Positions 1-64,000 of a stretch of 64,000 bases of DNA are shown piece by piece. The stretch comes from an uncultured Porphyromonadaceae bacterium (GTDB taxonomy: Bacteria; Bacteroidota; Bacteroidia; Bacteroidales; Porphyromonadaceae). Numbering within the stretch: position 1 is the first letter of the stretch; each line of letters opens with the position of its first letter. The DNA lies in assembly GCA_947253625.1 (NCBI GenBank), contig CAMYAB010000003.1:107105-171104 (forward strand), read 5' to 3'. The notes under the pieces are model-generated. The model did no database searches, had not been told where the DNA came from, and saw only the letters and a program-made list of their open reading frames with translations. The translations under genes were made by a program, and so were the position numbers.

Positions 1-1
1 C

Positions 2-2437
2 GGATTTCCGTACCATGCTCTGGACACCTACCTCCCCAAGCTTGTCTCTCAGGGCAAGCGTGTCGCCATCTGCGACCAGATAGAGGACCCCAAGCTCACC
101 ACCAAGCTCGTCAAGCGTGATGTCACCGAGCTCGTGACCCCGGGGCTCACCATGCACGACACTGTCCTAGATGCCAATACCAACAACTTCCTCTCCGCCG
201 TGGTCCTCCAAGGAGGGATAGCCGGAGCAGCCTTTCTCGACCTATCCACGGGGGAGTTTTTGGCAACACAGGGTAGGCTCCCCGAGGTGGAAAAAATGAT
301 GGCCAACTTTGACCCCAGCGAGACACTGGTCAAGCGAGGCACAGAGACCTACGTCGCCGACCGGCTGGGAAACAAGCTAAACCTCTACCCACTGGACGAC
401 TGGGTCTTCAGCGAAGACTATGGGCGAGAGCGACTCCTCAAGCACTTTGGCGTCAAGCACCTAAAAGGGATGGGCATCGAGGAAGACAAGCTCTCGATCA
501 TCGCCTGTGGCGCCATACTCTACTATCTCGAGCTGACCAAGCACGCACGACTCTCGCACATCACCACGATCCGAAAGGTAGAGGAGAGTAGATTCGTACA
601 GCTGGATCGCTTTACCCTCCACAATCTGGAGATCCTACGCCCCATGAGCGAAGAGGGTATCCCACTGGTCCAAGTACTCGACCACACTCACACCCCCATG
701 GGCGGACGACTGCTCAAGCGCTGGCTCGTCTTTCCACTGCTGGAGGTGCAGGAGATCCGGAGGAGGCAGAGTGTCGTCTCCTCGTTCCTAAACGATCGCA
801 ACCTACACCAAAAGGTAGGCACCCTACTCGATGGCATAGGTGACCTCGAGCGACTCAGCAGCAAAGTGGCGGTCAATAGGATCAACCCCCGTGAGCTCCT
901 ACAGGTAGCCCACAGTCTCCGCTTGGCACGCCCGATCATGGATGCCCTACTCCAAGCAGAGGGGCAAGAGATACGAGAGCTCGCTCTAGGCATCGACCCC
1001 ATAGACGAGCTGGCTGAGCATATCGAGCACACCATCAACCCCGACGCACCCATACAATCCGGCAAATCCGGCATCATCCGACAAGGTGTCGATGAGCGAC
1101 TCGATGAACTGCGATCCATAGCCGGAGGAGGCAAAGAGTACCTGGTACACCTGCGACAACGCGAAAGCGAGCGCACCGGCATCCCAAGCCTCAAGGTCGC
1201 TTTCAACAACGTATTTGGCTACTACATTGAGGTCCGAAACACCTACAAGGACAAAGTCCCCGAAGACTGGATCCGAAAGCAGACCCTCGTCAGCGCCGAA
1301 CGATACATCACGGCCGAACTCAAAGAGTACGAGCAAAAGATCCTGGGAGCAGAGGAGCGGATCGGTATCCTAGAGCAAGAACTCTACACACAGCTCATGG
1401 AGGAGGTCCTGACCTACATACGGGTCCTCCAAAAAAACGCCACCACCCTGTCCGAGATAGATGTCCTGCGCTCCTTTGCCGAAGTGGCGCAAAACAACCA
1501 CTACGTCGCCCCAACCATAGACAACAGCCGAGTACTCGAGATCGTGGGAGGACGACACCCCGTGATCGAGCAAACCATGCCACCGGGCGAAGTCTACGTC
1601 GCCAACGACCTATACCTCGACACCGACACCCGCCAGATCATCATCATCACCGGACCCAACATGTCCGGAAAGTCCGCACTCCTACGCCAGACAGCACTCA
1701 TAGCCCTCATGGCCCAAGTAGGATCCTTCGTCCCGGCAGACTCCGCCAGAGTGGGCATCATCGACCGAATATTTACCCGAGTGGGAGCCTCCGACAATAT
1801 CTCCAGAGGCGAAAGCACCTTCATGGTCGAGATGACCGAGTCCGCCGCCATACTCAACAACCTCACCGGGCGAAGCCTCGTACTCATAGACGAACTGGGG
1901 CGTGGCACAAGCACCTACGACGGCATATCGATAGCACGAGCCATAGTGGAGTACCTACACGACCACCCACATGGTCACGCCAAGACCCTTTTTGCAACAC
2001 ACTACCACGAGCTAAACGAGCTGGAAGGAGTCTACCCAAGGGTCAAGAACTACAATGTAGCTGTCAACGAAGCCGATGGCAAGGTCGTCTTTCTCCGAAA
2101 ACTGGTACCGGGGGGCAGCGAACACAGCTTTGGGATCCATGTCGCCAAGATGGCCGGCATGCCCCAAGCAATAGTGGCACGTGCGACCCAACTACTAGAG
2201 CAACTCGAGGAAAGTGCCGCCACCATGAGAGCCGGACTGGGAGCCGAAAACACCACCACAGTCCTCAAGCCCACCGGAATGGGTGCCGCACCGGTACAGC
2301 TCAGCTTCTTTCAGCTGGACGACCCCACCCTCGCCGCCGTGCGAGACGAGATCGTAGGGATAGACATCAACAGCCTAACCCCCATCCAAGCCCTCAACAA
2401 ACTCGACCAAATCCAGAAGCTACTCACCCAAAAATAG
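2..2437 (+). CDS. mutS: DNA mismatch repair protein MutS (5'-partial; N-terminus lies upstream of the window)
   Basis: The in-frame translation from position 2 reads GFPYHALDTYLPKLVSQGKRVAICDQIEDPKL..., which is the MutS connector/core region. Walker A (GPNMSGKS) and the MutS signature (STFMVEMTE) are present, as is the C-terminal HTH. The ORF-track ATG at 134 is internal. Confidence 0.95.
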   Translation, partial: GFPYHALDTYLPKLVSQGKRVAICDQIEDPKLTTKLVKRDVTELVTPGLTMHDTVLDANTNNFLSAVVLQGGIAGAAFLDLSTGEFLATQGRLPEVEKMMANFDPSETLVKRGTETYVADRLGNKLNLYPLDDWVFSEDYGRERLLKHFGVKHLKGMGIEEDKLSIIACGAILYYLELTKHARLSHITTIRKVEESRFVQLDRFTLHNLEILRPMSEEGIPLVQVLDHTHTPMGGRLLKRWLVFPLLEVQEIRRRQSVVSSFLNDRNLHQKVGTLLDGIGDLERLSSKVAVNRINPRELLQVAHSLRLARPIMDALLQAEGQEIRELALGIDPIDELAEHIEHTINPDAPIQSGKSGIIRQGVDERLDELRSIAGGGKEYLVHLRQRESERTGIPSLKVAFNNVFGYYIEVRNTYKDKVPEDWIRKQTLVSAERYITAELKEYEQKILGAEERIGILEQELYTQLMEEVLTYIRVLQKNATTLSEIDVLRSFAEVAQNNHYVAPTIDNSRVLEIVGGRHPVIEQTMPPGEVYVANDLYLDTDTRQIIIITGPNMSGKSALLRQTALIALMAQVGSFVPADSARVGIIDRIFTRVGASDNISRGESTFMVEMTESAAILNNLTGRSLVLIDELGRGTSTYDGISIARAIVEYLHDHPHGHAKTLFATHYHELNELEGVYPRVKNYNVAVNEADGKVVFLRKLVPGGSEHSFGIHVAKMAGMPQAIVARATQLLEQLEESAATMRAGLGAENTTTVLKPTGMGAAPVQLSFFQLDDPTLAAVRDEIVGIDINSLTPIQALNKLDQIQKLLTQK

Positions 2438-2537
2438 CCGACAAGACAAAAGTCACAACTATTTTGGCTACCTTTGCACCAACGATAGAGATCGGCGGTA
2501 CACCTCCGCAACGGACCAAAGCAGGTCCACAGACTAT

Positions 2538-2949
2538 GGGGATGACCGGTTTTGACAGCATGTAGAGGTAGTTCGTAAGCACGTAGTGCATGGTTAGCTG
2601 GCACTATAATCCTAGATAACAAACACTTTCAAATGGCGAAAACAACTACGCTCTCGCAGCGTGATCTCTGATCACGACTAGAACAAACGTTCTTGCGGTT
2701 GAGCCCTTTGCTCCCGGCGAGACATCACCCAGATACCGTGAGCCCGAGGTGGTCTGATCCGGTGGTGCTATCTATATCGGGAAGGGTGCCGGAGGCGTCT
2801 TTCGTCCGGCACGACACTCAAGAGACTAAGCCTGCAGAGTGGTGGCTTTGGCCTAATCTGCGGGACGAAAACCGAAAGCAAAGCTAAACGTGTAGAAAGC
2901 GGGCTAGTTCCGTGTTTGGACGAGGGTTCGAATCCCTCCATCTCCACCA
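2538..2949 (+). ncRNA. ssrA: tmRNA (ssrA)
   Basis: The 5' end reads GGGGATGACCGGTTTTGACAGC. The 3' tRNA-like end reads GGACGAGGGTTCGAATCCCTCCATCTCCACCA. An internal tag reading frame, ggc gaa aac aac tac gct ctc gca gcg tga (about 2635-2664), encodes (A)GENNYALAA-stop, the Bacteroidota-type proteolysis tag. Confidence 0.9.
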
Positions 2950-2953
2950 ACAA

Positions 2954-3000
2954 AGACCGCTCGGGGCCTTCACATCGGCCCCGAGCGGTCTCTCTTTTTT
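2954..3000 (+). terminator. Rho-independent terminator after ssrA
   Basis: GACCGCTCGGGGCC / GGCCCCGAGCGGTC perfect stem with a TCTCTTTTTT tail. Confidence 0.8.
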
Positions 3001-3045
3001 AGGACACTCCGGCAGATAATACACGAGTGGCAGTATCGGCACACC

Positions 3046-3053
3046 TATTTTTG
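3046..3053 (+). promoter_or_regulatory. Bacteroidota sigmaA -7 box (TATTTTTG) upstream of ftsA
   Basis: Matches the TAnnTTTG consensus about 60 bp upstream of the ftsA ORF. No clear -33 TTG was found. Confidence 0.4.
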
Positions 3054-3114
3054 TAGAGGAGAGGATGGCCATTGCCACAGACATTTACCGCTTATTTGTA
3101 GAAAATGAGTACCT

Positions 3115-4608
3115 TTGGAGATAGGTAAAACAAAACAGATCACTACCAGTATCCAAACAACTTTCCGCCCAATGCAAACTGATAAGTACTCCGTAGTCGT
3201 AGTGGACCTTGGCACGGACAAGATCAAGGCGGCCCTTGCCGAAAAACTCCCCGACGGCACACTGGACATCCTCGAACGAACCGAAATACCTGCCGAAGGG
3301 TGTATCGTACGTGGTGTCGTCTTCAATCAGCGAATAACAGCCGAAAAACTCAGCCTCCTGCTCCAAGAACTGGAGGAGACCACCCATGGCACAGAACGTA
3401 TCACCAAAGTCTATACCGGGATCGGCGGACAAGGGCTACGTAGCAAGATAGAAGAGCACGACCTGCCCTTTCCGGACGAACGCGAGATCACCGCAGAGGA
3501 CCTCACAGACCTCAGCCAAAGACTCCTGGAGGACCAAGACTCCCCCTACACCACCCTCGACTCCGTAGACCCACTATACCATGTCAATGGCAACCTCACC
3601 GCCAACCCTGTCGGCATCAAGGCCAAGAGCCTACGCGTCCGAAGTCAGAGAATCCTGACCAAGCGACAAATCCCCGACAGTATCCGTGACGTAATCGTGG
3701 ATAAGCTGGGACTGGAAATAGCCAATATCAATGTGTCACCCATCATTCTGGGCAATACTTTCCTGACCAAGGAGCAAAAAAAGCTGGGTAGTGCCATCAT
3801 AGACTTTGGGTGTGGGTGCACCACGGTGGCACTCTACAATAACGGCGTACTCGCCGGGCTGCGGACCTTTCCGCTCGGCTCACAAAACATCACACTCGAC
3901 CTCACTGCACTGCACATAGGAGTGTCGGAGGCAGAGCGCGTCAAGAAAAATGATGGATCCGCAGATGCCTCAAAGGCAAAAGATGAGCAGATCTTGGTCA
4001 AAAACGCCGACGAGCGATCCAGCAGGCAGATTCCACTCTACGAGATCAACCAATACGTCGAAGCACGTACTAGAGAGATCGTAGACAATATTGCGGCATT
4101 TGTACACGAAGTACTCGGAGAAAACAGCCTGCCGGGTGGGGTCGTCCTCACCGGTGGAGGATCCAAGCTGAAAGAACTACCACAGCTCATTACCAATGTC
4201 CTACAGACCAAAGTGGAACTCTCCACCAAGACCAACGACCTAGGCAACACCTACTACATCGCCAACCCGGAGTGGAACCTCGTCTACAGTATGTGTCTGG
4301 AGGCAGACACCCCGTGTACAGAGCCGGTAGTGGTACCGCAACCGGAAGAAAAAAGACAAGACAACCCACCACTCAACCCTCCTGTGACAGACTTTCCGGA
4401 GGATGACGAACTACCGGAGCAAAAACCACTCATACCCGATGACCTGCTTGGCGAACGTATCAAGAAAGAGCAACAAGATACCAAGCCAAACACTGTAAAG
4501 AGACGCAATAAGAAAACCGAAAAAAAGAGTGGACTCGGATTCAAAGGATGGATCGAGGGGTTCCTAAACCCCCTCATGCCACCCGAAGATGATGAAGATA
4601 ATATGTAA
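3115..4608 (+). CDS. ftsA: Cell division protein FtsA (true start possibly the ATG at 3172)
   Basis: Actin/Hsp70-fold FtsA: VVVDLGTDKIKAAL N-terminal phosphate-1 motif and LTGGGSKLKELPQL C-terminal motif. Immediately followed by ftsZ. Confidence 0.9.
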   Translation: MEIGKTKQITTSIQTTFRPMQTDKYSVVVVDLGTDKIKAALAEKLPDGTLDILERTEIPAEGCIVRGVVFNQRITAEKLSLLLQELEETTHGTERITKVYTGIGGQGLRSKIEEHDLPFPDEREITAEDLTDLSQRLLEDQDSPYTTLDSVDPLYHVNGNLTANPVGIKAKSLRVRSQRILTKRQIPDSIRDVIVDKLGLEIANINVSPIILGNTFLTKEQKKLGSAIIDFGCGCTTVALYNNGVLAGLRTFPLGSQNITLDLTALHIGVSEAERVKKNDGSADASKAKDEQILVKNADERSSRQIPLYEINQYVEARTREIVDNIAAFVHEVLGENSLPGGVVLTGGGSKLKELPQLITNVLQTKVELSTKTNDLGNTYYIANPEWNLVYSMCLEADTPCTEPVVVPQPEEKRQDNPPLNPPVTDFPEDDELPEQKPLIPDDLLGERIKKEQQDTKPNTVKRRNKKTEKKSGLGFKGWIEGFLNPLMPPEDDEDNM

Positions 4609-4616
4609 ATGTAGCC

Positions 4617-5954
4617 ATGGAAGAACTACTAGATATAGAATCCCGCACCTACACGGACCCAACGATCATCAAGGTAATAGGCGTAGGTGGTGGCGGTGGC
4701 AATGCCGTCAACTACATGTACTCGCAGGATGTCAAAAACGTATCCTACCTACTCTGCAATACCGACCGACAACACCTCCAAAAGTGTAGCATACCCGACA
4801 CCATCGTCATCGGAGAAAAACTCACCGGCGGACTCGGAGCCGGCAATGACCCGGAAATAGCCAAAGCAGCCGCAGAAGAGAGCAAGGAGCAGATCCAAAA
4901 AGCACTCAACGATGGCACCCGAATGGTCTTCATCACTGCCGGAATGGGTGGTGGCACCGGCACAGGAGCCGCACCCGTCATCGCTCGTGTAGCCAAGGAT
5001 ATGGGCATCCTCACGGTGGGAATAGTCACCATACCGTTTTTGTTTGAGGGCGAAAGAAAGATCTACCAAGCCATACGCGGTGTGGAGGAGTTGCAGAAAA
5101 ACGTGGATGCCATACTGGTTGTCCAAAACGAACTACTCTACAAAGTCTACCCCGACCTCACCGTATCCGAGGCCTTCAAGCGTGCCGATGAGACCCTCAC
5201 CACAAGTGCAAGATCCATCTCCGAGCTCATCACCCTACCGGCTGTGATGAATGTAGACTTTGCCGATGTCCGCACAACCCTCAAGGATGGGGGTGTCAGC
5301 ATCATTACCCGAGGCTTTTCATCCAAAGCCGAGGGCATACGAGTTGCCATCGATCGCGCACTCAACTCACCTCTCGTCAATACCACAAACTTCGACAAGG
5401 CCACTCGTGTCCTCTTCCTCCTCACCTACAAGAGTGGATTTGAGCCCAAGGCTGAGGTGGTCAACGATCTACGCCGTACGACAGACTCGATCAAAGCCGA
5501 CTTCAACTTCATATGGGGCTACAGCGAGCGCGAAGACGAGTACATGGAGGACGAGCTGGGCATCACTATACTGGCCAGTGGATTTGGACAAGAGGAGCTA
5601 CACCTCGACGACTACACTGTTGCAGAGAGAGAGGAGAAGATCCGCACCTGGTACCCGGACAGCATGAAAAGCAACAGCACCTACTCCAAGTACGGATCCA
5701 TCATTTTTACCGAAGAGGAGTTGGACGACGACACCTTCATCGCCCTAGTGAGCGACAAGCCCACGCTCACTCGCCGAGATGAGGATCTGACACGGTACCG
5801 AAAAGTCATCAACCCATCGGCTCACAAGGCGTTGCACAACGACTTCCAACCAAAACAGGCAGCCCCCGAAAACAAAATAAGCGACGACGGTCCTCAGACA
5901 GTGGACTCGACGTTGATCCGATTTGGGCTCAACTTTGACAACGACAAAAAATAA
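4617..5954 (+). CDS. ftsZ: Cell division GTPase FtsZ
   Basis: IKVIGVGGGGGNAVNYM and the tubulin signature GGGTGTGAAPV. Disordered C-terminal tail. Confidence 0.97.
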   Translation: MEELLDIESRTYTDPTIIKVIGVGGGGGNAVNYMYSQDVKNVSYLLCNTDRQHLQKCSIPDTIVIGEKLTGGLGAGNDPEIAKAAAEESKEQIQKALNDGTRMVFITAGMGGGTGTGAAPVIARVAKDMGILTVGIVTIPFLFEGERKIYQAIRGVEELQKNVDAILVVQNELLYKVYPDLTVSEAFKRADETLTTSARSISELITLPAVMNVDFADVRTTLKDGGVSIITRGFSSKAEGIRVAIDRALNSPLVNTTNFDKATRVLFLLTYKSGFEPKAEVVNDLRRTTDSIKADFNFIWGYSEREDEYMEDELGITILASGFGQEELHLDDYTVAEREEKIRTWYPDSMKSNSTYSKYGSIIFTEEELDDDTFIALVSDKPTLTRRDEDLTRYRKVINPSAHKALHNDFQPKQAAPENKISDDGPQTVDSTLIRFGLNFDNDKK

Positions 5955-5961
5955 CCAACTC

Positions 5962-6414
5962 ATGGCACTATTTGACCAAATAAATCAAGAGATAAAAACC
6001 GCCATGCTGGCACGAAATCACGCCAGACTGGAGGCATTACGTGGCATCAAAAAGGAGTTTTTGGAAGCAAAAACCGCACCGGGACACCAAGGTGATCTCA
6101 CCGACGAAGAGGGGATGAAAATCATCAGCAAGCTCCTAAAGCAACGCCAAGACAGTGCCGCTATCTATCGCGAAAACAACCGTCCCGACCTAGCCGAAGA
6201 AGATGAGGCTGAGGCAGCGGTATATCTCGAGTTTTTGCCCGAGCCGATGAGCGAAGAGGAGCTACACAATCGCATCCAAGAGATTATCCACCAACTCGGG
6301 GTCACCGACCTCAAAGGAATGGGACAGGTGATGGGGGTAGCCACAAAAGAGCTGGCCGGCAAGGCAGACGGAAAAGCCATCTCTGCAGCTGTACGATCCA
6401 TCCTCCAAAGCTAA
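5962..6414 (+). CDS. yqeY: GatB/YqeY domain protein
   Basis: MALFDQINQEIKTAMLARN...LRGIKKEF is typical of the YqeY family. The ATG at 5962 follows the ftsZ stop (5952-5954). The ORF-track start at 5923 overlaps ftsZ and is probably not used. Confidence 0.8.
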   Translation: MALFDQINQEIKTAMLARNHARLEALRGIKKEFLEAKTAPGHQGDLTDEEGMKIISKLLKQRQDSAAIYRENNRPDLAEEDEAEAAVYLEFLPEPMSEEELHNRIQEIIHQLGVTDLKGMGQVMGVATKELAGKADGKAISAAVRSILQS

Positions 6415-6422
6415 GACAAACC

Positions 6423-7409
6423 TTGAAAATAGGCTCTATCGATCTCGGTCCTCATCCAGTCCTACTTGCACCGATGGAGGACGTCACGGATCAGTCCTTC
6501 AGGTTGCTTTGCCGAGAGTTTGGTTCGGCACTGGTCTACACCGAGTTTGTCAGTGCCGATGCCATAGTCCGCAGTATCCGCTCCTCCCTCACCAAAATGG
6601 TGGTCTCCGACGAAGAGCGTCCTGTGGCCATACAGATCTATGGCAAGGATCCGGACGTCATGGCCGAGGCAGCGCGTATCAGCCAAGAAGCGGGTCCGGA
6701 TCTCATCGACATCAACTTTGGCTGTCCTGTCAAGCGAGTGGCCACAAAAGGAGCCGGGGCAGGTCTCCTACGCGATATTCCACGCATGCTCGATATCACC
6801 AGCGCAGTGGTGGAGGCAGTGCAGCTACCTGTCACGGTCAAGACGCGACTAGGTTGGGATAGCGACAACATCATCATAGAGGACCTTGCCGAACAACTCC
6901 AGGATGCCGGTGCGCAGGCACTCACCATACACGGACGCACCCGTAGCCAAATGTACAAAGGGGTGGCCGACTGGGCACCTATCGCACGTGTCAAGAGCAA
7001 TCCACGCATCCACATACCCATCATAGCCAATGGCGACGTCACCGATGGCGAGAGTGCACTGCGCTGCTACCAAGAGACCAATGCGGACGCCATCATGGTC
7101 GGCAGAGGAGCCATCGGCAGACCGTGGGTATTTGAGGAGATGACCGCCACTCTGAGCGGTTCCACTCCCCCTACACATGATCACAAATGGTACATTGACG
7201 TACTCAAGCGACTAGTAGATGACAGCATAGCCCGATGCGGTGGCGATCGTGGTATCTGGCCCATCAGGCGTCACTTGGCAGCCTCACCGGTTCTGAAAGG
7301 TATCCCCGACTTCAGGCAACAAAGGATTGCCATCCTTCGTGCCGAGACCAGAGAAGAGCTGTTTGGATTGCTGGACCAGGTGCCACCCAGCACCGACTGC
7401 AAGTTCTGA
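6423..7409 (+). CDS. dus: tRNA-dihydrouridine synthase (DusB-like); TTG start
   Basis: LAPMEDVTDQSFR, FGCPVKRV and VKTRLGWD motifs of the Dus FMN TIM-barrel family. Confidence 0.9.
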   Translation: MKIGSIDLGPHPVLLAPMEDVTDQSFRLLCREFGSALVYTEFVSADAIVRSIRSSLTKMVVSDEERPVAIQIYGKDPDVMAEAARISQEAGPDLIDINFGCPVKRVATKGAGAGLLRDIPRMLDITSAVVEAVQLPVTVKTRLGWDSDNIIIEDLAEQLQDAGAQALTIHGRTRSQMYKGVADWAPIARVKSNPRIHIPIIANGDVTDGESALRCYQETNADAIMVGRGAIGRPWVFEEMTATLSGSTPPTHDHKWYIDVLKRLVDDSIARCGGDRGIWPIRRHLAASPVLKGIPDFRQQRIAILRAETREELFGLLDQVPPSTDCKF

Positions 7410-7436
7410 TCCACAACACTTACCTAGGAGACAAAA

Positions 7437-7486
7437 CAGAGAGAGGAAGTACCTAAAAATACTCCTCTCTCTGTTTTCTTTTTTCA
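7437..7486 (+). terminator. Rho-independent terminator after dus
   Basis: ACAGAGAGAGGA / TCCTCTCTCTGT 12-bp stem followed by TTTTCTTTTTT. Confidence 0.75.
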
Positions 7487-8034
7487 AAAATCACTCCCCC
7501 CTACCCTTTTTCCGAAGGTCTCACTTTTTCATACCACCCGGGCATGTTGGTAGAGTGTTAGTAAAGTGTGGAAAACGTGTGGAAAGATTTGGGCTACTTT
7601 TCTTGGTTTATTTTCAGATTTTCTTATGACGTAAAAGAATCAACAGCTCCAAGAAAACAGCAAAAAAGTTATGCACAACTTCTCCACCACTCTTTCCACA
7701 GATTCATCAACATTGATTCATTCGTACCGGACGGGGAAGTCGGCACTTATCCACAGTTTCCACACGTATTATATCCATCCTATCTTTTAGCCCCCACCCT
7801 ATAAGTCCACACAAACAGTTCTTAGCACACAAAAAAATAAGAAGAAAGGTGTTGGGCAAAACGGGTGAGGAGGCAAAAAAAAAGGATGCCCCGGTTTTGA
7901 CGATCTGCTTTGTTACCCTTGCGAGAGCTGCGCCCCAATTACCATCGCCCCACCCTCTACTCAAATAACCAATCATAGGTCTATATGGTTGTCCCAGCCG
8001 GGGGGCCAAAAACAGCTTTTTGGGGGTATTGATA

Positions 8035-8124
8035 ATCAGATGATTACAAGTGACTTTGAGTTTCACGGATAGAAGCAAAACTTTTCACGGATAGAAGCAA
8101 TCGTTTGGACGGATAGAAAAAAGT
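8035..8124 (+). repeat. Copy A of a dispersed ~90-110-bp repeat with three 22-bp-phased TTTCACGGATAGAAGC units
   Basis: tttcacggatagaagcaaaac / ttttcacggatagaagcaatcg / tttggacggatagaaaaaag. Reverse-complement copy at 40009-40119. Confidence 0.85.
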
Positions 8125-8570
8125 GGTTGGTTCGTTTTTCTCCCTCATAAAGGGGGGCAACATTTGTTTCCGAATGTAGTCCTGATGGGAAGAGTGTCTT
8201 GGGTGGGTACGAAATAATTTGTTACATTTGCACTGCTTGTTAGGAAATACAGATTTTTTATACAGACAACATACTATTGTTGATCTGCGTGCGTGTCCGA
8301 TTTTTGGGATGGTGTGCAGTGGTGCAATAGACGACCTATTGCAGATCATTGGTCTGCATAGAATCCTAGGTTTTACCTAGGTGACATGATGTTTATTTTG
8401 TTATAGCCATCTACTTTTTCATTGCTTTTATAAGTAGAGACTTTGAGAGCTCATAGCATGCTTGCTGTGGGTTCTCTTTTTTTTAAGGTGACTGTTGTAC
8501 GACGGTATTCGGCCACGTGACCGAATACCGTCCTCGGTTGCGTGGCTATATAGTTTGTCGTGTGGTGAGG

Positions 8571-9875
8571 CTAGAAGTCAAGTGAGAGTCCGGCCACACC
8601 GTCGATGGATAGGTTTTGTGGGTCAAGTTTCTCGTAGGTTCGTCCGAGGGTGGTGAGTTGTTTGGTGACACCCGGCTGTACGAAAAGGCCTACTTTTTTG
8701 GTCAGTGCGTACCTCAGTCCCACTCCACCTCGTACGCTCCAGCGCAAGGTCTTTTCGTTTGGATCACGAGACGGGGTACCCTGGGCCACTATTTTGTTGT
8801 CCGGCATGCTGTAGTAGGTTTGTCGGGAGGTGTGGAGCATTGCTTCGCCCAGTACGGAGACTGCCAGATGTAGGGACCACCTATTGGTCTTGACAAAGTC
8901 GTACCTGAGTGTGAGGGGTATGCCGAGTAGATGGTCGTGGTAGGTAGTTTGGGTGTAGTAGTCTTTGGATCCCTGTTTTAGGTCGGTGCTCTCTTTGGTG
9001 TATAGGATTCCGCTCTCGAGGTAGAGAGAGTGGGTGAGTGGATAGGAGGCTAGTAGGCCGGCACGAATGGGTGGGTGTCGGTGTACACTGATGGCTGTGC
9101 CTTGTGCTTGGTTGTAGAGTGAGATGAGCTCTTGAGCGTTTTTTTCGTCGTCTTGTGTTGGTTTGTCTGTTGCCTCACTTGGATTGTTGTTGTAATCTAT
9201 GACGTTGGATGCTGTGGCATACAGTCCACCATAGCCCTTGATGTTGCTGGCACCTCCCGGTATATTGGAGATCAGCAGGGAGGCACTCATGCGGTGGTGT
9301 GTGTGTGGAGTGTGGGGGAGTGTGGGGTACTTTTTTTGCTCCTGAGCTTGGCTTGCTTGGCTGTCAGTGGTTAGGGCTTTGGCTATGAGGAGAGGGTGGA
9401 GTGGCTGTGTGGTGAGTGGTTTGACTGTGGGTAGTGTAGCCGGTAGTGGGGTGGGTAGTGGTTTTGGCCGAGCTGTGTGGGCAGGTGTATGGTGCGTTTT
9501 TGGGAGGTTGTGTGTGTTGTTTTGATGGGGGTCGGAGAGAGGTGATGGGGTGGGCTTATGTTGTTTTTTTACGTTGTTTGGGGTAGGGGTGTTGGTATTG
9601 GTGATCTGAGCCAATCTGATGTTGGTGGAGGTTGGTACCGATCCGGTGGGTCGGTAGAGTAGCCAAATAAAGAGGAGTGTCGTCGCCGCCACTGACGCCG
9701 GCACCAGCCGCCAAAGGTGTGAGTGGATTTTTTTGGGGTGTGGTGTGTGCTGTACGCCGTCCAGTATGGCGCCCCACATCTCCTCCTCCTCACGGGTGGA
9801 CTGTGGCGCCGCCTCGTACCGATCGAGCTTTGTTTTTAGCTCATCTATCCAATTATTTGCATTGCTCATGGTCAC
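8571..9875 (-). CDS. Anti-sigma factor fused to a C-terminal outer-membrane beta-barrel domain (Pro/Thr-rich linker)
   Basis: N-terminal cytoplasmic anti-sigma-like segment, then one TM helix (WRLVPASVAATTLLFIWLLY). A long P/T/H-rich low-complexity linker follows, then a C-terminal beta-barrel (…GLRYALTKKVGLFVQPGV…GVAGLSLDF, ending in F). The 4-nt ATGA overlap with the upstream ECF sigma gene indicates translational coupling. Confidence 0.6.
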   Translation of the reverse strand: MTMSNANNWIDELKTKLDRYEAAPQSTREEEEMWGAILDGVQHTPHPKKIHSHLWRLVPASVAATTLLFIWLLYRPTGSVPTSTNIRLAQITNTNTPTPNNVKKQHKPTPSPLSDPHQNNTHNLPKTHHTPAHTARPKPLPTPLPATLPTVKPLTTQPLHPLLIAKALTTDSQASQAQEQKKYPTLPHTPHTHHRMSASLLISNIPGGASNIKGYGGLYATASNVIDYNNNPSEATDKPTQDDEKNAQELISLYNQAQGTAISVHRHPPIRAGLLASYPLTHSLYLESGILYTKESTDLKQGSKDYYTQTTYHDHLLGIPLTLRYDFVKTNRWSLHLAVSVLGEAMLHTSRQTYYSMPDNKIVAQGTPSRDPNEKTLRWSVRGGVGLRYALTKKVGLFVQPGVTKQLTTLGRTYEKLDPQNLSIDGVAGLSLDF

Positions 9876-10435
9876 ACTTTGTCTAGATAGTCTTGTATTT
9901 TTTTGGCCAGTATTTTTTTTGCTCTGGCATACTGAGAGGCTGATGTCCCCTCTTTTATTCCGAGTTGGTGGGCCACTTGTTTGTGGCTGAGTCCATCAAT
10001 GGCGTATAGGCAAAAGACGAGACGGTAGCCGGTGGGTAGCTCCTGTATCATCTCCTGTATGGCCTCGGTGGGTACTGAGGCAATATCCGGCTCTGTTTCT
10101 GTGGTCTCCTCCGGTAGGTCGTAGGTTTCGTCGAGCAAAAAAAAGTGTCTCCGACTCCTGATATAGCTGAGAGCTTGGTAGGTGGTCACTTGCTTCATCC
10201 AGGCACGCAGAGATCCTGCGCCTCGGTACTCAAAGGTGTTGATGCTCCGAAAGATCTTGATGAAGCTATCCTGGAGGATGTCCTTGGTGGCATCCGGGTC
10301 CGGTACATACCTATGGCAGACGCCACGTAGAAAGGAGAGATAGGTCTCGTAGAGAGCCTTCATCGCCTCTTGGTCGCCTTGGAGGATACCGCTTAGGAGT
10401 GCTTCATCGTCCCGATCCCATTGTCGTCTACTCAT
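9872..10435 (-). CDS. ECF-type RNA polymerase sigma-70 factor
   Basis: Region 2 (YLSFLRGVCHRY…DILQDSFIKIF) and region 4 HTH (LPTGYRLVFCLYAIDGLSHKQVAHQLGIKEGT). The ORF continues to 10543, but Met37 at 10435 gives a typical ~188-aa ECF sigma. Confidence 0.85.
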   Translation of the reverse strand: MSRRQWDRDDEALLSGILQGDQEAMKALYETYLSFLRGVCHRYVPDPDATKDILQDSFIKIFRSINTFEYRGAGSLRAWMKQVTTYQALSYIRSRRHFFLLDETYDLPEETTETEPDIASVPTEAIQEMIQELPTGYRLVFCLYAIDGLSHKQVAHQLGIKEGTSASQYARAKKILAKKIQDYLDKV

Positions 10436-10700
10436 CCGTGTGGTATTTTTGGGGTGCGTTTTTGGCAGGGCCGGAGCCCTTTGGAGCCTTTTGGGAGATT
10501 TTTTTTGTGGTGAAAAGGTAGCCCCTTTTCGGACAAAGTCCAAAAAGAGGCTACTTCCAATAGGGTGCAGTGAGCGGAGGTAAGGAGAGACGACTGCATA
10601 CTATAAGTTTGATGCTACCTCCTTTTTCGGCAGAAGCCGGGGAGTGGTACTCACTCTCCCTATTGGATAGCTGTGAAGTGTATAGGCATCGTTGATGGCC

Positions 10701-11405
10701 TTAGTGTTTGGGTTCTTCCTTCTTTCCACTAATGTAGTCCAGCTCGATGGTCTGGCTACCGGTTTCGGTGCGGAATCGAATCTTGAGTACCTTTTTTTCT
10801 CCCTTGGTGCTTGGTAGCTGCTTTAGGCTGAAAGCCACCAAGTTTTTGGCCACCATGCGTCCATTTTTGTCCTCTTTGACGTCGTGCCTCAGCTCAAGGG
10901 TGTAGGGATCCTGTGGGTCCACTCCGTAGAGTAGGTTGATGGAGTGCGGTTTTTTGGCATCTCCGTATCGAGCGGCAAAGTTTAGAGTCAGGTATCCATC
11001 CTCGACCAGGCAATCGTTTTTTATGAGACCAATGGGGTCGTTGCCGTACTTTAGATCGTTTTTGTCAGTGGATTGGACCATCTCTTTTGTCAGGATGTCT
11101 TTGATCCAATTGACGTATACAGCTTTGGTAAAGCCATCGTGTGGAGCTTTTTTGTCCTCTTTGTAGTTTACGACGGCTCTCACTTCTTTGTTTTTGAAAG
11201 GATGCGCCTTGATATTGGTGGGCAAAAGGGTGGTTTTTTCATCCAGTTGGAGGTAGACAACCTTTTTGGTGGGTTCGGTCTTGACGGTGACGATACCTAT
11301 GGAGGTCATCTCGTTTTTGGGTCTGTTTTTGTCAAATAGACAGGAGCTCATCATCAGTGTGACACAGAGAGAAGCCAGTGCGATTTGTTTTGTTTTGATC
11401 ATCAT
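10701..11405 (-). CDS. Hypothetical lipoprotein (possibly NigD-like)
   Basis: Signal peptide with a lipobox (LMMSSC). The gene and its flanks are visibly more AT-rich than the neighbours. Confidence 0.5.
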   Translation of the reverse strand: MMIKTKQIALASLCVTLMMSSCLFDKNRPKNEMTSIGIVTVKTEPTKKVVYLQLDEKTTLLPTNIKAHPFKNKEVRAVVNYKEDKKAPHDGFTKAVYVNWIKDILTKEMVQSTDKNDLKYGNDPIGLIKNDCLVEDGYLTLNFAARYGDAKKPHSINLLYGVDPQDPYTLELRHDVKEDKNGRMVAKNLVAFSLKQLPSTKGEKKVLKIRFRTETGSQTIELDYISGKKEEPKH

Positions 11406-11661
11406 AATGTTGAAGTGAATAAAAAAAAAATTAGTGATCTGTCTCTACTATGTAAACGCAGGAGGTATGGATTCCTTGCATCAGTTGTCCAAAAATTGTT
11501 TTTCTATCGGCACACTTGGTATGCGAGAGAGTGGTTGCTTTTTAGGAAAGAAGTGTGTGAAAAGTCCATAATACGGTATATTTTGGATAACTTTACGCTG
11601 TCTGTCGGGAAAGCTCGGCATGGAGACAAGATCAAGCAATAATCAAAACTCAAACAATAGT

Positions 11662-12576
11662 ATGATGAAACCAACACTAGTAGTACTTGCGGCCGGTATG
11701 GGCTCGAGGTATGGTGGTCTGAAGCAGATAGATGGCTTGGGCCCAAATGGCGAAACAATCATGGACTACTCGATCTACGATGCTGTGGAGGCGGGTTTTG
11801 GGAAGGTGGTCTTTGTGATCCGCAAGGATTTTGAGGACGACTTTCGGAAAACGATTGTCAGCAAGTATGAGAAGCACTTGCCGGTGGAGGTGGTCTTTCA
11901 GGACCTAAATACGCTGCCCTCCGGGTACAGTGCTCCGGCGGATCGAACCAAGCCATGGGGTACCAACCATGCTGTGATGATGGCAGAGGAGAAGGTGAGG
12001 GAGCCTTTTGCGGTGATCAATGCGGATGACTTTTATGGTCGCGAGAGCTACAAGATCCTTGCTGACTTTCTCCGAGAGGTATGGGACAAGACGAACCAAT
12101 ATGCCATGGTAGGCTACCGTGTCGGCAATACACTGAGTGAAGGTGGCTCTGTGGCGCGCGGTGTGTGCGAAAAAAATGAGGAGGACTACTTGACCGGAGT
12201 GGTGGAGCGTACCTCTATCCAGCGCAACAAGGAGGGTGAAATCTGCTTTATCGACGAAGAGGATCGCCAGGTAGTACTGGATGAGATGACTCCTGTGTCG
12301 ATGAATATGTGGGGCTTTACGCCGGACTATTTTGAGCACAGCAAGGGGGCTTTTGTCGACTTTTTGGATAAGCATATGCATGAGCCCAAGAGTGAATTTT
12401 ATATCCCCACTGTGGTGAATGACCTGATCCATGCCGGTCGTGCGACATGCAAGGTGCTGGATACCCCGTCTCGGTGGTTTGGGGTGACGTATGCCAGTGA
12501 CCGTCCCGGTGTGGTGGCAAAGTTTGAGGAGCTGCACCGCAAAGGCCTCTATCCGGATAATCTACTCAACCACTAA
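11662..12576 (+). CDS. Sugar-phosphate nucleotidyltransferase family protein
   Basis: N-terminal LAAGMGSRYGGLKQ (G-x-G-x-R nucleotide-binding loop) and an NTP_transferase fold. The ORF-track start at 11620 adds a Ser/Asn-rich leader. Met at 11662 is more plausible. Confidence 0.65.
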   Translation: MMKPTLVVLAAGMGSRYGGLKQIDGLGPNGETIMDYSIYDAVEAGFGKVVFVIRKDFEDDFRKTIVSKYEKHLPVEVVFQDLNTLPSGYSAPADRTKPWGTNHAVMMAEEKVREPFAVINADDFYGRESYKILADFLREVWDKTNQYAMVGYRVGNTLSEGGSVARGVCEKNEEDYLTGVVERTSIQRNKEGEICFIDEEDRQVVLDEMTPVSMNMWGFTPDYFEHSKGAFVDFLDKHMHEPKSEFYIPTVVNDLIHAGRATCKVLDTPSRWFGVTYASDRPGVVAKFEELHRKGLYPDNLLNH

Positions 12577-12579
12577 GCA

Positions 12580-13488
12580 CTGTCGCCGATCATAGAGCTC
12601 ATCACCATCACAGGTCCGACGGCTACCGGCAAGACTGCCGTGGCTGCTCATCTGGCGTATCTGCTGGGGAGTAGTGTCCTCAGTGCGGACTCTCGGCAGG
12701 TGTACCGAGGAATGGATATCGGTACGGGCAAGGATCTGAGTGAGTACACTGTAGAGGGTAGGGCGATACCCTACTACCTCATCGACATTTGTGAGCCGGG
12801 TGAGCGATACAACCTCTATAGGTACCTCTCGGATGTCGATGAGGCACTAGCTCGTCTCCCCAAGGGGGTACCACCGATACTGTGTGGTGGTACGGGCTTG
12901 TATGTGGAGTCTCTGGTGCGCGGCTATAGCCTAAGTAATGCTCCGGAGGATCCTGAGCTACGGGAACGCCTGTCCGGCCACTCTCTGGAGGAGCTACAGC
13001 GGCTTGCCCAAGGACTGGAAGTGGAGGATCCTCAGAATCCCCGTCGCTTGATCCGTGCAATAGAGGTGGATGCGTACTGTCGGAAGTCGGGCGAAGTGCC
13101 CCAGGTACTCCACAGACCACCAATGCAGGGGCCTGTCTTTTGCATAGATGTACCGCGTGAGGTGCGTCGTGCCCGTATCACGTCCCGTCTGCAGAGTCGT
13201 CTGAGGGAGGGTATGATAGAGGAGGTGGAGCGACTACTGGAGCAGGTGACTCCGGAGCAGCTCATCTACTATGGTCTGGAGTACAAGTATGTGACCGAGT
13301 ATGTGCTGGGCAGGCGTACCTATGCCGAGCTGGTGACGGACTTGGAAGTGGCGATCCACCAATTTGCGAAGCGTCAGATGACGTGGTTTAGGGGGATGGA
13401 GCGGCGCGGGGTACCAATCACCTACGTGCGTCCGCAGGAGACCCCTGGAGCGACTGCTGAGTATATCTGTTCGTTGTTGCAAAAGTAG
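12580..13488 (+). CDS. miaA: tRNA dimethylallyltransferase MiaA (start codon unresolved, non-canonical)
   Basis: The P-loop ITITGPTATGKTAVA is encoded at 12601-12639. This lies upstream of the first GTG/ATG at 12640 and immediately after the upstream TAA (12574-12576). The 12580 coordinate is the earliest possible CTG; the real start is not resolved. Confidence 0.8.
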   Translation: MSPIIELITITGPTATGKTAVAAHLAYLLGSSVLSADSRQVYRGMDIGTGKDLSEYTVEGRAIPYYLIDICEPGERYNLYRYLSDVDEALARLPKGVPPILCGGTGLYVESLVRGYSLSNAPEDPELRERLSGHSLEELQRLAQGLEVEDPQNPRRLIRAIEVDAYCRKSGEVPQVLHRPPMQGPVFCIDVPREVRRARITSRLQSRLREGMIEEVERLLEQVTPEQLIYYGLEYKYVTEYVLGRRTYAELVTDLEVAIHQFAKRQMTWFRGMERRGVPITYVRPQETPGATAEYICSLLQK

Positions 13489-13532
13489 GGTCAAAAAGGG
13501 TGGGGCAGAGTGCGTATCTTGAGACAAATGAG

Positions 13533-13540
13533 TAATTTTG
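13533..13540 (+). promoter_or_regulatory. -7 box TAATTTTG upstream of alaS
   Basis: TAnnTTTG match about 50 bp upstream of the alaS ATG. Confidence 0.4.
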
Positions 13541-13590
13541 CCAAATAGGGTTTGGAGGGTGGCATATAGGAAAGAAACAAACAAGCGAAT

Positions 13591-16209
13591 ATGAAGACGG
13601 TAAAAGAGATACGCCAGGCGTACTTGGATTTTTTTGAAGCACGAGGACACCACATCATCCCCTCGGCTCCTATGGTGATCAAGGATGATCCTACCCTGAT
13701 GTTTACGAACGCGGGGATGAACCAATTTAAGGACATCATCCTCGGCAATGCGCCGATCAAGTACTCCAGGATCGCGGATAGCCAGAAGTGTCTCCGTGTG
13801 AGTGGTAAGCACAATGACCTAGAGGAGGTCGGCAAGGATACGTACCACCACACTATGTTTGAGATGCTGGGCAACTGGTCTTTTGGGGACTATTTCAAGT
13901 CAGAGATCATCCCGTGGGCTTGGGAGCTGCTGACAGAGGTGTATGAGATTCCCAAGGATCGCCTGTATGTCACGATATTCGAGGGTGCGCCGTCGGAGGG
14001 TCTGGAGCGTGATGTCGAGGCCGGCAACCACTGGCGCAAGGTACTCTCGGAGGACCGAATCATCGATGGTAACAAGCATGACAACTTTTGGGAAATGGGT
14101 GAGACCGGCCCATGTGGCCCCTGCTCGGAGATCCATGTGGATATTCGTCCGGATAGCGAGCGAAAGAAAGTGGATGGCCGGACATTGGTCAATAAGGATC
14201 ACCCCCAAGTGATAGAGATCTGGAATCTCGTATTTATGCAGTACAATCGCTTGGCAGATGGTAGCTTGCAACCCCTCCCCAATCGTGTGATAGATACCGG
14301 TATGGGTCTGGAACGACTCTGTATGGCTCTGCAAGGAAAGACAAGCAACTATGACACGGATGTCTTTCAGCCACTGATCCACAAGGTGGCACAGCTGAGT
14401 GGCATGGAGTATGGCAAAGTGGAGGAGGTGGATGTCGCTATGCGTGTGGTGGCTGACCATATCCGTACGATTGCGTTTTCGATCACCGATGGGCAGTTGC
14501 CATCCAATGCCAAGGCAGGGTACGTGATCCGACGTATCTTGCGTCGTGCTGTCCGGTATGGCTATACATTCTTGGGTCAGAAAGAACCCTTCATGTACCG
14601 CTTGGTACCGACCTTGATCGAGTCTATGGGCGATGCGTATCCCGAGCTACGAGCCCAGGAGGAGATTATCTCCAGGGTCATCAAGCAAGAGGAGGCAACC
14701 TTTTTGCGGACACTGGCCACCGGTATACAGATGCTCCATGGCCATATAGCCGAGCTAAAAGCAGAGGGTAAGAGCAGGCTTGATGGTCGTGTGATCTTTG
14801 AGCTGTACGACACCTACGGATTTCCGGCCGACCTGACCGAGCTGATCCTCAGCGAACAAGGGCTGGCAGCTGATCTGGAGGGATTCGAGGCGGAGATGCG
14901 CCAACAAAAAGAACGCGCCCGCAATGCCGCACACATTGATGCCACAGACTGGGTACAGCTGCAGGAGGGTGAGACATTCTTCGTCGGCTACGATCAGTCC
15001 GAGGCAGATACCGCCATCCTGCGCTACCGACAGGTCAAGAAAAACAATAAGGTCGCTTATCAGCTGGTCCTAGAGAATAGCCCATTCTATGCCGAGATGG
15101 GTGGTCAGGTGGGCGACACCGGAGTGCTGACCGGACTGGAGGATGGAGAAGAAATCCATGTAGTGGATACCATCCGCGAAAATAACCTACCGATCTGTGT
15201 GGTCAACAAGTTGCCGAACGATCCTTCGCAAGCCTTTAGGGCAACGATTGATCTCGACAAACGCCTAGCGACCGAGGCCAATCACTCCTGCACCCACTTG
15301 TTGCACTTGGCTCTACGACGGGTATTGGGTGATCATGTGGAGCAAAAAGGCTCATATGTATCGCCTACTGAGCTTCGCTTTGACTTCTCCCACTACTCCA
15401 AACTGACACCTGAGGAGATCCGCCGAGTGGAGGAGCTGGTGACGGAGATGATCCGTGCCGACTACCGCCAAGAGGAGTTTAGAGAAGTGCCGATAGCCCA
15501 AGCCAAGAAGATGGGAGCCATGGCACTGTTTGGTGAGAAGTATGGAGAGGAAGTGAGGGTCATCAAGTACGGGGATTCGGTCGAGCTCTGTGGTGGCACG
15601 CACATACCATCCACCGGAATGATCGGTACTTTCAGGATTATCAGCGAGGGATCTATTGCGGCAGGGATCCGTCGTATACAGGCTGTGACTGCGCGTGGTG
15701 CCGAGGAGTATCTGTACAGTCGTGAGGATGAGCTCATGGCGATCAGGAGTCTGCTGACCGGCAACAATACCGAAGCCGCAGTACGCAAGCTGATCGACGA
15801 AAACAATGAACTGAAAAAGAGCCTCAAAGAAGCTGAAGATCTCCGCAAGAAACAACTCATAGAGCGACTCAGCACCCAGCCCGAAAACCACCACGGTATC
15901 CTACTCTTTGCCCCGACTGAAAACATGACACCGGCTCTGGCCAAGGATATTGCCTTTGCCCTAAAGGCACTGCATCCCGAGGAGGATATGGCCTTCTTGG
16001 TCGGATCGGTAGAGGGACCCAAAGCAACGCTCACCCTCCTACTCAGCGACAGCTTGGTCCAAAAAGGGCTCAATGCCGGTAACCTTGTCCGTGAAGCCGC
16101 CAAGTACATACAAGGTGGTGGCGGTGGACAACCGGGCTTTGCCACAGCAGGAGGCAAAAATCCGGCCGGGATCCATGATGCCCTGAGCCGGATAAAAGAG
16201 TTGATATGA
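13591..16209 (+). CDS. alaS: Alanine--tRNA ligase
   Basis: Class II AARS motifs, [28 protein letters not shown] and the C-terminal DHHA1-like domain [14 protein letters not shown]. Confidence 0.97.
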
Positions 16210-17267
16210 CCACTCCTCCGACGGACTATAAGCTACGAAAGACTCGACACGAACTGACTCGTGAGGTAAGCGACTACATTACCTTCATCCAAAAGGAGCA
16301 AGGTATCCGGGTATTTGTTGTCGCCGACGAAAATACCCAGTCCCTTCTGCCGGAGTTTCCTGTAGACCTAGTCCTAGGAGCAGGTGAGGAGTACAAGGAT
16401 CTCCGGAGTGCTCATCGTATTTGGCTTAGTATGGCGAGCCGTGGTATCTGTCGCAACGATCTACTGCTTGCCATTGGTGGCGGGACAGTGACCGATATCT
16501 GTGGCTTTGTGGCCGCCAACTACAAGCGTGGTTGTCGCTTGGCCTTCATCCCGACGACACTCCTTGCACTCATCGATGCCTCCGTAGGGGGCAAGTGTGG
16601 GGTGGATCTGCCGATGCAATCCTCAGATCAAAATATCAAAAACTTACTTGGTACCTTTTACCCACCTGAGGTGGTTTTTGGGTGTGTTGAGCTGGTGCGG
16701 GAGTCACGTCACCTATTCCAGGAGGGATTGGCCGAAGCCATCAAGTGCTATTGTCTTTTTTCCAAAGACCCCACAGCCCTCTTCTCAGGGGATTCCGATC
16801 TCTATGAGATGGTACGCCGGTGCATTGAGTACAAGCAGAGCTTGGTGGAGCAAGACCCCTACGATCGGTCGGTGCGTCAGTACCTCAATCTAGGGCACAC
16901 AGTAGGCCATGCACTGGAGGGGCTGGCATTGGCGGAGGGGCGACCGATCTCCCATGGTCGGGCTGTTGCGGCTGGTCTGGTCATAGAGGGATATTTCTCA
17001 TACGTATTGGAGGGCTTCCCGCAGGGGCACCTCCTACGTTTGGGAGAGTGGGTACAGAGTTTTATCGCTCCGGTTCACTTTAGTTGCGACGACTACGATC
17101 GCCTCTGGGCACATGCGCTTCAGGACAAAAAGAACCTCACCAACCCCAAAGGTCAAGTCACCTGCACGCTACTCAAAGACTTTGGCGCACCCCTGTACGG
17201 AGCAGGTGTAGGGCGCAAACTATGGGATGAAGGCTTGGACTTTTACAAGGACTTGATGCGTATATGA
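16206..17267 (+). CDS. aroB: 3-dehydroquinate synthase
   Basis: [47 protein letters not shown] (the DHQS glycine-rich and metal-binding region). ATGA overlap with alaS. Confidence 0.88.
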
Positions 17268-19513
17268 CCCATCGCCTAGCCACTTTCGTACTCTTCGTAC
17301 TATGCACCATAGCTTCGGCACTTGGCCAGGAGAGGAGTCTGAGAGCCGGCGACTGGAGCGGTCAGGGATGGGAGGGTGACGTGGGGTTCTTTCGTGAGAG
17401 CAACGGACTGCTGAGCTATCGTAACGATGACCAAGCAGGTGTCGCAACCATCTCCAAACCCTACCAAAAAAGTCCATCCGGCCTCCTATACTGGGAGATG
17501 CAGACCCGGTTTGATGCCCTGCCCACCACTGTCAACACCTTTGTTTGGACCCTCTTTTTCCAAAAGCACCTCGGTACCCTCTACGCCTACTCCCTAGAGC
17601 CCGCCATACGAGGATCCGGCCTCTTACTCACTCGCTACACCACAGATGCGGAGCGGAGGACTTTTACCGACCGGACCATCCTGGCCACCCTACCCTTGGA
17701 CGACCGACTAACCACCTGGGGTGCTCTCACGATACAAGCACTCTACACCGCACACGACGGCCTCAGGGTCTCTGCCATCCAGCCGAATGGCACCACATTC
17801 ACCGCCGATCCGATCACCACTATAGCAGATGAGGAGATCATGACCATCATGACCCTCCGTACACGCTTCTCTGCCAAAAAGAAGCTCAAGTACAGCTGGA
17901 TCCTACCGAGAGTGGAGACCACTCTCGGCAAGGAGACACCCGAGCTCACCTATACCGACCTAAAGATCTATGACGAAGGGCGTATCTGCCTGCGTCTCGA
18001 CCGAGTGGTACGAGTGGATCAGGCAGTGGCCACGGTCAGTGGTACAGCTGCATCCATCACCCTGGGCCAATCCTCCGATGAGATCATCCTCACTCTTCCT
18101 TTTGCCTTTGCCCAAGGGATGCGGTACGCTGTACGGGTCGAAAATCTACTTGATCTCCACGGCACACCGCACACCATCACGCTAGATTTTGAGGCCGAGT
18201 CCGACGACCCACAGGAGCAAAACCGACCCCAGGCCCCCGGTATCTTCATCACCGAGATCATGGCCGATCCACCCACCACTGGGCCACTGGCCGGCACAGC
18301 CTACATCGAGCTATACAATGCCACCCCCGAGACCATCTCCCTCGGTGCCCTACGCCTGCAGTACAAGCGACGTACTTACCGACTTCCGGCCGTGGCACTT
18401 GCCCCATACAGCTACGCACTCCTCTATCCTATGGGGTCGGCGATATTTGCCCAAGGCGTGCAGGTCCCGATGCCCGACTTTCCGGCCCTCGCCGGAGCAA
18501 GGTTCGACCTCAGCCTCGAGGCCCTCTCCGATGGTTGTATACTCGACCATGTCCACTTCTCCTCCGCACTCTACGGAGTGGGACTACCCGTCGGTGGTGC
18601 CTCGGTAGAGCGAGTGAGCATGCGTCCGGCAGAGTGGAGACGATCCGACGCGCCACAAGGCGGTACCCCAGGCTCTCCATCGACCATGAGAGCCCACAAG
18701 CCGATCCAAAAACAATCTGTCATCATCAACGAACTGATGCTCTCCCCCAAGCCGACAGGCGAAAAATACATTGAGCTCTACAACAACTCCGATACCGAGC
18801 TCAATCTCAGCGATCTCTACCTCACCTACCGAAATACCCCCACAGCCGCTCCCAAGAGTTGGCTCCTCGTCACCCAGCCCACTCCACTCGCACCGGGTGC
18901 CTATGTCGTCCTCTGTCCCTACCCCGATGCACTACCCCGCATACACGAGCAGACCGACCCCAAAACCTATATCGAGCGAATCGACTTCCCATCACTCAGC
19001 CCCACCTACACCGAGCTGACACTTGTCAGCCACAGAGGTGGGGTTGTCGTTGACGAAGCCATCTACCGCCGTCAGTGGCTGGGAGCCACCTCGGGAGAGC
19101 GCAGCCACCACTCGCTGGAGCGACTAGCACCCGACACCGATGGGCGGCAACAAAAATCCTGGTCACGATCCGCACAAGGCGGTACTCCCGGGGTACGCAA
19201 CCACCCAATGGATACCGATGACAGCACGGCCGCCGACTGGCCCGAGAGCCAAGCACTCACCCCCGGCCGCCTCCTACACTATGCGACCAAGTACTCCGAT
19301 CTCCTCACCATAGATCTCTACCACACCACAGGGATTCCGATCCTCACAGTACGCCAAAAACAAGCCACAGAGCTCCTCCACCACCTTATGGCCAATACTG
19401 CGCCACTCCCCACACTGCTGTACATTATCCGAGTCACCATAGCCCCTCCGCGAGAAGGGCTGGCACCCATCGCCTACACCGACAAGTGGATGCATGTCTC
19501 GGCATCTGAGTAG
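17264..19513 (+). CDS. Secreted protein with two lamin-tail (LTD) domains
   Basis: Signal peptide. Two copies of the LTD-like motif (GIFITEIMADPP…AYIELYNATPETISLGALRL and VIINELMLSPKPTGEKYIELYNNSDTELNLSDLYL). ATGA overlap with aroB. Confidence 0.5.
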   Translation: MTHRLATFVLFVLCTIASALGQERSLRAGDWSGQGWEGDVGFFRESNGLLSYRNDDQAGVATISKPYQKSPSGLLYWEMQTRFDALPTTVNTFVWTLFFQKHLGTLYAYSLEPAIRGSGLLLTRYTTDAERRTFTDRTILATLPLDDRLTTWGALTIQALYTAHDGLRVSAIQPNGTTFTADPITTIADEEIMTIMTLRTRFSAKKKLKYSWILPRVETTLGKETPELTYTDLKIYDEGRICLRLDRVVRVDQAVATVSGTAASITLGQSSDEIILTLPFAFAQGMRYAVRVENLLDLHGTPHTITLDFEAESDDPQEQNRPQAPGIFITEIMADPPTTGPLAGTAYIELYNATPETISLGALRLQYKRRTYRLPAVALAPYSYALLYPMGSAIFAQGVQVPMPDFPALAGARFDLSLEALSDGCILDHVHFSSALYGVGLPVGGASVERVSMRPAEWRRSDAPQGGTPGSPSTMRAHKPIQKQSVIINELMLSPKPTGEKYIELYNNSDTELNLSDLYLTYRNTPTAAPKSWLLVTQPTPLAPGAYVVLCPYPDALPRIHEQTDPKTYIERIDFPSLSPTYTELTLVSHRGGVVVDEAIYRRQWLGATSGERSHHSLERLAPDTDGRQQKSWSRSAQGGTPGVRNHPMDTDDSTAADWPESQALTPGRLLHYATKYSDLLTIDLYHTTGIPILTVRQKQATELLHHLMANTAPLPTLLYIIRVTIAPPREGLAPIAYTDKWMHVSASE

Positions 19514-19571
19514 ACTGTCGGTGGGGAAAAGCCAACCGACGTTTCTTCCCCAAAAAACACTAGATATATGG

Positions 19572-19579
19572 TAGATTTG
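19572..19579 (+). promoter_or_regulatory. -7 box TAGATTTG upstream of the ABC importer operon
   Basis: TAnnTTTG match 30 bp upstream of the 19609 start. Confidence 0.45.
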
Positions 19580-19608
19580 TTGCACCCAACGACACTTATC
19601 GACTGTTT

Positions 19609-20745
19609 ATGAAGCATTACCTATCCCTTCTTTTTGCCTTGCTCCCTCTCTTGGTCTCTTGCCGAGAGGAGGTCAGAGCCTATGATGATCTCCTGACCCC
19701 ACTCTACACTCCGGAGTATGCTTCGGGCTTTGAGCTATATGGGTTGGATGGCTACTCCGGCACCATTATTCGGTCCAAAAATCCTTGGCAGGGTGCCACG
19801 GATGAGGTGAGAGATGTCTTTGTACAACGCGGAGACGAGGAGCCTCCCCGTGGTTTTGAGGGGTGTGTCGTCCCTGCAGATCCTCAGCGTGTCGTGGTAC
19901 TGAGCTCTAGCTACATAGGTATGCTGGATCGCTTGGGGCTGGCGGATCGTGTGGTGGGGGTCAGTGGACTGTCCTACGTGACCAATCCCTACATCAGCGA
20001 TCCTGCGCATGGGGTGCGAGACATTGGCACTGTGCCGGATTATGAGCTACTGCTGAGCCTCAAGCCGGATGTGGTGCTACTCTATGGTCTGGAGAGTGCC
20101 AATACAGTAGTCACGGACAAGCTCGATGAGCTGGGTATCCCGTACATCTACTTTGGCGAGTACCTGGAGGAGCATCCTCTGGGTAAGTGTGAGTGGATCG
20201 TTGTCGTCGGGGAGTTGATGGATCGTCGGGCCGCCGCCGTGGCCTACCAAGAGGAGGTCTGTCACAGGTATCAGGCTGTAAAAGACCTGGCTAGTCGAGC
20301 AGACCACCGTCCCTCTGTGATGCTCAACCTCCCCTACAATGATGTCTGGCAGTTGCCACCGATGGCTTCGTTTCAGACAACGCTCCTCACCGATGCCGGG
20401 AGTAGCCCCTTCTACGGGCGTGAGGAGCGTGGAGTGATGTTGCGGATAGGTATGGAGACAGCACTGGAGTATCTGCAGGAGGCAGACTACTGGTTGCATC
20501 TTGGTATGGTGACCCGCTACGAGGAGTTGCCGGCGAACCTGCGCGAGCACGCCTCCAATATCAAGTCGATACGTGAGGACCACCTCTACAACAACAATCG
20601 TATCTCCAATGCAGCCGGTGGCAATGCCTACTTCGAGACCGGCCCTGTGGAGCCGGATGTGATTCTCTCCGACCTGGTCTCGATCTTTCATCCGGGCCTT
20701 GTCGAGCACAAGCCGGTATACTACCGGCAGATTGCGGTAAAGTAG
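19609..20745 (+). CDS. ABC transporter periplasmic substrate-binding lipoprotein (BtuF/FecB class; iron-siderophore/cobalamin type)
   Basis: Lipoprotein signal (LLVSC). RVVVLSSSYIGMLDRLGLADRVVGVSG is typical of class III periplasmic binding proteins. Confidence 0.7.
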   Translation: MKHYLSLLFALLPLLVSCREEVRAYDDLLTPLYTPEYASGFELYGLDGYSGTIIRSKNPWQGATDEVRDVFVQRGDEEPPRGFEGCVVPADPQRVVVLSSSYIGMLDRLGLADRVVGVSGLSYVTNPYISDPAHGVRDIGTVPDYELLLSLKPDVVLLYGLESANTVVTDKLDELGIPYIYFGEYLEEHPLGKCEWIVVVGELMDRRAAAVAYQEEVCHRYQAVKDLASRADHRPSVMLNLPYNDVWQLPPMASFQTTLLTDAGSSPFYGREERGVMLRIGMETALEYLQEADYWLHLGMVTRYEELPANLREHASNIKSIREDHLYNNNRISNAAGGNAYFETGPVEPDVILSDLVSIFHPGLVEHKPVYYRQIAVK

Positions 20746-20777
20746 CTTTTTGTCCCCCCTCTCTCTCTTTTGATCCC

Positions 20778-21782
20778 GTGGCTGTTTTGGACCCAAAGTC
20801 TCGTCTTCGCCTTTTATTCCCTCTCTTGGCACTAGCACTTGTCCTGCTGACCCTTGTCGACTTGATGGTCGGTGATCGCCTGTGCACCCCGTGGGAGCTT
20901 GCGCACGCACTCTGTACGGATGGCGACCCCACACTCCGGCATATCCTGCTCTCCGTCCGGGGGACACGGACGGTGGTGGCGGTGCTGATAGGGATTGCCC
21001 TTCCGCTCTGTGGGCTGATGATGCAGACGGTCTTTCAAAATCCCCTGGCAGATCCCTACATACTGGGAGTAAGCAGTGGTACTGGGCTGGGAGTGGCCCT
21101 TTTTGTTCTCGGGGTGCCGTTGCTGGGGTTGCCTATCAGCAGCCTAGGGGTACTGGGGTCGGGCTTTTTGGGTGCACTGGCTGTGGTGCTACTGATCTTG
21201 ACTCTCAGCCGGCGGATTGGCAATATATTTGGGGTGCTGATCATTGGGGTGATGCTCAGCTATGTGGTCTCCTCTGTGATCCAAATCCTCCAATACTACT
21301 CCTCGGCAGAGCAGTTGCGACTTTTTACCCTCTGGAGCCTGGGCTCGCTCGGTGGGGTGACTCGCACTCAGCTCTCTGTGATGTTGCCGATCCTACTCCT
21401 CGGTGTCGGCACCACGATTGCCTCCATCAAGTCGCTCAACCTCCTACTCCTCGGGGACTACTATGCCGAGAGTATGGGGCTCAATATCCGTCGCAGCCGA
21501 CTCCTCATCCTAGGCAGTACCGCTCTGATGACCGGTGCGGTCACCGCCTTTTGTGGTCCGATAGGCTTCATCGGACTGGCCGTCCCTCACGTGGCACGCT
21601 ACCTCGTGCGGAGTGCGGATCATCGGGTACTGCTACCGGCGACAGCACTCCTCGGCAGCTGCGCCATGCTCCTGTGCAATACGCTGGCAAAGCTCTTCTT
21701 GATCCCGATCAACTCTGTCACGGCACTCCTAGGGGTGCCGATCATACTCGGAGTGATACTCAAGCAGCTCAACTACCGCTGA
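20778..21782 (+). CDS. FecCD/BtuC-family ABC permease
   Basis: About 9 TM segments. The ADPYILGVSSGTGLGVA and LLLGDYYAESMGLNIRRSRLL motifs match the FecCD family. Confidence 0.8.
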   Translation: MAVLDPKSRLRLLFPLLALALVLLTLVDLMVGDRLCTPWELAHALCTDGDPTLRHILLSVRGTRTVVAVLIGIALPLCGLMMQTVFQNPLADPYILGVSSGTGLGVALFVLGVPLLGLPISSLGVLGSGFLGALAVVLLILTLSRRIGNIFGVLIIGVMLSYVVSSVIQILQYYSSAEQLRLFTLWSLGSLGGVTRTQLSVMLPILLLGVGTTIASIKSLNLLLLGDYYAESMGLNIRRSRLLILGSTALMTGAVTAFCGPIGFIGLAVPHVARYLVRSADHRVLLPATALLGSCAMLLCNTLAKLFLIPINSVTALLGVPIILGVILKQLNYR

Positions 21783-21819
21783 CCCACCACCCCTCTCTCC
21801 CTCCTTCCAAAAAGACACC

Positions 21820-22578
21820 ATGCAGCTCCACCTCGATCAGATCACAGTCGGCTACCCGGGGCATCCGCTTGTCCCCACCGCCTCAGCGAACCTCTCCTCC
21901 GGCTCACTCACCGCACTCCTTGGGCGCAATGCGGCCGGCAAGAGTACCCTGCTCCGCCATATCTCCGGGGCACTCCCATTGCTTGGTGGATGCATCACAC
22001 TGGATGGGCAAGATACCGCAGAGCTCTCGCCTCATGAGCGTGCATTGCTGATCAGTGTGGTCAATACCAAAAGGGTACGAGACCCCCTCATGACGGCCAC
22101 TGACCTGGTCGCACTCGGACGATCCCCCTATACCGACTGGATGGGAACGCTAAAGGAGAACGATCGAGAAAAAGTGGACGAAGCACTGCGACTCACCGGC
22201 ATGTCCGGACACGAGAGACACACCCTGGCGACCATGAGTGATGGAGAGCTGCAGAGAGTGATGATCGCACGAGCCTTGGCCCAAGATACACCGGTGATTT
22301 TGCTGGACGAGCCTACCGCCTTTTTGGACCTCCCCAATCGCTACGAGATTGCTCTCCTGCTACGTGAGATAGCACACCGACAGCAGAGGCTCATTATCTT
22401 CAGCACCCATGAGCTGGACATTGCCTTTCAGCTCTGCGACTTGATCCTACTCTTGTCGCCCCCTGAGCTTTACCACCTACCCACCCCCGATATGGCCGAG
22501 TCCGGCCTGGTGGATCGGCTCTTTGAGGGCCCCAATGTGCGCTTTGACAGCCGGACCGCCCGCCTCTACTTCAAGTAG
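21820..22578 (+). CDS. ABC transporter ATP-binding protein (FecE/BtuD-like)
   Basis: Walker A LLGRNAAGKSTLL, signature MSDGELQRV and Walker B VILLDEPTAFLD. Confidence 0.85.
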   Translation: MQLHLDQITVGYPGHPLVPTASANLSSGSLTALLGRNAAGKSTLLRHISGALPLLGGCITLDGQDTAELSPHERALLISVVNTKRVRDPLMTATDLVALGRSPYTDWMGTLKENDREKVDEALRLTGMSGHERHTLATMSDGELQRVMIARALAQDTPVILLDEPTAFLDLPNRYEIALLLREIAHRQQRLIIFSTHELDIAFQLCDLILLLSPPELYHLPTPDMAESGLVDRLFEGPNVRFDSRTARLYFK

Positions 22579-22634
22579 GCAAAAAAGGACTGCTCCCCGG
22601 CCATCTCGGTACGGACAAATAGGAAAAACCCGAT

Positions 22635-22828
22635 GAGCGGGGGCGAAAAGTACTCCCCATGTAGATCCAAACTTTTTCCTCCGGTCGAAAAAGTCCAAAT
22701 CACACTGTGATTTATTCAGATCACTATGTGATTTATTCAAATCACTAAGTGGTTTCTTCAAATCACACAGTGATTTTATCTTTTTCTCCGACACACGTAC
22801 CTTTTTCTCCGACACGGTCGTTTTTTTC
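22635..22828 (+). repeat. Left 194-bp inverted repeat (IR-C) bracketing the MacB-type exporter operon
   Basis: Reverse complement of 28807-29000 with only 2 mismatches. Contains four 21-bp palindromic units (atcacactgtgat…) and two tttttctccgacac units. Confidence 0.9.
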
Positions 22829-22842
22829 AAGGGGAAAAAAAC

Positions 22843-22850
22843 TATCTTTG
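22843..22850 (+). promoter_or_regulatory. -7 box TATCTTTG between IR-C and the exporter ATPase gene
   Basis: TAnnTTTG match. The predicted transcription start falls after the ORF-track ATG (22854), which supports a downstream start for the ATPase. Confidence 0.45.
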
Positions 22851-22934
22851 TAGATGCCGAGCTTGCGGTGTGTCCCGTATCAGCGACTCTATGAGTGTCC
22901 ACCTTGTACGGTGTGCACAGTGGTGACCAACATT

Positions 22935-23615
22935 ATGATAGCTATGAATCCGGTAATCGAGATCAATGATCTACACAAGACCTACCCCGGAGTGCAGTCT
23001 CTGCATGTCCTCAAGGGGGTTTCACTGCGCATAGACAATGGGGAGATGGTGGCTCTGATGGGGGCCAGTGGATCGGGCAAGAGTACGCTCCTCAATATCC
23101 TCGGGATACTCGACACGTATGATGCAGGCTCCTATCACCTGAGTGGCAAGCTGATTCGGGATTTGGACGAAAACAGTGCGGCCGAGATGCGGGGACGGCA
23201 TATTGGTTTTGTGTTTCAGTCGTTTAATCTCATCAGCTTCAAGAACGCCCTAGAAAATGTGGCTCTGCCACTCTACTACCGAGGGGTCTCCCACAAAGTG
23301 CGCAACAAGCTGGCAGAGGAGTATCTGGACAAAGTGGGGCTTCTGGACTGGAAGGAGCACCTCCCGAATGAGTTGTCGGGCGGACAAAAGCAGAGAGTCT
23401 CCCTGGCAAGAGCACTGATCACCAAGCCGACCATACTCCTTGCCGATGAGCCCACCGGAGCCCTGGACAGCACGACCACCATAGAGGTGATGAATCTGCT
23501 GAGGCAGGTGAATGAGGAGGAGGGTGTGACCATGCTCATCGTCACGCACGAGCCGGCGGTGGCTGAGTGCTGCGAGCGCACGATACACATCAAGGACGGA
23601 CTGATCGTCCGATAA
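22935..23615 (+). CDS. MacB/LolD-type ABC transporter ATP-binding protein
   Basis: Walker A GASGSGKSTLLNILG, signature LSGGQKQRVSLARAL and Walker B LLADEPTGALD. The ORF extends to 22854, but the conserved N-terminus starts at MIAMNPVIEINDL. Confidence 0.85.
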   Translation: MIAMNPVIEINDLHKTYPGVQSLHVLKGVSLRIDNGEMVALMGASGSGKSTLLNILGILDTYDAGSYHLSGKLIRDLDENSAAEMRGRHIGFVFQSFNLISFKNALENVALPLYYRGVSHKVRNKLAEEYLDKVGLLDWKEHLPNELSGGQKQRVSLARALITKPTILLADEPTGALDSTTTIEVMNLLRQVNEEEGVTMLIVTHEPAVAECCERTIHIKDGLIVR

Positions 23616-23623
23616 GGAGGAGG

Positions 23624-24916
23624 ATGAGGATGAGAGTGCCTTTTTTTCAAGAGCTGATCAACTCCCTACACAACAACGTCCTCCGGACCCTCCTCACCGG
23701 CTCGACGATAGCCTGGGGCATTACTCTGCTCATCGTGCTCTTGGGCGTGGGCGACGGGATCGAGAAGGGTATCACCCACACGGCCTACTCGACAGGGCTG
23801 GGGGATGTGCAGATGTCTCTCTATCTCAACAACGCCAATCGCCCCTACGGCGGGTACCAGGATGGGCGGGATCTGTACCTCTCGTCCCGACAGGTGCGGC
23901 AGCTGCAGTCCGCTCAGGCGGCTCGCTACAGAGCGATAGAGCCCTGTTTTCAGAAAATAGGCAACATGGTCAGCACCGCCTATGGAGAGTCGGGGATGAT
24001 GATCGGGACCATCACGGCGCGTGAGCAGATGTTCAACCAAGAGAGGTTGCTTGCGGGGCGACTCTTTACGCCTCGGGAGCATGAGCAGGCAGAGCGAGTG
24101 TGCCTTTTGCCGGACTATGAGGTGTCGCGACTGTTTGTGTCGGGGCAGGACCCGATAGGGCAGAGTGTGATCGTGTGGGGGGTGTCGTTTCGGGTCGTGG
24201 GGACACTGGAGTATAGCAACCCCTACATGGGGATGATGAAGATTCCGTACAACACGTTTGTCGCCCTTTTCCCCAACGATGTCCTGAAGTACAAGATGCT
24301 GAACCTCTACCCTGTCACGAGGGATCAGGAGCTGCTGGCCCAGTGTGAGGAGGAGCTCAAAGCGGATGTGCGCCGTATGCTGACCGTGGATCCACAGGAC
24401 GACCTGTCGGTGACTGTCAGGAGTACGTCAAGTGCGGAGAATGCGATGGCAAAGGCTTTTGTCGGCCTCAAGATCCTACTCTGGGTGATGGGTGTGGGGA
24501 GCTTGTCGATAGGCACGATAGGAGTGACCAATATCATGAGTGTCACGGTCGAGGAGCGTCGTCGCGAGATCGGCATCCGCAAGGCAATAGGCGCTCGCCC
24601 GAGGGATATCCTCACGCTGGTCCTTGGCGAGAGCCTGCTCTTGTCACTCTTTTTCGGAGTGATCGGCATAGGGGTTGGCTACCTGTCGGTGGATATCATC
24701 GGTGACATGGTCGCTCGGCACGGCTGGGCCTCACGACCGATAATGATGGGACTGGACAGCACGACGCAGATCACGATCTTTCGGGATCCGCAGGTCAGCC
24801 CCGGGATGGCTCTTGGGGCTCTGTGCGTACTGGTCATCGCCGGATTGTGGGCCGGCTATGGACCGGCCAAGAAGGCGGTCAGGATACCTGCAGTGGTGGC
24901 TATGAGGGACAAGTAA
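23624..24916 (+). CDS. ABC transporter permease, FtsX/MacB family (1 of 2)
   Basis: N-terminal TM, a large periplasmic MacB-PCD-like domain and a C-terminal FtsX 4-TM domain with IGIRKAIGA. GGAGG RBS-like sequence before the ATG at 23624. Confidence 0.75.
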   Translation: MRMRVPFFQELINSLHNNVLRTLLTGSTIAWGITLLIVLLGVGDGIEKGITHTAYSTGLGDVQMSLYLNNANRPYGGYQDGRDLYLSSRQVRQLQSAQAARYRAIEPCFQKIGNMVSTAYGESGMMIGTITAREQMFNQERLLAGRLFTPREHEQAERVCLLPDYEVSRLFVSGQDPIGQSVIVWGVSFRVVGTLEYSNPYMGMMKIPYNTFVALFPNDVLKYKMLNLYPVTRDQELLAQCEEELKADVRRMLTVDPQDDLSVTVRSTSSAENAMAKAFVGLKILLWVMGVGSLSIGTIGVTNIMSVTVEERRREIGIRKAIGARPRDILTLVLGESLLLSLFFGVIGIGVGYLSVDIIGDMVARHGWASRPIMMGLDSTTQITIFRDPQVSPGMALGALCVLVIAGLWAGYGPAKKAVRIPAVVAMRDK

Positions 24917-24925
24917 GCAGGCAAC

Positions 24926-26206
24926 ATGATGATGAAGCGGTTTTTGAATCACGAAGTACGTCAGGAGATCTGGTACACGATCCGCGCCAATAAGCGTCGC
25001 ACACTGATGACAAGCCTGGGGGTCTTTGCGGGGATGTTTTTCTTCACCTTCCTGACCGGCATTGGGCAGGGGATCGAAAACTCCATCAGAGCCAATCTGG
25101 AGACCAGTTCGTCCGAGATGCAGATGATTTTTGGCTCTCGCACCACAATGCCCTACCAAGGCTACAAAGCCAATCGGCAGATCACGACCACCTATGGCGA
25201 CTTTCTCGCCCTAAAGAAGCAAGCGACCCTTATCGACAAAATAGAGGGGACAGCCGGATTTGGAGGCAGAGTGGACTCAAACACGACACGCGTAATAGCC
25301 AATGGTAAGAGCCAAGAAGAAAACGTCCAAGGGGTGTCCGCCGGCTACATACCCAATATCCTCCAAGCCATCGTGGTAGCCGGCCGATACATGCATCCCG
25401 ACGAGATCGACAGAGGCGAAAACATCTGCGTCATCGGGACAAACACCAGTGTGAAGTTCTTTGACACCTACGAGGAGGCAGTGGGGCAGTACATGATCAT
25501 ATCCGGTATCGCTTTTAGGATCGTTGGAGTGATGACACCCTACTCCGATGCCGCAAATATCGGATTCAACCTCAAGTACGTCACCTTGGTACCCCTTGTC
25601 TTTGCAGTCAACAACTCCCCCAACGCCGCCTGCCAGTTCCCATTTGTCCGCAAGCCCGGTGTGACTCCGGATGCCGCCGCCGATCAGATGATCACCCTCC
25701 TCTCCGCCCGCCACCATGTGCATCCGGAGGACAAAAAGGCCTTTGTGACGGTGAGTATGCAGATGATCACTCGTATCTTTGAGATGGTGGTCAACGTCAT
25801 CAATGTCCTAGTCTGGGTAGTCGCACTGGGCACGCTCTTCTCTGGAGTAATCTCTGTGTCCAATATCCTCCTCGTCACAGTCAGAGAGCGACAGCGCGAG
25901 ATCGGAGTGCGGCGCGCCATCGGTGCCAAGCCGTCGGATATCCGCTGGCAATTCATGCTCGAGTCCATCCTCATCATCCTCCTTGCCGGATCAGCGGGAA
26001 TGCTTGTGGCGCTGACCCTGAACCTCGGGATCGGGGCCCTGGCTGATGCGACACAGCTGGGAAACTTCATCCAAGCCCCATACCCGTCGCCACTCATGAT
26101 GGTGCTCTCGGTCATCATCATGCTGCTATCCGGACTGCTGGCCGGACTGCTACCGGTACACCAAGCACTAAAAATCAAGGCAATAGACGCCATAAGAGAC
26201 GAATAA
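24926..26206 (+). CDS. ABC transporter permease, FtsX/MacB family (2 of 2)
   Basis: Same architecture as the first permease. Conserved REIGVRRAIGAKPSDI. Confidence 0.75.
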   Translation: MMMKRFLNHEVRQEIWYTIRANKRRTLMTSLGVFAGMFFFTFLTGIGQGIENSIRANLETSSSEMQMIFGSRTTMPYQGYKANRQITTTYGDFLALKKQATLIDKIEGTAGFGGRVDSNTTRVIANGKSQEENVQGVSAGYIPNILQAIVVAGRYMHPDEIDRGENICVIGTNTSVKFFDTYEEAVGQYMIISGIAFRIVGVMTPYSDAANIGFNLKYVTLVPLVFAVNNSPNAACQFPFVRKPGVTPDAAADQMITLLSARHHVHPEDKKAFVTVSMQMITRIFEMVVNVINVLVWVVALGTLFSGVISVSNILLVTVRERQREIGVRRAIGAKPSDIRWQFMLESILIILLAGSAGMLVALTLNLGIGALADATQLGNFIQAPYPSPLMMVLSVIIMLLSGLLAGLLPVHQALKIKAIDAIRDE

Positions 26207-26234
26207 TAATCCCCAAAATATCCCCCCAAAAGCT

Positions 26235-27356
26235 ATGGCAAAGAATAGCAAAAGCAAAGTAATCTCCATCCTCCTCCGATGCCTCGTCGGCTTAGTGGCC
26301 ATCGGCATACTCGGGCTGGTCCTCTCCAAGTCCAAGAAAAAAGAAAACGAGTACGAGCTACTGAGCCCCACACCGGGTGACAGCATCATTCACAGCACCA
26401 TCCTGACCGGCAATATCCAGCCTCGAGACGAAGTGCTTGTCAAGCCACAGATGAGCGGTATCGTGGCTGAGCTGCTGCACCTACCGGGCGATATGGTCCG
26501 CGAGGGGGATCTGATAGCACGCATACGTATGATCCCGGACGTAGCCTCCGTCCAAAACGTAGCCTCACGAGTCGAGAGTGCGCGAGTGGCGCTCCGCACA
26601 GCATACGATGTCTACCGCCGCGACAGCCTGCTGATGGCCCAAAACATCCTCTCCGCAGAGCGCTACGAGCAGAGCAAAGGAGCCTACGACCGTGCGGTCA
26701 TCGACCTCGTCACAGCACAGGAGCAACTACAGCTGGCCAGCAAAGGATCCAGCAACCGCACCGCCAACCAAAACAACACCCTCGTCCGCGCCACAGTGAG
26801 TGGGGTCATCCTGGATCAACCCGTGAAAGTCGGATCCAGTGTCATCCAGGCCAACAACTTCAACGAAGGCACCACCATCGTGAGCATTGCCGACCTAAAC
26901 GACCTCCTTTTTGTCGGTAATGTCAACGAAAGCGATGTCAACAAAGTACAGGTAGGAGCTCAAGTCCGCCTCAAGGTAGGCGCCATCACCGGCCGGACCT
27001 ATCCCGCAATCGTAGAGTACGTCTCTCCCAAAGGCAAAGAGACCACCGGCACCATACTATTTGAGGTCAAGGCGGCCCTACAAGCCGGTGACCTCAGCGA
27101 CCTCAAAGCCGGATTTTCGTGCAACGCCGAAGTGGAGCTAGACCGTCGCACAGACGTCCTGACCATCCCCGAGAGTGCCATCTCCTACGAGGGCGACCAA
27201 GCCTACGTCTACCTCTCCAATGGAGGCAACACCGACAGTAGCTTCACCAAGCATGCCATCCAAGTCGGCCTCTCCGATGGACTAAAAATCGAAGTCCTAT
27301 CCGGACTGAGTGGCACAGAAAAGCTCCGTGGAAACCTACTCAGCATCAAAAAATAA
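26235..27356 (+). CDS. HlyD/MacA-family periplasmic adaptor (membrane-fusion protein)
   Basis: N-terminal TM, coiled-coil segment and a lipoyl/beta-barrel MFP fold (…RATVSGVILDQPVKVGSSV…). Confidence 0.75.
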   Translation: MAKNSKSKVISILLRCLVGLVAIGILGLVLSKSKKKENEYELLSPTPGDSIIHSTILTGNIQPRDEVLVKPQMSGIVAELLHLPGDMVREGDLIARIRMIPDVASVQNVASRVESARVALRTAYDVYRRDSLLMAQNILSAERYEQSKGAYDRAVIDLVTAQEQLQLASKGSSNRTANQNNTLVRATVSGVILDQPVKVGSSVIQANNFNEGTTIVSIADLNDLLFVGNVNESDVNKVQVGAQVRLKVGAITGRTYPAIVEYVSPKGKETTGTILFEVKAALQAGDLSDLKAGFSCNAEVELDRRTDVLTIPESAISYEGDQAYVYLSNGGNTDSSFTKHAIQVGLSDGLKIEVLSGLSGTEKLRGNLLSIKK

Positions 27357-27363
27357 GCCGACC

Positions 27364-28731
27364 ATGAGACCAGCCACCCACACCCTACTCCTCCTAGCGC
27401 TCCTCCTTGTACCGGCATCCCTATCGGCCCAGGAGCTCAAGCCCACCATGACCCTCGTGGAGTGCGTCGACTATGCACAGGCACACAGCCCACTGCTCCT
27501 ATCACTCGACCCCAAAATCGAGAGCATGCGACTAAACGAAGCTCTCGCCACGCAAGCCTTTTTGCCCAACCTCAACGCCGGACTTGGACAAAATGCTTCC
27601 TTCGGCAGATCGCAGGGCAAGGATGGCGTCTTCCGTGACCTCTCCAACACCAACACCTCCCTATCCATCTCGGCACAGCTGGACCTCATACAAGGCGGTG
27701 CCAGGTGGTGGAGCCTGAAAAAAGCCAAAGAGACCCTCAAGACCACAGACTACCTCATCGCCGACACCAAGGACAACATCGCACTCAAGACCACCCAAGA
27801 CTACATCACCCTACTCCTCGCAAGGCAGATGGTCACAGTGGCAAAAGAAAACCTCACCCTCTCCGAACAACAGCTCCACGAGACAGAGCGGCAGGTCACC
27901 GCAGGCAAGCTACCCGTCTCCAACCGTATTCAGGTACAGAGCCAAGTCGGACAAGCACGACTCACACTAGCCGAGGCCGAGGCCGATGCCGAGCGAGCCA
28001 TGCGCCTACTCCTTCTGGGAATGGGCGTCACCGATCGTGCCACCACCCTCACCACACCACAGTACGCCATCGACCAAGTAGCCACCCACAACGACCAACT
28101 CTCCACCTGCCGGCGAGACCCACTATGGGTACGACCCGATACACGACTAGCCGAGCTCAACGCCAACCTAGCCGACTACGACATCAAGCGTGCCAAAGCA
28201 GCCTACTGGCCAGCACTCTCGCTCAACGCCGGATACTCCAACGGCTACTACTACAACTTTGGCACCCACCTCCTCACAAGCACCAACATCCCCTTTGCCG
28301 ACCAACTCCGCCAAAATGGACGAACCTACGTCGGACTCTCACTCACCATCCCCATCTACAACAGAGGACAGCTCCAAGGACAGGTACGACAAGCCAAGCT
28401 CCTACAAATGAACCTCCGGACACAGTACATCCAAAAATCCTACCAAGACGAGCAAAACATACTCCTAGCCGAGTCCGACCTCCAAAAAGCACAAGGGCAG
28501 TGTACCCTATCGGCCGAAAACCTCAACCTCACACGCCAAGCACTCAATATCGCAGACCTGGAGTACCGAGCCGGCAAGATCACAACCTACGAGTGGGAGC
28601 AGGCCAAAAACAAACACATACAGGCACAAATACAGTACGCCACGTCCGTCTACACGAGGTTGCTCAGGAGCATCACCCTCCGATACTTCTATACCGGCCG
28701 ACTAGACTTCTCCGAGGTATTAGCCGACTAA
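27364..28731 (+). CDS. TolC-family outer-membrane efflux protein
   Basis: Signal peptide and two tandem TolC repeats (…LTLVECVDYAQAHSPLL… and …ADLEYRAGKITTYEWEQ…). The ATG at 27364 follows the HlyD stop. Confidence 0.8.
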   Translation: MRPATHTLLLLALLLVPASLSAQELKPTMTLVECVDYAQAHSPLLLSLDPKIESMRLNEALATQAFLPNLNAGLGQNASFGRSQGKDGVFRDLSNTNTSLSISAQLDLIQGGARWWSLKKAKETLKTTDYLIADTKDNIALKTTQDYITLLLARQMVTVAKENLTLSEQQLHETERQVTAGKLPVSNRIQVQSQVGQARLTLAEAEADAERAMRLLLLGMGVTDRATTLTTPQYAIDQVATHNDQLSTCRRDPLWVRPDTRLAELNANLADYDIKRAKAAYWPALSLNAGYSNGYYYNFGTHLLTSTNIPFADQLRQNGRTYVGLSLTIPIYNRGQLQGQVRQAKLLQMNLRTQYIQKSYQDEQNILLAESDLQKAQGQCTLSAENLNLTRQALNIADLEYRAGKITTYEWEQAKNKHIQAQIQYATSVYTRLLRSITLRYFYTGRLDFSEVLAD

Positions 28732-28806
28732 TCCTCATACCACACCCTTTTTCCCCATCATTCGCACCAAGCAGAGAAGGGGGGCTTTTTTTTGAGAAGC
28801 AAATGG

Positions 28807-29000
28807 GAAAAAAACGACCGTGTCGGAGAAAAAGGTACGTGTGTCGGAGAAAAAGATAAAATCACTGTGTGATTTGAAGAAACCACTTAGTGATTTGAAT
28901 AAATCACATAGTGATCTGAATAAATCACAGTGTGATTTGGACTTTTTCGACCGGAGAAAAAAGTTTGGATCTACATGGGGAGGACTTTTCGCCCCCGCTC
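28807..29000 (+). repeat. Right 194-bp inverted repeat (IR-D), reverse complement of IR-C
   Basis: 192 of 194 positions identical to the reverse complement of 22635-22828. Confidence 0.9.
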
Positions 29001-29053
29001 GTTGAGTTTTTGGAGTTGGTGTGTTGCGGTGAAAGTGGGTAGGCTCAATTTAC

Positions 29054-29095
29054 AAAGGGTGAGCTTTCGGACGAAAGCTCACCCTTTGTCTTTTT
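29054..29095 (+). terminator. Rho-independent terminator downstream of IR-D (plus strand)
   Basis: AAAGGGTGAGCTTTC-GGAC-GAAAGCTCACCCTTT stem-loop followed by GTCTTTTT. Confidence 0.75.
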
Positions 29096-29156
29096 GCCCG
29101 CCACAGTCGGGGAAATATCGCTCCTCAAGTCTTTTGGGGGGATCGAGCGCTCCTCT

Positions 29157-31559
29157 TTAGCGCACGGAGAAGAAGAGCTTGTAGGTCATCATCGGTGTCA
29201 GGCCCTGTGTGTACATTGTCGAGTAGTCGCCCTTGCCGGGATCAAATAGGATGGACATGACGTTTTTGCGGTTGGTCACGTTTTGTAGGTCCAGTGCCCA
29301 CTCTTGGGTGATGCGCCGGCTTATCCGGCGAGTGCCTATCTTTAGGTCCGCACGGAGGTAGGACTTGGCTTGGTGGGCATTGACTTGGGTCGTGTCGAGT
29401 CCCGGTACCTCTCGCCCCTCCTTGTCGGTGGTTATTCGTATGGGCGTGTAGCGGGTCCCTCCGGCACATGACGCTTTGAGGTCTGCAAAGAGAGCCCAGT
29501 GACGGGGTAGCTCCCACTCATACCCACCGGTGAGGTTGATCAGGTAGCGGCCATCGAAGAGGGTGCTCCACCACTCTTTTCGGAATCCGGTGGTATAGGT
29601 GGATCTGTAGAGTGATGTGTTGAGGAGGAGGTAGTAGTTGTCACCGAAAAACTTCTCCACCGTGAGCTCCACACCATAGTTTCGACCCCGTCCTTTGTTG
29701 ACCAGGTTGCTCTGGCGCTCTAGGTAGTTTTGTCCGGCACCTCCGAGCTCCAGGAGTGTCCATATAGAGTTTGGGTCATTGACTACCGGCACTCGGTACA
29801 GCTCCTGATAGTAGCCCTCTATCTTGGCATGCCAGTCGGGTGCAAAAGCCCAGTCGTAGTAGAGATCCATCTGGGCACTGCGGGTGAAGTCGACCTTTTG
29901 GTTGCGGTATTCGATACCTTTGGGGCTGTAGTGGCGTATGAAGTAAAAGGAGTGCGGGAGTATCTGGCTGTAGAGCCCGGCTGCAAGTCCTATGGTGTGC
30001 GAGCGATCCGGCCGGTATTGTAGGCCCATACGGGGCTCGACGGTGTAGCGATGATTGATCGAGAGATACATACCATGCACTCCCATGGTGGCGGTCCAGT
30101 GGTCTCCTATATGCCGGCGATACTGTCCGTAGGTGCGCACCATGCCATAGTGCGGGCGCTCCTCGGTAAGCGTCTTCACTCCGCGAGCAAACTTGCTGTC
30201 GGCCACTTGCTCCAAGTAGTGTGCGCCAAAGAGGTCGCCTTTGATCCCCGCCACCACCAATCCCTCACGAGTGGGGTGCCACGTGAGCTCCGAGCGTAAG
30301 GTCCACCTATTTTCCAGTGCGGCCTCCGCCCATAGGAGGTGCCACGTATCTGAGGGGTCTCTCCGGAGGCTCATGGTGTCCACCGGCATGCCGGTATCCG
30401 AGCGTACAAAGGAGAGCTGTGTGCGGAGAGCTGTGCGAGGCGAAAACTGCACCTCGTGTGTCAGCCCGGCTACGTAGGCTGTCGAATTGATCGCTATGCG
30501 CTGTGCGAAGGAGAGCTTGTCGTAGTCGCTCCCCTCTCCCAGCTCATTGGTCGCAAAGTGTATGTGACTCTTGCTGAACAGACCGACGAAGGAGAGGGTC
30601 TGCCCATGGCCCAAGTCAAAGTGAAGTTTCGTCGTGAAGTCCTGATAGCGCGGGACGAAGGGCATCCTGACCCCCATGGCGTGCATGATATCAGGGATGG
30701 AGTAGCGATAGGAGGCTAGGTAGGAGGATTGACTGCCCTTGCGCAGGTAGCCCTCGGCCCCGAGCTCCAGGCCCCCAAAGCCTGACTGTAACCAAAACTC
30801 TTGTCGCTCCGGATTGCCACGGCGTAGCTCTAAGTCAAAGATTCCCGAGAGGGCATTGCCATAGGTCGCCGGCCAAGCGCTCAGGTGAAAGTCCGAGTTG
30901 GTCAGCAGATTGGTATTCAGATAGCTCACCTGCCCACCGGTCATGCCGACGCCGGTATTGAAGTGGTTGGGGTTGCTGATCTCGATCCCATCCAGCAGCC
31001 ACTGCACTCCGGTAGGCGAGTTGCCGCGAATGATGATGTCGTTGCGAGAGTCGTTGACGGGCATGATGCCGGCAAAGCTACGGACCATGCGAGCCGGATC
31101 ACCCAGCGAGCCGGCAAAGCGGTACGCCTCCTCGACGCTGAAGCTACGTGCTCCGGCCAGGCTAAGCCGATTGGTGGGGACACTCTTGTCGTATGGGGCT
31201 GTGACGACTACCTCTCCGAGCTTGGTCTCTGTGGGTGTCAGGACTATCCGGAGGACACTCTGCTTGCCGGCTACGACGAGTAGCTCCACATCCTGCGACT
31301 CATATCCTACGCAACTGACCAATAGGGCGTTGCGGCCAACAGGCAGCCGGAGCGAAAACTTTTGGTCCACACCGGTAACCGTGCCTATGGGTGGGTTGCT
31401 CCCACGCCGCACGACCGTGGCTCCGATGATTGTGTCGCCGGGTAGTGCGGAGACGATCTCTCCACGCACCTCTTGGGTGAATGGTGCTTGAGCCCTCAGC
31501 TGAGTCGATGAGGCAAGAATAGGAGTGAGCAGTAAGAAGAGTCTAATGAAGTGTCGCAT
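29157..31559 (-). CDS. TonB-dependent outer-membrane receptor (N-terminal carboxypeptidase-regulatory-like domain)
   Basis: Signal peptide and plug-domain motifs. C-terminal beta-barrel ending …YKLFFSVR with a terminal aromatic region. Met22 (31559) chosen over the ORF-track start at 31622. Confidence 0.8.
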   Translation of the reverse strand: MRHFIRLFLLLTPILASSTQLRAQAPFTQEVRGEIVSALPGDTIIGATVVRRGSNPPIGTVTGVDQKFSLRLPVGRNALLVSCVGYESQDVELLVVAGKQSVLRIVLTPTETKLGEVVVTAPYDKSVPTNRLSLAGARSFSVEEAYRFAGSLGDPARMVRSFAGIMPVNDSRNDIIIRGNSPTGVQWLLDGIEISNPNHFNTGVGMTGGQVSYLNTNLLTNSDFHLSAWPATYGNALSGIFDLELRRGNPERQEFWLQSGFGGLELGAEGYLRKGSQSSYLASYRYSIPDIMHAMGVRMPFVPRYQDFTTKLHFDLGHGQTLSFVGLFSKSHIHFATNELGEGSDYDKLSFAQRIAINSTAYVAGLTHEVQFSPRTALRTQLSFVRSDTGMPVDTMSLRRDPSDTWHLLWAEAALENRWTLRSELTWHPTREGLVVAGIKGDLFGAHYLEQVADSKFARGVKTLTEERPHYGMVRTYGQYRRHIGDHWTATMGVHGMYLSINHRYTVEPRMGLQYRPDRSHTIGLAAGLYSQILPHSFYFIRHYSPKGIEYRNQKVDFTRSAQMDLYYDWAFAPDWHAKIEGYYQELYRVPVVNDPNSIWTLLELGGAGQNYLERQSNLVNKGRGRNYGVELTVEKFFGDNYYLLLNTSLYRSTYTTGFRKEWWSTLFDGRYLINLTGGYEWELPRHWALFADLKASCAGGTRYTPIRITTDKEGREVPGLDTTQVNAHQAKSYLRADLKIGTRRISRRITQEWALDLQNVTNRKNVMSILFDPGKGDYSTMYTQGLTPMMTYKLFFSVR

Positions 31560-31684
31560 AGTACCTTGAGTACGTTGTTGAATAGCGTAGACAAAGGTAC
31601 AAACACATGAGTGCCCCAACAATATTTTAGACTTGTTTTTTCCGTCCCTCTGACCTCCAAGTCTGATCCGAATAAAGGCTACTA

Positions 31685-33043
31685 CTATTTGGCGGTGGCG
31701 GTGGTCACTTTGCCACAGCTCCGCAGTGCCTCAAGGATCAGCTCCACAGAGGCCGGGATACCGTATCGGTCGGAGGCTATGACGAGGTCGTAGTTGAGCG
31801 CATCGGACCAGTTGCGCCCGGTATAGTGCTTGCTGTAGTAGGCGCGTTCACGGTTTCGTTGATCGATCAGGGCAGACGCTTCGCCCTCGGGTATACCGTA
31901 CCTGTGGATCGCTCGCTCTCGCCTAAAGTCGGCTTCGGCATGCACAAAGACACTAAACAACCCCGGATAGCCCTTGAGGATATAGTCGGCGGCACGTCCC
32001 ACGATCACACAGGGTCCTTTTTGGACCAGGTCGCGGATTACCTGTGTCTGGACCATGAAGAGAATGTCCTCGGGCGGATCCTCCTCGTTGACGTAGGCGT
32101 AGTTTTCACGGTAGAGCTTATCAAAAAGGCTCGTCCGCAGTCTCTGCTCGTTTTCGGCCACGTATTCTTTGGTAAAGCCCGACTTTTCCGCTGTCAGGTC
32201 GATCAGCTCACTATCGTAGAGAGGCAGGCCCAGTACTTCGGCGAGTCGCTGCCCGATCTCATGGCCTCCGCTGCCGTACTCACGGGCAATGGTGAGGACA
32301 AAGTTGCCGGAAGCCACCGCCGAGTCGTCCGCAGTGGACACGACGGCCATCTGCTCCTCCTCTGAGGCGAGTGCTCGGTCGACAAAGGCGGTGTTGCGCT
32401 GGATCCATGCGATGATGTTGCCCACGAGCAGTGCGGAGAGCAGGGTGCCCTCGCGGACAGCCTGGATGCCCCCGACGAAGATGAGCGAAAGGAGTACGGC
32501 TGTGGCGGTGAGTGCGGAGTCGAATCCGGTCTTGGTCTTGCCAAAAGCGAGGCGGAAAGTGCGGGAGATGGCTAGCGTAAGCCCCTCAGCCGGCATGCAG
32601 GTCACGCCGGAGCGAACGGTCAGGAAGACCCCGACGGCCATCACAGCACAGCTCAGCAGTGCCAGTAGCAATTGTCCCAGGTAGTGGACGGGCAGTAGTC
32701 CCGAGAGGAGCCAGAGGTTTAGGTCCGTGAAGAGACCATAGAAGACTCCGGCCGGTACTTGCAGTAGGTGACGTCTCCCAAACTCCTCTCGCAGGACTGC
32801 CCATTGCGCCAGGACAAAGAGGGTATTCATCAGGATCGTAAAGGTCCCCACGGTCAGAGCCGGTACGGCCAGGCTCAGCACATACGGAACAGACGACACC
32901 GGTGTCGTACCCAGCGACGACCGGATCGATAGGGCCACGCCCAACCCCATGATGTAGGCCCCCAGCACAAACATCAGCAGCCGGAGGGGCATCTTGTTTT
33001 GACGGATTGTATTCATAAAAAGGTTTGATGCTTCAGCCAGCAT
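31685..33043 (-). CDS. Fusion protein: YczE/YitT-like polytopic membrane domain plus a C-terminal cytidylate-kinase-like (AAA) domain
   Basis: N-terminal ~210 aa with about 6 TM helices. C-terminal domain FVLTIAREYGSGGHEIGQRLAEVLGLPLYDSELI resembles the cytidylate-kinase-like family. Confidence 0.5.
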   Translation of the reverse strand: MLAEASNLFMNTIRQNKMPLRLLMFVLGAYIMGLGVALSIRSSLGTTPVSSVPYVLSLAVPALTVGTFTILMNTLFVLAQWAVLREEFGRRHLLQVPAGVFYGLFTDLNLWLLSGLLPVHYLGQLLLALLSCAVMAVGVFLTVRSGVTCMPAEGLTLAISRTFRLAFGKTKTGFDSALTATAVLLSLIFVGGIQAVREGTLLSALLVGNIIAWIQRNTAFVDRALASEEEQMAVVSTADDSAVASGNFVLTIAREYGSGGHEIGQRLAEVLGLPLYDSELIDLTAEKSGFTKEYVAENEQRLRTSLFDKLYRENYAYVNEEDPPEDILFMVQTQVIRDLVQKGPCVIVGRAADYILKGYPGLFSVFVHAEADFRRERAIHRYGIPEGEASALIDQRNRERAYYSKHYTGRNWSDALNYDLVIASDRYGIPASVELILEALRSCGKVTTATAK

Positions 33044-33144
33044 CCGAAATGTTGGTCCGAGAGAAACCCAGTATAGTCATAATAAATGAAAGAATCCACC
33101 TTGCACACACCCGACTACGGTCCGTCTCGGGCAGTGGTCCCGGG

Positions 33145-34245
33145 CTATCGGAGGTCTGTCTTTTTGGAGAAGTGGTCGAGGAGGCTATTGAGCTCCTTTT
33201 CATCGCCTTTTGGTGCGATGAAAAGGACATCGTCGGTGTCCAGCACCACATAGTTGTCGAGCCCGATGACGACCACTTGCTTGTCGGGGTTGGTGGTCTT
33301 GATGAGTGTGTCTGTGGATCGATCGTCGAAGATCATGCGGGGTCGTCCGGCCGGTACGGGGTCGTGTCGTTTGTGGGCTGTGTGCTTTTCGAGGTCGTGC
33401 AGGCTGGTCCAGGTCCCGACATCGCACCAGTCAAAGTCGGCCTGCATGGTGTAGACGTTTTGGGCTTTTTCCATGACACCGTAGTCGATCGAGATGGCCG
33501 GGCAGGCCTCAAATGCTCGGTTGACCAACTCGGTCTCTCCGGCTTGGAAAAACTGGTCGATCTCCGCAAAATGTATGGCCACCTCGGGTAGGTACTTCTC
33601 TATGGCATCGATGATGTCTCCGGCTTTCCAGACGAATATCCCGGAGTTCCAGAGGTATCGTCCGGAGGTCAGCATCTCCTTGGCTTGCTGCTCCTCGGGC
33701 TTTTCCTTGAAGGCTTTGATGGGACCCACACCGCCTTGCCGGATCATTTCGTCGGACATTTCGATGTATCCATAGGCGGTAGCGGGGTAGGTGGGTCGTA
33801 TCCCTATGGTGAGGAGGACGCTGTTTTGGTGTACGTAGTGGATGGCCTGGTTGAGGGTTTTGTGAAAGGCCTCCTCATTGCCTATATAGTGATCGGACGG
33901 GCAGATGACCATGATGGCATCCGGATCTCTGTCGGCGATCCTGTATGCGGCATAGGCGATGGGTGGGGCTGTGTTTCGCCTCAGTGGCTCGGTGAGTACC
34001 TGTGAGGGCTGGATGGCCGGCAACTGCTGGAGTACCTCCGGCTCGTAGCGCTCACCGGTCATGACCATGAAGTGGTCAAAAGGTATGAGTGCCTCAAATC
34101 GGTCTGCTGTCTCTTGGAGCATGGATTTGCCGTTGCCCAGGATGTCCAAAAACTGCTTGGGCTTGTCTTCGCGGCTCAGGGGCCAGAATCGGGTGCCGGC
34201 ACCTCCGGCCATGATCACGCAGTAGGCTATCTGGTTGGGGATCAT
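33145..34245 (-). CDS. manC: Mannose-1-phosphate guanylyltransferase
   Basis: VIMAGGAGTRFWPLSREDKPKQFL nucleotide-binding motif and a left-handed beta-helix C-terminus. Confidence 0.85.
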   Translation of the reverse strand: MIPNQIAYCVIMAGGAGTRFWPLSREDKPKQFLDILGNGKSMLQETADRFEALIPFDHFMVMTGERYEPEVLQQLPAIQPSQVLTEPLRRNTAPPIAYAAYRIADRDPDAIMVICPSDHYIGNEEAFHKTLNQAIHYVHQNSVLLTIGIRPTYPATAYGYIEMSDEMIRQGGVGPIKAFKEKPEEQQAKEMLTSGRYLWNSGIFVWKAGDIIDAIEKYLPEVAIHFAEIDQFFQAGETELVNRAFEACPAISIDYGVMEKAQNVYTMQADFDWCDVGTWTSLHDLEKHTAHKRHDPVPAGRPRMIFDDRSTDTLIKTTNPDKQVVVIGLDNYVVLDTDDVLFIAPKGDEKELNSLLDHFSKKTDLR

Positions 34246-34266
34246 ACTCAGGGATTATTTTTGGGG

Positions 34267-36009
34267 TCAGTGAAAGTCCTTGTAGAGCAAAGCGCTGTCT
34301 CGGGGTATGGCGGTCTGCATCCACTGTGTGGGGACAAATTGCCACCGGCTGACTGTGTGCGGGGTGTAGGGATCGTTTTTGCTCAAATACTCGCTGAGGT
34401 AGTATCGGATATCATACTCAGATACTGCCACTCGCCTGGAGTCGATAGAGTCTGTGGGGATGCCGGCGCCTTGTGTCAGTAGTCCGCCGCCACCGTTCCC
34501 TCGATAGGAGTTGAGTACCACCAGGTAGGTTTGGTCGTCTGAGAAGGCGGATCCATCTGCCATCGAGGAGATGACCACCCGTTGGCCTCTGGGTTTGGAG
34601 AGGTCGACGGAGTAGATGATCCCCGCAGCTGTGTCAAAGTTGAAGCTGGGTCCCGCCAGAGGCAGATAGAGGCCGCCACGCTTCTTTTCGTTGATTTTCA
34701 GCATCGGGTCGTCGGGTCCGGACATGGTGTGGTAGAGGCGGTCGTAGCTCTCCTCGAGGTGACCACGTAGCTCTTTGCCGGACAGTCGCATGAGGTAGGC
34801 TCGATTTTCGTACTTGTATAGGCGAAAGAGGTCACCCACGACTAGGTCGCCCTTGGGAATGCATGTGTTTTCGGCGAGAGGTGCGGTGATAGAGACTTGG
34901 GCCTGAGGAAAGAGTCCGAGCTGTACTTCGTGTATGAGGTCGACGAAAGGTGTGGGGCGGAAAAAGGCACCACGGCTCTCCATGGTCTCCGTGACGTGCC
35001 CCACTCGCTTTGAGACATAGTCCAGGACGCGGTTTCGATGCGGGGTGAAGTTTTGGACAAAAAGTGACTGTGGTGCGATGGTGTCCATGGAGACGATGCG
35101 TGGACGGATGGCTTTTTCACCGTTTTTGCCAAAAACAACGGTGGCGTGTGCCACGGCATCAGCGTTTGGTCCGGGGTTGAGTAGATAGGTGGTGTGGTTG
35201 TCATCGTGCACGATGGAGTCCACGTAGGTGCGGTGGTCGTGTCCACATAGGACGAGGTCCAGCTCGGGTATCTCTCGGGCCAGTGCGTAGCCTACATTCT
35301 CGGGGTCATAGGGTAGGGCTGGGTCTTTGGGTCCTGCTCCGCTGTGGATGAGTGCTATGATCAGGTCGGGGTGAGCCTCTAGGATCTCCGGCAGATAGCG
35401 CTTGGCTGTCTTCACCTGATCGTCAAAGCGGATGCCACTCCAGAGGACTTCCGGCAACTGATGGACGAGTTCCGGTGTGATGAGACCGAGTATGGCCACC
35501 TTTTTGTCGCCCTTGGTGACCAGTGTGTAGGGCTTGAAGTAGGACACCATGCTCAGGGTGTCGTCGGGGTTTTGGGTCCGGATGGCGTTGGCGGCAAGGA
35601 AGGGAAAGTTGGCCTCCCGTACGAGTCGGTCGTAGACCGAGTGCCCGGTCTCTATATCGTGGTTGCCGACAGTGAAGGCATCGTACTGCATGTAGTCGAG
35701 GATCTGCATGGCGACATGCGGAGCCAAGGTGTCTATGTAGTTGTAGAAATAGGCTGCCGGCTGACCTTGCAGGAGGTCACCAGCATCCACCAGTACCACG
35801 GGTTCGCCTTGGAGTCTGTAGTGTGCCACGTAGCTCTGTACGCGTGCCAGACTGCCGGTGGAGGGGCAGTCGTTGAGCAGGTCTTGGGAGAAGTAATTGC
35901 CATGCACGTCGGTTGTCTGGATGATCTCCAGTACAGTGGTGCTTGTTTTTTCTTGGCAACCTATGAGGAGTAGGAGGAGAGCCGCTGAGGCTATGAGGTG
36001 TCGTTTCAT
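34267..36009 (-). CDS. Bifunctional metallophosphatase / 5'-nucleotidase (UshA-like) lipoprotein
   Basis: Lipobox (LLIGC). TTDVHGN, GDLLQG and VGNHD phosphoesterase motifs. 5'-nucleotidase C-terminal domain. Confidence 0.8.
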   Translation of the reverse strand: MKRHLIASAALLLLLIGCQEKTSTTVLEIIQTTDVHGNYFSQDLLNDCPSTGSLARVQSYVAHYRLQGEPVVLVDAGDLLQGQPAAYFYNYIDTLAPHVAMQILDYMQYDAFTVGNHDIETGHSVYDRLVREANFPFLAANAIRTQNPDDTLSMVSYFKPYTLVTKGDKKVAILGLITPELVHQLPEVLWSGIRFDDQVKTAKRYLPEILEAHPDLIIALIHSGAGPKDPALPYDPENVGYALAREIPELDLVLCGHDHRTYVDSIVHDDNHTTYLLNPGPNADAVAHATVVFGKNGEKAIRPRIVSMDTIAPQSLFVQNFTPHRNRVLDYVSKRVGHVTETMESRGAFFRPTPFVDLIHEVQLGLFPQAQVSITAPLAENTCIPKGDLVVGDLFRLYKYENRAYLMRLSGKELRGHLEESYDRLYHTMSGPDDPMLKINEKKRGGLYLPLAGPSFNFDTAAGIIYSVDLSKPRGQRVVISSMADGSAFSDDQTYLVVLNSYRGNGGGGLLTQGAGIPTDSIDSRRVAVSEYDIRYYLSEYLSKNDPYTPHTVSRWQFVPTQWMQTAIPRDSALLYKDFH

Positions 36010-38162
36010 CGGATGCAGTGCAGTTCGGAGGTGATGCGATCGGCGCCTAGGACACGATCCAGGACAAAGACGACATAGCGGATGTCGCAGATGATGCTAC
36101 GCTGGTAGTCGGGTAGGTAGTTGATATCGCCACCGACCCCCTCCCAGTTGCGGTCAAAGTTGAGCCCCACCAAGTACCCCTCGCCATTGATCACCGGGCT
36201 GCCGGAGTTGCCACCGGTAGTGTGGGTCGTGGCACAAAAGTTGACCGGCATCTTGCCATCCTCGCGGGCCAATCGGCCAAAGTCCCGGGACCGAAATAGG
36301 TCTACGATATTGGGTTGTAGCCCAAACTCATAGTCACCCGGTACGACCTTCTCGAGTACGCCATCAGTGGTGGTCATCGGGCCGTAGTAGACATTGTCTC
36401 GTGGCGAATACCCCTTTACGGTTCCAAATGTGTACCTCAGGGTGAGGTTGGCATCCGGCCATAGGTTTTCGTCCCCCTTCATACGCATGATGCCCTGGAC
36501 GTATAGGTGCCTTGCTGCGGCGAGAGTGCGGTACAGAGGGCGCATGGCCTCCTGGGCATCGCTGTTGGCGTTGTGCACGGCCTCTGCCAGCATGACGGCC
36601 GGGTCTTGTAGGTACTGCTCGTAGGTGTAGGATTGTAGAGCGGACTTGAGGTGTTGGGGATCTCGGTAGATCGTGGTGGAGTAGACGAGGTCTGCATATC
36701 GGTCGGTGTCGTCTATTAGATCAAAGATCCCTGTGCGCTTGTCCTTTTCCTTGAAGGCTTTGAGGAGTGCCTTGGTTACCTTTTTGTCCACTTCGGCGCT
36801 GTAGTCGTTGTCAAAGTGGTGTCGGTACTTATTCTCTATCCAGCTATTGAGCAGTGTCTCGTCAGCCTGTAGTTTGGCCAGCTCTTCTTGGTCTTTTATC
36901 CGTGGCAGTCGTATGAGTTCGCTACCTTGTATGAGCCCTTCGTTGAGCAGCTTGTAGGTGTATCGGTAGGGTCGTATCTCCTGTATGGTGGCCTCTATCT
37001 TGTCCATTGCTGCGATGTAGACCGGTAGCTTGTTTTTCAGGGCCCACTGTCGGAGCTGCTGCATTTCGGCCTGTTTTCGTCCGGCAAAGTCGAGCTTGTC
37101 GATGGCCCAGTTGGACCCTATCGCCCGTTTGTGTCCGTTGGCTGAGTAGGCATACTTGGCGGCGTAGCGGATGTTGGTCTGCTCGTCACGCATCATCTCC
37201 TCGAGCATCACCTTTTGGCGGATATCCCTCATCTCTATCCGCACATCGTTGTCCACGTCGTGAAATAGGCGTACCTCCGGAGCGGTAAAGAAGTGGTTGG
37301 TCGTACCCGGGTGCCCCATGATCATGACGAAGTCATCTGGTTTTACGCCACGGAGGTCTATCTTGAGGTAGTTTTTGGGCTTGAGTGGTACGTTCTCTGG
37401 AGCATACTCTGCGGGAGAGCCATCGGGTGCGGTGTAGATCCTGAAGATCGAAAAATCCCCGGTGTGTCGTGGCCAGGTCCAGTTGTCCGTGTCGGCTCCA
37501 AACTTGCCTATGCCGGATGGTGGTGCGGCCACCAGTCGGACATCACGATACTCGCGTCGCACGTAGAGGTAGTACTTGTTGCCTTCAAAAAAAGGCTTCA
37601 GATCCAGTCGGAGTCCCGCTGTCGTCTCACCTCTGTGCTCGCTATACCAGCGATCGGCGATGCGCCGGAGGTACTGCTGAGAGAGGATCACCATGAGGTC
37701 CTCTTCACCGTCTTTGGCTGTGTAGTCCTGTACGTAGTCCGTGAGGTCAATGATCTCTTCGGTAAAGGTGACTTTCAGTCCGGGGTTGGGCAGCTCATCT
37801 GCCAATCCCGGGGCATAAAACCCATCCCGTAGGTAGTTGTGCTCGATCGTGCTGTGCATCTGTATTTGGTCATAGCCACAGTGGTGGTTGGTGAGCACGA
37901 GTCCGTTGGGCGAGACCACTTCTCCGGTGCATCCGCTCCCAAAGAGTACCACGGCATCCATCAGCATAGGGTCACCGGTGGTGTTGTATAGCTGTTCGGC
38001 TCGGAGCTTTAGCCCCATCTTTTGCATCTTGTCATAGTTTTGTTTTCGGACAAGTGGGAGCAGCCACATTCCCTCGTCGGCACGTGCCATGGGGACGAGT
38101 AGGATCGAGACGATCAGTAGCGTCAGGGCTCTATGGGCTTTGGTCAGTAGGTTGTTATTCAT
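36006..38162 (-). CDS. S46-family dipeptidyl-peptidase (DPP7/DPP11-like)
   Basis: Signal peptide followed by the DEGMWLLP N-terminal hallmark. Chymotrypsin-fold catalytic residues (TNHHCG …GGNSGSPV). Confidence 0.85.
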   Translation of the reverse strand: MNNNLLTKAHRALTLLIVSILLVPMARADEGMWLLPLVRKQNYDKMQKMGLKLRAEQLYNTTGDPMLMDAVVLFGSGCTGEVVSPNGLVLTNHHCGYDQIQMHSTIEHNYLRDGFYAPGLADELPNPGLKVTFTEEIIDLTDYVQDYTAKDGEEDLMVILSQQYLRRIADRWYSEHRGETTAGLRLDLKPFFEGNKYYLYVRREYRDVRLVAAPPSGIGKFGADTDNWTWPRHTGDFSIFRIYTAPDGSPAEYAPENVPLKPKNYLKIDLRGVKPDDFVMIMGHPGTTNHFFTAPEVRLFHDVDNDVRIEMRDIRQKVMLEEMMRDEQTNIRYAAKYAYSANGHKRAIGSNWAIDKLDFAGRKQAEMQQLRQWALKNKLPVYIAAMDKIEATIQEIRPYRYTYKLLNEGLIQGSELIRLPRIKDQEELAKLQADETLLNSWIENKYRHHFDNDYSAEVDKKVTKALLKAFKEKDKRTGIFDLIDDTDRYADLVYSTTIYRDPQHLKSALQSYTYEQYLQDPAVMLAEAVHNANSDAQEAMRPLYRTLAAARHLYVQGIMRMKGDENLWPDANLTLRYTFGTVKGYSPRDNVYYGPMTTTDGVLEKVVPGDYEFGLQPNIVDLFRSRDFGRLAREDGKMPVNFCATTHTTGGNSGSPVINGEGYLVGLNFDRNWEGVGGDINYLPDYQRSIICDIRYVVFVLDRVLGADRITSELHCIR

Positions 38163-38643
38163 GGTTGGTGTTCCAGGTCGTGTAGGGGTGCTGGGCGAGG
38201 TTGTTATTCAGGTACTTGGGGTCATTGGAGATCTCCCTGCCTATCCACTCCGGTAGGTTGACGGGGGTGTCGAGTGAGGGAAGCTCCACCTCAGCGAGGA
38301 TGAGCCCCTCATTTTCTTCTTCAAAAAAGTCGACCTCCCACAGCATGCCATCCAGGTGGATGTTGTGCCGTTGCTTGCGGATGATGTGGTAGGGGCTGAG
38401 TGCGAGTAGCTCCAGTGCATCCTCCACAGGGATACTGTACTCGTACTCATCGCGTACAGCCGGTTGGTCCGACGACGCATGCTTGATGGTGATAAAGGCC
38501 TGGTCCTGATCCACCACCCTCACTCGTATGCTCAGTCCTTTGCTATTGAGCAGATAGCCTTGGCGGAAGTGATGGATACTGTCGGAGTCCGGCAGAGGTA
38601 CTCCCTCTTTTAGTAAAAATCGTCTCTCTATCTCTATACCCAT
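38155..38643 (-). CDS. CYTH-domain protein (triphosphate tunnel metalloenzyme)
   Basis: The EIERRFLL N-terminal EXEXK-like motif defines CYTH. Confidence 0.7.
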   Translation of the reverse strand: MGIEIERRFLLKEGVPLPDSDSIHHFRQGYLLNSKGLSIRVRVVDQDQAFITIKHASSDQPAVRDEYEYSIPVEDALELLALSPYHIIRKQRHNIHLDGMLWEVDFFEEENEGLILAEVELPSLDTPVNLPEWIGREISNDPKYLNNNLAQHPYTTWNTNHE

Positions 38644-38660
38644 GTCTCTTTTTATCTCAC

Positions 38661-39740
38661 TTATCTCACGGTTACTTGTGTCGCTCCGAATCCATACTCC
38701 TGAAACGAAGCATCCCTCACCTCACAGCGTGGGTACTCACGTCCAAGCAGTGCCAGTACCTGCTGACGCAGCACCCCATTTCCCTTGCCGTGGATGAAGA
38801 CAATCTGCATCCCCTTGTCCTTTGGCTTGCTGTAGTGTCGCATCGTCTTGCGCACCTCCTCCAGCTGGTAGTCCAGTAGCTCCAGGTGTGTCATCCCGGC
38901 GGTGGTGTCGAGGAGTTGGTCGATATGGAGATCCACCACCAGGGGGCTTGCCTTTTGGAGTCGAGCACCCTCACGGCGACGCTTATCCGGCCGGGGCTCC
39001 GGTGCCATTTTTTCCATCATGGCTTCGGCAAGTTTTGTGGGGTCCACCTTTCGGGCCGCGACGGGGCGATCGTCCTGCACTATGGGGTAGACAAGAGCGG
39101 CGTCGTCAAAAAAGTCGTTGGGTACAAAGGCGTTTTTCTTGAAAAACTTCATCCCCTCCACCTTTACCTCAGCCACCACGGGCTCTTTGCGTGCAAAGGG
39201 GCAATCCGCCATGAAGGGGATCACCACCAGGGAGGTGCGGGCACGGTCGTCCAGCTCACGAGGTGTAAAGGTCTCCAGCAACTCGATGCTGTCGAACCCC
39301 ACCACTCCCATATACCTCACCTGCCGTCGGTCATCACGCCCCGTGGCATAGTACACGTAGAGGTCGTAGGAGGAGTTGTTGACCAAGTAGGCCTCATACA
39401 GCCCTTCACCCAGAGGCTTCCCCTCCTCCGGCAAGTAGCAGAGGTAGGCATTGATCCTGGTTCGATCCTTGGGTCGCACACGATCGGAGCGTGGCTCGGA
39501 GAGGATGGGCGATGGCTGACGCTCGGTGCGCTCGGGGGCACTCTTGCCGGTGGTACTCTGCACCTTGGGCACTATCGTACTCCCCTCGGTCACGACCACC
39601 ACCTCGTGTGCAAAAAAGGGTAGCTCAAAGCCCGACTCATCCCGAACCAGCACTTTGCCATCACTGGATACTTCGGTCACCACTCCACCACCCACACTGT
39701 TCAGAAAGCGAACCAAGTCGCCTTTGCGTACATCACTCAT
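38661..39740 (-). CDS. Smr-domain protein (DUF2027 N-terminal + Smr C-terminal)
   Basis: C-terminal VVDLHIDQLL…QIVFIHGKGNGVLRQQVLALL Smr nuclease-like domain. Confidence 0.7.
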   Translation of the reverse strand: MSDVRKGDLVRFLNSVGGGVVTEVSSDGKVLVRDESGFELPFFAHEVVVVTEGSTIVPKVQSTTGKSAPERTERQPSPILSEPRSDRVRPKDRTRINAYLCYLPEEGKPLGEGLYEAYLVNNSSYDLYVYYATGRDDRRQVRYMGVVGFDSIELLETFTPRELDDRARTSLVVIPFMADCPFARKEPVVAEVKVEGMKFFKKNAFVPNDFFDDAALVYPIVQDDRPVAARKVDPTKLAEAMMEKMAPEPRPDKRRREGARLQKASPLVVDLHIDQLLDTTAGMTHLELLDYQLEEVRKTMRHYSKPKDKGMQIVFIHGKGNGVLRQQVLALLGREYPRCEVRDASFQEYGFGATQVTVR

Positions 39741-40008
39741 ATACTATACTGTCTTCTACATGTTGGGCGTGTTGCGCCAAGCACCACTCTTCCGCATTCA
39801 CCGAAGTCCTGCTCCGAATCCGGTCCGGAGCAGATCGCTTGGGCGCAACAGTCTCGTAATAGTGATACAAATATACCAAACAATTATCGACCAATCGTTT
39901 CCCCACTTGCCCCCCTACGAGACTGTCGAGAGGAGCCTCTGCCGGTGCGACTCCTCCGAGGGGTGTCGGAGGGGCTTTGGGGGTATGGACAAACCGAGGA
40001 ACGTTTTT

Positions 40009-40119
40009 CCCTCTATCCGTCTGAGTGATGGCTTCTATCCGTGAAAAGTTTCGCTTCTATCCGTGAAAACTTTTGCTTCTATTCGTGAAACTCGAGGTGC
40101 TGTGTAAGTATTTGATTGT
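40009..40119 (-). repeat. Copy B of the TTTCACGGATAGAAGC-array repeat (reverse orientation relative to copy A)
   Basis: On the plus strand: cttctatccgtgaaaag ×3-4 with 22-bp phasing. The reverse complement aligns with 8035-8124, including about 35 bp of flank. Confidence 0.85.
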
Positions 40120-40396
40120 CAGTGCCCCTACCGGAAAGTCGCCTTTTTCCCCGAAAATCACCCTCCTTTTCCCTCCTCCGCCCCTCAAAAAAAAGGGGGC
40201 GGTGGTCGTCTCTCCCGAGGGGTGTCGTTTGGGGGGCAGAGTGTGCGATACATTGGCCCGAATGGGGCGTCCGGACAAGGGTGTTTTTTCCTAAGGTCGG
40301 AGAAAATTGGTACCTTGCGACCGGATCTGTGGGGTCGTCCTTGGCTCGACCAAAGCCGACTCCCCGGATTTGGATGTTGCACTAAGAAAAAAAAAG

Positions 40397-42223
40397 ATGT
40401 ACACGACCTATCCCCTTCATCTTCTTCCTGTGAAAAAAATGGCCCTTCAGGGCGACACGACCTGTCTCATGGAGCGGGACAGTGGTACCGGAGAGTGGCG
40501 CCACATCCTCTGGGATGAGGTCGGCACTCAGGTGCAGTGTACAGCAGAGGCCTTGGTGACTTTTGGCATAGGTGTGCAGGAGCCGGTGGGTGTTTTTTCG
40601 GAAAACATGAAGGAGTTTTTGTACACCGACCTGGCTTGCCAGAGTGTGCGTGCCTTTGGCGTGCCTCTCTACTCGACACTCTCGACCGGCCAGGTGGAGT
40701 ATATCGTGCGGGACTCTGGGATGCGCCTCCTCTTTGTGGGCAGTCAGCGACAGTACGACAGTGCATACCCTGTGACGAGGACGCTGGACCTGACTCTGGT
40801 GTCGTACGATCCGTCTGTGGTTTTTGCGACGGATGATGACCGCAGTATGTACTTTGGGGCGTTTTTGCAAAAGGGAGCCTTGGTCTCTCATCAGGAGGAG
40901 GTGGAGCGTCGTCGTGCCGAACACGAGGATGAGGATATAGCGTTTGTCCTCTATACCAGTGGTACCAGTGGACAAAGCAAGGGGGTGATCCTGACCCACC
41001 GCAATGTGGTGACCTCTGTGGCGCACCATGTCAATATGCGGGGAATGAAAGCGGGCAATATCAGCATGAACTTTTTGCCGATGACCCATATCTTTGAGAA
41101 GCTCTGGTGCTTGGTCTGCTTGGAGGCGGGGGCGATCATTGCGATCAATACCGATCCACACAAGATCACCACGACCCTGCCGGAGGTGCGTCCGCACTAC
41201 ATGTGCAATGTGCCACGTTTTTGGGAAAAGGTGTACCTCGGTGTGCGGGACAAGATGGAGCATATGCCCCCCTCGCTCAACCGTATTAGCCGAGACTGCC
41301 TGAAAGTCTGCCACAAGTACCAGATGGAGTATATCGCCAAGGGCAAAAAACCACCCCTGTGGCTCAAGGTCAAGTACGGTATCTACGAAAAGACGCTCCT
41401 CCGACTGGTCAAGAAGACTGTCGGGATCGACCGTGGGGTGATCTTTCCGGTGTCGGGCGCGGCACTGAGTAGAGAGGTGCACGGATTTTTGCTCTCGTTT
41501 GGGATCCCGATCGCCTACGGCTATGGTGCGACAGAGACTGCGGCCACGGTGTCGTACTGCATGCCTGATGAGACGAAGTTTGGGAGCGTCGGTCGACCAC
41601 TGGAGCACCTGGAGGTGCGTATCGACCAAGCGGCCGGCGGAGAGCTGCAACTGCGAGGTGCCTCAATCACTCGGGGGTACTACAACAAGCCCGAGGAGGA
41701 TGCCAAAGCCTTTACGCCGGATGGGTTCTTTAGGACCGGTGACCTTGTGACGCAGGACGAGGATGGCTATCTGTACTTCAAGGAGCGATCCAAGGATCTC
41801 TACAAGACTGCCAATGGCAAGTATATAGCCCCACAGATGCTGGAGGGGCTGATGACGAGCGACCCCACGATCGAGCAGGCACTGGTGGTGGCGGACAAGC
41901 GCAACTTTGTGAGTGCACTGATCTACCCCAACTGGAGCAACCTCATCCGACAGATGCGTGAGGAGTGCGGGGATCAAGCGTTGTCCGATGACCCGGTGAT
42001 CCTACGCGAGGAACCGTCGGTGGTGGCCTTTTTGCAAAAGAGGCTCGACCTCATCCTGAAGGATGTGGCAGAGTACGAGCGAGTGAAGAAGTTTTATATC
42101 CTGCCGGAGCCATTTTCTATCGAGAACGGTCTGCTGACCAATAGTATGAAAGCCAAGCGGTCGGCCATCCTGAGTAGGTACGAGGCGGAGATCGATGCGA
42201 TCTATGGCTACTCTCTACACTGA
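40397..42223 (+). CDS. Long-chain-fatty-acid--CoA ligase (AMP-dependent synthetase)
   Basis: AMP-binding motif LYTSGTSGQSKGV and the YGYGATE and GRPLEHLEVRIDQAAGGELQLRG motifs. Start at MYTTYPLH (40397) rather than the ORF-track 40307. Confidence 0.85.
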   Translation: MYTTYPLHLLPVKKMALQGDTTCLMERDSGTGEWRHILWDEVGTQVQCTAEALVTFGIGVQEPVGVFSENMKEFLYTDLACQSVRAFGVPLYSTLSTGQVEYIVRDSGMRLLFVGSQRQYDSAYPVTRTLDLTLVSYDPSVVFATDDDRSMYFGAFLQKGALVSHQEEVERRRAEHEDEDIAFVLYTSGTSGQSKGVILTHRNVVTSVAHHVNMRGMKAGNISMNFLPMTHIFEKLWCLVCLEAGAIIAINTDPHKITTTLPEVRPHYMCNVPRFWEKVYLGVRDKMEHMPPSLNRISRDCLKVCHKYQMEYIAKGKKPPLWLKVKYGIYEKTLLRLVKKTVGIDRGVIFPVSGAALSREVHGFLLSFGIPIAYGYGATETAATVSYCMPDETKFGSVGRPLEHLEVRIDQAAGGELQLRGASITRGYYNKPEEDAKAFTPDGFFRTGDLVTQDEDGYLYFKERSKDLYKTANGKYIAPQMLEGLMTSDPTIEQALVVADKRNFVSALIYPNWSNLIRQMREECGDQALSDDPVILREEPSVVAFLQKRLDLILKDVAEYERVKKFYILPEPFSIENGLLTNSMKAKRSAILSRYEAEIDAIYGYSLH

Positions 42224-42255
42224 AAGGTGACAAAAGCAGGTGAATGCGATAAGAT

Positions 42256-42636
42256 ATGATGCGAAATAAGACTTGGAGCTACCTCACTTTTTGCCTACTC
42301 CTCCCTTTGGTGGCGATGGTGCTAGGTGGCTGTATGCCCTCACACCGTGTGGAGTACCTGAAGTCCAAGCAGATCTATCTGCTCCTCGATGACCACAGAG
42401 ATGATATCGGGCACTACATTGTGTACGAGCTGGAGCACATGCCCAAGCATGACCAACTCCGAATAGAGCTGGAGGCACTGCGGAAGCAATCGGGTGCGGT
42501 GTCGGTCAAGAGCCTGGGCGACTTTGACGACCGGTACGAGTCGGGCTACGTCTATTTGTTGCTGGTCCGGAAGGTGACAAGCCAAGGCAAGAAGTCGGTG
42601 ACCTATACCTATGTCAAAACTGAGCTAAAGCAATAG
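42256..42636 (+). CDS. Hypothetical lipoprotein
   Basis: Signal peptide with lipobox (LGGC). 126 aa, no recognisable domain. Confidence 0.4.
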   Translation: MMRNKTWSYLTFCLLLPLVAMVLGGCMPSHRVEYLKSKQIYLLLDDHRDDIGHYIVYELEHMPKHDQLRIELEALRKQSGAVSVKSLGDFDDRYESGYVYLLLVRKVTSQGKKSVTYTYVKTELKQ

Positions 42637-42639
42637 TCT

Positions 42640-43968
42640 GTGAACGAAGCCGAATCCTATACCGCAGAGAACGGACTGCCTATCCGGTCCTCCTTGGCCC
42701 AAAAGGCGTCGCGCCTCTTTGTGGGCGATACGACGACGTGGGTCATCCTGCTGGGGCTAATGATCGGCAGCACGGTGGTGGTCTTTTCGGCCATCAGCCA
42801 GGAGGCCTTTGCCGCAGAGATGTACGGCAAGGCGTTTTATGGCGAGTTTTTGAAGCACCTGATCCTGATCATTGCCTCTTTCGTGCTGGTGAGCATGATG
42901 GCGCGTGTGCCGACTCGCTATTACCGCTGGCTGTCGTATCCTATGCTGGGACTGGCTATCCTGATGCTGATCTGGACCCTTGTGGGGGGGACGGAGCTGA
43001 ACGAAGGTAAACGGTGGGTGCAGATTGGAGGCTTTTCGCTACAACCATCGGAGTATGCCAAGGTCGCTATCGTGAACTATGTGGCGGCACGGCTGAGGGA
43101 GGGCAACGGTGCCTATGCCTCGCTCAGGACCTTCTTGAAGATATGGTTGCCGGTGGGCGTAGTGGTGGGGTTGATTATCTTTGAGAACATCTCCACGGCG
43201 GCTTTTATCATAGCTATTGTCTACATGATGTGCTTCATCGGCGGTGCCAACTCCAAGTGGATGGCCTATCTCGTCGGTATCGCACTGGTACTGCTTTTGG
43301 CCTTTGTGGGGGCGAGGACGCTCATGCCGTCCAAGACGGAGATAGGACGATCGGCCACGGGCCAAAATCGTATCGCACGATTTATAGACAAGGCTTTTAG
43401 CCCCATCGACGAAAATACCTACGACGATATCATGGGGATGGACTACCAGGTCGTCTCGGCACAAAAAGCCATCGCCAACAGTGGAGTGACGGGAGTCGGT
43501 GCCGGTCAGAGCGAGCTGCGTCAGTTTTTGCCGGCGGCCTTTTCGGACTACATCTATAATGTGGTGGTGGAGGAGTATGGCTTGCCGGGCTCGCTGTTTT
43601 TGATCTTCATGTACATCATGTTTTTTTGGCGGTGCGGTCAGTTGGCGCGACAGACCAGGAGTATGTACAAGACGGTGCTACTGATGGGGGTGGGGCTGCT
43701 GATCACGAGCCAAGCGGTGATGAATATGATGGTGGCCGCCAACATGCTGCCGGTGACGGGGCAGACTCTGCCCTTCATCAGCAAAGGGGGAAGTAGCTAC
43801 CTGTTCATGTCCATGCTCTTTGGGATGGCGCTGAGCGTGAGCCGAGAGATCAAGGAGGCAACCCTCCGACGGGATGCGGAGGCAAGTGGTATAGAGGGGA
43901 TGCCAGAGGTTGAGCTGGAGCATATCCCCGAGATGGATGACCCCGAGTCATCCTACGACGAACTATAA
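42640..43968 (+). CDS. ftsW: Peptidoglycan glycosyltransferase FtsW (SEDS family); GTG start
   Basis: About 10 TM helices. Conserved SEDS motifs (RLFVGDTTTW…, …LPFISKGGSS…). Confidence 0.85.
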   Translation: MNEAESYTAENGLPIRSSLAQKASRLFVGDTTTWVILLGLMIGSTVVVFSAISQEAFAAEMYGKAFYGEFLKHLILIIASFVLVSMMARVPTRYYRWLSYPMLGLAILMLIWTLVGGTELNEGKRWVQIGGFSLQPSEYAKVAIVNYVAARLREGNGAYASLRTFLKIWLPVGVVVGLIIFENISTAAFIIAIVYMMCFIGGANSKWMAYLVGIALVLLLAFVGARTLMPSKTEIGRSATGQNRIARFIDKAFSPIDENTYDDIMGMDYQVVSAQKAIANSGVTGVGAGQSELRQFLPAAFSDYIYNVVVEEYGLPGSLFLIFMYIMFFWRCGQLARQTRSMYKTVLLMGVGLLITSQAVMNMMVAANMLPVTGQTLPFISKGGSSYLFMSMLFGMALSVSREIKEATLRRDAEASGIEGMPEVELEHIPEMDDPESSYDEL

Positions 43969-43977
43969 GGAAACGAT

Positions 43978-45072
43978 ATGAAACGTGTCATCATCAGCGG
44001 AGGCGGTACAGGCGGACACATCTTTCCCGCCTTGTCGATAGCCGGAGAGATCCAGCGACGCTATCCGGAGTGTGAAATCCTCTTTGTGGGGGCCGAGGGA
44101 CGCATGGAGGCCGAGCGTGTGCCGGCCGCCGGCTACCCCATACGACTATTGCCCGTGCAGGGATTGCAGAGAGGAGGGGGAGTGTTGAGCAAGATTCGCA
44201 CCCTCAGGCATCTCCTCCGGAGTGTGGAGATTGCCAGGGATTACTTGGCGGACTTTAGGCCCGAGGTCGTAGTGGGTGTGGGAGGCTATGCCAGTGCTCC
44301 GACCCTGATCGCCGCCTCACGATCCGGCATCCCGATATTGGTGCAGGAGCAAAACTCCTATGCCGGCAAGACCAATCGTCTCGTGGGACGTCGTGCCGCA
44401 ACCGTATGCGTCGCCTATCCCGATATGGAGCGGTATTTCAAAAAGGCCAAAAAGATCGTTCTCACCGGCAATCCTGTGCGTGCCGCGCTCACCACCACTG
44501 TACGCCACGACCTAGATGCCTATACTGCACTGGGGCTGGATCCCGACAAGAAGACGATCCTGATCCTCGGAGGCAGCCTGGGAGCTCGCTCCATCAACGA
44601 GAGTGTCATCCACGGCTTGAATCAACTGGCCGAGGATACCGGAGTGCAGATCATCTGGCAGTGTGGAAAAGCCTACTACGAGGAAGCTCGGCAAATCTCG
44701 CTCCCGGACAATATCCGGCTCTATGACTTTGTGAGCCGAATGGATCTCGCCTACTCTACAGCGGATCTCGTGGTCTCTCGTGCCGGCGCAGGATCCATAT
44801 CCGAGCTGACTCTCCTCGGGATGCCCACCATACTGGTACCGTCGCCCAATGTGGCGGAGGACCATCAGACCAAAAACGCACAAGCACTTGCCTCACGAGG
44901 TGCTGCGCTGATCATCAAGGACAGTGACGCTCGTGAGCAACTGATACCCACAGCTCTCGCACTCGTCCGGGACGACGAACGACTGACTGTGATGGCCCAA
45001 AAGGCACACGAGATGGCGTTGCCCGACTCCGCCGCACGCATTGTGGACGAACTAGAGCTACTGGTACCATGA
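43978..45072 (+). CDS. murG: UDP-N-acetylglucosamine--N-acetylmuramyl-(pentapeptide) pyrophosphoryl-undecaprenol N-acetylglucosamine transferase MurG
   Basis: ISGGGTGGHIFPALSIA N-terminal G-loop and C-terminal GT-B domain. Confidence 0.9.
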   Translation: MKRVIISGGGTGGHIFPALSIAGEIQRRYPECEILFVGAEGRMEAERVPAAGYPIRLLPVQGLQRGGGVLSKIRTLRHLLRSVEIARDYLADFRPEVVVGVGGYASAPTLIAASRSGIPILVQEQNSYAGKTNRLVGRRAATVCVAYPDMERYFKKAKKIVLTGNPVRAALTTTVRHDLDAYTALGLDPDKKTILILGGSLGARSINESVIHGLNQLAEDTGVQIIWQCGKAYYEEARQISLPDNIRLYDFVSRMDLAYSTADLVVSRAGAGSISELTLLGMPTILVPSPNVAEDHQTKNAQALASRGAALIIKDSDAREQLIPTALALVRDDERLTVMAQKAHEMALPDSAARIVDELELLVP

Positions 45073-46436
45073 GTGACAGCAAGGCTATCTTTTTTGTCGG
45101 GATAGGGGGTATCGGGATGAGTGCCCTCGCTCGCTACTTTCTCTACTATGGCTACACGGTAGGGGGATATGACCGTACCCGTACCTCCAATACCATTGAT
45201 CTTGAGGAAAAAGGGGCTCATATCCTCTACAGCGATGATCCGGAGTTGTTGCCCTCGGCCTTTCGGGCTCCGGCCGACTTTCGGGTCGTCTACACCCCGG
45301 CGATACACGAGGACAACCGGATCCGTAGCTACTTCTCGGCAGAGGGCTACACACAGGTCAAGCGGGCAGAGATTTTGGGTGAGATTACGCGCCGACACCG
45401 GGCACTCTGTGTGGCCGGTACGCACGGCAAGACCACCACATCCACGCTATTGGCGCACCTGCTCAGCACTTCGCACATCGGGGCCAATGCCTTTTTGGGT
45501 GGTATCTCGCTCAACTACCGCTCCAATCTCCTCTTGGATGAGGCCTGCCCCTATGTCGTGGTGGAGGCGGATGAGTACGATCGGTCGTTTCACCGGCTGC
45601 ACCCCGACCACGCCATCATCACGGCCACGGAGCCCGATCACCTCGATATCTACGGTACGGCTGAGGCTTATCACGAGGCATTTGATCACTTTGTCGACCT
45701 TTTGCCCTCCGGTGGCACGCTTTTTGTCCACGAGGATGCGGTCATTCGCTCCCATCCGCACGGGGTCCTACGCTACAGCTATGGACAAAAGGAGACAAGC
45801 GACTACCGGTATAGCCACCTCACCTATGAGGGGGGCGAGCTGTACTTCGACTGGCACTATCCCGGTGGTGTCCTGCAGCGGCTACAGATCGGCACCCCCA
45901 TCGAGGTAAATGTCCTCAACGCCACCGCCGCACTGGCTCTCGCCCAAGAGTTGGGGGTCACAGAGGCGGAGTTGCGTGCCGGATTGGCTACCTTCAGGGG
46001 TGCGCGTCGGCGCTTTGAGCGGACCATCCTCCCCGATGGGCGAGTGGTGGTGGACGACTATGCCCACCACCCGGATGAGATACGGGCATCGCTCGACTCC
46101 ATCCACCGTCTCTACCCAGGCCACCATATTACGGTCGTCTTTCAGCCCCACTTGTACAGCCGTACCAGGGATTTTCTGGAGGAGTTTGGTGCGTCACTTT
46201 CTGTGACGGATGATCTGCTCTTGTTGCCGATCTATCCGGCACGCGAGGAGCCGATACCGGGGGTCACCTCTGAGGCGATCCTCCCCTATCTACACGCCAC
46301 TCACAAATCGGTCGTTGCCAAGGCCGACCTCATCGAGGAGTTGGAGAAGCACCACCCATTTGACATCCTGGTGATGATGGGGGCCGGTGACATTGAGTTT
46401 GAAATCCCCAAGGTGATTGCCCACTTCAGTGAATAA
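45069..46436 (+). CDS. murC: UDP-N-acetylmuramate--L-alanine ligase MurC
   Basis: FVGIGGIGMSALA and VAGTHGKTTTSTLLAHLL Mur ligase motifs. ATGA overlap with murG. Confidence 0.9.
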   Translation: MSDSKAIFFVGIGGIGMSALARYFLYYGYTVGGYDRTRTSNTIDLEEKGAHILYSDDPELLPSAFRAPADFRVVYTPAIHEDNRIRSYFSAEGYTQVKRAEILGEITRRHRALCVAGTHGKTTTSTLLAHLLSTSHIGANAFLGGISLNYRSNLLLDEACPYVVVEADEYDRSFHRLHPDHAIITATEPDHLDIYGTAEAYHEAFDHFVDLLPSGGTLFVHEDAVIRSHPHGVLRYSYGQKETSDYRYSHLTYEGGELYFDWHYPGGVLQRLQIGTPIEVNVLNATAALALAQELGVTEAELRAGLATFRGARRRFERTILPDGRVVVDDYAHHPDEIRASLDSIHRLYPGHHITVVFQPHLYSRTRDFLEEFGASLSVTDDLLLLPIYPAREEPIPGVTSEAILPYLHATHKSVVAKADLIEELEKHHPFDILVMMGAGDIEFEIPKVIAHFSE

Positions 46437-47181
46437 GCAGCGGATCATACGGATCAGCCTCATGATCTCGGCGACGCTCCTCCTGACCCTTCTCCTCGGG
46501 AGCTATCTCCTATCCCGTGGACAGGCGCGCTTTGCCGTCTATCCCTACAAGACGCACATCAGCATCCTGGGAGGGACGGAGGAGAGCTCTTTTTTGCGCC
46601 AGTCCGAGATCATTGACCTATTGCCCTTTTCGACCAAGGACAGTACCAGTATGCCCATCCGCACGGAGTGGCTGGAGCAGACCCTCCTGCACGAGATTCC
46701 CTACGTCCGGAGTGCCTGTGCCTATGTGTCGCCCTCCACACGCACCCTCAATATCACCATCCTTGAGCGAACCCCCATTATCCGCTACTACCGAGGTGGT
46801 GAGACCTACTTCATGGACGATGAGGGGGTCACCATCCGTGGCCGAATAGGCTCTGCGGCGTATGTCCCCATCGCCATGGGTAATCTAAACGACTCCATCC
46901 TCCACTCCACCCTCTACCCACTGGCTACCCACCTGCACGCGAGCAAGGACTACCGACACTTCTTTTCTCTCATCGACATTGTCTCCGAGCGCAAGGTCCA
47001 CCTCTATCCACGTGTAGGGGACTACATCTTTGAGCTACACGGACTCGACACCATCGATGAGGACCTGGACAAGATCCCGATCTTTTACAAAAAGATACTC
47101 CCCAAGACCGGGACCAACCACTACAAGCTCATCAAGCTATCCTACAAGGACCAGATCGTATGTCAGAGACGAAAAGAGTAG
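46417..47181 (+). CDS. ftsQ: Cell division protein FtsQ-like (POTRA)
   Basis: N-terminal TM followed by a POTRA-like region. Sits in the murC-ftsQ position of the dcw cluster. Confidence 0.65.
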   Translation: MPTSVNKQRIIRISLMISATLLLTLLLGSYLLSRGQARFAVYPYKTHISILGGTEESSFLRQSEIIDLLPFSTKDSTSMPIRTEWLEQTLLHEIPYVRSACAYVSPSTRTLNITILERTPIIRYYRGGETYFMDDEGVTIRGRIGSAAYVPIAMGNLNDSILHSTLYPLATHLHASKDYRHFFSLIDIVSERKVHLYPRVGDYIFELHGLDTIDEDLDKIPIFYKKILPKTGTNHYKLIKLSYKDQIVCQRRKE

Positions 47182-48077
47182 GAGCGAGCCGGCAGGGCAA
47201 GAAGCAACACGCCTACCTCGTCTCCTCCAGTGTCAATCTGCTCTTGGCTCCGGTCAAGTTGTTGGCCGGTATCTATGGCAAAAGCTCAGCCCTGATCGCC
47301 GACTCCCTCAACTCCATCGGTGACATCCTCACCAATGCTGTAGTCTACCTTTTCCTAAAGATTTCGTCAAAGCCCAGAGACGACAACCACTCCTATGGGC
47401 ATGGAAAATTTGAGACTCTGGCCACACTGCTCATCGGGCTCACCATGCTCGGTGCCGCACTCATGATCATCATGCAGTCCGCTGAGACTGTCGTGGACTT
47501 CGTCCGGTCCGGAGCACTTCCTGCAGAGCCAAAGCCGATCGCACTCGCCGTCGCACTGGTCACGCTGATCACCAAGGCGATAGCCTACCGCTACACACTG
47601 CTCAGGAGCCGTGAGACCGGCTCCGAGGCACTTGCCGCACAAGCCGAGGACCACCGCATGGATATCTACACCGCACTGGCAGTGACCATCGGCATCCTTT
47701 GTGCCAAGTACCTAGGCGGAAAAGCCCTCCTTGCCGAGCCACTGGCGACCATCGTGGTGGCCGGATTTGTCACCTATGCGGCCATTGGGATCATCCGAGC
47801 GACGATCTACCCACTCACCGATGCCAGCATCCCCGATGAGACGGTACGTGAGATCCGTGACCTAGTCCTCCAAGTCCCCGGCATCTACGACCCGCACAAC
47901 TTCCGCACCCGCATGATCGGGAGCGACACCATCGCTATCGAGATGGACATACGCACCCATGGCTCCTCAAGCCTCTACCAGGCGCACGACCTCACCATGC
48001 AGGCCGAGCGATTGATCCGAGACCGCTATGGAGAGGACACACACATCACCATACATGTGGAGCCTCTCCGAGAGTAG
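47160..48077 (+). CDS. Cation diffusion facilitator family transporter (CzcD/FieF-like)
   Basis: 6 TM. The SALIADSLNSIGD and HSYGHGKFE CDF signature motifs. C-terminal cytoplasmic domain. Confidence 0.85.
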   Translation: MSETKRVGASRQGKKQHAYLVSSSVNLLLAPVKLLAGIYGKSSALIADSLNSIGDILTNAVVYLFLKISSKPRDDNHSYGHGKFETLATLLIGLTMLGAALMIIMQSAETVVDFVRSGALPAEPKPIALAVALVTLITKAIAYRYTLLRSRETGSEALAAQAEDHRMDIYTALAVTIGILCAKYLGGKALLAEPLATIVVAGFVTYAAIGIIRATIYPLTDASIPDETVREIRDLVLQVPGIYDPHNFRTRMIGSDTIAIEMDIRTHGSSSLYQAHDLTMQAERLIRDRYGEDTHITIHVEPLRE

Positions 48078-48082
48078 CCAAG

Positions 48083-48703
48083 ATGCTGACCCACCCCCTC
48101 CCCATACGATTGGTGCCCGAACGGCTGGAAGCCGGTGTGGATGAGGTAGGCAGAGGATGCCTCGCCGGGCCGGTCTGCGCTGCCGCTGTCATCCTACCGG
48201 AGGACTTTGATCTACCCGGGCTCAACGACTCCAAGCAGCTCACCTCGGCAAGGCGCAAGATCTTTGCCCAAGCCATCATGGCCCAAGCCCTCACCTACAG
48301 CATCGGCGAAGCCACTGTCGAGGAGATCGATCGATACAACATCCTATCCGCTACTTTCCTAGCCATGGAGCGTGCCATCCGAGGACTCACTCCACAGCCG
48401 GAGCACCTGCTCATCGATGGCAACCGCTTCAGGCCACACACCACCTCGATTCCCTACGAGACCCTCATCCGGGGTGACGGTCGTGTTGCCAGTATTGCAG
48501 CCGCCTCCGTCCTCGCCAAGGTGCACCGCGATCACCTGATGGAGGTAGCCGCAGAGACCTACCCCGAGTACGGCTGGGCGCACAATGCCGGCTACGGCAC
48601 CGCTGAGCATCTAGCCGCTATCCGCACCCATGGGATCACACCCCTGCACCGTCGCTCTTTCGGACCCTGCCGGCCCTCCCTTTTTGACACCCTAGACCGA
48701 TAA
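48083..48703 (+). CDS. rnhB: Ribonuclease HII
   Basis: AGVDEVGRGCLAGPVCAAAV (the DEVGRG catalytic motif). Confidence 0.9.
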   Translation: MLTHPLPIRLVPERLEAGVDEVGRGCLAGPVCAAAVILPEDFDLPGLNDSKQLTSARRKIFAQAIMAQALTYSIGEATVEEIDRYNILSATFLAMERAIRGLTPQPEHLLIDGNRFRPHTTSIPYETLIRGDGRVASIAAASVLAKVHRDHLMEVAAETYPEYGWAHNAGYGTAEHLAAIRTHGITPLHRRSFGPCRPSLFDTLDR

Positions 48704-48737
48704 TCACAGGTCAATCATATAGCCAACCACCTACCAC

Positions 48738-48977
48738 TTGCCAAGTCTCACCCTACTTGCCACCAGCCTCCTTTTGCTTGCCGGGTGTGGCACTGAGACG
48801 AAAAAAAACGACCTGCGGCGTGAGAACCTACAACTCCGCCGGAGTACCCGAGACGAAAATAGATACGTCTATACCTACAGTAGCGAAGGAAACCGGGTCG
48901 AGCGAATAACCCTCGAGGGTGGCGTCGCTACACAGGTATGTGAGCGGGAGTACGAGCATCGGTTCTCAAGATTTTAG
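48738..48977 (+). CDS. Possible small lipoprotein (TTG start)
   Basis: LLLLAGCGTE lipobox. 79 aa with no homology recognised. Could be spurious. Confidence 0.25.
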   Translation: MPSLTLLATSLLLLAGCGTETKKNDLRRENLQLRRSTRDENRYVYTYSSEGNRVERITLEGGVATQVCEREYEHRFSRF

Positions 48978-48996
48978 TCTCTCTGCTCGGAACTGC

Positions 48997-49060
48997 AGTT
49001 TCTACGGAGTGAAACTACAGTTTCTACCCGTTGAAACTGTAGTTTCACTCCGTAGAAACT
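48997..49060. repeat. 28-bp perfect inverted repeat (hairpin) with 8-nt loop
   Basis: agtttctacggagtgaaactacagtttc | tacccgtt | gaaactgtagtttcactccgtagaaact. No flanking U-run on either strand. Confidence 0.8.
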
Positions 49061-49177
49061 CTAGTTTCATCCTCAGAGGAGACTTTTGGACATCAAGGGG
49101 TGCGGAAAAGAAAAAGGCCACACCGAGTTATCAAAAACGCTCGGTGGGCCTTGCTGTTTTTGGGATGTACCCCTTTT

Positions 49178-51496
49178 CTAGTGAGTTTGGCCGGCTGCTG
49201 TCGTGGTTTGGGTGAGGGAGTAGGGGCGATCCCTGTCAGCAGTGCCCCGATCTGTGTTGGGCCTATCGGACATGGTGAAGTGCAGGGTGGCACCATCGGT
49301 GAGTTGACCGTGGGTTACGTAGTTGGCGGTATACTCCTTTCCGTCCAGCGTCAGTGACTGCACATACCTGTGGGTGGGTGCGTTTTCGTCAGCAATGATG
49401 GTGAAAGTCTTGCCACTCTCCATGGTCACTGTGGCTTTTCGGAAAAGAGGAGATCCGAGGATGTACTGGTCCGATCCCGGACAAACGGGGTAAAAACCAA
49501 GTGCCGAAAAGACGTACCAGGCTGAGGTCTGGCCATTGTCCTCATCGCCACAGTAGCCGTCCGGTGTGGGGGTGTAGAGACGCGCCATGACGTCACGGGT
49601 GCGGTATTGGGCCTTCCAGGGCTGGCCGGAGTAGTTGTAGAGATAGATCATGTGCTGTGCGGGCTGGTTGCCGTGTGCGTAGTTGCCCATATTCATGATC
49701 TGCATCTCCCGTATCTCGTGGATCACGTAGCCGTAGTAGGAGTCGTCGAAGTGTGGCGGTACGCTGAACACGGAGTCGAGCATCTCGTTGAAGGAGTCTT
49801 TGCCCCCCATCAAGTCGATCAGCCCCTGTGGGTCATGAAAGACAGACCAGGAGTAGTGCCAGCTATTGCCCTCGGTGAAGGCATCGCCCCACTTGAGGGG
49901 ATTGAAGGGGGTCTGGAAGGTGCCATTCTCGTTTCGGCCTCTCATGAGCCTATGCTGTGGGTCGTAGAGGTGTCGGTAGTTGAGTGCGTTTTTGGCAAAA
50001 GGCCGGAGCTCCTTGTCGGGTTTGCCAAGGGCTTGTCCGAGGCGGTAGATACACCAGTCGTCGTAGGCATACTCGAGCGTGCGTGCTGCATTTTCGTTGA
50101 TACCGACATCGTAGGGAACGTAGCCGAGCCTATCGTAGTACTCATGCCCATACCGGCCGGTGGCATGCACCTGGGGGTGGACACTGTGTGCACCGTGCTT
50201 GACTGCCTCCCATAGGGTCTCGATGTCTTGCCCCCGAATCCCCTTGATCCAAGCATCCGCCACGATGGAGGCGGAGTTGTTGCCGATCATGATGTCACGG
50301 TGTCCCGGGCTGGACCACTCGGGCAAAAATCCACTCTCGAGGTAGACATTGACAAGAGCCTGCTGATACTCCCTGCTGATGGAGGGGTAGACAAGGTTGA
50401 GCAGGGGGAAAAGGCTGCGAAAGGTGTCCCAAAAGCCCGTATCGGTGTACATGTATCCGGGAAGGACCTTGCCGTTGTAGGGGCTGTAGTGCATCACTTG
50501 CCCGTGGGTATCGATCTCGTAGAAGGCGCGCGGAAAGAGGACCGAGCGGTAGAGGCAGGAGTAGAAGGTGCGGAGGTTGTCGATGCTAGGATCCTCCACT
50601 TGGATGCGCCCGAGTATATCGTTCCAGCGGGTACGCCCATCAGCGGCGACCTCCTCCAAGGTGCGGTCGCCCAGCTCACGGAGGTTTTGCTCGGCCTGCT
50701 CTATGCTGATGAATGATGAGGCTACCCGTACATGTACTCGGTCGCCACGGTGAGTCCCGACAAAGCCGACAACCCCCATGGCGTGGTCGGCTGTCACCTC
50801 GTCGCGGCCGACCTGCAACAAGCTATCGGCCACTGTGGCGTGGTAGGTAAAGGGGCGATCGAAGTGGAGGACAAAGTAGTTGCGAAAGTTGTCGGGCACT
50901 CCTCCGCTATTTTTTGTGGTGTAGCCTACGATCTTTTGCTCCTCGGGGATGATCCGAACGTGTGAGCCTTTGTCAAAGGCATCCAGTACAATGTAGCCAC
51001 CCTCCGACTCGGGAAATGTGAAGCGAAAAATAGCGGCTCGCTCCGTGGGTGCCAGCTCCGCCAAGACATCGTGGTCCGCCAAGTAGACACTGTAGTAGTA
51101 AGGTCGTGCCACCTCTGCCTTGTGCGAAAACCAACTGGCGCGCGCCTCCTCATCGTAGATGGGTGCGCCGGTCACGGGCATGAGGGCAAACTGTCCATAG
51201 TCGTTCATCCAGGGACTGGGTTGGTGGGTCTGCTTGAGTCCACGGATCTTGTCGGCGGTGTAGGAGTAGGTCCAGCCGTCACCCATTTTTCCGGTCTGTG
51301 GGGTCCAAAAGTTCATTCCCCAGGGCATGGCTATCGCCGGATAGGTATTGCCGGTGGAGAGGCTGTGCTTGGACATGGTCCCCATCAGGGTGGTGACGTA
51401 GTCAACCGGGTCGGCCTTGGGGTTGGCGAGCGTGTGTGTGGTGCTCAGGGTCAGGAGGAGTAGGGCTGAGGCTAGGAGTCGTCTTGTTGGTTGCAT
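49178..51496 (-). CDS. GH92-family alpha-1,2-mannosidase (putative)
   Basis: Signal peptide and GH92 conserved blocks (…GNTYPAIAMPWGMNFWTPQT…, …DYGYVPYD…). Confidence 0.85.
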   Translation of the reverse strand: MQPTRRLLASALLLLTLSTTHTLANPKADPVDYVTTLMGTMSKHSLSTGNTYPAIAMPWGMNFWTPQTGKMGDGWTYSYTADKIRGLKQTHQPSPWMNDYGQFALMPVTGAPIYDEEARASWFSHKAEVARPYYYSVYLADHDVLAELAPTERAAIFRFTFPESEGGYIVLDAFDKGSHVRIIPEEQKIVGYTTKNSGGVPDNFRNYFVLHFDRPFTYHATVADSLLQVGRDEVTADHAMGVVGFVGTHRGDRVHVRVASSFISIEQAEQNLRELGDRTLEEVAADGRTRWNDILGRIQVEDPSIDNLRTFYSCLYRSVLFPRAFYEIDTHGQVMHYSPYNGKVLPGYMYTDTGFWDTFRSLFPLLNLVYPSISREYQQALVNVYLESGFLPEWSSPGHRDIMIGNNSASIVADAWIKGIRGQDIETLWEAVKHGAHSVHPQVHATGRYGHEYYDRLGYVPYDVGINENAARTLEYAYDDWCIYRLGQALGKPDKELRPFAKNALNYRHLYDPQHRLMRGRNENGTFQTPFNPLKWGDAFTEGNSWHYSWSVFHDPQGLIDLMGGKDSFNEMLDSVFSVPPHFDDSYYGYVIHEIREMQIMNMGNYAHGNQPAQHMIYLYNYSGQPWKAQYRTRDVMARLYTPTPDGYCGDEDNGQTSAWYVFSALGFYPVCPGSDQYILGSPLFRKATVTMESGKTFTIIADENAPTHRYVQSLTLDGKEYTANYVTHGQLTDGATLHFTMSDRPNTDRGTADRDRPYSLTQTTTAAGQTH

Positions 51497-51648
51497 AGGG
51501 TTGGTACTCGTTTTTTGTACTGTGCAAAGCTATTTCATTTCCCCGATATTACCAAGCAAGACAGGGTGCGACTGTCGTGGAAAGCAAATAAAAAGGGACT
51601 GTACCGTGTTTTGTGCGGTACAGTCCCTGTCTGTCTGGCTATAGAGGA

Positions 51649-53271
51649 TTAGTAGTCCTTATTTTGGGTGAGCTTGGGGTTTTTGTCTCGTGCAGATTGG
51701 GGAATCGGTAGGAAGCGATTGTGCAGATCAAAGTTGCGCGTCTCAATCTTTACGGTCCCGGTGATGGTCGCTCTCATGGTGGGGTCAGCGACATTCTTGT
51801 CGACGGTGCCGTCGACTCTCAGAAGGTCTCCCTTGAGGACTTTCATCGCCACGGGATTGCCGGAGGCATCCTTCCAGCGGACGATATCGAATCTGCGGAT
51901 CCCCTCTCCGGCCAGCTCTACAGCACGCTCTCTGCGGATGAGCTCACGCAGGGTCTCCTTGGTGTTGTACTTGGCGCGGTTGACCTCGGGCATCTCGACA
52001 CGAGTCCGGATCTGATCGAGCAGGCTGTAGACATTGTCGCTTGGTCCGCTCAGTTCGTTTTCAGCTTCGGCGAGAGACAAAAGGACTTCGGCGTACCTAA
52101 AGACGATGGGTTGGACGGCTGTCTGCCAGATATTGCTGTACTGCGACTTTGGGAAGAGGTACTTGCCCCAGGTGAGTGCAGTCTTGGAGGCATTGTTTGC
52201 TTGCTCGGGGTAGTTGGGGTTGGGAGTATCTCCAAAATCCTTGGTCAGAGTGTCGTATACGCCATCTTCCCAGTCAGCTCCCGGGTAGAGTACGGTCATC
52301 GCCATACGTGGGTCACGGTTGGCAAATGGGTGCTTGGGGTCGTAGCCACTGCCGGCTTCTTCTTTTGCCAGACCGTTGCTCATCTCGTAGGTGTCGACGA
52401 GGTTTTGGGTGGGGACAGCTGAGGACCAGCCATTTTCACCATTGTTGTACATACTGCCGATGGTCCAGTCGCTGTAGAGTTGCTCGTCTGCCTGGATGGC
52501 GAGTATGATCTCCTTGGATCCTTGTCCGGCGATGGTGAATAGGTTGCTATAGCTTGGGCCTAACTCATAGAGTCCGAGCCCCATGATGGCCTTGGCAGAC
52601 TCTGTCACCCGAGAGTAGTCCTCGTAGTACAGTGCTGCTCTCATGAGCATAGAGAGTGCCGCTCCCTTGGCGATGCGTCCGGTCTCTGCCGGCTCTTTGG
52701 GAAGGTCAGCGATCGCCTCTGTGAGGTCCTTGTACACTTGGGCCTTTACCTCCTCCGAAGAGTTGCGTGCTACTTTGGCCTCTTCGGCATTTTTGTAGGA
52801 GCTGATGATGGGGACATCTCCATAGACCCAGTTGAGCTGAAAGTAGGCAAAACCACGGATCGCCTTGACCTCGGCAATCCACGCTTTTTTCTCAGCTTCG
52901 TTTGCAAACTTGACCGCCTCGATCTTTTCGAGGAAGCGGTTGCACTGTCCAATCTTTGTGAGTGACCCACTGTAGATGTGCTCTACATTGTTGGTGGGGG
53001 TCATCTCGCCGTTGGCGATGTTTTTGTAGCCTTCGTGTACGTGGAAGTTGTAGCCAAAGTCGCTCATCGACTCGGCGTACAAGAGGTGATGCCCGGTGTA
53101 CCAGCCATCGTATACTCCTACCAAAAACTTGTAGGCATCCTCTTGGGTTTTCCAGGTGGTTCCCGGTGACAGTGCGTCCTTGGGTGCTGTGTCCAAAAAG
53201 CCCGTGCAGCTCACAAGTGATGGTGCGAGTGCCAATAGGGTGAGGGCGAATAGTATCTTTATGTTTTTCAT
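51649..53271 (-). CDS. SusD/RagB-family nutrient-binding outer-membrane lipoprotein
   Basis: Lipoprotein signal (LVSC) and a TPR-like SusD fold. Met85 (53271) chosen over the ORF-track start at 53523. Confidence 0.8.
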   Translation of the reverse strand: MKNIKILFALTLLALAPSLVSCTGFLDTAPKDALSPGTTWKTQEDAYKFLVGVYDGWYTGHHLLYAESMSDFGYNFHVHEGYKNIANGEMTPTNNVEHIYSGSLTKIGQCNRFLEKIEAVKFANEAEKKAWIAEVKAIRGFAYFQLNWVYGDVPIISSYKNAEEAKVARNSSEEVKAQVYKDLTEAIADLPKEPAETGRIAKGAALSMLMRAALYYEDYSRVTESAKAIMGLGLYELGPSYSNLFTIAGQGSKEIILAIQADEQLYSDWTIGSMYNNGENGWSSAVPTQNLVDTYEMSNGLAKEEAGSGYDPKHPFANRDPRMAMTVLYPGADWEDGVYDTLTKDFGDTPNPNYPEQANNASKTALTWGKYLFPKSQYSNIWQTAVQPIVFRYAEVLLSLAEAENELSGPSDNVYSLLDQIRTRVEMPEVNRAKYNTKETLRELIRRERAVELAGEGIRRFDIVRWKDASGNPVAMKVLKGDLLRVDGTVDKNVADPTMRATITGTVKIETRNFDLHNRFLPIPQSARDKNPKLTQNKDY

Positions 53272-53288
53272 CTTATGGGTCCTTTTTT

Positions 53289-56200
53289 TTAGAAAGTGAG
53301 ATTGATACCGATCGAGTGAGTGGAGGTGATCGGGAATTGAGCTCCTCTCTGGTCGGTGTTTTCGGGATCTATGGAGACCATCATCTTGTGTAGGGTGAGG
53401 AGGTTCTCCGCAGAGTAGTAGATCCGCATACTCTCTATGCCGACTTTGCTCAGCAGGTCTTGTGGAAGGGTGTAGCCGAGTTGTAGGTTTTTGAGCCTGA
53501 GGTAGGAGGCATCTTGTACCCAAAAGTCGGAAACGTTTTTGGACATGCTTGGGTCATCGATCATCCCTAGGCGTGGAATGTTGGTCTTTTTGTTTTCCGG
53601 AGTCCAAGCCTTGAGCCACATGGTGGAGGGGTGTCCCATATCACCGGAGATGTAGCCGGCTACCTCGTTGTTGATGAGGCGTGATACGCCTGCGGCACCG
53701 CTCCACATGGTGGATAGGTCGATGTTTTTCCAGCCGGCTCCGAGGGTGATACCGTACGTCCATATCGGCTCTTGGGAGCCTAGCAACACACGGTCGTCGG
53801 CATTGACTTTGCCATCTTTATTGGTGTCGCTGAAGATGAGGTCACCTCCTCTGAAGTTTTTGCCCAGAGCGGTACCGTACTTTTTCATCCACGCCTGTGC
53901 CTTTTCATCGGATTGGTGGATCCCTTCGGTCTTGTAGCCGAGGAAGCTGTTGTACGCTTGTCCCACTTGGTTGCGGATGGCTCCATCGGTCATCTGTGGC
54001 ACACCACCGAGGTTCTCGATCACGTTTTTGTTGTAGGCGAGGTTGACACTGGCATTGAAGCTCCAGTCGCCCCAGTGGTCTTGGTAGCCTGCGATCATCT
54101 CCACGCCGGAGTTGCGCATGGAGCCTACGTTGTCGTTGTAGCCACCGAGCTGAAACTCATCCGGTGCCGGCACTTTCATGATGATGTCCGTCGTGAGGCG
54201 GTTGTAGTAGTCCAGGGTGAGGTTGATCTTGCTGAGGAGTGTGAGGTCCAGACCGATACCCCAGTTGGTCGACTTTTCCCACGTGATGGTTGGTAGGTGA
54301 TAATCCTTGAGGAGATAGCCACTCTTTATGGATCCTCCAAGTGGGTATTTGCCCTCAATGCTGTAGGTGTTGAGCCAAGGATAGTAGTCCTTGAGAGCGT
54401 CTTGGTTGCCAAGCATACCCCACGATGCGCGGAACTTGAGGTTGCTGAGCCAGTCTCTGGTGGACTCCATGAACTCCTCTTCGCTCATACGCCAAGCGAC
54501 AGAGAATGATGGGAAGTAGCCCCACTGGTAGCCTTTGGCAAATCGGGAAGAGGCATCGGCACGGACGTTGGCTTCAAGAAGGTAGCGACCGGCGTAGTCG
54601 TAGTTGAGGCGTGCAAACCATGAGAGCATGTTGAGCTTGCGTGTGTTTCCCCAGTTCTTTTGGGTAGCTGAGGCACCGGCGTTCATGTCGGTAAGGTCGT
54701 TGTTGGGGAAGTTTTTGCGCTCTCCTCTCAGGTAGTTGTAGTCGTATGCCTCAGCGTGCCAGCCTAGGAGACCTTTGAGGTTGTGGTCGCCGAAAGACTT
54801 GTCGGCATTGAGGAGTAGGTCGAGGTTGCTGCGCTCCCAGGCGTAGTACCTGCGGTCGAGCTTGTTTGGGTCGGAGTGTCTCTGAGCGTTGTACTTGATG
54901 TACTTCTCAAAGTTTTTGTAGTCCTGGATGTTGGAGACGTAGGAGAGGTTGGCGGTTGCGGTGAGCCAGTCGGTGATGTGGTAGTCGCCACCTACGATTC
55001 CGGTGAAAATGTGGTTGAGTCGGTCGACGGTCTGGTTGGCATCCAGCCAAGCGATAGGGCTACCGTCCGATCCTACGCCCCAGGTGCCATCGGGGTAGCG
55101 TGCCACGATCCAAGGAGCTATGACGTTGAGCTGTCGGAGGATCTGGTTGGAAGAGCCACCGTAGTAGGAGGTGGTGGGGTCGTAGTAAAAATTACGGGTG
55201 TAGGCGAGGCTGAGTCGCATGTCCAGGCGATCATTGATCTTGGCGTCTAGGTTGATTCGCCCGTTGAATTGCTCCCGTCCGGAGTTGGGTAGGATACCCT
55301 TCTGTCCGAGGTATCCGATGGATCCTAGGTACTTGACCTCCTTGCTACCACCGCTGAGGCTGATGTTGTGTGCTTGTTGGATGCCGGTCCGGTAGGCCAC
55401 TTTGTTCCAGTCGGTGTTGGGGTGCGTGAGGGGGGAGGATCCATCCTGAAATTTCTTGAGGTCCTCGTCCGAAAAGCGGAGAGGCTCTCCCTTGGCTTTG
55501 CTGTACCGGTTGGATGCCACTGCGTAGTCGTAGGAGGACATGCGCTGTACCAGCTCAGTGGGTCGTTGGATACCCCCGTAGCCGTTGTAGCTGATGCGTG
55601 TCTTCCCGGCCTGTCCTCGCTTGGTGGTGACGAGGATGACACCATTGGAGGCTTTGGATCCGTAGATGGCGGCCGATGCGGCATCCTTTAGGACTGTGAT
55701 GCTCTCAATGTCGTTGGGGTCAAGTGAGTTGAGCGAACCGGACTCTACGCCATCGATCAAGATGTAGGGAGAGGCGGTGTTGAGCGTCCCCACACCACGG
55801 ACACGGATCGATCCTCCGTCCTGTCCCGGTCGACCGGAGGCATTGGTGACGGTGACACCGGGCATGAGACCCTGGATGGCACTTGAGAGGTTTTGTACGG
55901 GGCGGCTCCGGAGCTGTTTTTTATCCACACTTGCCACGGAGCCTGTGAGGTTCTCTTTTTTCTGGATACCATAGCCGACCACCACTACCTCTTGTAGGAG
56001 TTCAGAGTCGTCGTGTAGCGTGATTGTGAGGTTGGTTTGTCCGTTGATCGGGACTTCGAGGGTCTTCATTCCGACAAAGGAGACCCGGATTGTCCCATTG
56101 GCCGGGACACCACTGAGGCGAAATGCCCCATCTATGCCTGTGACTGTCCCTTTGGTATTGTCTTCGACTAGTACTACGGTGGCCCCAATCACTGTTTCAC

Positions 56201-56378
56201 CGGCTGCGTCGTGTACGACACCGTGTACGTTGATCTTGTTGGATTGGGTGATGGTCTGTGTGGAGTGAGACGCTATGTTGTTGGCATATAGCGAATTACC
56301 CCCCCCTATGTGGGTCATAGGGAGCGCGAAAGCGCAGACCAGAAGAGGAAGTGCACTTCTAAATTTGCTTTTCTTCAT
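53289..56378 (-). CDS. SusC/RagA-family TonB-linked outer-membrane transporter
   Basis: Signal peptide, carboxypeptidase-regulatory-like domain, TonB box/plug (…EVVVVGYGIQKKENLTGSV…) and a C-terminal barrel ending …SIGINLTF. Confidence 0.9.
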   Translation of the reverse strand: MKKSKFRSALPLLVCAFALPMTHIGGGNSLYANNIASHSTQTITQSNKINVHGVVHDAAGETVIGATVVLVEDNTKGTVTGIDGAFRLSGVPANGTIRVSFVGMKTLEVPINGQTNLTITLHDDSELLQEVVVVGYGIQKKENLTGSVASVDKKQLRSRPVQNLSSAIQGLMPGVTVTNASGRPGQDGGSIRVRGVGTLNTASPYILIDGVESGSLNSLDPNDIESITVLKDAASAAIYGSKASNGVILVTTKRGQAGKTRISYNGYGGIQRPTELVQRMSSYDYAVASNRYSKAKGEPLRFSDEDLKKFQDGSSPLTHPNTDWNKVAYRTGIQQAHNISLSGGSKEVKYLGSIGYLGQKGILPNSGREQFNGRINLDAKINDRLDMRLSLAYTRNFYYDPTTSYYGGSSNQILRQLNVIAPWIVARYPDGTWGVGSDGSPIAWLDANQTVDRLNHIFTGIVGGDYHITDWLTATANLSYVSNIQDYKNFEKYIKYNAQRHSDPNKLDRRYYAWERSNLDLLLNADKSFGDHNLKGLLGWHAEAYDYNYLRGERKNFPNNDLTDMNAGASATQKNWGNTRKLNMLSWFARLNYDYAGRYLLEANVRADASSRFAKGYQWGYFPSFSVAWRMSEEEFMESTRDWLSNLKFRASWGMLGNQDALKDYYPWLNTYSIEGKYPLGGSIKSGYLLKDYHLPTITWEKSTNWGIGLDLTLLSKINLTLDYYNRLTTDIIMKVPAPDEFQLGGYNDNVGSMRNSGVEMIAGYQDHWGDWSFNASVNLAYNKNVIENLGGVPQMTDGAIRNQVGQAYNSFLGYKTEGIHQSDEKAQAWMKKYGTALGKNFRGGDLIFSDTNKDGKVNADDRVLLGSQEPIWTYGITLGAGWKNIDLSTMWSGAAGVSRLINNEVAGYISGDMGHPSTMWLKAWTPENKKTNIPRLGMIDDPSMSKNVSDFWVQDASYLRLKNLQLGYTLPQDLLSKVGIESMRIYYSAENLLTLHKMMVSIDPENTDQRGAQFPITSTHSIGINLTF

Positions 56379-56596
56379 AAGTCTTTGGTTTCTTGAATTG
56401 ATGGAATGTGTTTAGTTTCGCGTGGTTTTTCTAAGTATTCTGTTGGACAGGCCACTGTTCCGATGCGGGTTCTGCCTCACGAGACAAACATACCTAAAAA
56501 AAAATAAAAACCACGGGTACTGCTCCCTCCTTTCTGAAAACTTGCACTCGGGGCTCTCCTTGCCGGCCATGCCTTTTGCTGGGTGGCGGGGAGGGG

Positions 56597-57928
56597 TTAT
56601 GCAGGGAGTAGGCGACGGCGTGTGGTGAGGTAGTAGAGGAGGATGGCGGCTCCCTTGAGTAGGCAGGTCCAGCAGATGATCCACCAGAGGGTGTCTATGG
56701 TAGGATGGATGGGGAGGAGGATCATGGCCAGTGGTATGCGTAGTGCGTTGCCTGTGATGCTGATGAGAGCGGGGGGTAGTGAGCGTCGCATACCGTAAAA
56801 GAAGCCTTGGAAGGAGAGCTCAATCATCATGAAGAGCTGTGCCGGGGAGTTGATGCGGAGGTAGTCGGCACCGGCTAGGATGGCTCGGGTCTCCGGGATG
56901 ATGAGGGCAAAGAGTCGGTCGCCGAGGAAGTAGTTGAGGAGCAACCCGATGAGCCCTACTGCTGTGGCGAGTTTGAGGGTGAAGGCGAGGCCTTGTCTGA
57001 TGCGTGTGCGGTGTCCGGCTCCATAGTTTTGGGAGACAAAGGCACTGAGTGCTGTGGAGAGTCCTTGTCCGGTGTTCCAGGATATGCCCTCTAGCTGTCC
57101 GCCTACGCTGATGGTCGTCACGCCGATGTGTCCTCCGGCTTGGGAGGCAAATCGCCCCAGGCTCATGTTGATAGCTGCCATGAGAGCGTTCATGAGGGCG
57201 ACGGGTGTGCCGATCTTTAGGACGGATAGGGTGGGGGTGAGCCGCAGGTGGCGGATGATCCGAAATCCCCCGAAGAGCCGATCGCTGTAGAGTCGCCAGA
57301 GGAGGAGTGCCAGTACCACTGCCTGTGAGAGTATGGTGGCGATGGCGGCTCCCTCTATTTTGAGGTCGAGGAGGAATATGAAGAGTGGGTCAAGAAGGAG
57401 GTTGGTAGCCACACCGATGGCTGTAGCTCGGAAGGGGACTTCGGATCGTCCGATGGCGTTGTAGACACCTATGAGTGCAACGGTAAGGAATGTGATGGGC
57501 AGACCCAGAGCGACGATCCGAAAGTAGCTGACACCGTAGCTGTGAATTTCCGGGATGAGGCGATAAAAACCAATGAAGGGGTGAGCGAATAGGATGTAGA
57601 GGGCCATGACGAGGAGGCCGAGGAGGAGTCCCATGGTGGTGACGTGTCCGGCGTACTCTTGCGCACTTTTTTCGTCTTGAGCTCCGACGGCATAGGCTAC
57701 GGTCACCTCTCCGCCCACTTTGTTGAGGAGAGAGAGTGAGGTGGCGAGCCAGAAAAAGACGGATGCCGCTCCCGATGCGGCTACGTACTCACTGCCCAAG
57801 CGTCCAAGCCAGGCCATGTCGACAAAGTTGTAGAGCATCTGCAGGAATCCACTGCCTAGGATAGGTAGTGCCAGGTGGATGATCTGCTTGCCGATGTGTC
57901 CGGTGGTGAGATCGCAGGTGTCTCTCAT
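56597..57928 (-). CDS. MATE-family efflux transporter
   Basis: 12 TM helices. N-terminal …LALPILGSGFLQMLYNFVDMAWLGRLG… is typical of the MATE family. Confidence 0.85.
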   Translation of the reverse strand: MRDTCDLTTGHIGKQIIHLALPILGSGFLQMLYNFVDMAWLGRLGSEYVAASGAASVFFWLATSLSLLNKVGGEVTVAYAVGAQDEKSAQEYAGHVTTMGLLLGLLVMALYILFAHPFIGFYRLIPEIHSYGVSYFRIVALGLPITFLTVALIGVYNAIGRSEVPFRATAIGVATNLLLDPLFIFLLDLKIEGAAIATILSQAVVLALLLWRLYSDRLFGGFRIIRHLRLTPTLSVLKIGTPVALMNALMAAINMSLGRFASQAGGHIGVTTISVGGQLEGISWNTGQGLSTALSAFVSQNYGAGHRTRIRQGLAFTLKLATAVGLIGLLLNYFLGDRLFALIIPETRAILAGADYLRINSPAQLFMMIELSFQGFFYGMRRSLPPALISITGNALRIPLAMILLPIHPTIDTLWWIICWTCLLKGAAILLYYLTTRRRLLPA

Positions 57929-57931
57929 GGG

Positions 57932-58957
57932 CTAGTGTTGGTTGTGCTCGGTGGTGAGCATGCCACAGGCGGCCGAGATGTCCTCTCCTCTGGAGCGTCG
58001 TATGGTGGTACGTAGTCCGTTGGTATTGAGGTACTCTTCCATCCACTGTATGTGTGTGTCGTCGGAGGTGCTGAGAGGGACGCCCGGTATGGCGTGGTAG
58101 CGGATGAGGTTGACCCGGCAGTCGAGTGGCTTGAGGAGCTTGAGGAGTGCTTGGGCGTGGCTCGGAGTGTCGTTGTAGCCACCGAAGACGATGTACTCAA
58201 ACGAGAGTCTCCGCTGTCCGGAAAAGTCGTAGTGGCTGAGTGTCTCTATGATATCGTGTATGTGGAAGGCTTTTTCGACCGGCATCAGCTTGGCTCTCTC
58301 CTCGGGTATTGCGCTGTGTATGCTGATGGCTAGGTGGGCGGTCTGCTCGTCCAAAAACTGCTTGAGCCCTCTTTTAGGGCCTATGGTGCTGACGGTGATG
58401 CGCTTGGGGCTCCATCCGTAGCCGTAGTCGGCCGTGAGGAGTTGGAGGGCTTGTGCGACGGCTGGGTAGTTGTCGAGGGGTTCGCCCATGCCCATGAAGA
58501 CGATATTGGTGAGCTCATCGGCATGTGGCACGGAGAGGACTTGGTTGAGGATATCTGTGGGGGTGAGGTGGGTGTGAAAGCCCATCTTGCCGGTTGCGCA
58601 AAAGAGGCAATTCATCTTGCACCCTACTTGGCTGGAGACGCACAGAGTGGCGCGTTTGCCATCGGGTATGTAGACAGTCTCAAAGGTGAGGTTGGGGTGC
58701 TCGAGTGGGCGAAAAAGGTATTTTTCGGTCCCATCCCGGGACACTTGCCTCGCGATAGGTTCGGAGCGTCCGACTCGGTATGTGGCTTGGAGGGCTTGGC
58801 GGAGGTCTTTGGGGAGGTTGGTCATCTCCTCAAATGAGGTGGCACGCCTGCGGTAGATCCACTCGGCCACTTGCTTTGCACGGTAGCTGGGTTGTCCGAG
58901 TGTGGCGATTAGCTCTTGGAGCTGAGGGAGGGTGAGTCCTAGGATTGCTTGTTTCAT
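57932..58957 (-). CDS. rlmN: 23S rRNA/tRNA (adenine-C2)-methyltransferase RlmN (radical SAM)
   Basis: The CxxxCxxC radical-SAM motif appears as GCKMNCLFCATG. N-terminal …YRAKQVAEWIY…. Confidence 0.9.
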   Translation of the reverse strand: MKQAILGLTLPQLQELIATLGQPSYRAKQVAEWIYRRRATSFEEMTNLPKDLRQALQATYRVGRSEPIARQVSRDGTEKYLFRPLEHPNLTFETVYIPDGKRATLCVSSQVGCKMNCLFCATGKMGFHTHLTPTDILNQVLSVPHADELTNIVFMGMGEPLDNYPAVAQALQLLTADYGYGWSPKRITVSTIGPKRGLKQFLDEQTAHLAISIHSAIPEERAKLMPVEKAFHIHDIIETLSHYDFSGQRRLSFEYIVFGGYNDTPSHAQALLKLLKPLDCRVNLIRYHAIPGVPLSTSDDTHIQWMEEYLNTNGLRTTIRRSRGEDISAACGMLTTEHNQH

Positions 58958-61900
58958 GGCTCTACTTGTATGATCTCTCCGAATCGGTACCAGAGGTAGC
59001 CTCGGGTGTTGTAGCCCATCTCGTTTAGGACACTGATGTACTCGCGCACCTGGCGTTTGTGACTTGCATGTGGCTCTCCAAACTTGTAGTCAAGGACTAT
59101 GGCTTGGTGCTCCGTGTCGTTGAGGAGGATCCGGTCGGCACGGATCGTGCGGTCGCTTCGGGGGCTGTAAAACTGTGTCTCCGTAAAGACTTGCCAGCCC
59201 TCCTTGGGGGCAAACCACTCTTGGACCTCGGGACGGCTCTCGGAGGCCCGAAAGGCATCTATGAGTGTGGTGAGGTCGGTGTCTTGGCTGTTGGGGTCAA
59301 TGAGGCGGTAAAAGTCCTCTGTGGTGCGGACGAACTCCATGAGGAAGTGCATCTTCTCGCCGGCGCGTGTGGCGGTGCTCTCAAAAGGCTTGGGGGCAAA
59401 GGAGAGGCCGGCGTACTGTGGCGTGGCGGATAGTGCTGTGATTTCGATCATTCGGTTGTCGGCCGATGCGGTGGAGGCTTGTACTGGCTTGGGCTCACCA
59501 TAGGTGTAGCGGTCGGTCGTCTCATTGATGCACTCGTACTTGCCGAGTCTCGACTTGGCAGAGGAGATGAGTGTGGCGATGCTCCTTTCGGTGGTCGTGT
59601 CGGGCTTTTTTTGCGTGAAAACGTAGAGACGTTGGGTGGGGCGGGTAAAGGCCACGTAGAGGAGGTTGATGTTGTCGATGTCTAGTCGCTCCTGCTCGAC
59701 CCGGTATTGGGGGGCAAAGTAGCTTTTGACCTCCTTGTTTGCTCCGGGGGCTTCTTTCATGTAGTAGACCGATGGGACTTTCGGAAAGTCCTCCGGTAGC
59801 TGCTCCGGGGTTTTCATCAGGAGCATCCTTTGGGATCGGCCTGAAGGGGTCATCTCCCAGCTGGCAAAAGGGATGATGACGACCGGAAACTCCAGCCCCT
59901 TTGCGTTGTGTATGGTCATGAGCCTCAGGCAGTCCATGGTGGTGTCGGGCATATCGATATAGAGATCATCGCGCTTACCCTGCCACCAGTTGTCGAACTG
60001 CAGGTAGGTGGGAGTGAAGCGAGCTGTGTAGTTGAACAACTGCTCCAGATAGGCGGCAACATAGGCCTTGTCCTCGTCCTTGATTGCACCATTGTCCTTG
60101 AGGATAGTCATGGCTTCGGTCACCGTCTCGTAGATGGAGAGTCCGGTATTGGAGAGGTTGTCCAGTTGGTGCAAGAGGTCTTCGTACCTCATGGGGTCAA
60201 GGCCCGGGAGGGTTTGGAGGGAGATATCCAGTAGCCCTTGTGCGTTTGGATCATCGGGGTGGGCGAGCCTGTGTACCAGTGAGGCGAGGCATCTGACGAC
60301 CGGTGAGGAGTTGATGGCCAGTGCTTCGTCCGATACGAAGTCGTAGCTGTATCGACCGCTGTTATCTGTCTTATCGCTGTCACCGAAGGAGCGTAGCCAG
60401 TCTGCAACCTCGACGGACTCCTTTCGTTTCCGAAACAGGAGGACGATGTCTCCGGGCTTGTATCCATCATCGTATAGCTCTTGGAGCAGGCTCTGCAGCT
60501 CCTCCGGACTCATCCTCTCCTTTGTGGCGGTGATCCGCACATAGCCATCCTCCTTGCTTGTGTTGTGTTTCTTTTGCTCAACGTTTTCGGCGTCGTAGAG
60601 GGTTGGGGCTCCCGCCTTGTCGTGCTCAAAAAAGTCAAGATCGTAGATGTTGCTAAAGAACTTGTTGTTGAACTCCACGATCTGGTAGGCACTCCGGTAG
60701 TTGGTGTCCAGTATATCGGGTCTCACACCGTACTTTGTGGGCACCTCGTGGCCGAGCAGTGTGCTGTCTGCCCCTCTGAAGCGGTATATGCTCTGCTTCA
60801 CATCCCCGACAAGGTAGTTTATCCTCGAGTAGCTGTGCGACTCCTCCAGCAGGGGCTCAAAGTTGCTCCACTGGTCATGGCTCGTGTCCTGAAACTCGTC
60901 CAGCATGTAGTGTTCTATGTAGGAGCCCACTTTTTCGTAAATAAATGGGATACTTGCTCCGGCTATGATGGACTTTAGCAGAGGGTTGATCTCCGAGATC
61001 AGGACGATGTTGTTTTCTGCCTGAAATTCATCCAAGCTTTTCTTAAAGTTGAGGATCGCCGGCATCCAGATCAAGTACTTGAGCATGAGTGTGGCGGTGT
61101 TGTAGGAGTAGAGTTCTTCCTCAGAGAGGTCCAGAGAGCTCAGTGTGCCGAGTAGCTCATCACTTGCCGCCTCGTAGGGTCCGTACACTTGCTCGCTTTT
61201 GCCTTTGGGGCACCAGGCTCGCTTGTCTCCCGCCTTTACTTTTGCCAAGATGGTGCGAGTGGTCGACGTGAGCAGTTTGTCCTCTGCTATTGCGGTGATC
61301 GCCTCCCCTTTGTTTAGCTTGTTGTAGATACCCTCCACGAAGGATCGACTGCTGTCCGCAAAGTTTAGGTGGTACTTGTTTCGGATCTCCTCCAGATCCT
61401 TCTTGGCCTTCTCCAGTTTCCTTTCCAGTTTTTGTGCTATTTCTTGGAGTTGTAGGCGGGTTTTCGTCACTTGATCGGTACTGAATTGCTCCTCGAGTTC
61501 CTTGAGGTCGTACTGCTCTTTGCCATCTATGAGGGGGCTGAGGAGTCCGGTCAGTTGGGCTCTCAGGTCCACCCGCTCGCCGTCCTCTGCGCCTTCGTCA
61601 AAGATTTGGCGGAGTACGCTCAGCATCTCTGTGTGCTTGGAAGTGCTGTTTTGGAGCTCATCGATCAATCGATCCATCGAGAGCTGAAACACAGCATTTT
61701 GGTCAATCTCCACCTCAAATCCCCCATGGGTCGACGACAGCTCGAGCATGAAGCTACGCACCACTTCTTGGAAAAAGGAGTCGATGGTCTGGACCCGAAA
61801 CTTGCCATAGTCCTCCAGGATCCGCTTCAGTGCTTCGCGCGCCTGTGCTTGGATCTTTAGCTGTTTGTCCGCATCCGACAGCCCTGGGGCAAAAGTCAGC

Positions 61901-62151
61901 TTCTTGATCAGTTCTTCAGCCCGATCGCTTGTCCCTTTGGATAGATCGTAGAGCAACCCTAGGATCCGCTCCCGTAGCTCCACGGTTGCTTTGTTGGTAA
62001 AGGTGGCCACCAAGATCCTGTCGTACTTCACCCCTTCTCCGTTGAGCATGCCCTGAAAGAGCAGTCTCAGGTACTCGCCTGTCAGGGTGTAGGTCTTGCC
62101 ACTTCCTGCTGAGGCACTGTAGATCTTCAGGCTGTTGTCGGTTTGCCCCAT
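58954..62151 (-). CDS. UvrD-family helicase fused to a C-terminal PD-(D/E)XK nuclease domain (AddA-like, stand-alone)
   Basis: Walker A SAGSGKTYTLTGE. UvrD helicase motifs through …RLYVAFTRP…. C-terminal nuclease-like region (…LDYKFGEPHASHKRQV…). Start at Met41 (62151). ATGA overlap with rlmN. Confidence 0.8.
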   Translation of the reverse strand: MGQTDNSLKIYSASAGSGKTYTLTGEYLRLLFQGMLNGEGVKYDRILVATFTNKATVELRERILGLLYDLSKGTSDRAEELIKKLTFAPGLSDADKQLKIQAQAREALKRILEDYGKFRVQTIDSFFQEVVRSFMLELSSTHGGFEVEIDQNAVFQLSMDRLIDELQNSTSKHTEMLSVLRQIFDEGAEDGERVDLRAQLTGLLSPLIDGKEQYDLKELEEQFSTDQVTKTRLQLQEIAQKLERKLEKAKKDLEEIRNKYHLNFADSSRSFVEGIYNKLNKGEAITAIAEDKLLTSTTRTILAKVKAGDKRAWCPKGKSEQVYGPYEAASDELLGTLSSLDLSEEELYSYNTATLMLKYLIWMPAILNFKKSLDEFQAENNIVLISEINPLLKSIIAGASIPFIYEKVGSYIEHYMLDEFQDTSHDQWSNFEPLLEESHSYSRINYLVGDVKQSIYRFRGADSTLLGHEVPTKYGVRPDILDTNYRSAYQIVEFNNKFFSNIYDLDFFEHDKAGAPTLYDAENVEQKKHNTSKEDGYVRITATKERMSPEELQSLLQELYDDGYKPGDIVLLFRKRKESVEVADWLRSFGDSDKTDNSGRYSYDFVSDEALAINSSPVVRCLASLVHRLAHPDDPNAQGLLDISLQTLPGLDPMRYEDLLHQLDNLSNTGLSIYETVTEAMTILKDNGAIKDEDKAYVAAYLEQLFNYTARFTPTYLQFDNWWQGKRDDLYIDMPDTTMDCLRLMTIHNAKGLEFPVVIIPFASWEMTPSGRSQRMLLMKTPEQLPEDFPKVPSVYYMKEAPGANKEVKSYFAPQYRVEQERLDIDNINLLYVAFTRPTQRLYVFTQKKPDTTTERSIATLISSAKSRLGKYECINETTDRYTYGEPKPVQASTASADNRMIEITALSATPQYAGLSFAPKPFESTATRAGEKMHFLMEFVRTTEDFYRLIDPNSQDTDLTTLIDAFRASESRPEVQEWFAPKEGWQVFTETQFYSPRSDRTIRADRILLNDTEHQAIVLDYKFGEPHASHKRQVREYISVLNEMGYNTRGYLWYRFGEIIQVEP

Positions 62152-62156
62152 GCTGC

Positions 62157-62498
62157 TTAGCACATTTTGGTCTTGGTGTACCCGTTTGCCTTTAGGATAT
62201 TGGTGACTTCGGGTACGCGGTCTCCCTGGATGATGATTAGGCCATCCTTTGCGGAGCCTCCCACTCCACACGATTGTTTGAGGCTCTTGCAGAGAGTGTT
62301 TAGGTCTTCTTTTGTCCCCTCAAAACCCTCCACCAGGGTCACGACTTTCCCCTTGCGTTGCTTGGCATCGCGGCGCACACGGAGCGACTGCTCGCTTGGA
62401 TCTTTTGTGCTCACAGTCACGAGTGAGGCACTCAGTAGTTCCTGCATATAGCTCTTGTTGGTCGAGTAGACCATCCCGCCACTGCTCTTTTTACTCAT
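62157..62498 (-). CDS. yciH: Translation initiation factor SUI1/YciH
   Basis: …KGKVVTLVEGFEG…GGSAKDGLIIIQGD… SUI1 fold. The ATG at 62498 is preferred over the ORF-track GTG at 62507. Confidence 0.85.
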   Translation of the reverse strand: MSKKSSGGMVYSTNKSYMQELLSASLVTVSTKDPSEQSLRVRRDAKQRKGKVVTLVEGFEGTKEDLNTLCKSLKQSCGVGGSAKDGLIIIQGDRVPEVTNILKANGYTKTKMC

Positions 62499-63999
62499 GG
62501 GCCACACCTTTCTTGGGTTGTAGGATAGCGGACATGCGCTTCGGGTCTTGGATCACCTCGAGTGCTTTTTTCAGGGTCGGGTCTGTCTCCAGGTTTACCG
62601 CATACTGTCCCTTCATCCCAAAGTAGTGGACCGCCAGAGCGGCTCTCAGTAGGCTCTTGATCTGTTCTCGATGTGGCTCGATGTCTCTGCGTAGCGAGGG
62701 GGTGAGGACCTTGGCCAGTGCGCCAAACTCTGCCTCACTCTGTGCCTTGTACCCCTCATATTCCGCCAGAGACTTTAGCTGCTCCAGTAGTTGCTTGCTT
62801 CGCTCTCCGTAGCCAAAACCCTCTTTCTCCAGCTCCGACACAAAGCCCTCCAGATCCTCATCCGTCACCTCCAGATCCTTGAGCGTGGCCGGACGAGGTT
62901 TGGTCTGTGCCAGATTGATGGCGTATCGGAATACCTTCCCCTCCACCAGCATGGTGTAGACCGGCACCGAGAGGATCTCGTCCTTTACCTCTATGTCGGG
63001 TCGGATGCCACCACCGTCACGCACCGGCCGTCCGTTCATTGTATCAAATACTGTGGTTAGGCTGTCCGGTACGGCGCCGACCGTGCCATCCGGGTTGCGG
63101 TGGCTGTAGTCGAGCTGTTGGATGCATCGGCCACTGGGGATGTAGTAGCGAGAGGTGGTTACCTTCAGGATACCCTGTCTGCCGGCAGGGCGAGTCGACT
63201 GCACCAGTCCTTTCCCAAAGCTCCTCGACCCCACCAGTACGGCTCGGTCCATGTCCTGCAGTGCACCGGCGACGATCTCGCTCGAGGAGGCCGATCCGGA
63301 GTTGATCAGTACCACTAGAGGGAGCGTTGTGCTGATGGGTTGCTCGGTGGTCTTGAAGGTCTCTTGGGCGGAGGGGTTCCGCCCCTTTGTGGAGAGGACC
63401 TGTGTGCCTTTGGGCAAAAACATCCCCAGGATGTCTATAGCACCATCCAGCAGACCACCGCCATTGCCTCGGAGATCGAGGATCAGCCCCTTTGGCTCAC
63501 CACTTGCTGCCAGCTCGTTGTAGGCTTTTTTGACATCTGCGGCACTCTTGTCGGTGAAGGAGGAGAGCCGTATGTAGCCGATGCCACCGGGCATCATGCC
63601 TCTATAGGCCACCTGATCGACCACGACGTTGTTTCGGGTCAGGGTCACAGTGCGGGGCTCACTCTCTCCCGGGCGACGGATCTTCACCGTCACGTTTGTG
63701 CCGATGGTTCCCTTGAGCGAGTCGCTGATCTTGCTTGCTGTGCCCGGGATCATGGGTTTGCCATCGATCTCCAAAAAAGCATCCCCGGTCCGCAGTCCGC
63801 TCTCCTTTGCCGGTGACCCAGGCATAGGGTACTGGACATACACCACGGAGTCCACTTGCTGGATATAGGCTCCGATACCCCCGTACTCACCGGTGGTCAT
63901 GAAGTTGAAGTCCGCACGCTCCGTCTCCGGTATATACACCGTGTAGGGGTCTAGGCGAGACAGCATGGCATTGATCCCATACGTGGAGATCTCCTCCAC
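62491..63999 (-). CDS. S41 C-terminal processing peptidase with PDZ domain (5'-partial; N-terminus beyond the window end)
   Basis: PDZ (…GSPAKESGLRTGDAFLEIDGKP…). S41 catalytic region (…VLINSGSASSSEI… Ser and …GSRSFGKGLVQ… Lys). The ORF runs to the window end. Confidence 0.85.
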   Translation of the reverse strand: MEEISTYGINAMLSRLDPYTVYIPETERADFNFMTTGEYGGIGAYIQQVDSVVYVQYPMPGSPAKESGLRTGDAFLEIDGKPMIPGTASKISDSLKGTIGTNVTVKIRRPGESEPRTVTLTRNNVVVDQVAYRGMMPGGIGYIRLSSFTDKSAADVKKAYNELAASGEPKGLILDLRGNGGGLLDGAIDILGMFLPKGTQVLSTKGRNPSAQETFKTTEQPISTTLPLVVLINSGSASSSEIVAGALQDMDRAVLVGSRSFGKGLVQSTRPAGRQGILKVTTSRYYIPSGRCIQQLDYSHRNPDGTVGAVPDSLTTVFDTMNGRPVRDGGGIRPDIEVKDEILSVPVYTMLVEGKVFRYAINLAQTKPRPATLKDLEVTDEDLEGFVSELEKEGFGYGERSKQLLEQLKSLAEYEGYKAQSEAEFGALAKVLTPSLRRDIEPHREQIKSLLRAALAVHYFGMKGQYAVNLETDPTLKKALEVIQDPKRMSAILQPKKGVAHE

Positions 64000-64000
64000 A

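Follow-up and report, generated by a model that had tools for sequence, protein, structure and literature searches.

The 64-kb window, the whole stretch of DNA analysed here, belongs to a core chromosome (ftsZ, tmRNA, and alaS lie within it) and contains a MacAB/TolC-like efflux operon, in which the Pfam scan recognises an ABC ATPase, two FtsX/MacB permeases, an HlyD adaptor, and an OEP outer-membrane protein. The operon start was fixed by comparison with Porphyromonadaceae bacterium FC4. The operon is bracketed by two inverted copies of a non-coding cassette, C and D, which are the only copies visible in the window (Table 1). The gene order is btu (+), C, efflux (+), D, CarboxypepD_reg (−), and DUF6198 (−); C is situated between a btuD-like ATPase and the MacB-type ATPase, and D between convergent gene ends. 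In total, the inverted repeats of the window form two nested pairs, A...C / D...B. Neither transposase, recombinase, rep, nor par genes were found in the window, and no regulator gene was found adjacent to C or D.

Table 1. Positions of the cassette copies, their repeat units, and the neighbouring expression signals in the window.
Feature	Position	Strand	Remarks	Source
Copy C of the 193-bp non-coding cassette	22636..22828	+	weaker similarity begins at 22624	alignment with the reverse complement of D; repeat finder (pair I1)
Copy D of the cassette, inverted	28807..28999	-	weaker similarity out to 29011	
Non-array flank of C, 61 nt	22636..22696	+	GGGGG...CCCC segment inside	
C, four tandem 21-bp units	22697..22780	+	13-bp dyad core ATCAC-N3-GTGAT	
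C, two 21-bp direct units	22781..22822	+	with TTTTTCTCCGACAC	
D, four dyad units	28859..28942	-		
D, two direct units	28820..28854	-	with TTTTTCTCCGACAC	
MacAB/TolC-like efflux operon between C and D	22944..28731	+		Pfam scan
Bacteroidetes-type -7 box TATCTTTG of the exporter operon	22843..22850	+	exact TAnnTTTG	
Intrinsic-terminator-like hairpin just beyond D	29052..29095	+	17 pairs; hairpin 29052-29089, then T-run	

The alignment of C with the reverse complement of D contains 191 identical positions out of 193, and both mismatches fall outside the arrays. Similarity decays over the outer ~12 nt beyond this 193-nt core, and the repeat finder reports the inverted arms as 205 nt at 98%. Throughout both copies, the order is a 61-nt flank, 4 × 21 nt and 2 × 21 nt of repeat units, and a 6-nt T-rich end reaching 22828 in C, i.e., a spacer-less internal tandem repeat with a distinct leader and tail. 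The dyad units of C start at 22697, 22718, 22739, and 22760, with the cores ATCACACTGTGAT, ATCACTATGTGAT, ATCACTAAGTGGT, and ATCACACAGTGAT in that order and the window consensus CAAATCAC-ACT-GTGATTTATT. They are followed by TTTTTCTCCGACAC at 22781-22794 and 22802-22815, 21 bp apart. Within the flank of C there are another pyrimidine motif, the third (CTTTTTCCTCCGG), and, on the minus strand at 22675-22668, a sequence close to a -7 box (AAAGTTTG). The four phased palindromes and two direct repeats that the earlier note had described in each inverted repeat are thus present, and the 21-bp period places the dyads on one face of the helix, as it had proposed.

The pattern in C and D is beyond chance. 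With at most one mismatch, ATCACNNNGTGAT matches the window nine times against 2.15 ± 1.35 in shuffled sequences, with none of 100 shuffles reaching nine, and eight of the nine matches fall in C or D; TTTTTCTCCGACAC matches four times against 0.33 expected. In addition, a metagenome contig covering the same region (L001, ENA sample ERZ27231582) differs from the window by a single base in 20.7 kb, at 28888, the centre of a D unit.

Comparison with the nearest genome, FC4 (L013), whose HlyD adaptor is 80% identical, indicates a rearrangement of the operon. The FC4 gene order is DUF6198' (+), efflux (+), and btu (−), so that relative to both neighbours the efflux operon has the orientation opposite to that in the window, and the FC4 order is regained by flipping the C-D segment of the window. 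Nothing resembling C or D was found in FC4. Since both copies are missing there and the operon is opposite, C and D fall into the two intervals that contain the breakpoints of a 6.2-kb inversion. FC4 also carries a deletion of its own at the efflux locus, no outgroup sharing the flanks of this locus was found, and the window and L001 show one operon orientation, the other being seen only in another species. Invertons combine inverted repeats of 10-40 bp with a nearby invertase and occur in both orientations within a population; the C/D repeats are 193 bp long. We infer that C and D either served as homologous-recombination substrates that flipped the operon, or were made along with the inversion by replicative or template-switch duplication.

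Related arrays exist in two further settings. A metagenomic Bacteroidales organism contains 11 array loci, 8 of them distinct, which are intergenic in unrelated surroundings and in several cases sit at contig ends; Parabacteroides distasonis TSDC17.2-1.1 gives 10 records with 23 places at E ≤ 1, of which nine were fetched and confirmed, corresponding to at least nine loci. The half-sites AATCAC/GTGATT, the period, and the unit number are common to the window, the metagenome organism, and P. distasonis, although the case for homology between the window and Parabacteroides is built on a 13-17-nt core together with spacing and unit number, features for which the search pattern itself selected. 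The unit consensus is AAAATCAC-GTC-GTGATTTATT in the metagenome organism and CAGACCAC-GAC-GTGGTCTATA in P. distasonis. Across the related units (35 and 29), the half-sites carry ~2 bits and the centre, the least conserved part, carries 0.1-0.6 bit. Conserved half-sites around a variable centre argue for selection on dimer binding, and the units would suit operators of a dimeric DNA-binding protein, as had been suggested. A strict two-unit pattern gave no match in 185,579 species genomes; arrays of exactly the window type must therefore be rare, or limited to relatives that have not been sampled. The viral contigs searched gave no match. A uniform class of all ~22-bp arrays was considered and rejected, because one of them (L019) proved to be the end of an IS21-like IS with four 24-bp tandem repeats.

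The number and length of the units recall plasmid replication and partition sites, since iterons and the pSK41 parC site also have 4-6 units of about 21 bp. The arrays might on this basis be plasmid-type iterons, centromere sites, or polar fork barriers, with the nested A...C / D...B pairs as a terminus fork trap. This explanation is extremely improbable: the region is core chromosome without rep or par genes, relatives contain many copies per genome, and the plasmid records searched with C gave no match. Furthermore, GC skew tracks the gene strand with no switch between C and D, and the terminus and fork-trap idea was rejected on this ground. The plasmid-iteron reading in the earlier note is not supported.

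On the operon side, the exporter -7 box, an exact match as the earlier note had read it, begins 15 nt past C, whose T-rich inner end provides the -33 region; C spans about -30 to -210 of the promoter. Such an arrangement is what a dedicated operator of the CRP/FNR, TetR, or Xre type would show, with D acting as a second operator looping to C. In keeping with an operator, a TolC/HlyD operon follows one of the P. distasonis copies, and a different 23-bp array (L024) lies ~350 nt upstream of an efflux ATPase. However, D stands between convergent gene ends, the orthologous operon is expressed in FC4 without such an array, and no regulator gene adjoins either copy. The 16 tallied contexts of the related arrays, all intergenic, comprise six convergent, three divergent, and seven tandem arrangements with unrelated neighbours. 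The geometry also disagrees with a CRP/FNR-type site, whose consensus is TGTGA-N6-TCACA in a 22-bp site: the C unit reads TCAC-N3-5-GTGA (TCAC(A)-N1-3-(T)GTGA), and TGTGA-N10-TCAC is found between C units. We therefore regard a dedicated exporter operator as quite unlikely.

An action at the RNA level was also considered. Copy C, within the 5' leader, would pair with copy D of the 3' UTR into a ~190-bp duplex that RNase III could cleave or that could circularise the mRNA; alternatively, the arrays would act as REP-like 3' stabilisers or terminators. No terminator-like site is predicted from the btuD-like stop (22578) up to C, and D precedes a plus-strand terminator-like hairpin with a T-run, located where the earlier note had placed its terminator. 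The single-stranded cassette is predicted to fold into a long hairpin, far better than shuffled sequences (z = -5.8), and several orphan arrays lie between convergent genes in a REP-like manner. However, C precedes the exporter's own -7 box and would thus be absent from the main transcript, and orphans are as common in promoter regions. The structure of the D-to-terminator RNA (z = -2.9) is largely owed to the terminator hairpin, and that of an outward transcript from C is no better than chance (z = 0.09). Moreover, variation within units does not keep pairing, as the asymmetric units in L067 and in the metagenome copies demonstrate, and an Rfam search of the window returned nothing but the tmRNA gene and no match for the cassettes. 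An RNA role is accordingly very unlikely.

A link to a gene family emerged from P. distasonis. One array (L057) is located ~105 nt before an HU-HIG (PF18291)/winged-helix gene encoding WP_005856492.1, and arrays without an HU-HIG gene occur as orphans (L058, L062, and L063), two of which (L058 and L062) keep aligning with L057 through the first ~20 codons of the HU-HIG gene. These coding stubs point to segmental duplication of the upstream region, not to excision or insertion of a defined element. The orthologues of the L057 gene (62-78% identity) have all retained arrays with half-sites of the AATCAC/ACCAC type, and the distance from these arrays to the start codon is constant. The form AATCAC/GTGATT is that of the window, L072, and L079-L081, while L057 and L078 have ACCAC/GTGGT. 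The prediction that every orphan has an HU-linked master copy failed for one P. distasonis orphan family, GCAGTACTACTGC (23 bp), whose one other detectable copy is likewise an orphan; for the HU-HIG array at L067, no orphans were found.

The link extends to other HU-HIG genes. Among 17 such genes with 24-100% identity from Parabacteroides, Phocaeicola, Bacteroides, and metagenomes, 16 are preceded by paralogue-specific dyad arrays with a ~21-bp period that start 138-189 nt before the ATG, and the 17th has an IS at the array position. The periodicity score of the first 13 averages 39.1 against 27.6 ± 4.0 in 349 control upstream regions (Mann-Whitney p = 5e-9); the four later genes score 38-49, and 14 of the 17 exceed the control 95th percentile. 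These arrays hold 3-5 dyad units with a 21-23-bp period, into which C and D fit. Meanwhile, the AlphaFold model of the HU-HIG protein (pLDDT 85.8) has an N-terminal domain matching 4FMR and HU/IHF and a C-terminal domain matching winged helices such as those of Z-alpha, MarR, and ArsR. In the window, no HU-HIG gene was found beside C, D, or other arrays among the ORFs tested: jackhmmer over six-frame ORFs of the window and the loci collected by then recovered the query only, and Pfam scans of candidate small window ORFs gave no HU-HIG gene. C and D do not occupy the position 140-190 nt before an HU-HIG start codon, and their orientation relative to any former gene is ambiguous, the match in the layout of TTTGGA and AAAGTTTG being weak. 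The one analysis of HU-HIG proteins that was found calls them enigmatic and argues that sequence-specific binding is unlikely (PMC5499826). Literature searches on 21-bp Bacteroidales arrays, Parabacteroides MITEs, and HU-HIG with repeats yielded no prior description of the HU-HIG array class.

Judged from these sequence comparisons, the chances are about even (probability roughly 0.5) that C and D represent orphaned copies of an array cognate to an HU-HIG protein, a dispersed repeat like BrickBuilt of P. gingivalis, and that they were substrates or products of the inversion. In this proposal, the array class would precede HU-HIG genes (HU_rel, PF18291/TIGR01201) across Bacteroidales, with orphan members scattered in intergenic DNA. 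The cognate HU-HIG protein would form a dimer via its HU-like domain, with a C-terminal winged helix on each subunit. Each dyad unit would be bound by a single dimer, placing four dimers on one helix face as a cooperative nucleoprotein array, which at the parent gene would give autoregulation. Orphans such as C and D would derive from a duplicated HU-HIG upstream region, followed by gene loss, or from duplication without the gene. A cognate HU-HIG protein would presumably bind the C/D arrays, and C, if occupied, could modulate the exporter promoter, which would be a side effect of its landing place and not its purpose. The outcome that the earlier note had set as refuting its own reading, taken here as a dispersed repeat, is nearer the truth, with the peculiarity that repeats of this class go together with HU-HIG genes.

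The main competing origin is a transposase-mobilised, MITE-like element with a minisatellite, in the strict sense applied to BrickBuilt, in which the arrays would be transposase-binding or slippage repeats and the inversion an intramolecular replicative transposition, with no HU-HIG role. C and D are near-identical, missing in FC4, and placed in the inversion breakpoint intervals, all of which would fit a mobile element; their relatives are dispersed and break assemblies, and short imperfect inverted flanks, AAACATCGTTTATAAA ... TTTATGTCGAATGTTTC (weak, 16 nt), surround the metagenome copies. The tandem repeats at the L019 IS21-like end illustrate that arrays can be transposase sites, and the published account of BrickBuilt of P. 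gingivalis treats it as a MITE bounded by IS5-like 12-bp terminal inverted repeats, in some cases with target-site duplications (Klein et al. 2015, PMC4596501). By inspection, however, C and D have no terminal inverted repeats (GAGCGGGGGCG... and ...GGTCGTTTTTTTC share an A/T run only) and no direct or split-inverted target-site duplication at 22624/22636 or 22828. The lack of a transposase in the window, the HU-HIG coding stubs on the P. distasonis orphans, and the units with conserved half-sites and variable centres also speak against mobilisation, and we consider a MITE-like origin rather unlikely.

Extending the orphan-array reading, it is conceivable, though tentative and somewhat short of an even chance, that HU-HIG proteins in general, a large and fast-evolving HU-like family of Bacteroidales to which no function has so far been assigned, are sequence-specific array binders, each paralogue co-evolving with its own set of about four 21-bp dyads in front of its gene. 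Copies of such blocks would spread or persist along the chromosome as orphans and act as recombination substrates, as in the present inversion, and as secondary platforms that can affect nearby promoters, with BrickBuilt as one such family. If the link is true, the HU-HIG family, which has many fast-diverging paralogues per Bacteroidales genome, dominant gut and oral species included, would gain its first concrete DNA target. The link would likewise explain the origin of BrickBuilt-type intergenic minisatellites and reveal one origin of the long inverted repeats by which operons are reshuffled, here that of a MacAB/TolC-type efflux pump.

Phased dyads are also known from classical operators. 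Tandem ARG boxes combine 18 bp with 3 bp into a 21-bp period, the lambda OR/OL triplets are likewise phased dyad operators, and DNA loops can form between operator clusters paired over some kilobases. As in C and D, the ARG and lambda dyads lie two helical turns apart, and theirs are bound cooperatively on one face; however, these operators each occur once, at the promoters of defined regulons whose regulators are known, whereas C/D-type arrays are dispersed and orphaned without regulon logic. Plasmid iterons share with C and D the 3-7 tandem ~20-bp units in helical phase. Iteron units are direct, non-palindromic, and 17-22 bp long, located beside a rep gene with an AT-rich region and DnaA boxes, none of which accompanies C and D; phase and number fit, yet four of the six cassette units are palindromic. 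A REP unit is an imperfect hairpin of 20-40 nt; the units alternate in orientation and are linked to RAYT transposases. The enterobacterial REP/BIME elements and the cassette are both dispersed intergenic palindromes, often between convergent genes, and, in the case of the cassette putatively, rearrangement substrates, but the cassette consists of direct tandem short dyads with no RAYT present. The multi-site transposon ends of IS21, Mu, and Tn7 resemble C and D in having inverted ends with several ~22-bp tandem sites around a bracketed segment; their sites are directional whereas the C/D units are palindromic, and neither a transposase, TG/CA termini, nor a target duplication was found at C and D.

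The closest published counterpart is BrickBuilt, a dispersed 23-nt dyad minisatellite (PMC4596501), likened to the cassette here by its published description, not by sequence. Both are strictly intergenic, dispersed Bacteroidales repeats with head-to-tail 21-23-nt dyad units without spacers, long predicted stem-loops, and distinct non-repetitive flanks ('leader' and 'tail'). Some copies of both classes adjoin efflux and HU-type genes, such as the leaderless BrickBuilt_14 upstream of the HU-type gene PGN_0872 (PMC4596501). Promoter activity has been reported for BrickBuilt (PMC4596501), and C abuts a promoter. In contrast, BrickBuilt has 23-nt units in 1 to 22.8 repeats per copy, whereas the cassette has 21-nt units in a fixed 4 + 2 arrangement, and the terminal inverted repeats and occasional target-site duplications of BrickBuilt have no equivalent found in the cassette. 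The BrickBuilt paper draws no link to HU-HIG genes (PMC4596501). The HU-HIG upstream arrays differ from C and D in their adjacent HU-HIG gene and in a central spacer of 3-7 nt among the orthologues, against 3 nt in C and D. Both have the 21-bp period, four dyad units, and further phased direct motifs beside the dyad block, and the outer half-sites AATCAC/GTGATT are common to C, D, and the WP_005856492.1 orthologue group.

The non-coding cassettes C and D form an inverted pair: when C is aligned with the reverse complement of D, a 193-nt core contains 2 mismatches, both outside the arrays, and the likeness fades over about 12 extra nucleotides on the outer side. The four 21-bp-phased palindromes and two direct repeats that the earlier note described in C, mirrored in D, are present, with 9 matches to the relaxed palindrome in the window vs 2.15 ± 1.35 in shuffles and 4 matches to the direct repeat vs 0.33. 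The tandem units are spacer-less, and C spans about -30 to -210 of the exporter promoter, its inner T-run lying in the -33 region. The -7 box proposed just beyond C is an exact Bacteroidetes-type box, and the terminator proposed beyond D is borne out by a strong hairpin with a T-run. A metagenome contig with the same region (ENA sample ERZ27231582) differs from the window by one base in 20.7 kb, at the central position of a D unit. The array strand folds strongly (z = -5.8), as an RNA-level role of the cassettes would have it; however, C is situated upstream of the exporter -7 box and the pairing is not kept by the unit variants, making such a role very improbable. Within D, an outward-facing near -7 box (AAAGTTTG) and the terminator could delimit an RNA of ~120 nt, or the box may be the promoter relic of a lost gene; the fold z-score of 28960-29095 (-2.9) is due mostly to the terminator hairpin.

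Features of the window and of related loci (window positions unless a locus is named; L013 is Porphyromonadaceae bacterium FC4)
Feature	Position	Strand	Remarks
C core	22636-22828	+	
Four head-to-tail 21-bp units of C	22697-22780		13-bp dyad cores ATCACACTGTGAT, ATCACTATGTGAT, ATCACTAAGTGGT, ATCACACAGTGAT
Two further 21-bp units of C	22781-22794; 22802-22815		with TTTTTCTCCGACAC, after the dyad units
-7 box	22843-22850		TATCTTTG, exact
D	28807-28999	-	reverse-complemented C sequence
Near -7 box in D	28960-28967		toward terminator at 29052-29095
Terminator-like hairpin	29052-29089	+	strong, with T-run
MacAB/TolC-like efflux operon			between C and D
btuF/C/D-like ABC importer			upstream of C-D segment
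CarboxypepD_reg outer-membrane protein gene		opposite	downstream of C-D segment
Inverted pair A / B	8023-8130 / 40012-40128		21-22-bp TTTCACGGATAGAAGC units
Third array family	48991-49068		22 bp x 3.5 (AACTGCAGTTTCTACGGAGTGA, dyad AAACTGCAGTTT); between convergent RNase HII and GH92 genes
tmRNA gene	2538-2949		Rfam RF00023, 140.9 bits
A/B-type pair of FC4	L013 5625-5705; 15640-15745		inverted
DUF6198/cytidylate-kinase-like gene of FC4	L013 6046-6430		ends at about residue 138
IS (DDE_Tnp_1)	L070 236-1363		at the place expected for the array of a Parabacteroides HU-HIG gene
23-bp arrays of P. distasonis	L077 11134-11252; L082 1801-1872		GTTGCAGTACTACTGCAAGGCCT
22-23-bp arrays, Porphyromonas sp. 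COT-239	L024 6137-6205; 14130-14262; 17213-17462		
Unrelated ~200-bp MITE	L003 8710-8909; L005 1436-1632; L007 9018-9216; L011 69-262; L008 and L009 ends		
IS21-like IS	L019 5260-6991		transposase with rve and Mu-transpos_C_2 domains

The window and the nearest genome found, that of FC4, whose HlyD adaptor is 80% identical, differ by an inversion with C and D at its borders. The gene order in FC4 is DUF6198' (+), efflux operon (+) and btu operon (-), and that of the window is btu (+), C, efflux (+), D, CarboxypepD_reg (-) and DUF6198 (-). Flipping the C-D segment regains the FC4 order, save one indel, and the breakpoint intervals (22590-22940 and 28711-29157) enclose C and D, respectively. In FC4, the CarboxypepD_reg gene is missing and the DUF6198 gene is without its 3' part; FC4 thus has a deletion of its own adjoining the efflux operon. 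No C- or D-like sequence exists in FC4 on either side of this operon; its DUF6198'-efflux-btu block is bracketed by an inverted A/B-type pair, in which GACGGATAGAAG alternates with TTTCCAGTAGGAAA, so that such arrays coincide repeatedly with synteny breaks. In two more distant relatives (L014 and L015), the flanks of the operon are not common to the window.

The array family is dispersed. A degenerate two-unit pattern had no match in one-genome-per-species collections or viral contigs; in two metagenome samples, it matched 11 loci, of which 8 are distinct. These loci contain 4-5 units of AAAATCACGTCGTGATTTATT each in differing intergenic places, several at contig ends. A BLAST search against PLSDB placed this family also in Parabacteroides distasonis TSDC17.2-1.1, a genome entered there as 'plasmids' (10 records, 23 places at E <= 1), and nine of the matched loci were fetched with annotation. 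The unit consensus is CAAATCAC-ACT-GTGATTTATT in the window, AAAATCAC-GTC-GTGATTTATT in the metagenome loci and CAGACCAC-GAC-GTGGTCTATA in P. distasonis. Both of the latter sets hold ~2 bits in the half-sites and 0.1-0.6 bit at the central base, a pattern that suits reading by a dimer rather than neutral slippage of a minisatellite. Orphan arrays (those without a HU-HIG gene), of the C/D type and of other families, occupy 6 convergent, 3 divergent and 7 tandem intergenic contexts beside unrelated neighbours, which argues against a dedicated operator of one regulon. The earlier note likened the half-sites to operators of CRP/FNR or another dimeric type, with C next to the exporter promoter; the exporter-operator model is contradicted by the position of D, by the array-free FC4 operon and by these varied contexts, and is improbable, the CRP assignment being judged mistaken. 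Plasmid iterons, also named there as a resemblance, together with centromere sites or a fork trap, are extremely improbable, as neither rep or par genes nor a GC-skew signal accompanies the arrays.

Genes of the HU-HIG family, Bacteroidales HU-like DNA-binding proteins, are generally associated with such arrays. Four P. distasonis copies have ~200-260 bp in common, arranged as a leader, in which 2-3 TATGAATTCTT motifs are in phase, four dyad units and a tail of ~100 nt with a TAtaTTTG box. In L057, the tail leads into a 213-aa gene assigned to HU-HIG by Pfam (PF18291, E = 8.5e-15) and to HU_rel by NCBIfam (TIGR01201). L058 and L062 align with L057 into the first ~20 codons of this gene, where the alignment ends; judging from these gene stubs, the two orphans derive from the HU-HIG upstream region by duplication. 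Seventeen HU-HIG genes, all those within reach, were examined: the L057 gene, six paralogues or homologues from PLSDB (P. distasonis, Bacteroides finegoldii, Phocaeicola massiliensis and a Bacteroides plasmid) and ten metagenome homologues (47-78% identity). In 16 of the 17, three to four units of ~21-22 bp with a dyad core form a block that starts 138-189 nt before the ATG, and in the last (L070) an IS is inserted at the expected place; the index lists the L070 protein variant on thousands of contigs. Each paralogue has a core of its own (GCCGAC-N3-GTCGGC, AAACGAAAGCTTTCGTTT, GACTTAAGTC, TTCACTG-N-CAGTGAA and AATCCAAAGCTTGGATT), and orthologues of the L057 protein (62-78% identity) retain AATCAC/ACCAC-type outer half-sites, as in the window. 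The periodicity score of the first 13 upstream regions averages 39.1 vs 27.6 ± 4.0 in 349 control upstream regions of loci retrieved for other purposes (Mann-Whitney p = 5e-9); four later genes score 38-49, and 14 of the 17 exceed the control 95th percentile.

The association is strong and apparently unreported, no description having been found in the literature searched. The sole HU-HIG analysis found describes rampant lineage-specific expansion and loss without conserved gene neighbours, regards a role of these proteins as sequence-specific factors as unlikely and does not mention upstream repeats (PMC5499826). In the AlphaFold model of the L057 protein (pLDDT 85.8), the N-terminal domain matches the HU-HIG crystal structure 4FMR and HU/IHF, and the C-terminal three-helix, two-strand domain matches winged helices, among them those of Z-alpha, MarR and ArsR; a dimer with two sequence-reading heads is plausible from this model.

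The arrays may be read, with a probability of about 0.5, as putative cognate sites of HU-HIG/winged-helix dimers, with C and D as orphan copies tied to the inversion. One dimer would bind each dyad, placing four on one helix face, and at the parent gene the array would serve autoregulation. How C and D would have faced a former gene is ambiguous, a weak point of this reading. C and D, probably by-products of this kind, might still bind the cognate protein of the host; as 193-bp inverted repeats, they could have been the homologous-recombination substrate that flipped the operon, or have been produced with the inversion, and any effect on the exporter promoter would be incidental. Strict MITEs moved by a transposase would account for the dispersal, the inverted pair and, via intramolecular replicative transposition, its inversion. 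However, neither terminal inverted repeats nor a target duplication, in normal or split (replicative-inversion) form, were seen at the C/D boundaries, a transposase is absent here, and the gene stubs and half-site conservation are left unexplained, so that this origin is unlikely.

Further arrays exist in the window. A and B, with three to four TTTCACGGATAGAAGCAAAAC units and a common ~50-nt leader, are ~79% alike, lie 32 kb apart and are nested around C and D; the third family has no second copy within the window, and, among the ORFs tested, none near the five arrays is an HU-HIG gene, which weakens the cognate-site reading. Around A, a 1.16-kb stretch (7410-8570) is gene-free, and an exact TAnnTTTG box at 8223-8230, followed by no ORF, may belong to a small RNA or a gene relic. 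Both GTTGCAGTACTACTGCAAGGCCT copies of P. distasonis fill short convergent-gene gaps, and no HU-linked master copy was detected in the available records; for this family the prediction for orphans failed, which also counts against that reading. The three L024 arrays differ and lie within 20 kb, one ~350 nt upstream of the efflux ATPase gene of that species and another consisting of six units of AATAGTTATAACTATT. The unrelated MITE, whose terminal inverted repeats are AGTAATGGTAAAAAAATAAC ... GTTATTATTTCACCATTACT, is present at 6 or more loci in the metagenomic Bacteroidales organism. Four tandem repeats of 24 bp (AATGGTACTGTTTGCTCCGGAATA) make up one end of the L019 IS, so that a part of the ~22-bp arrays in these genomes are transposon ends.

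C and D expose the association between arrays and HU-HIG genes, represent a concrete genome rearrangement bounded by two array copies, and make the function of this large, enigmatic family directly testable. The closest described system, BrickBuilt of Porphyromonas gingivalis, is dispersed in intergenic DNA and carries a minisatellite of 23-nt dyad units without spacers, flanked by a distinct leader and tail; it has promoter activity, and copies of it adjoin genes for efflux and for DNA-binding proteins (PMC4596501). BrickBuilt_14, at 84 nt the shortest copy with an array, has neither leader nor tail and directly precedes PGN_0872, a gene of HU type (PF00216) (PMC4596501); this is the arrangement that the HU-HIG hypothesis predicts for a 'master' copy, a link not drawn by its authors. 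Strict BrickBuilt/MITE membership is not established, given the boundaries of C and D, and the two are best filed in the BrickBuilt-like class of dispersed arrays, as a variant not described before.
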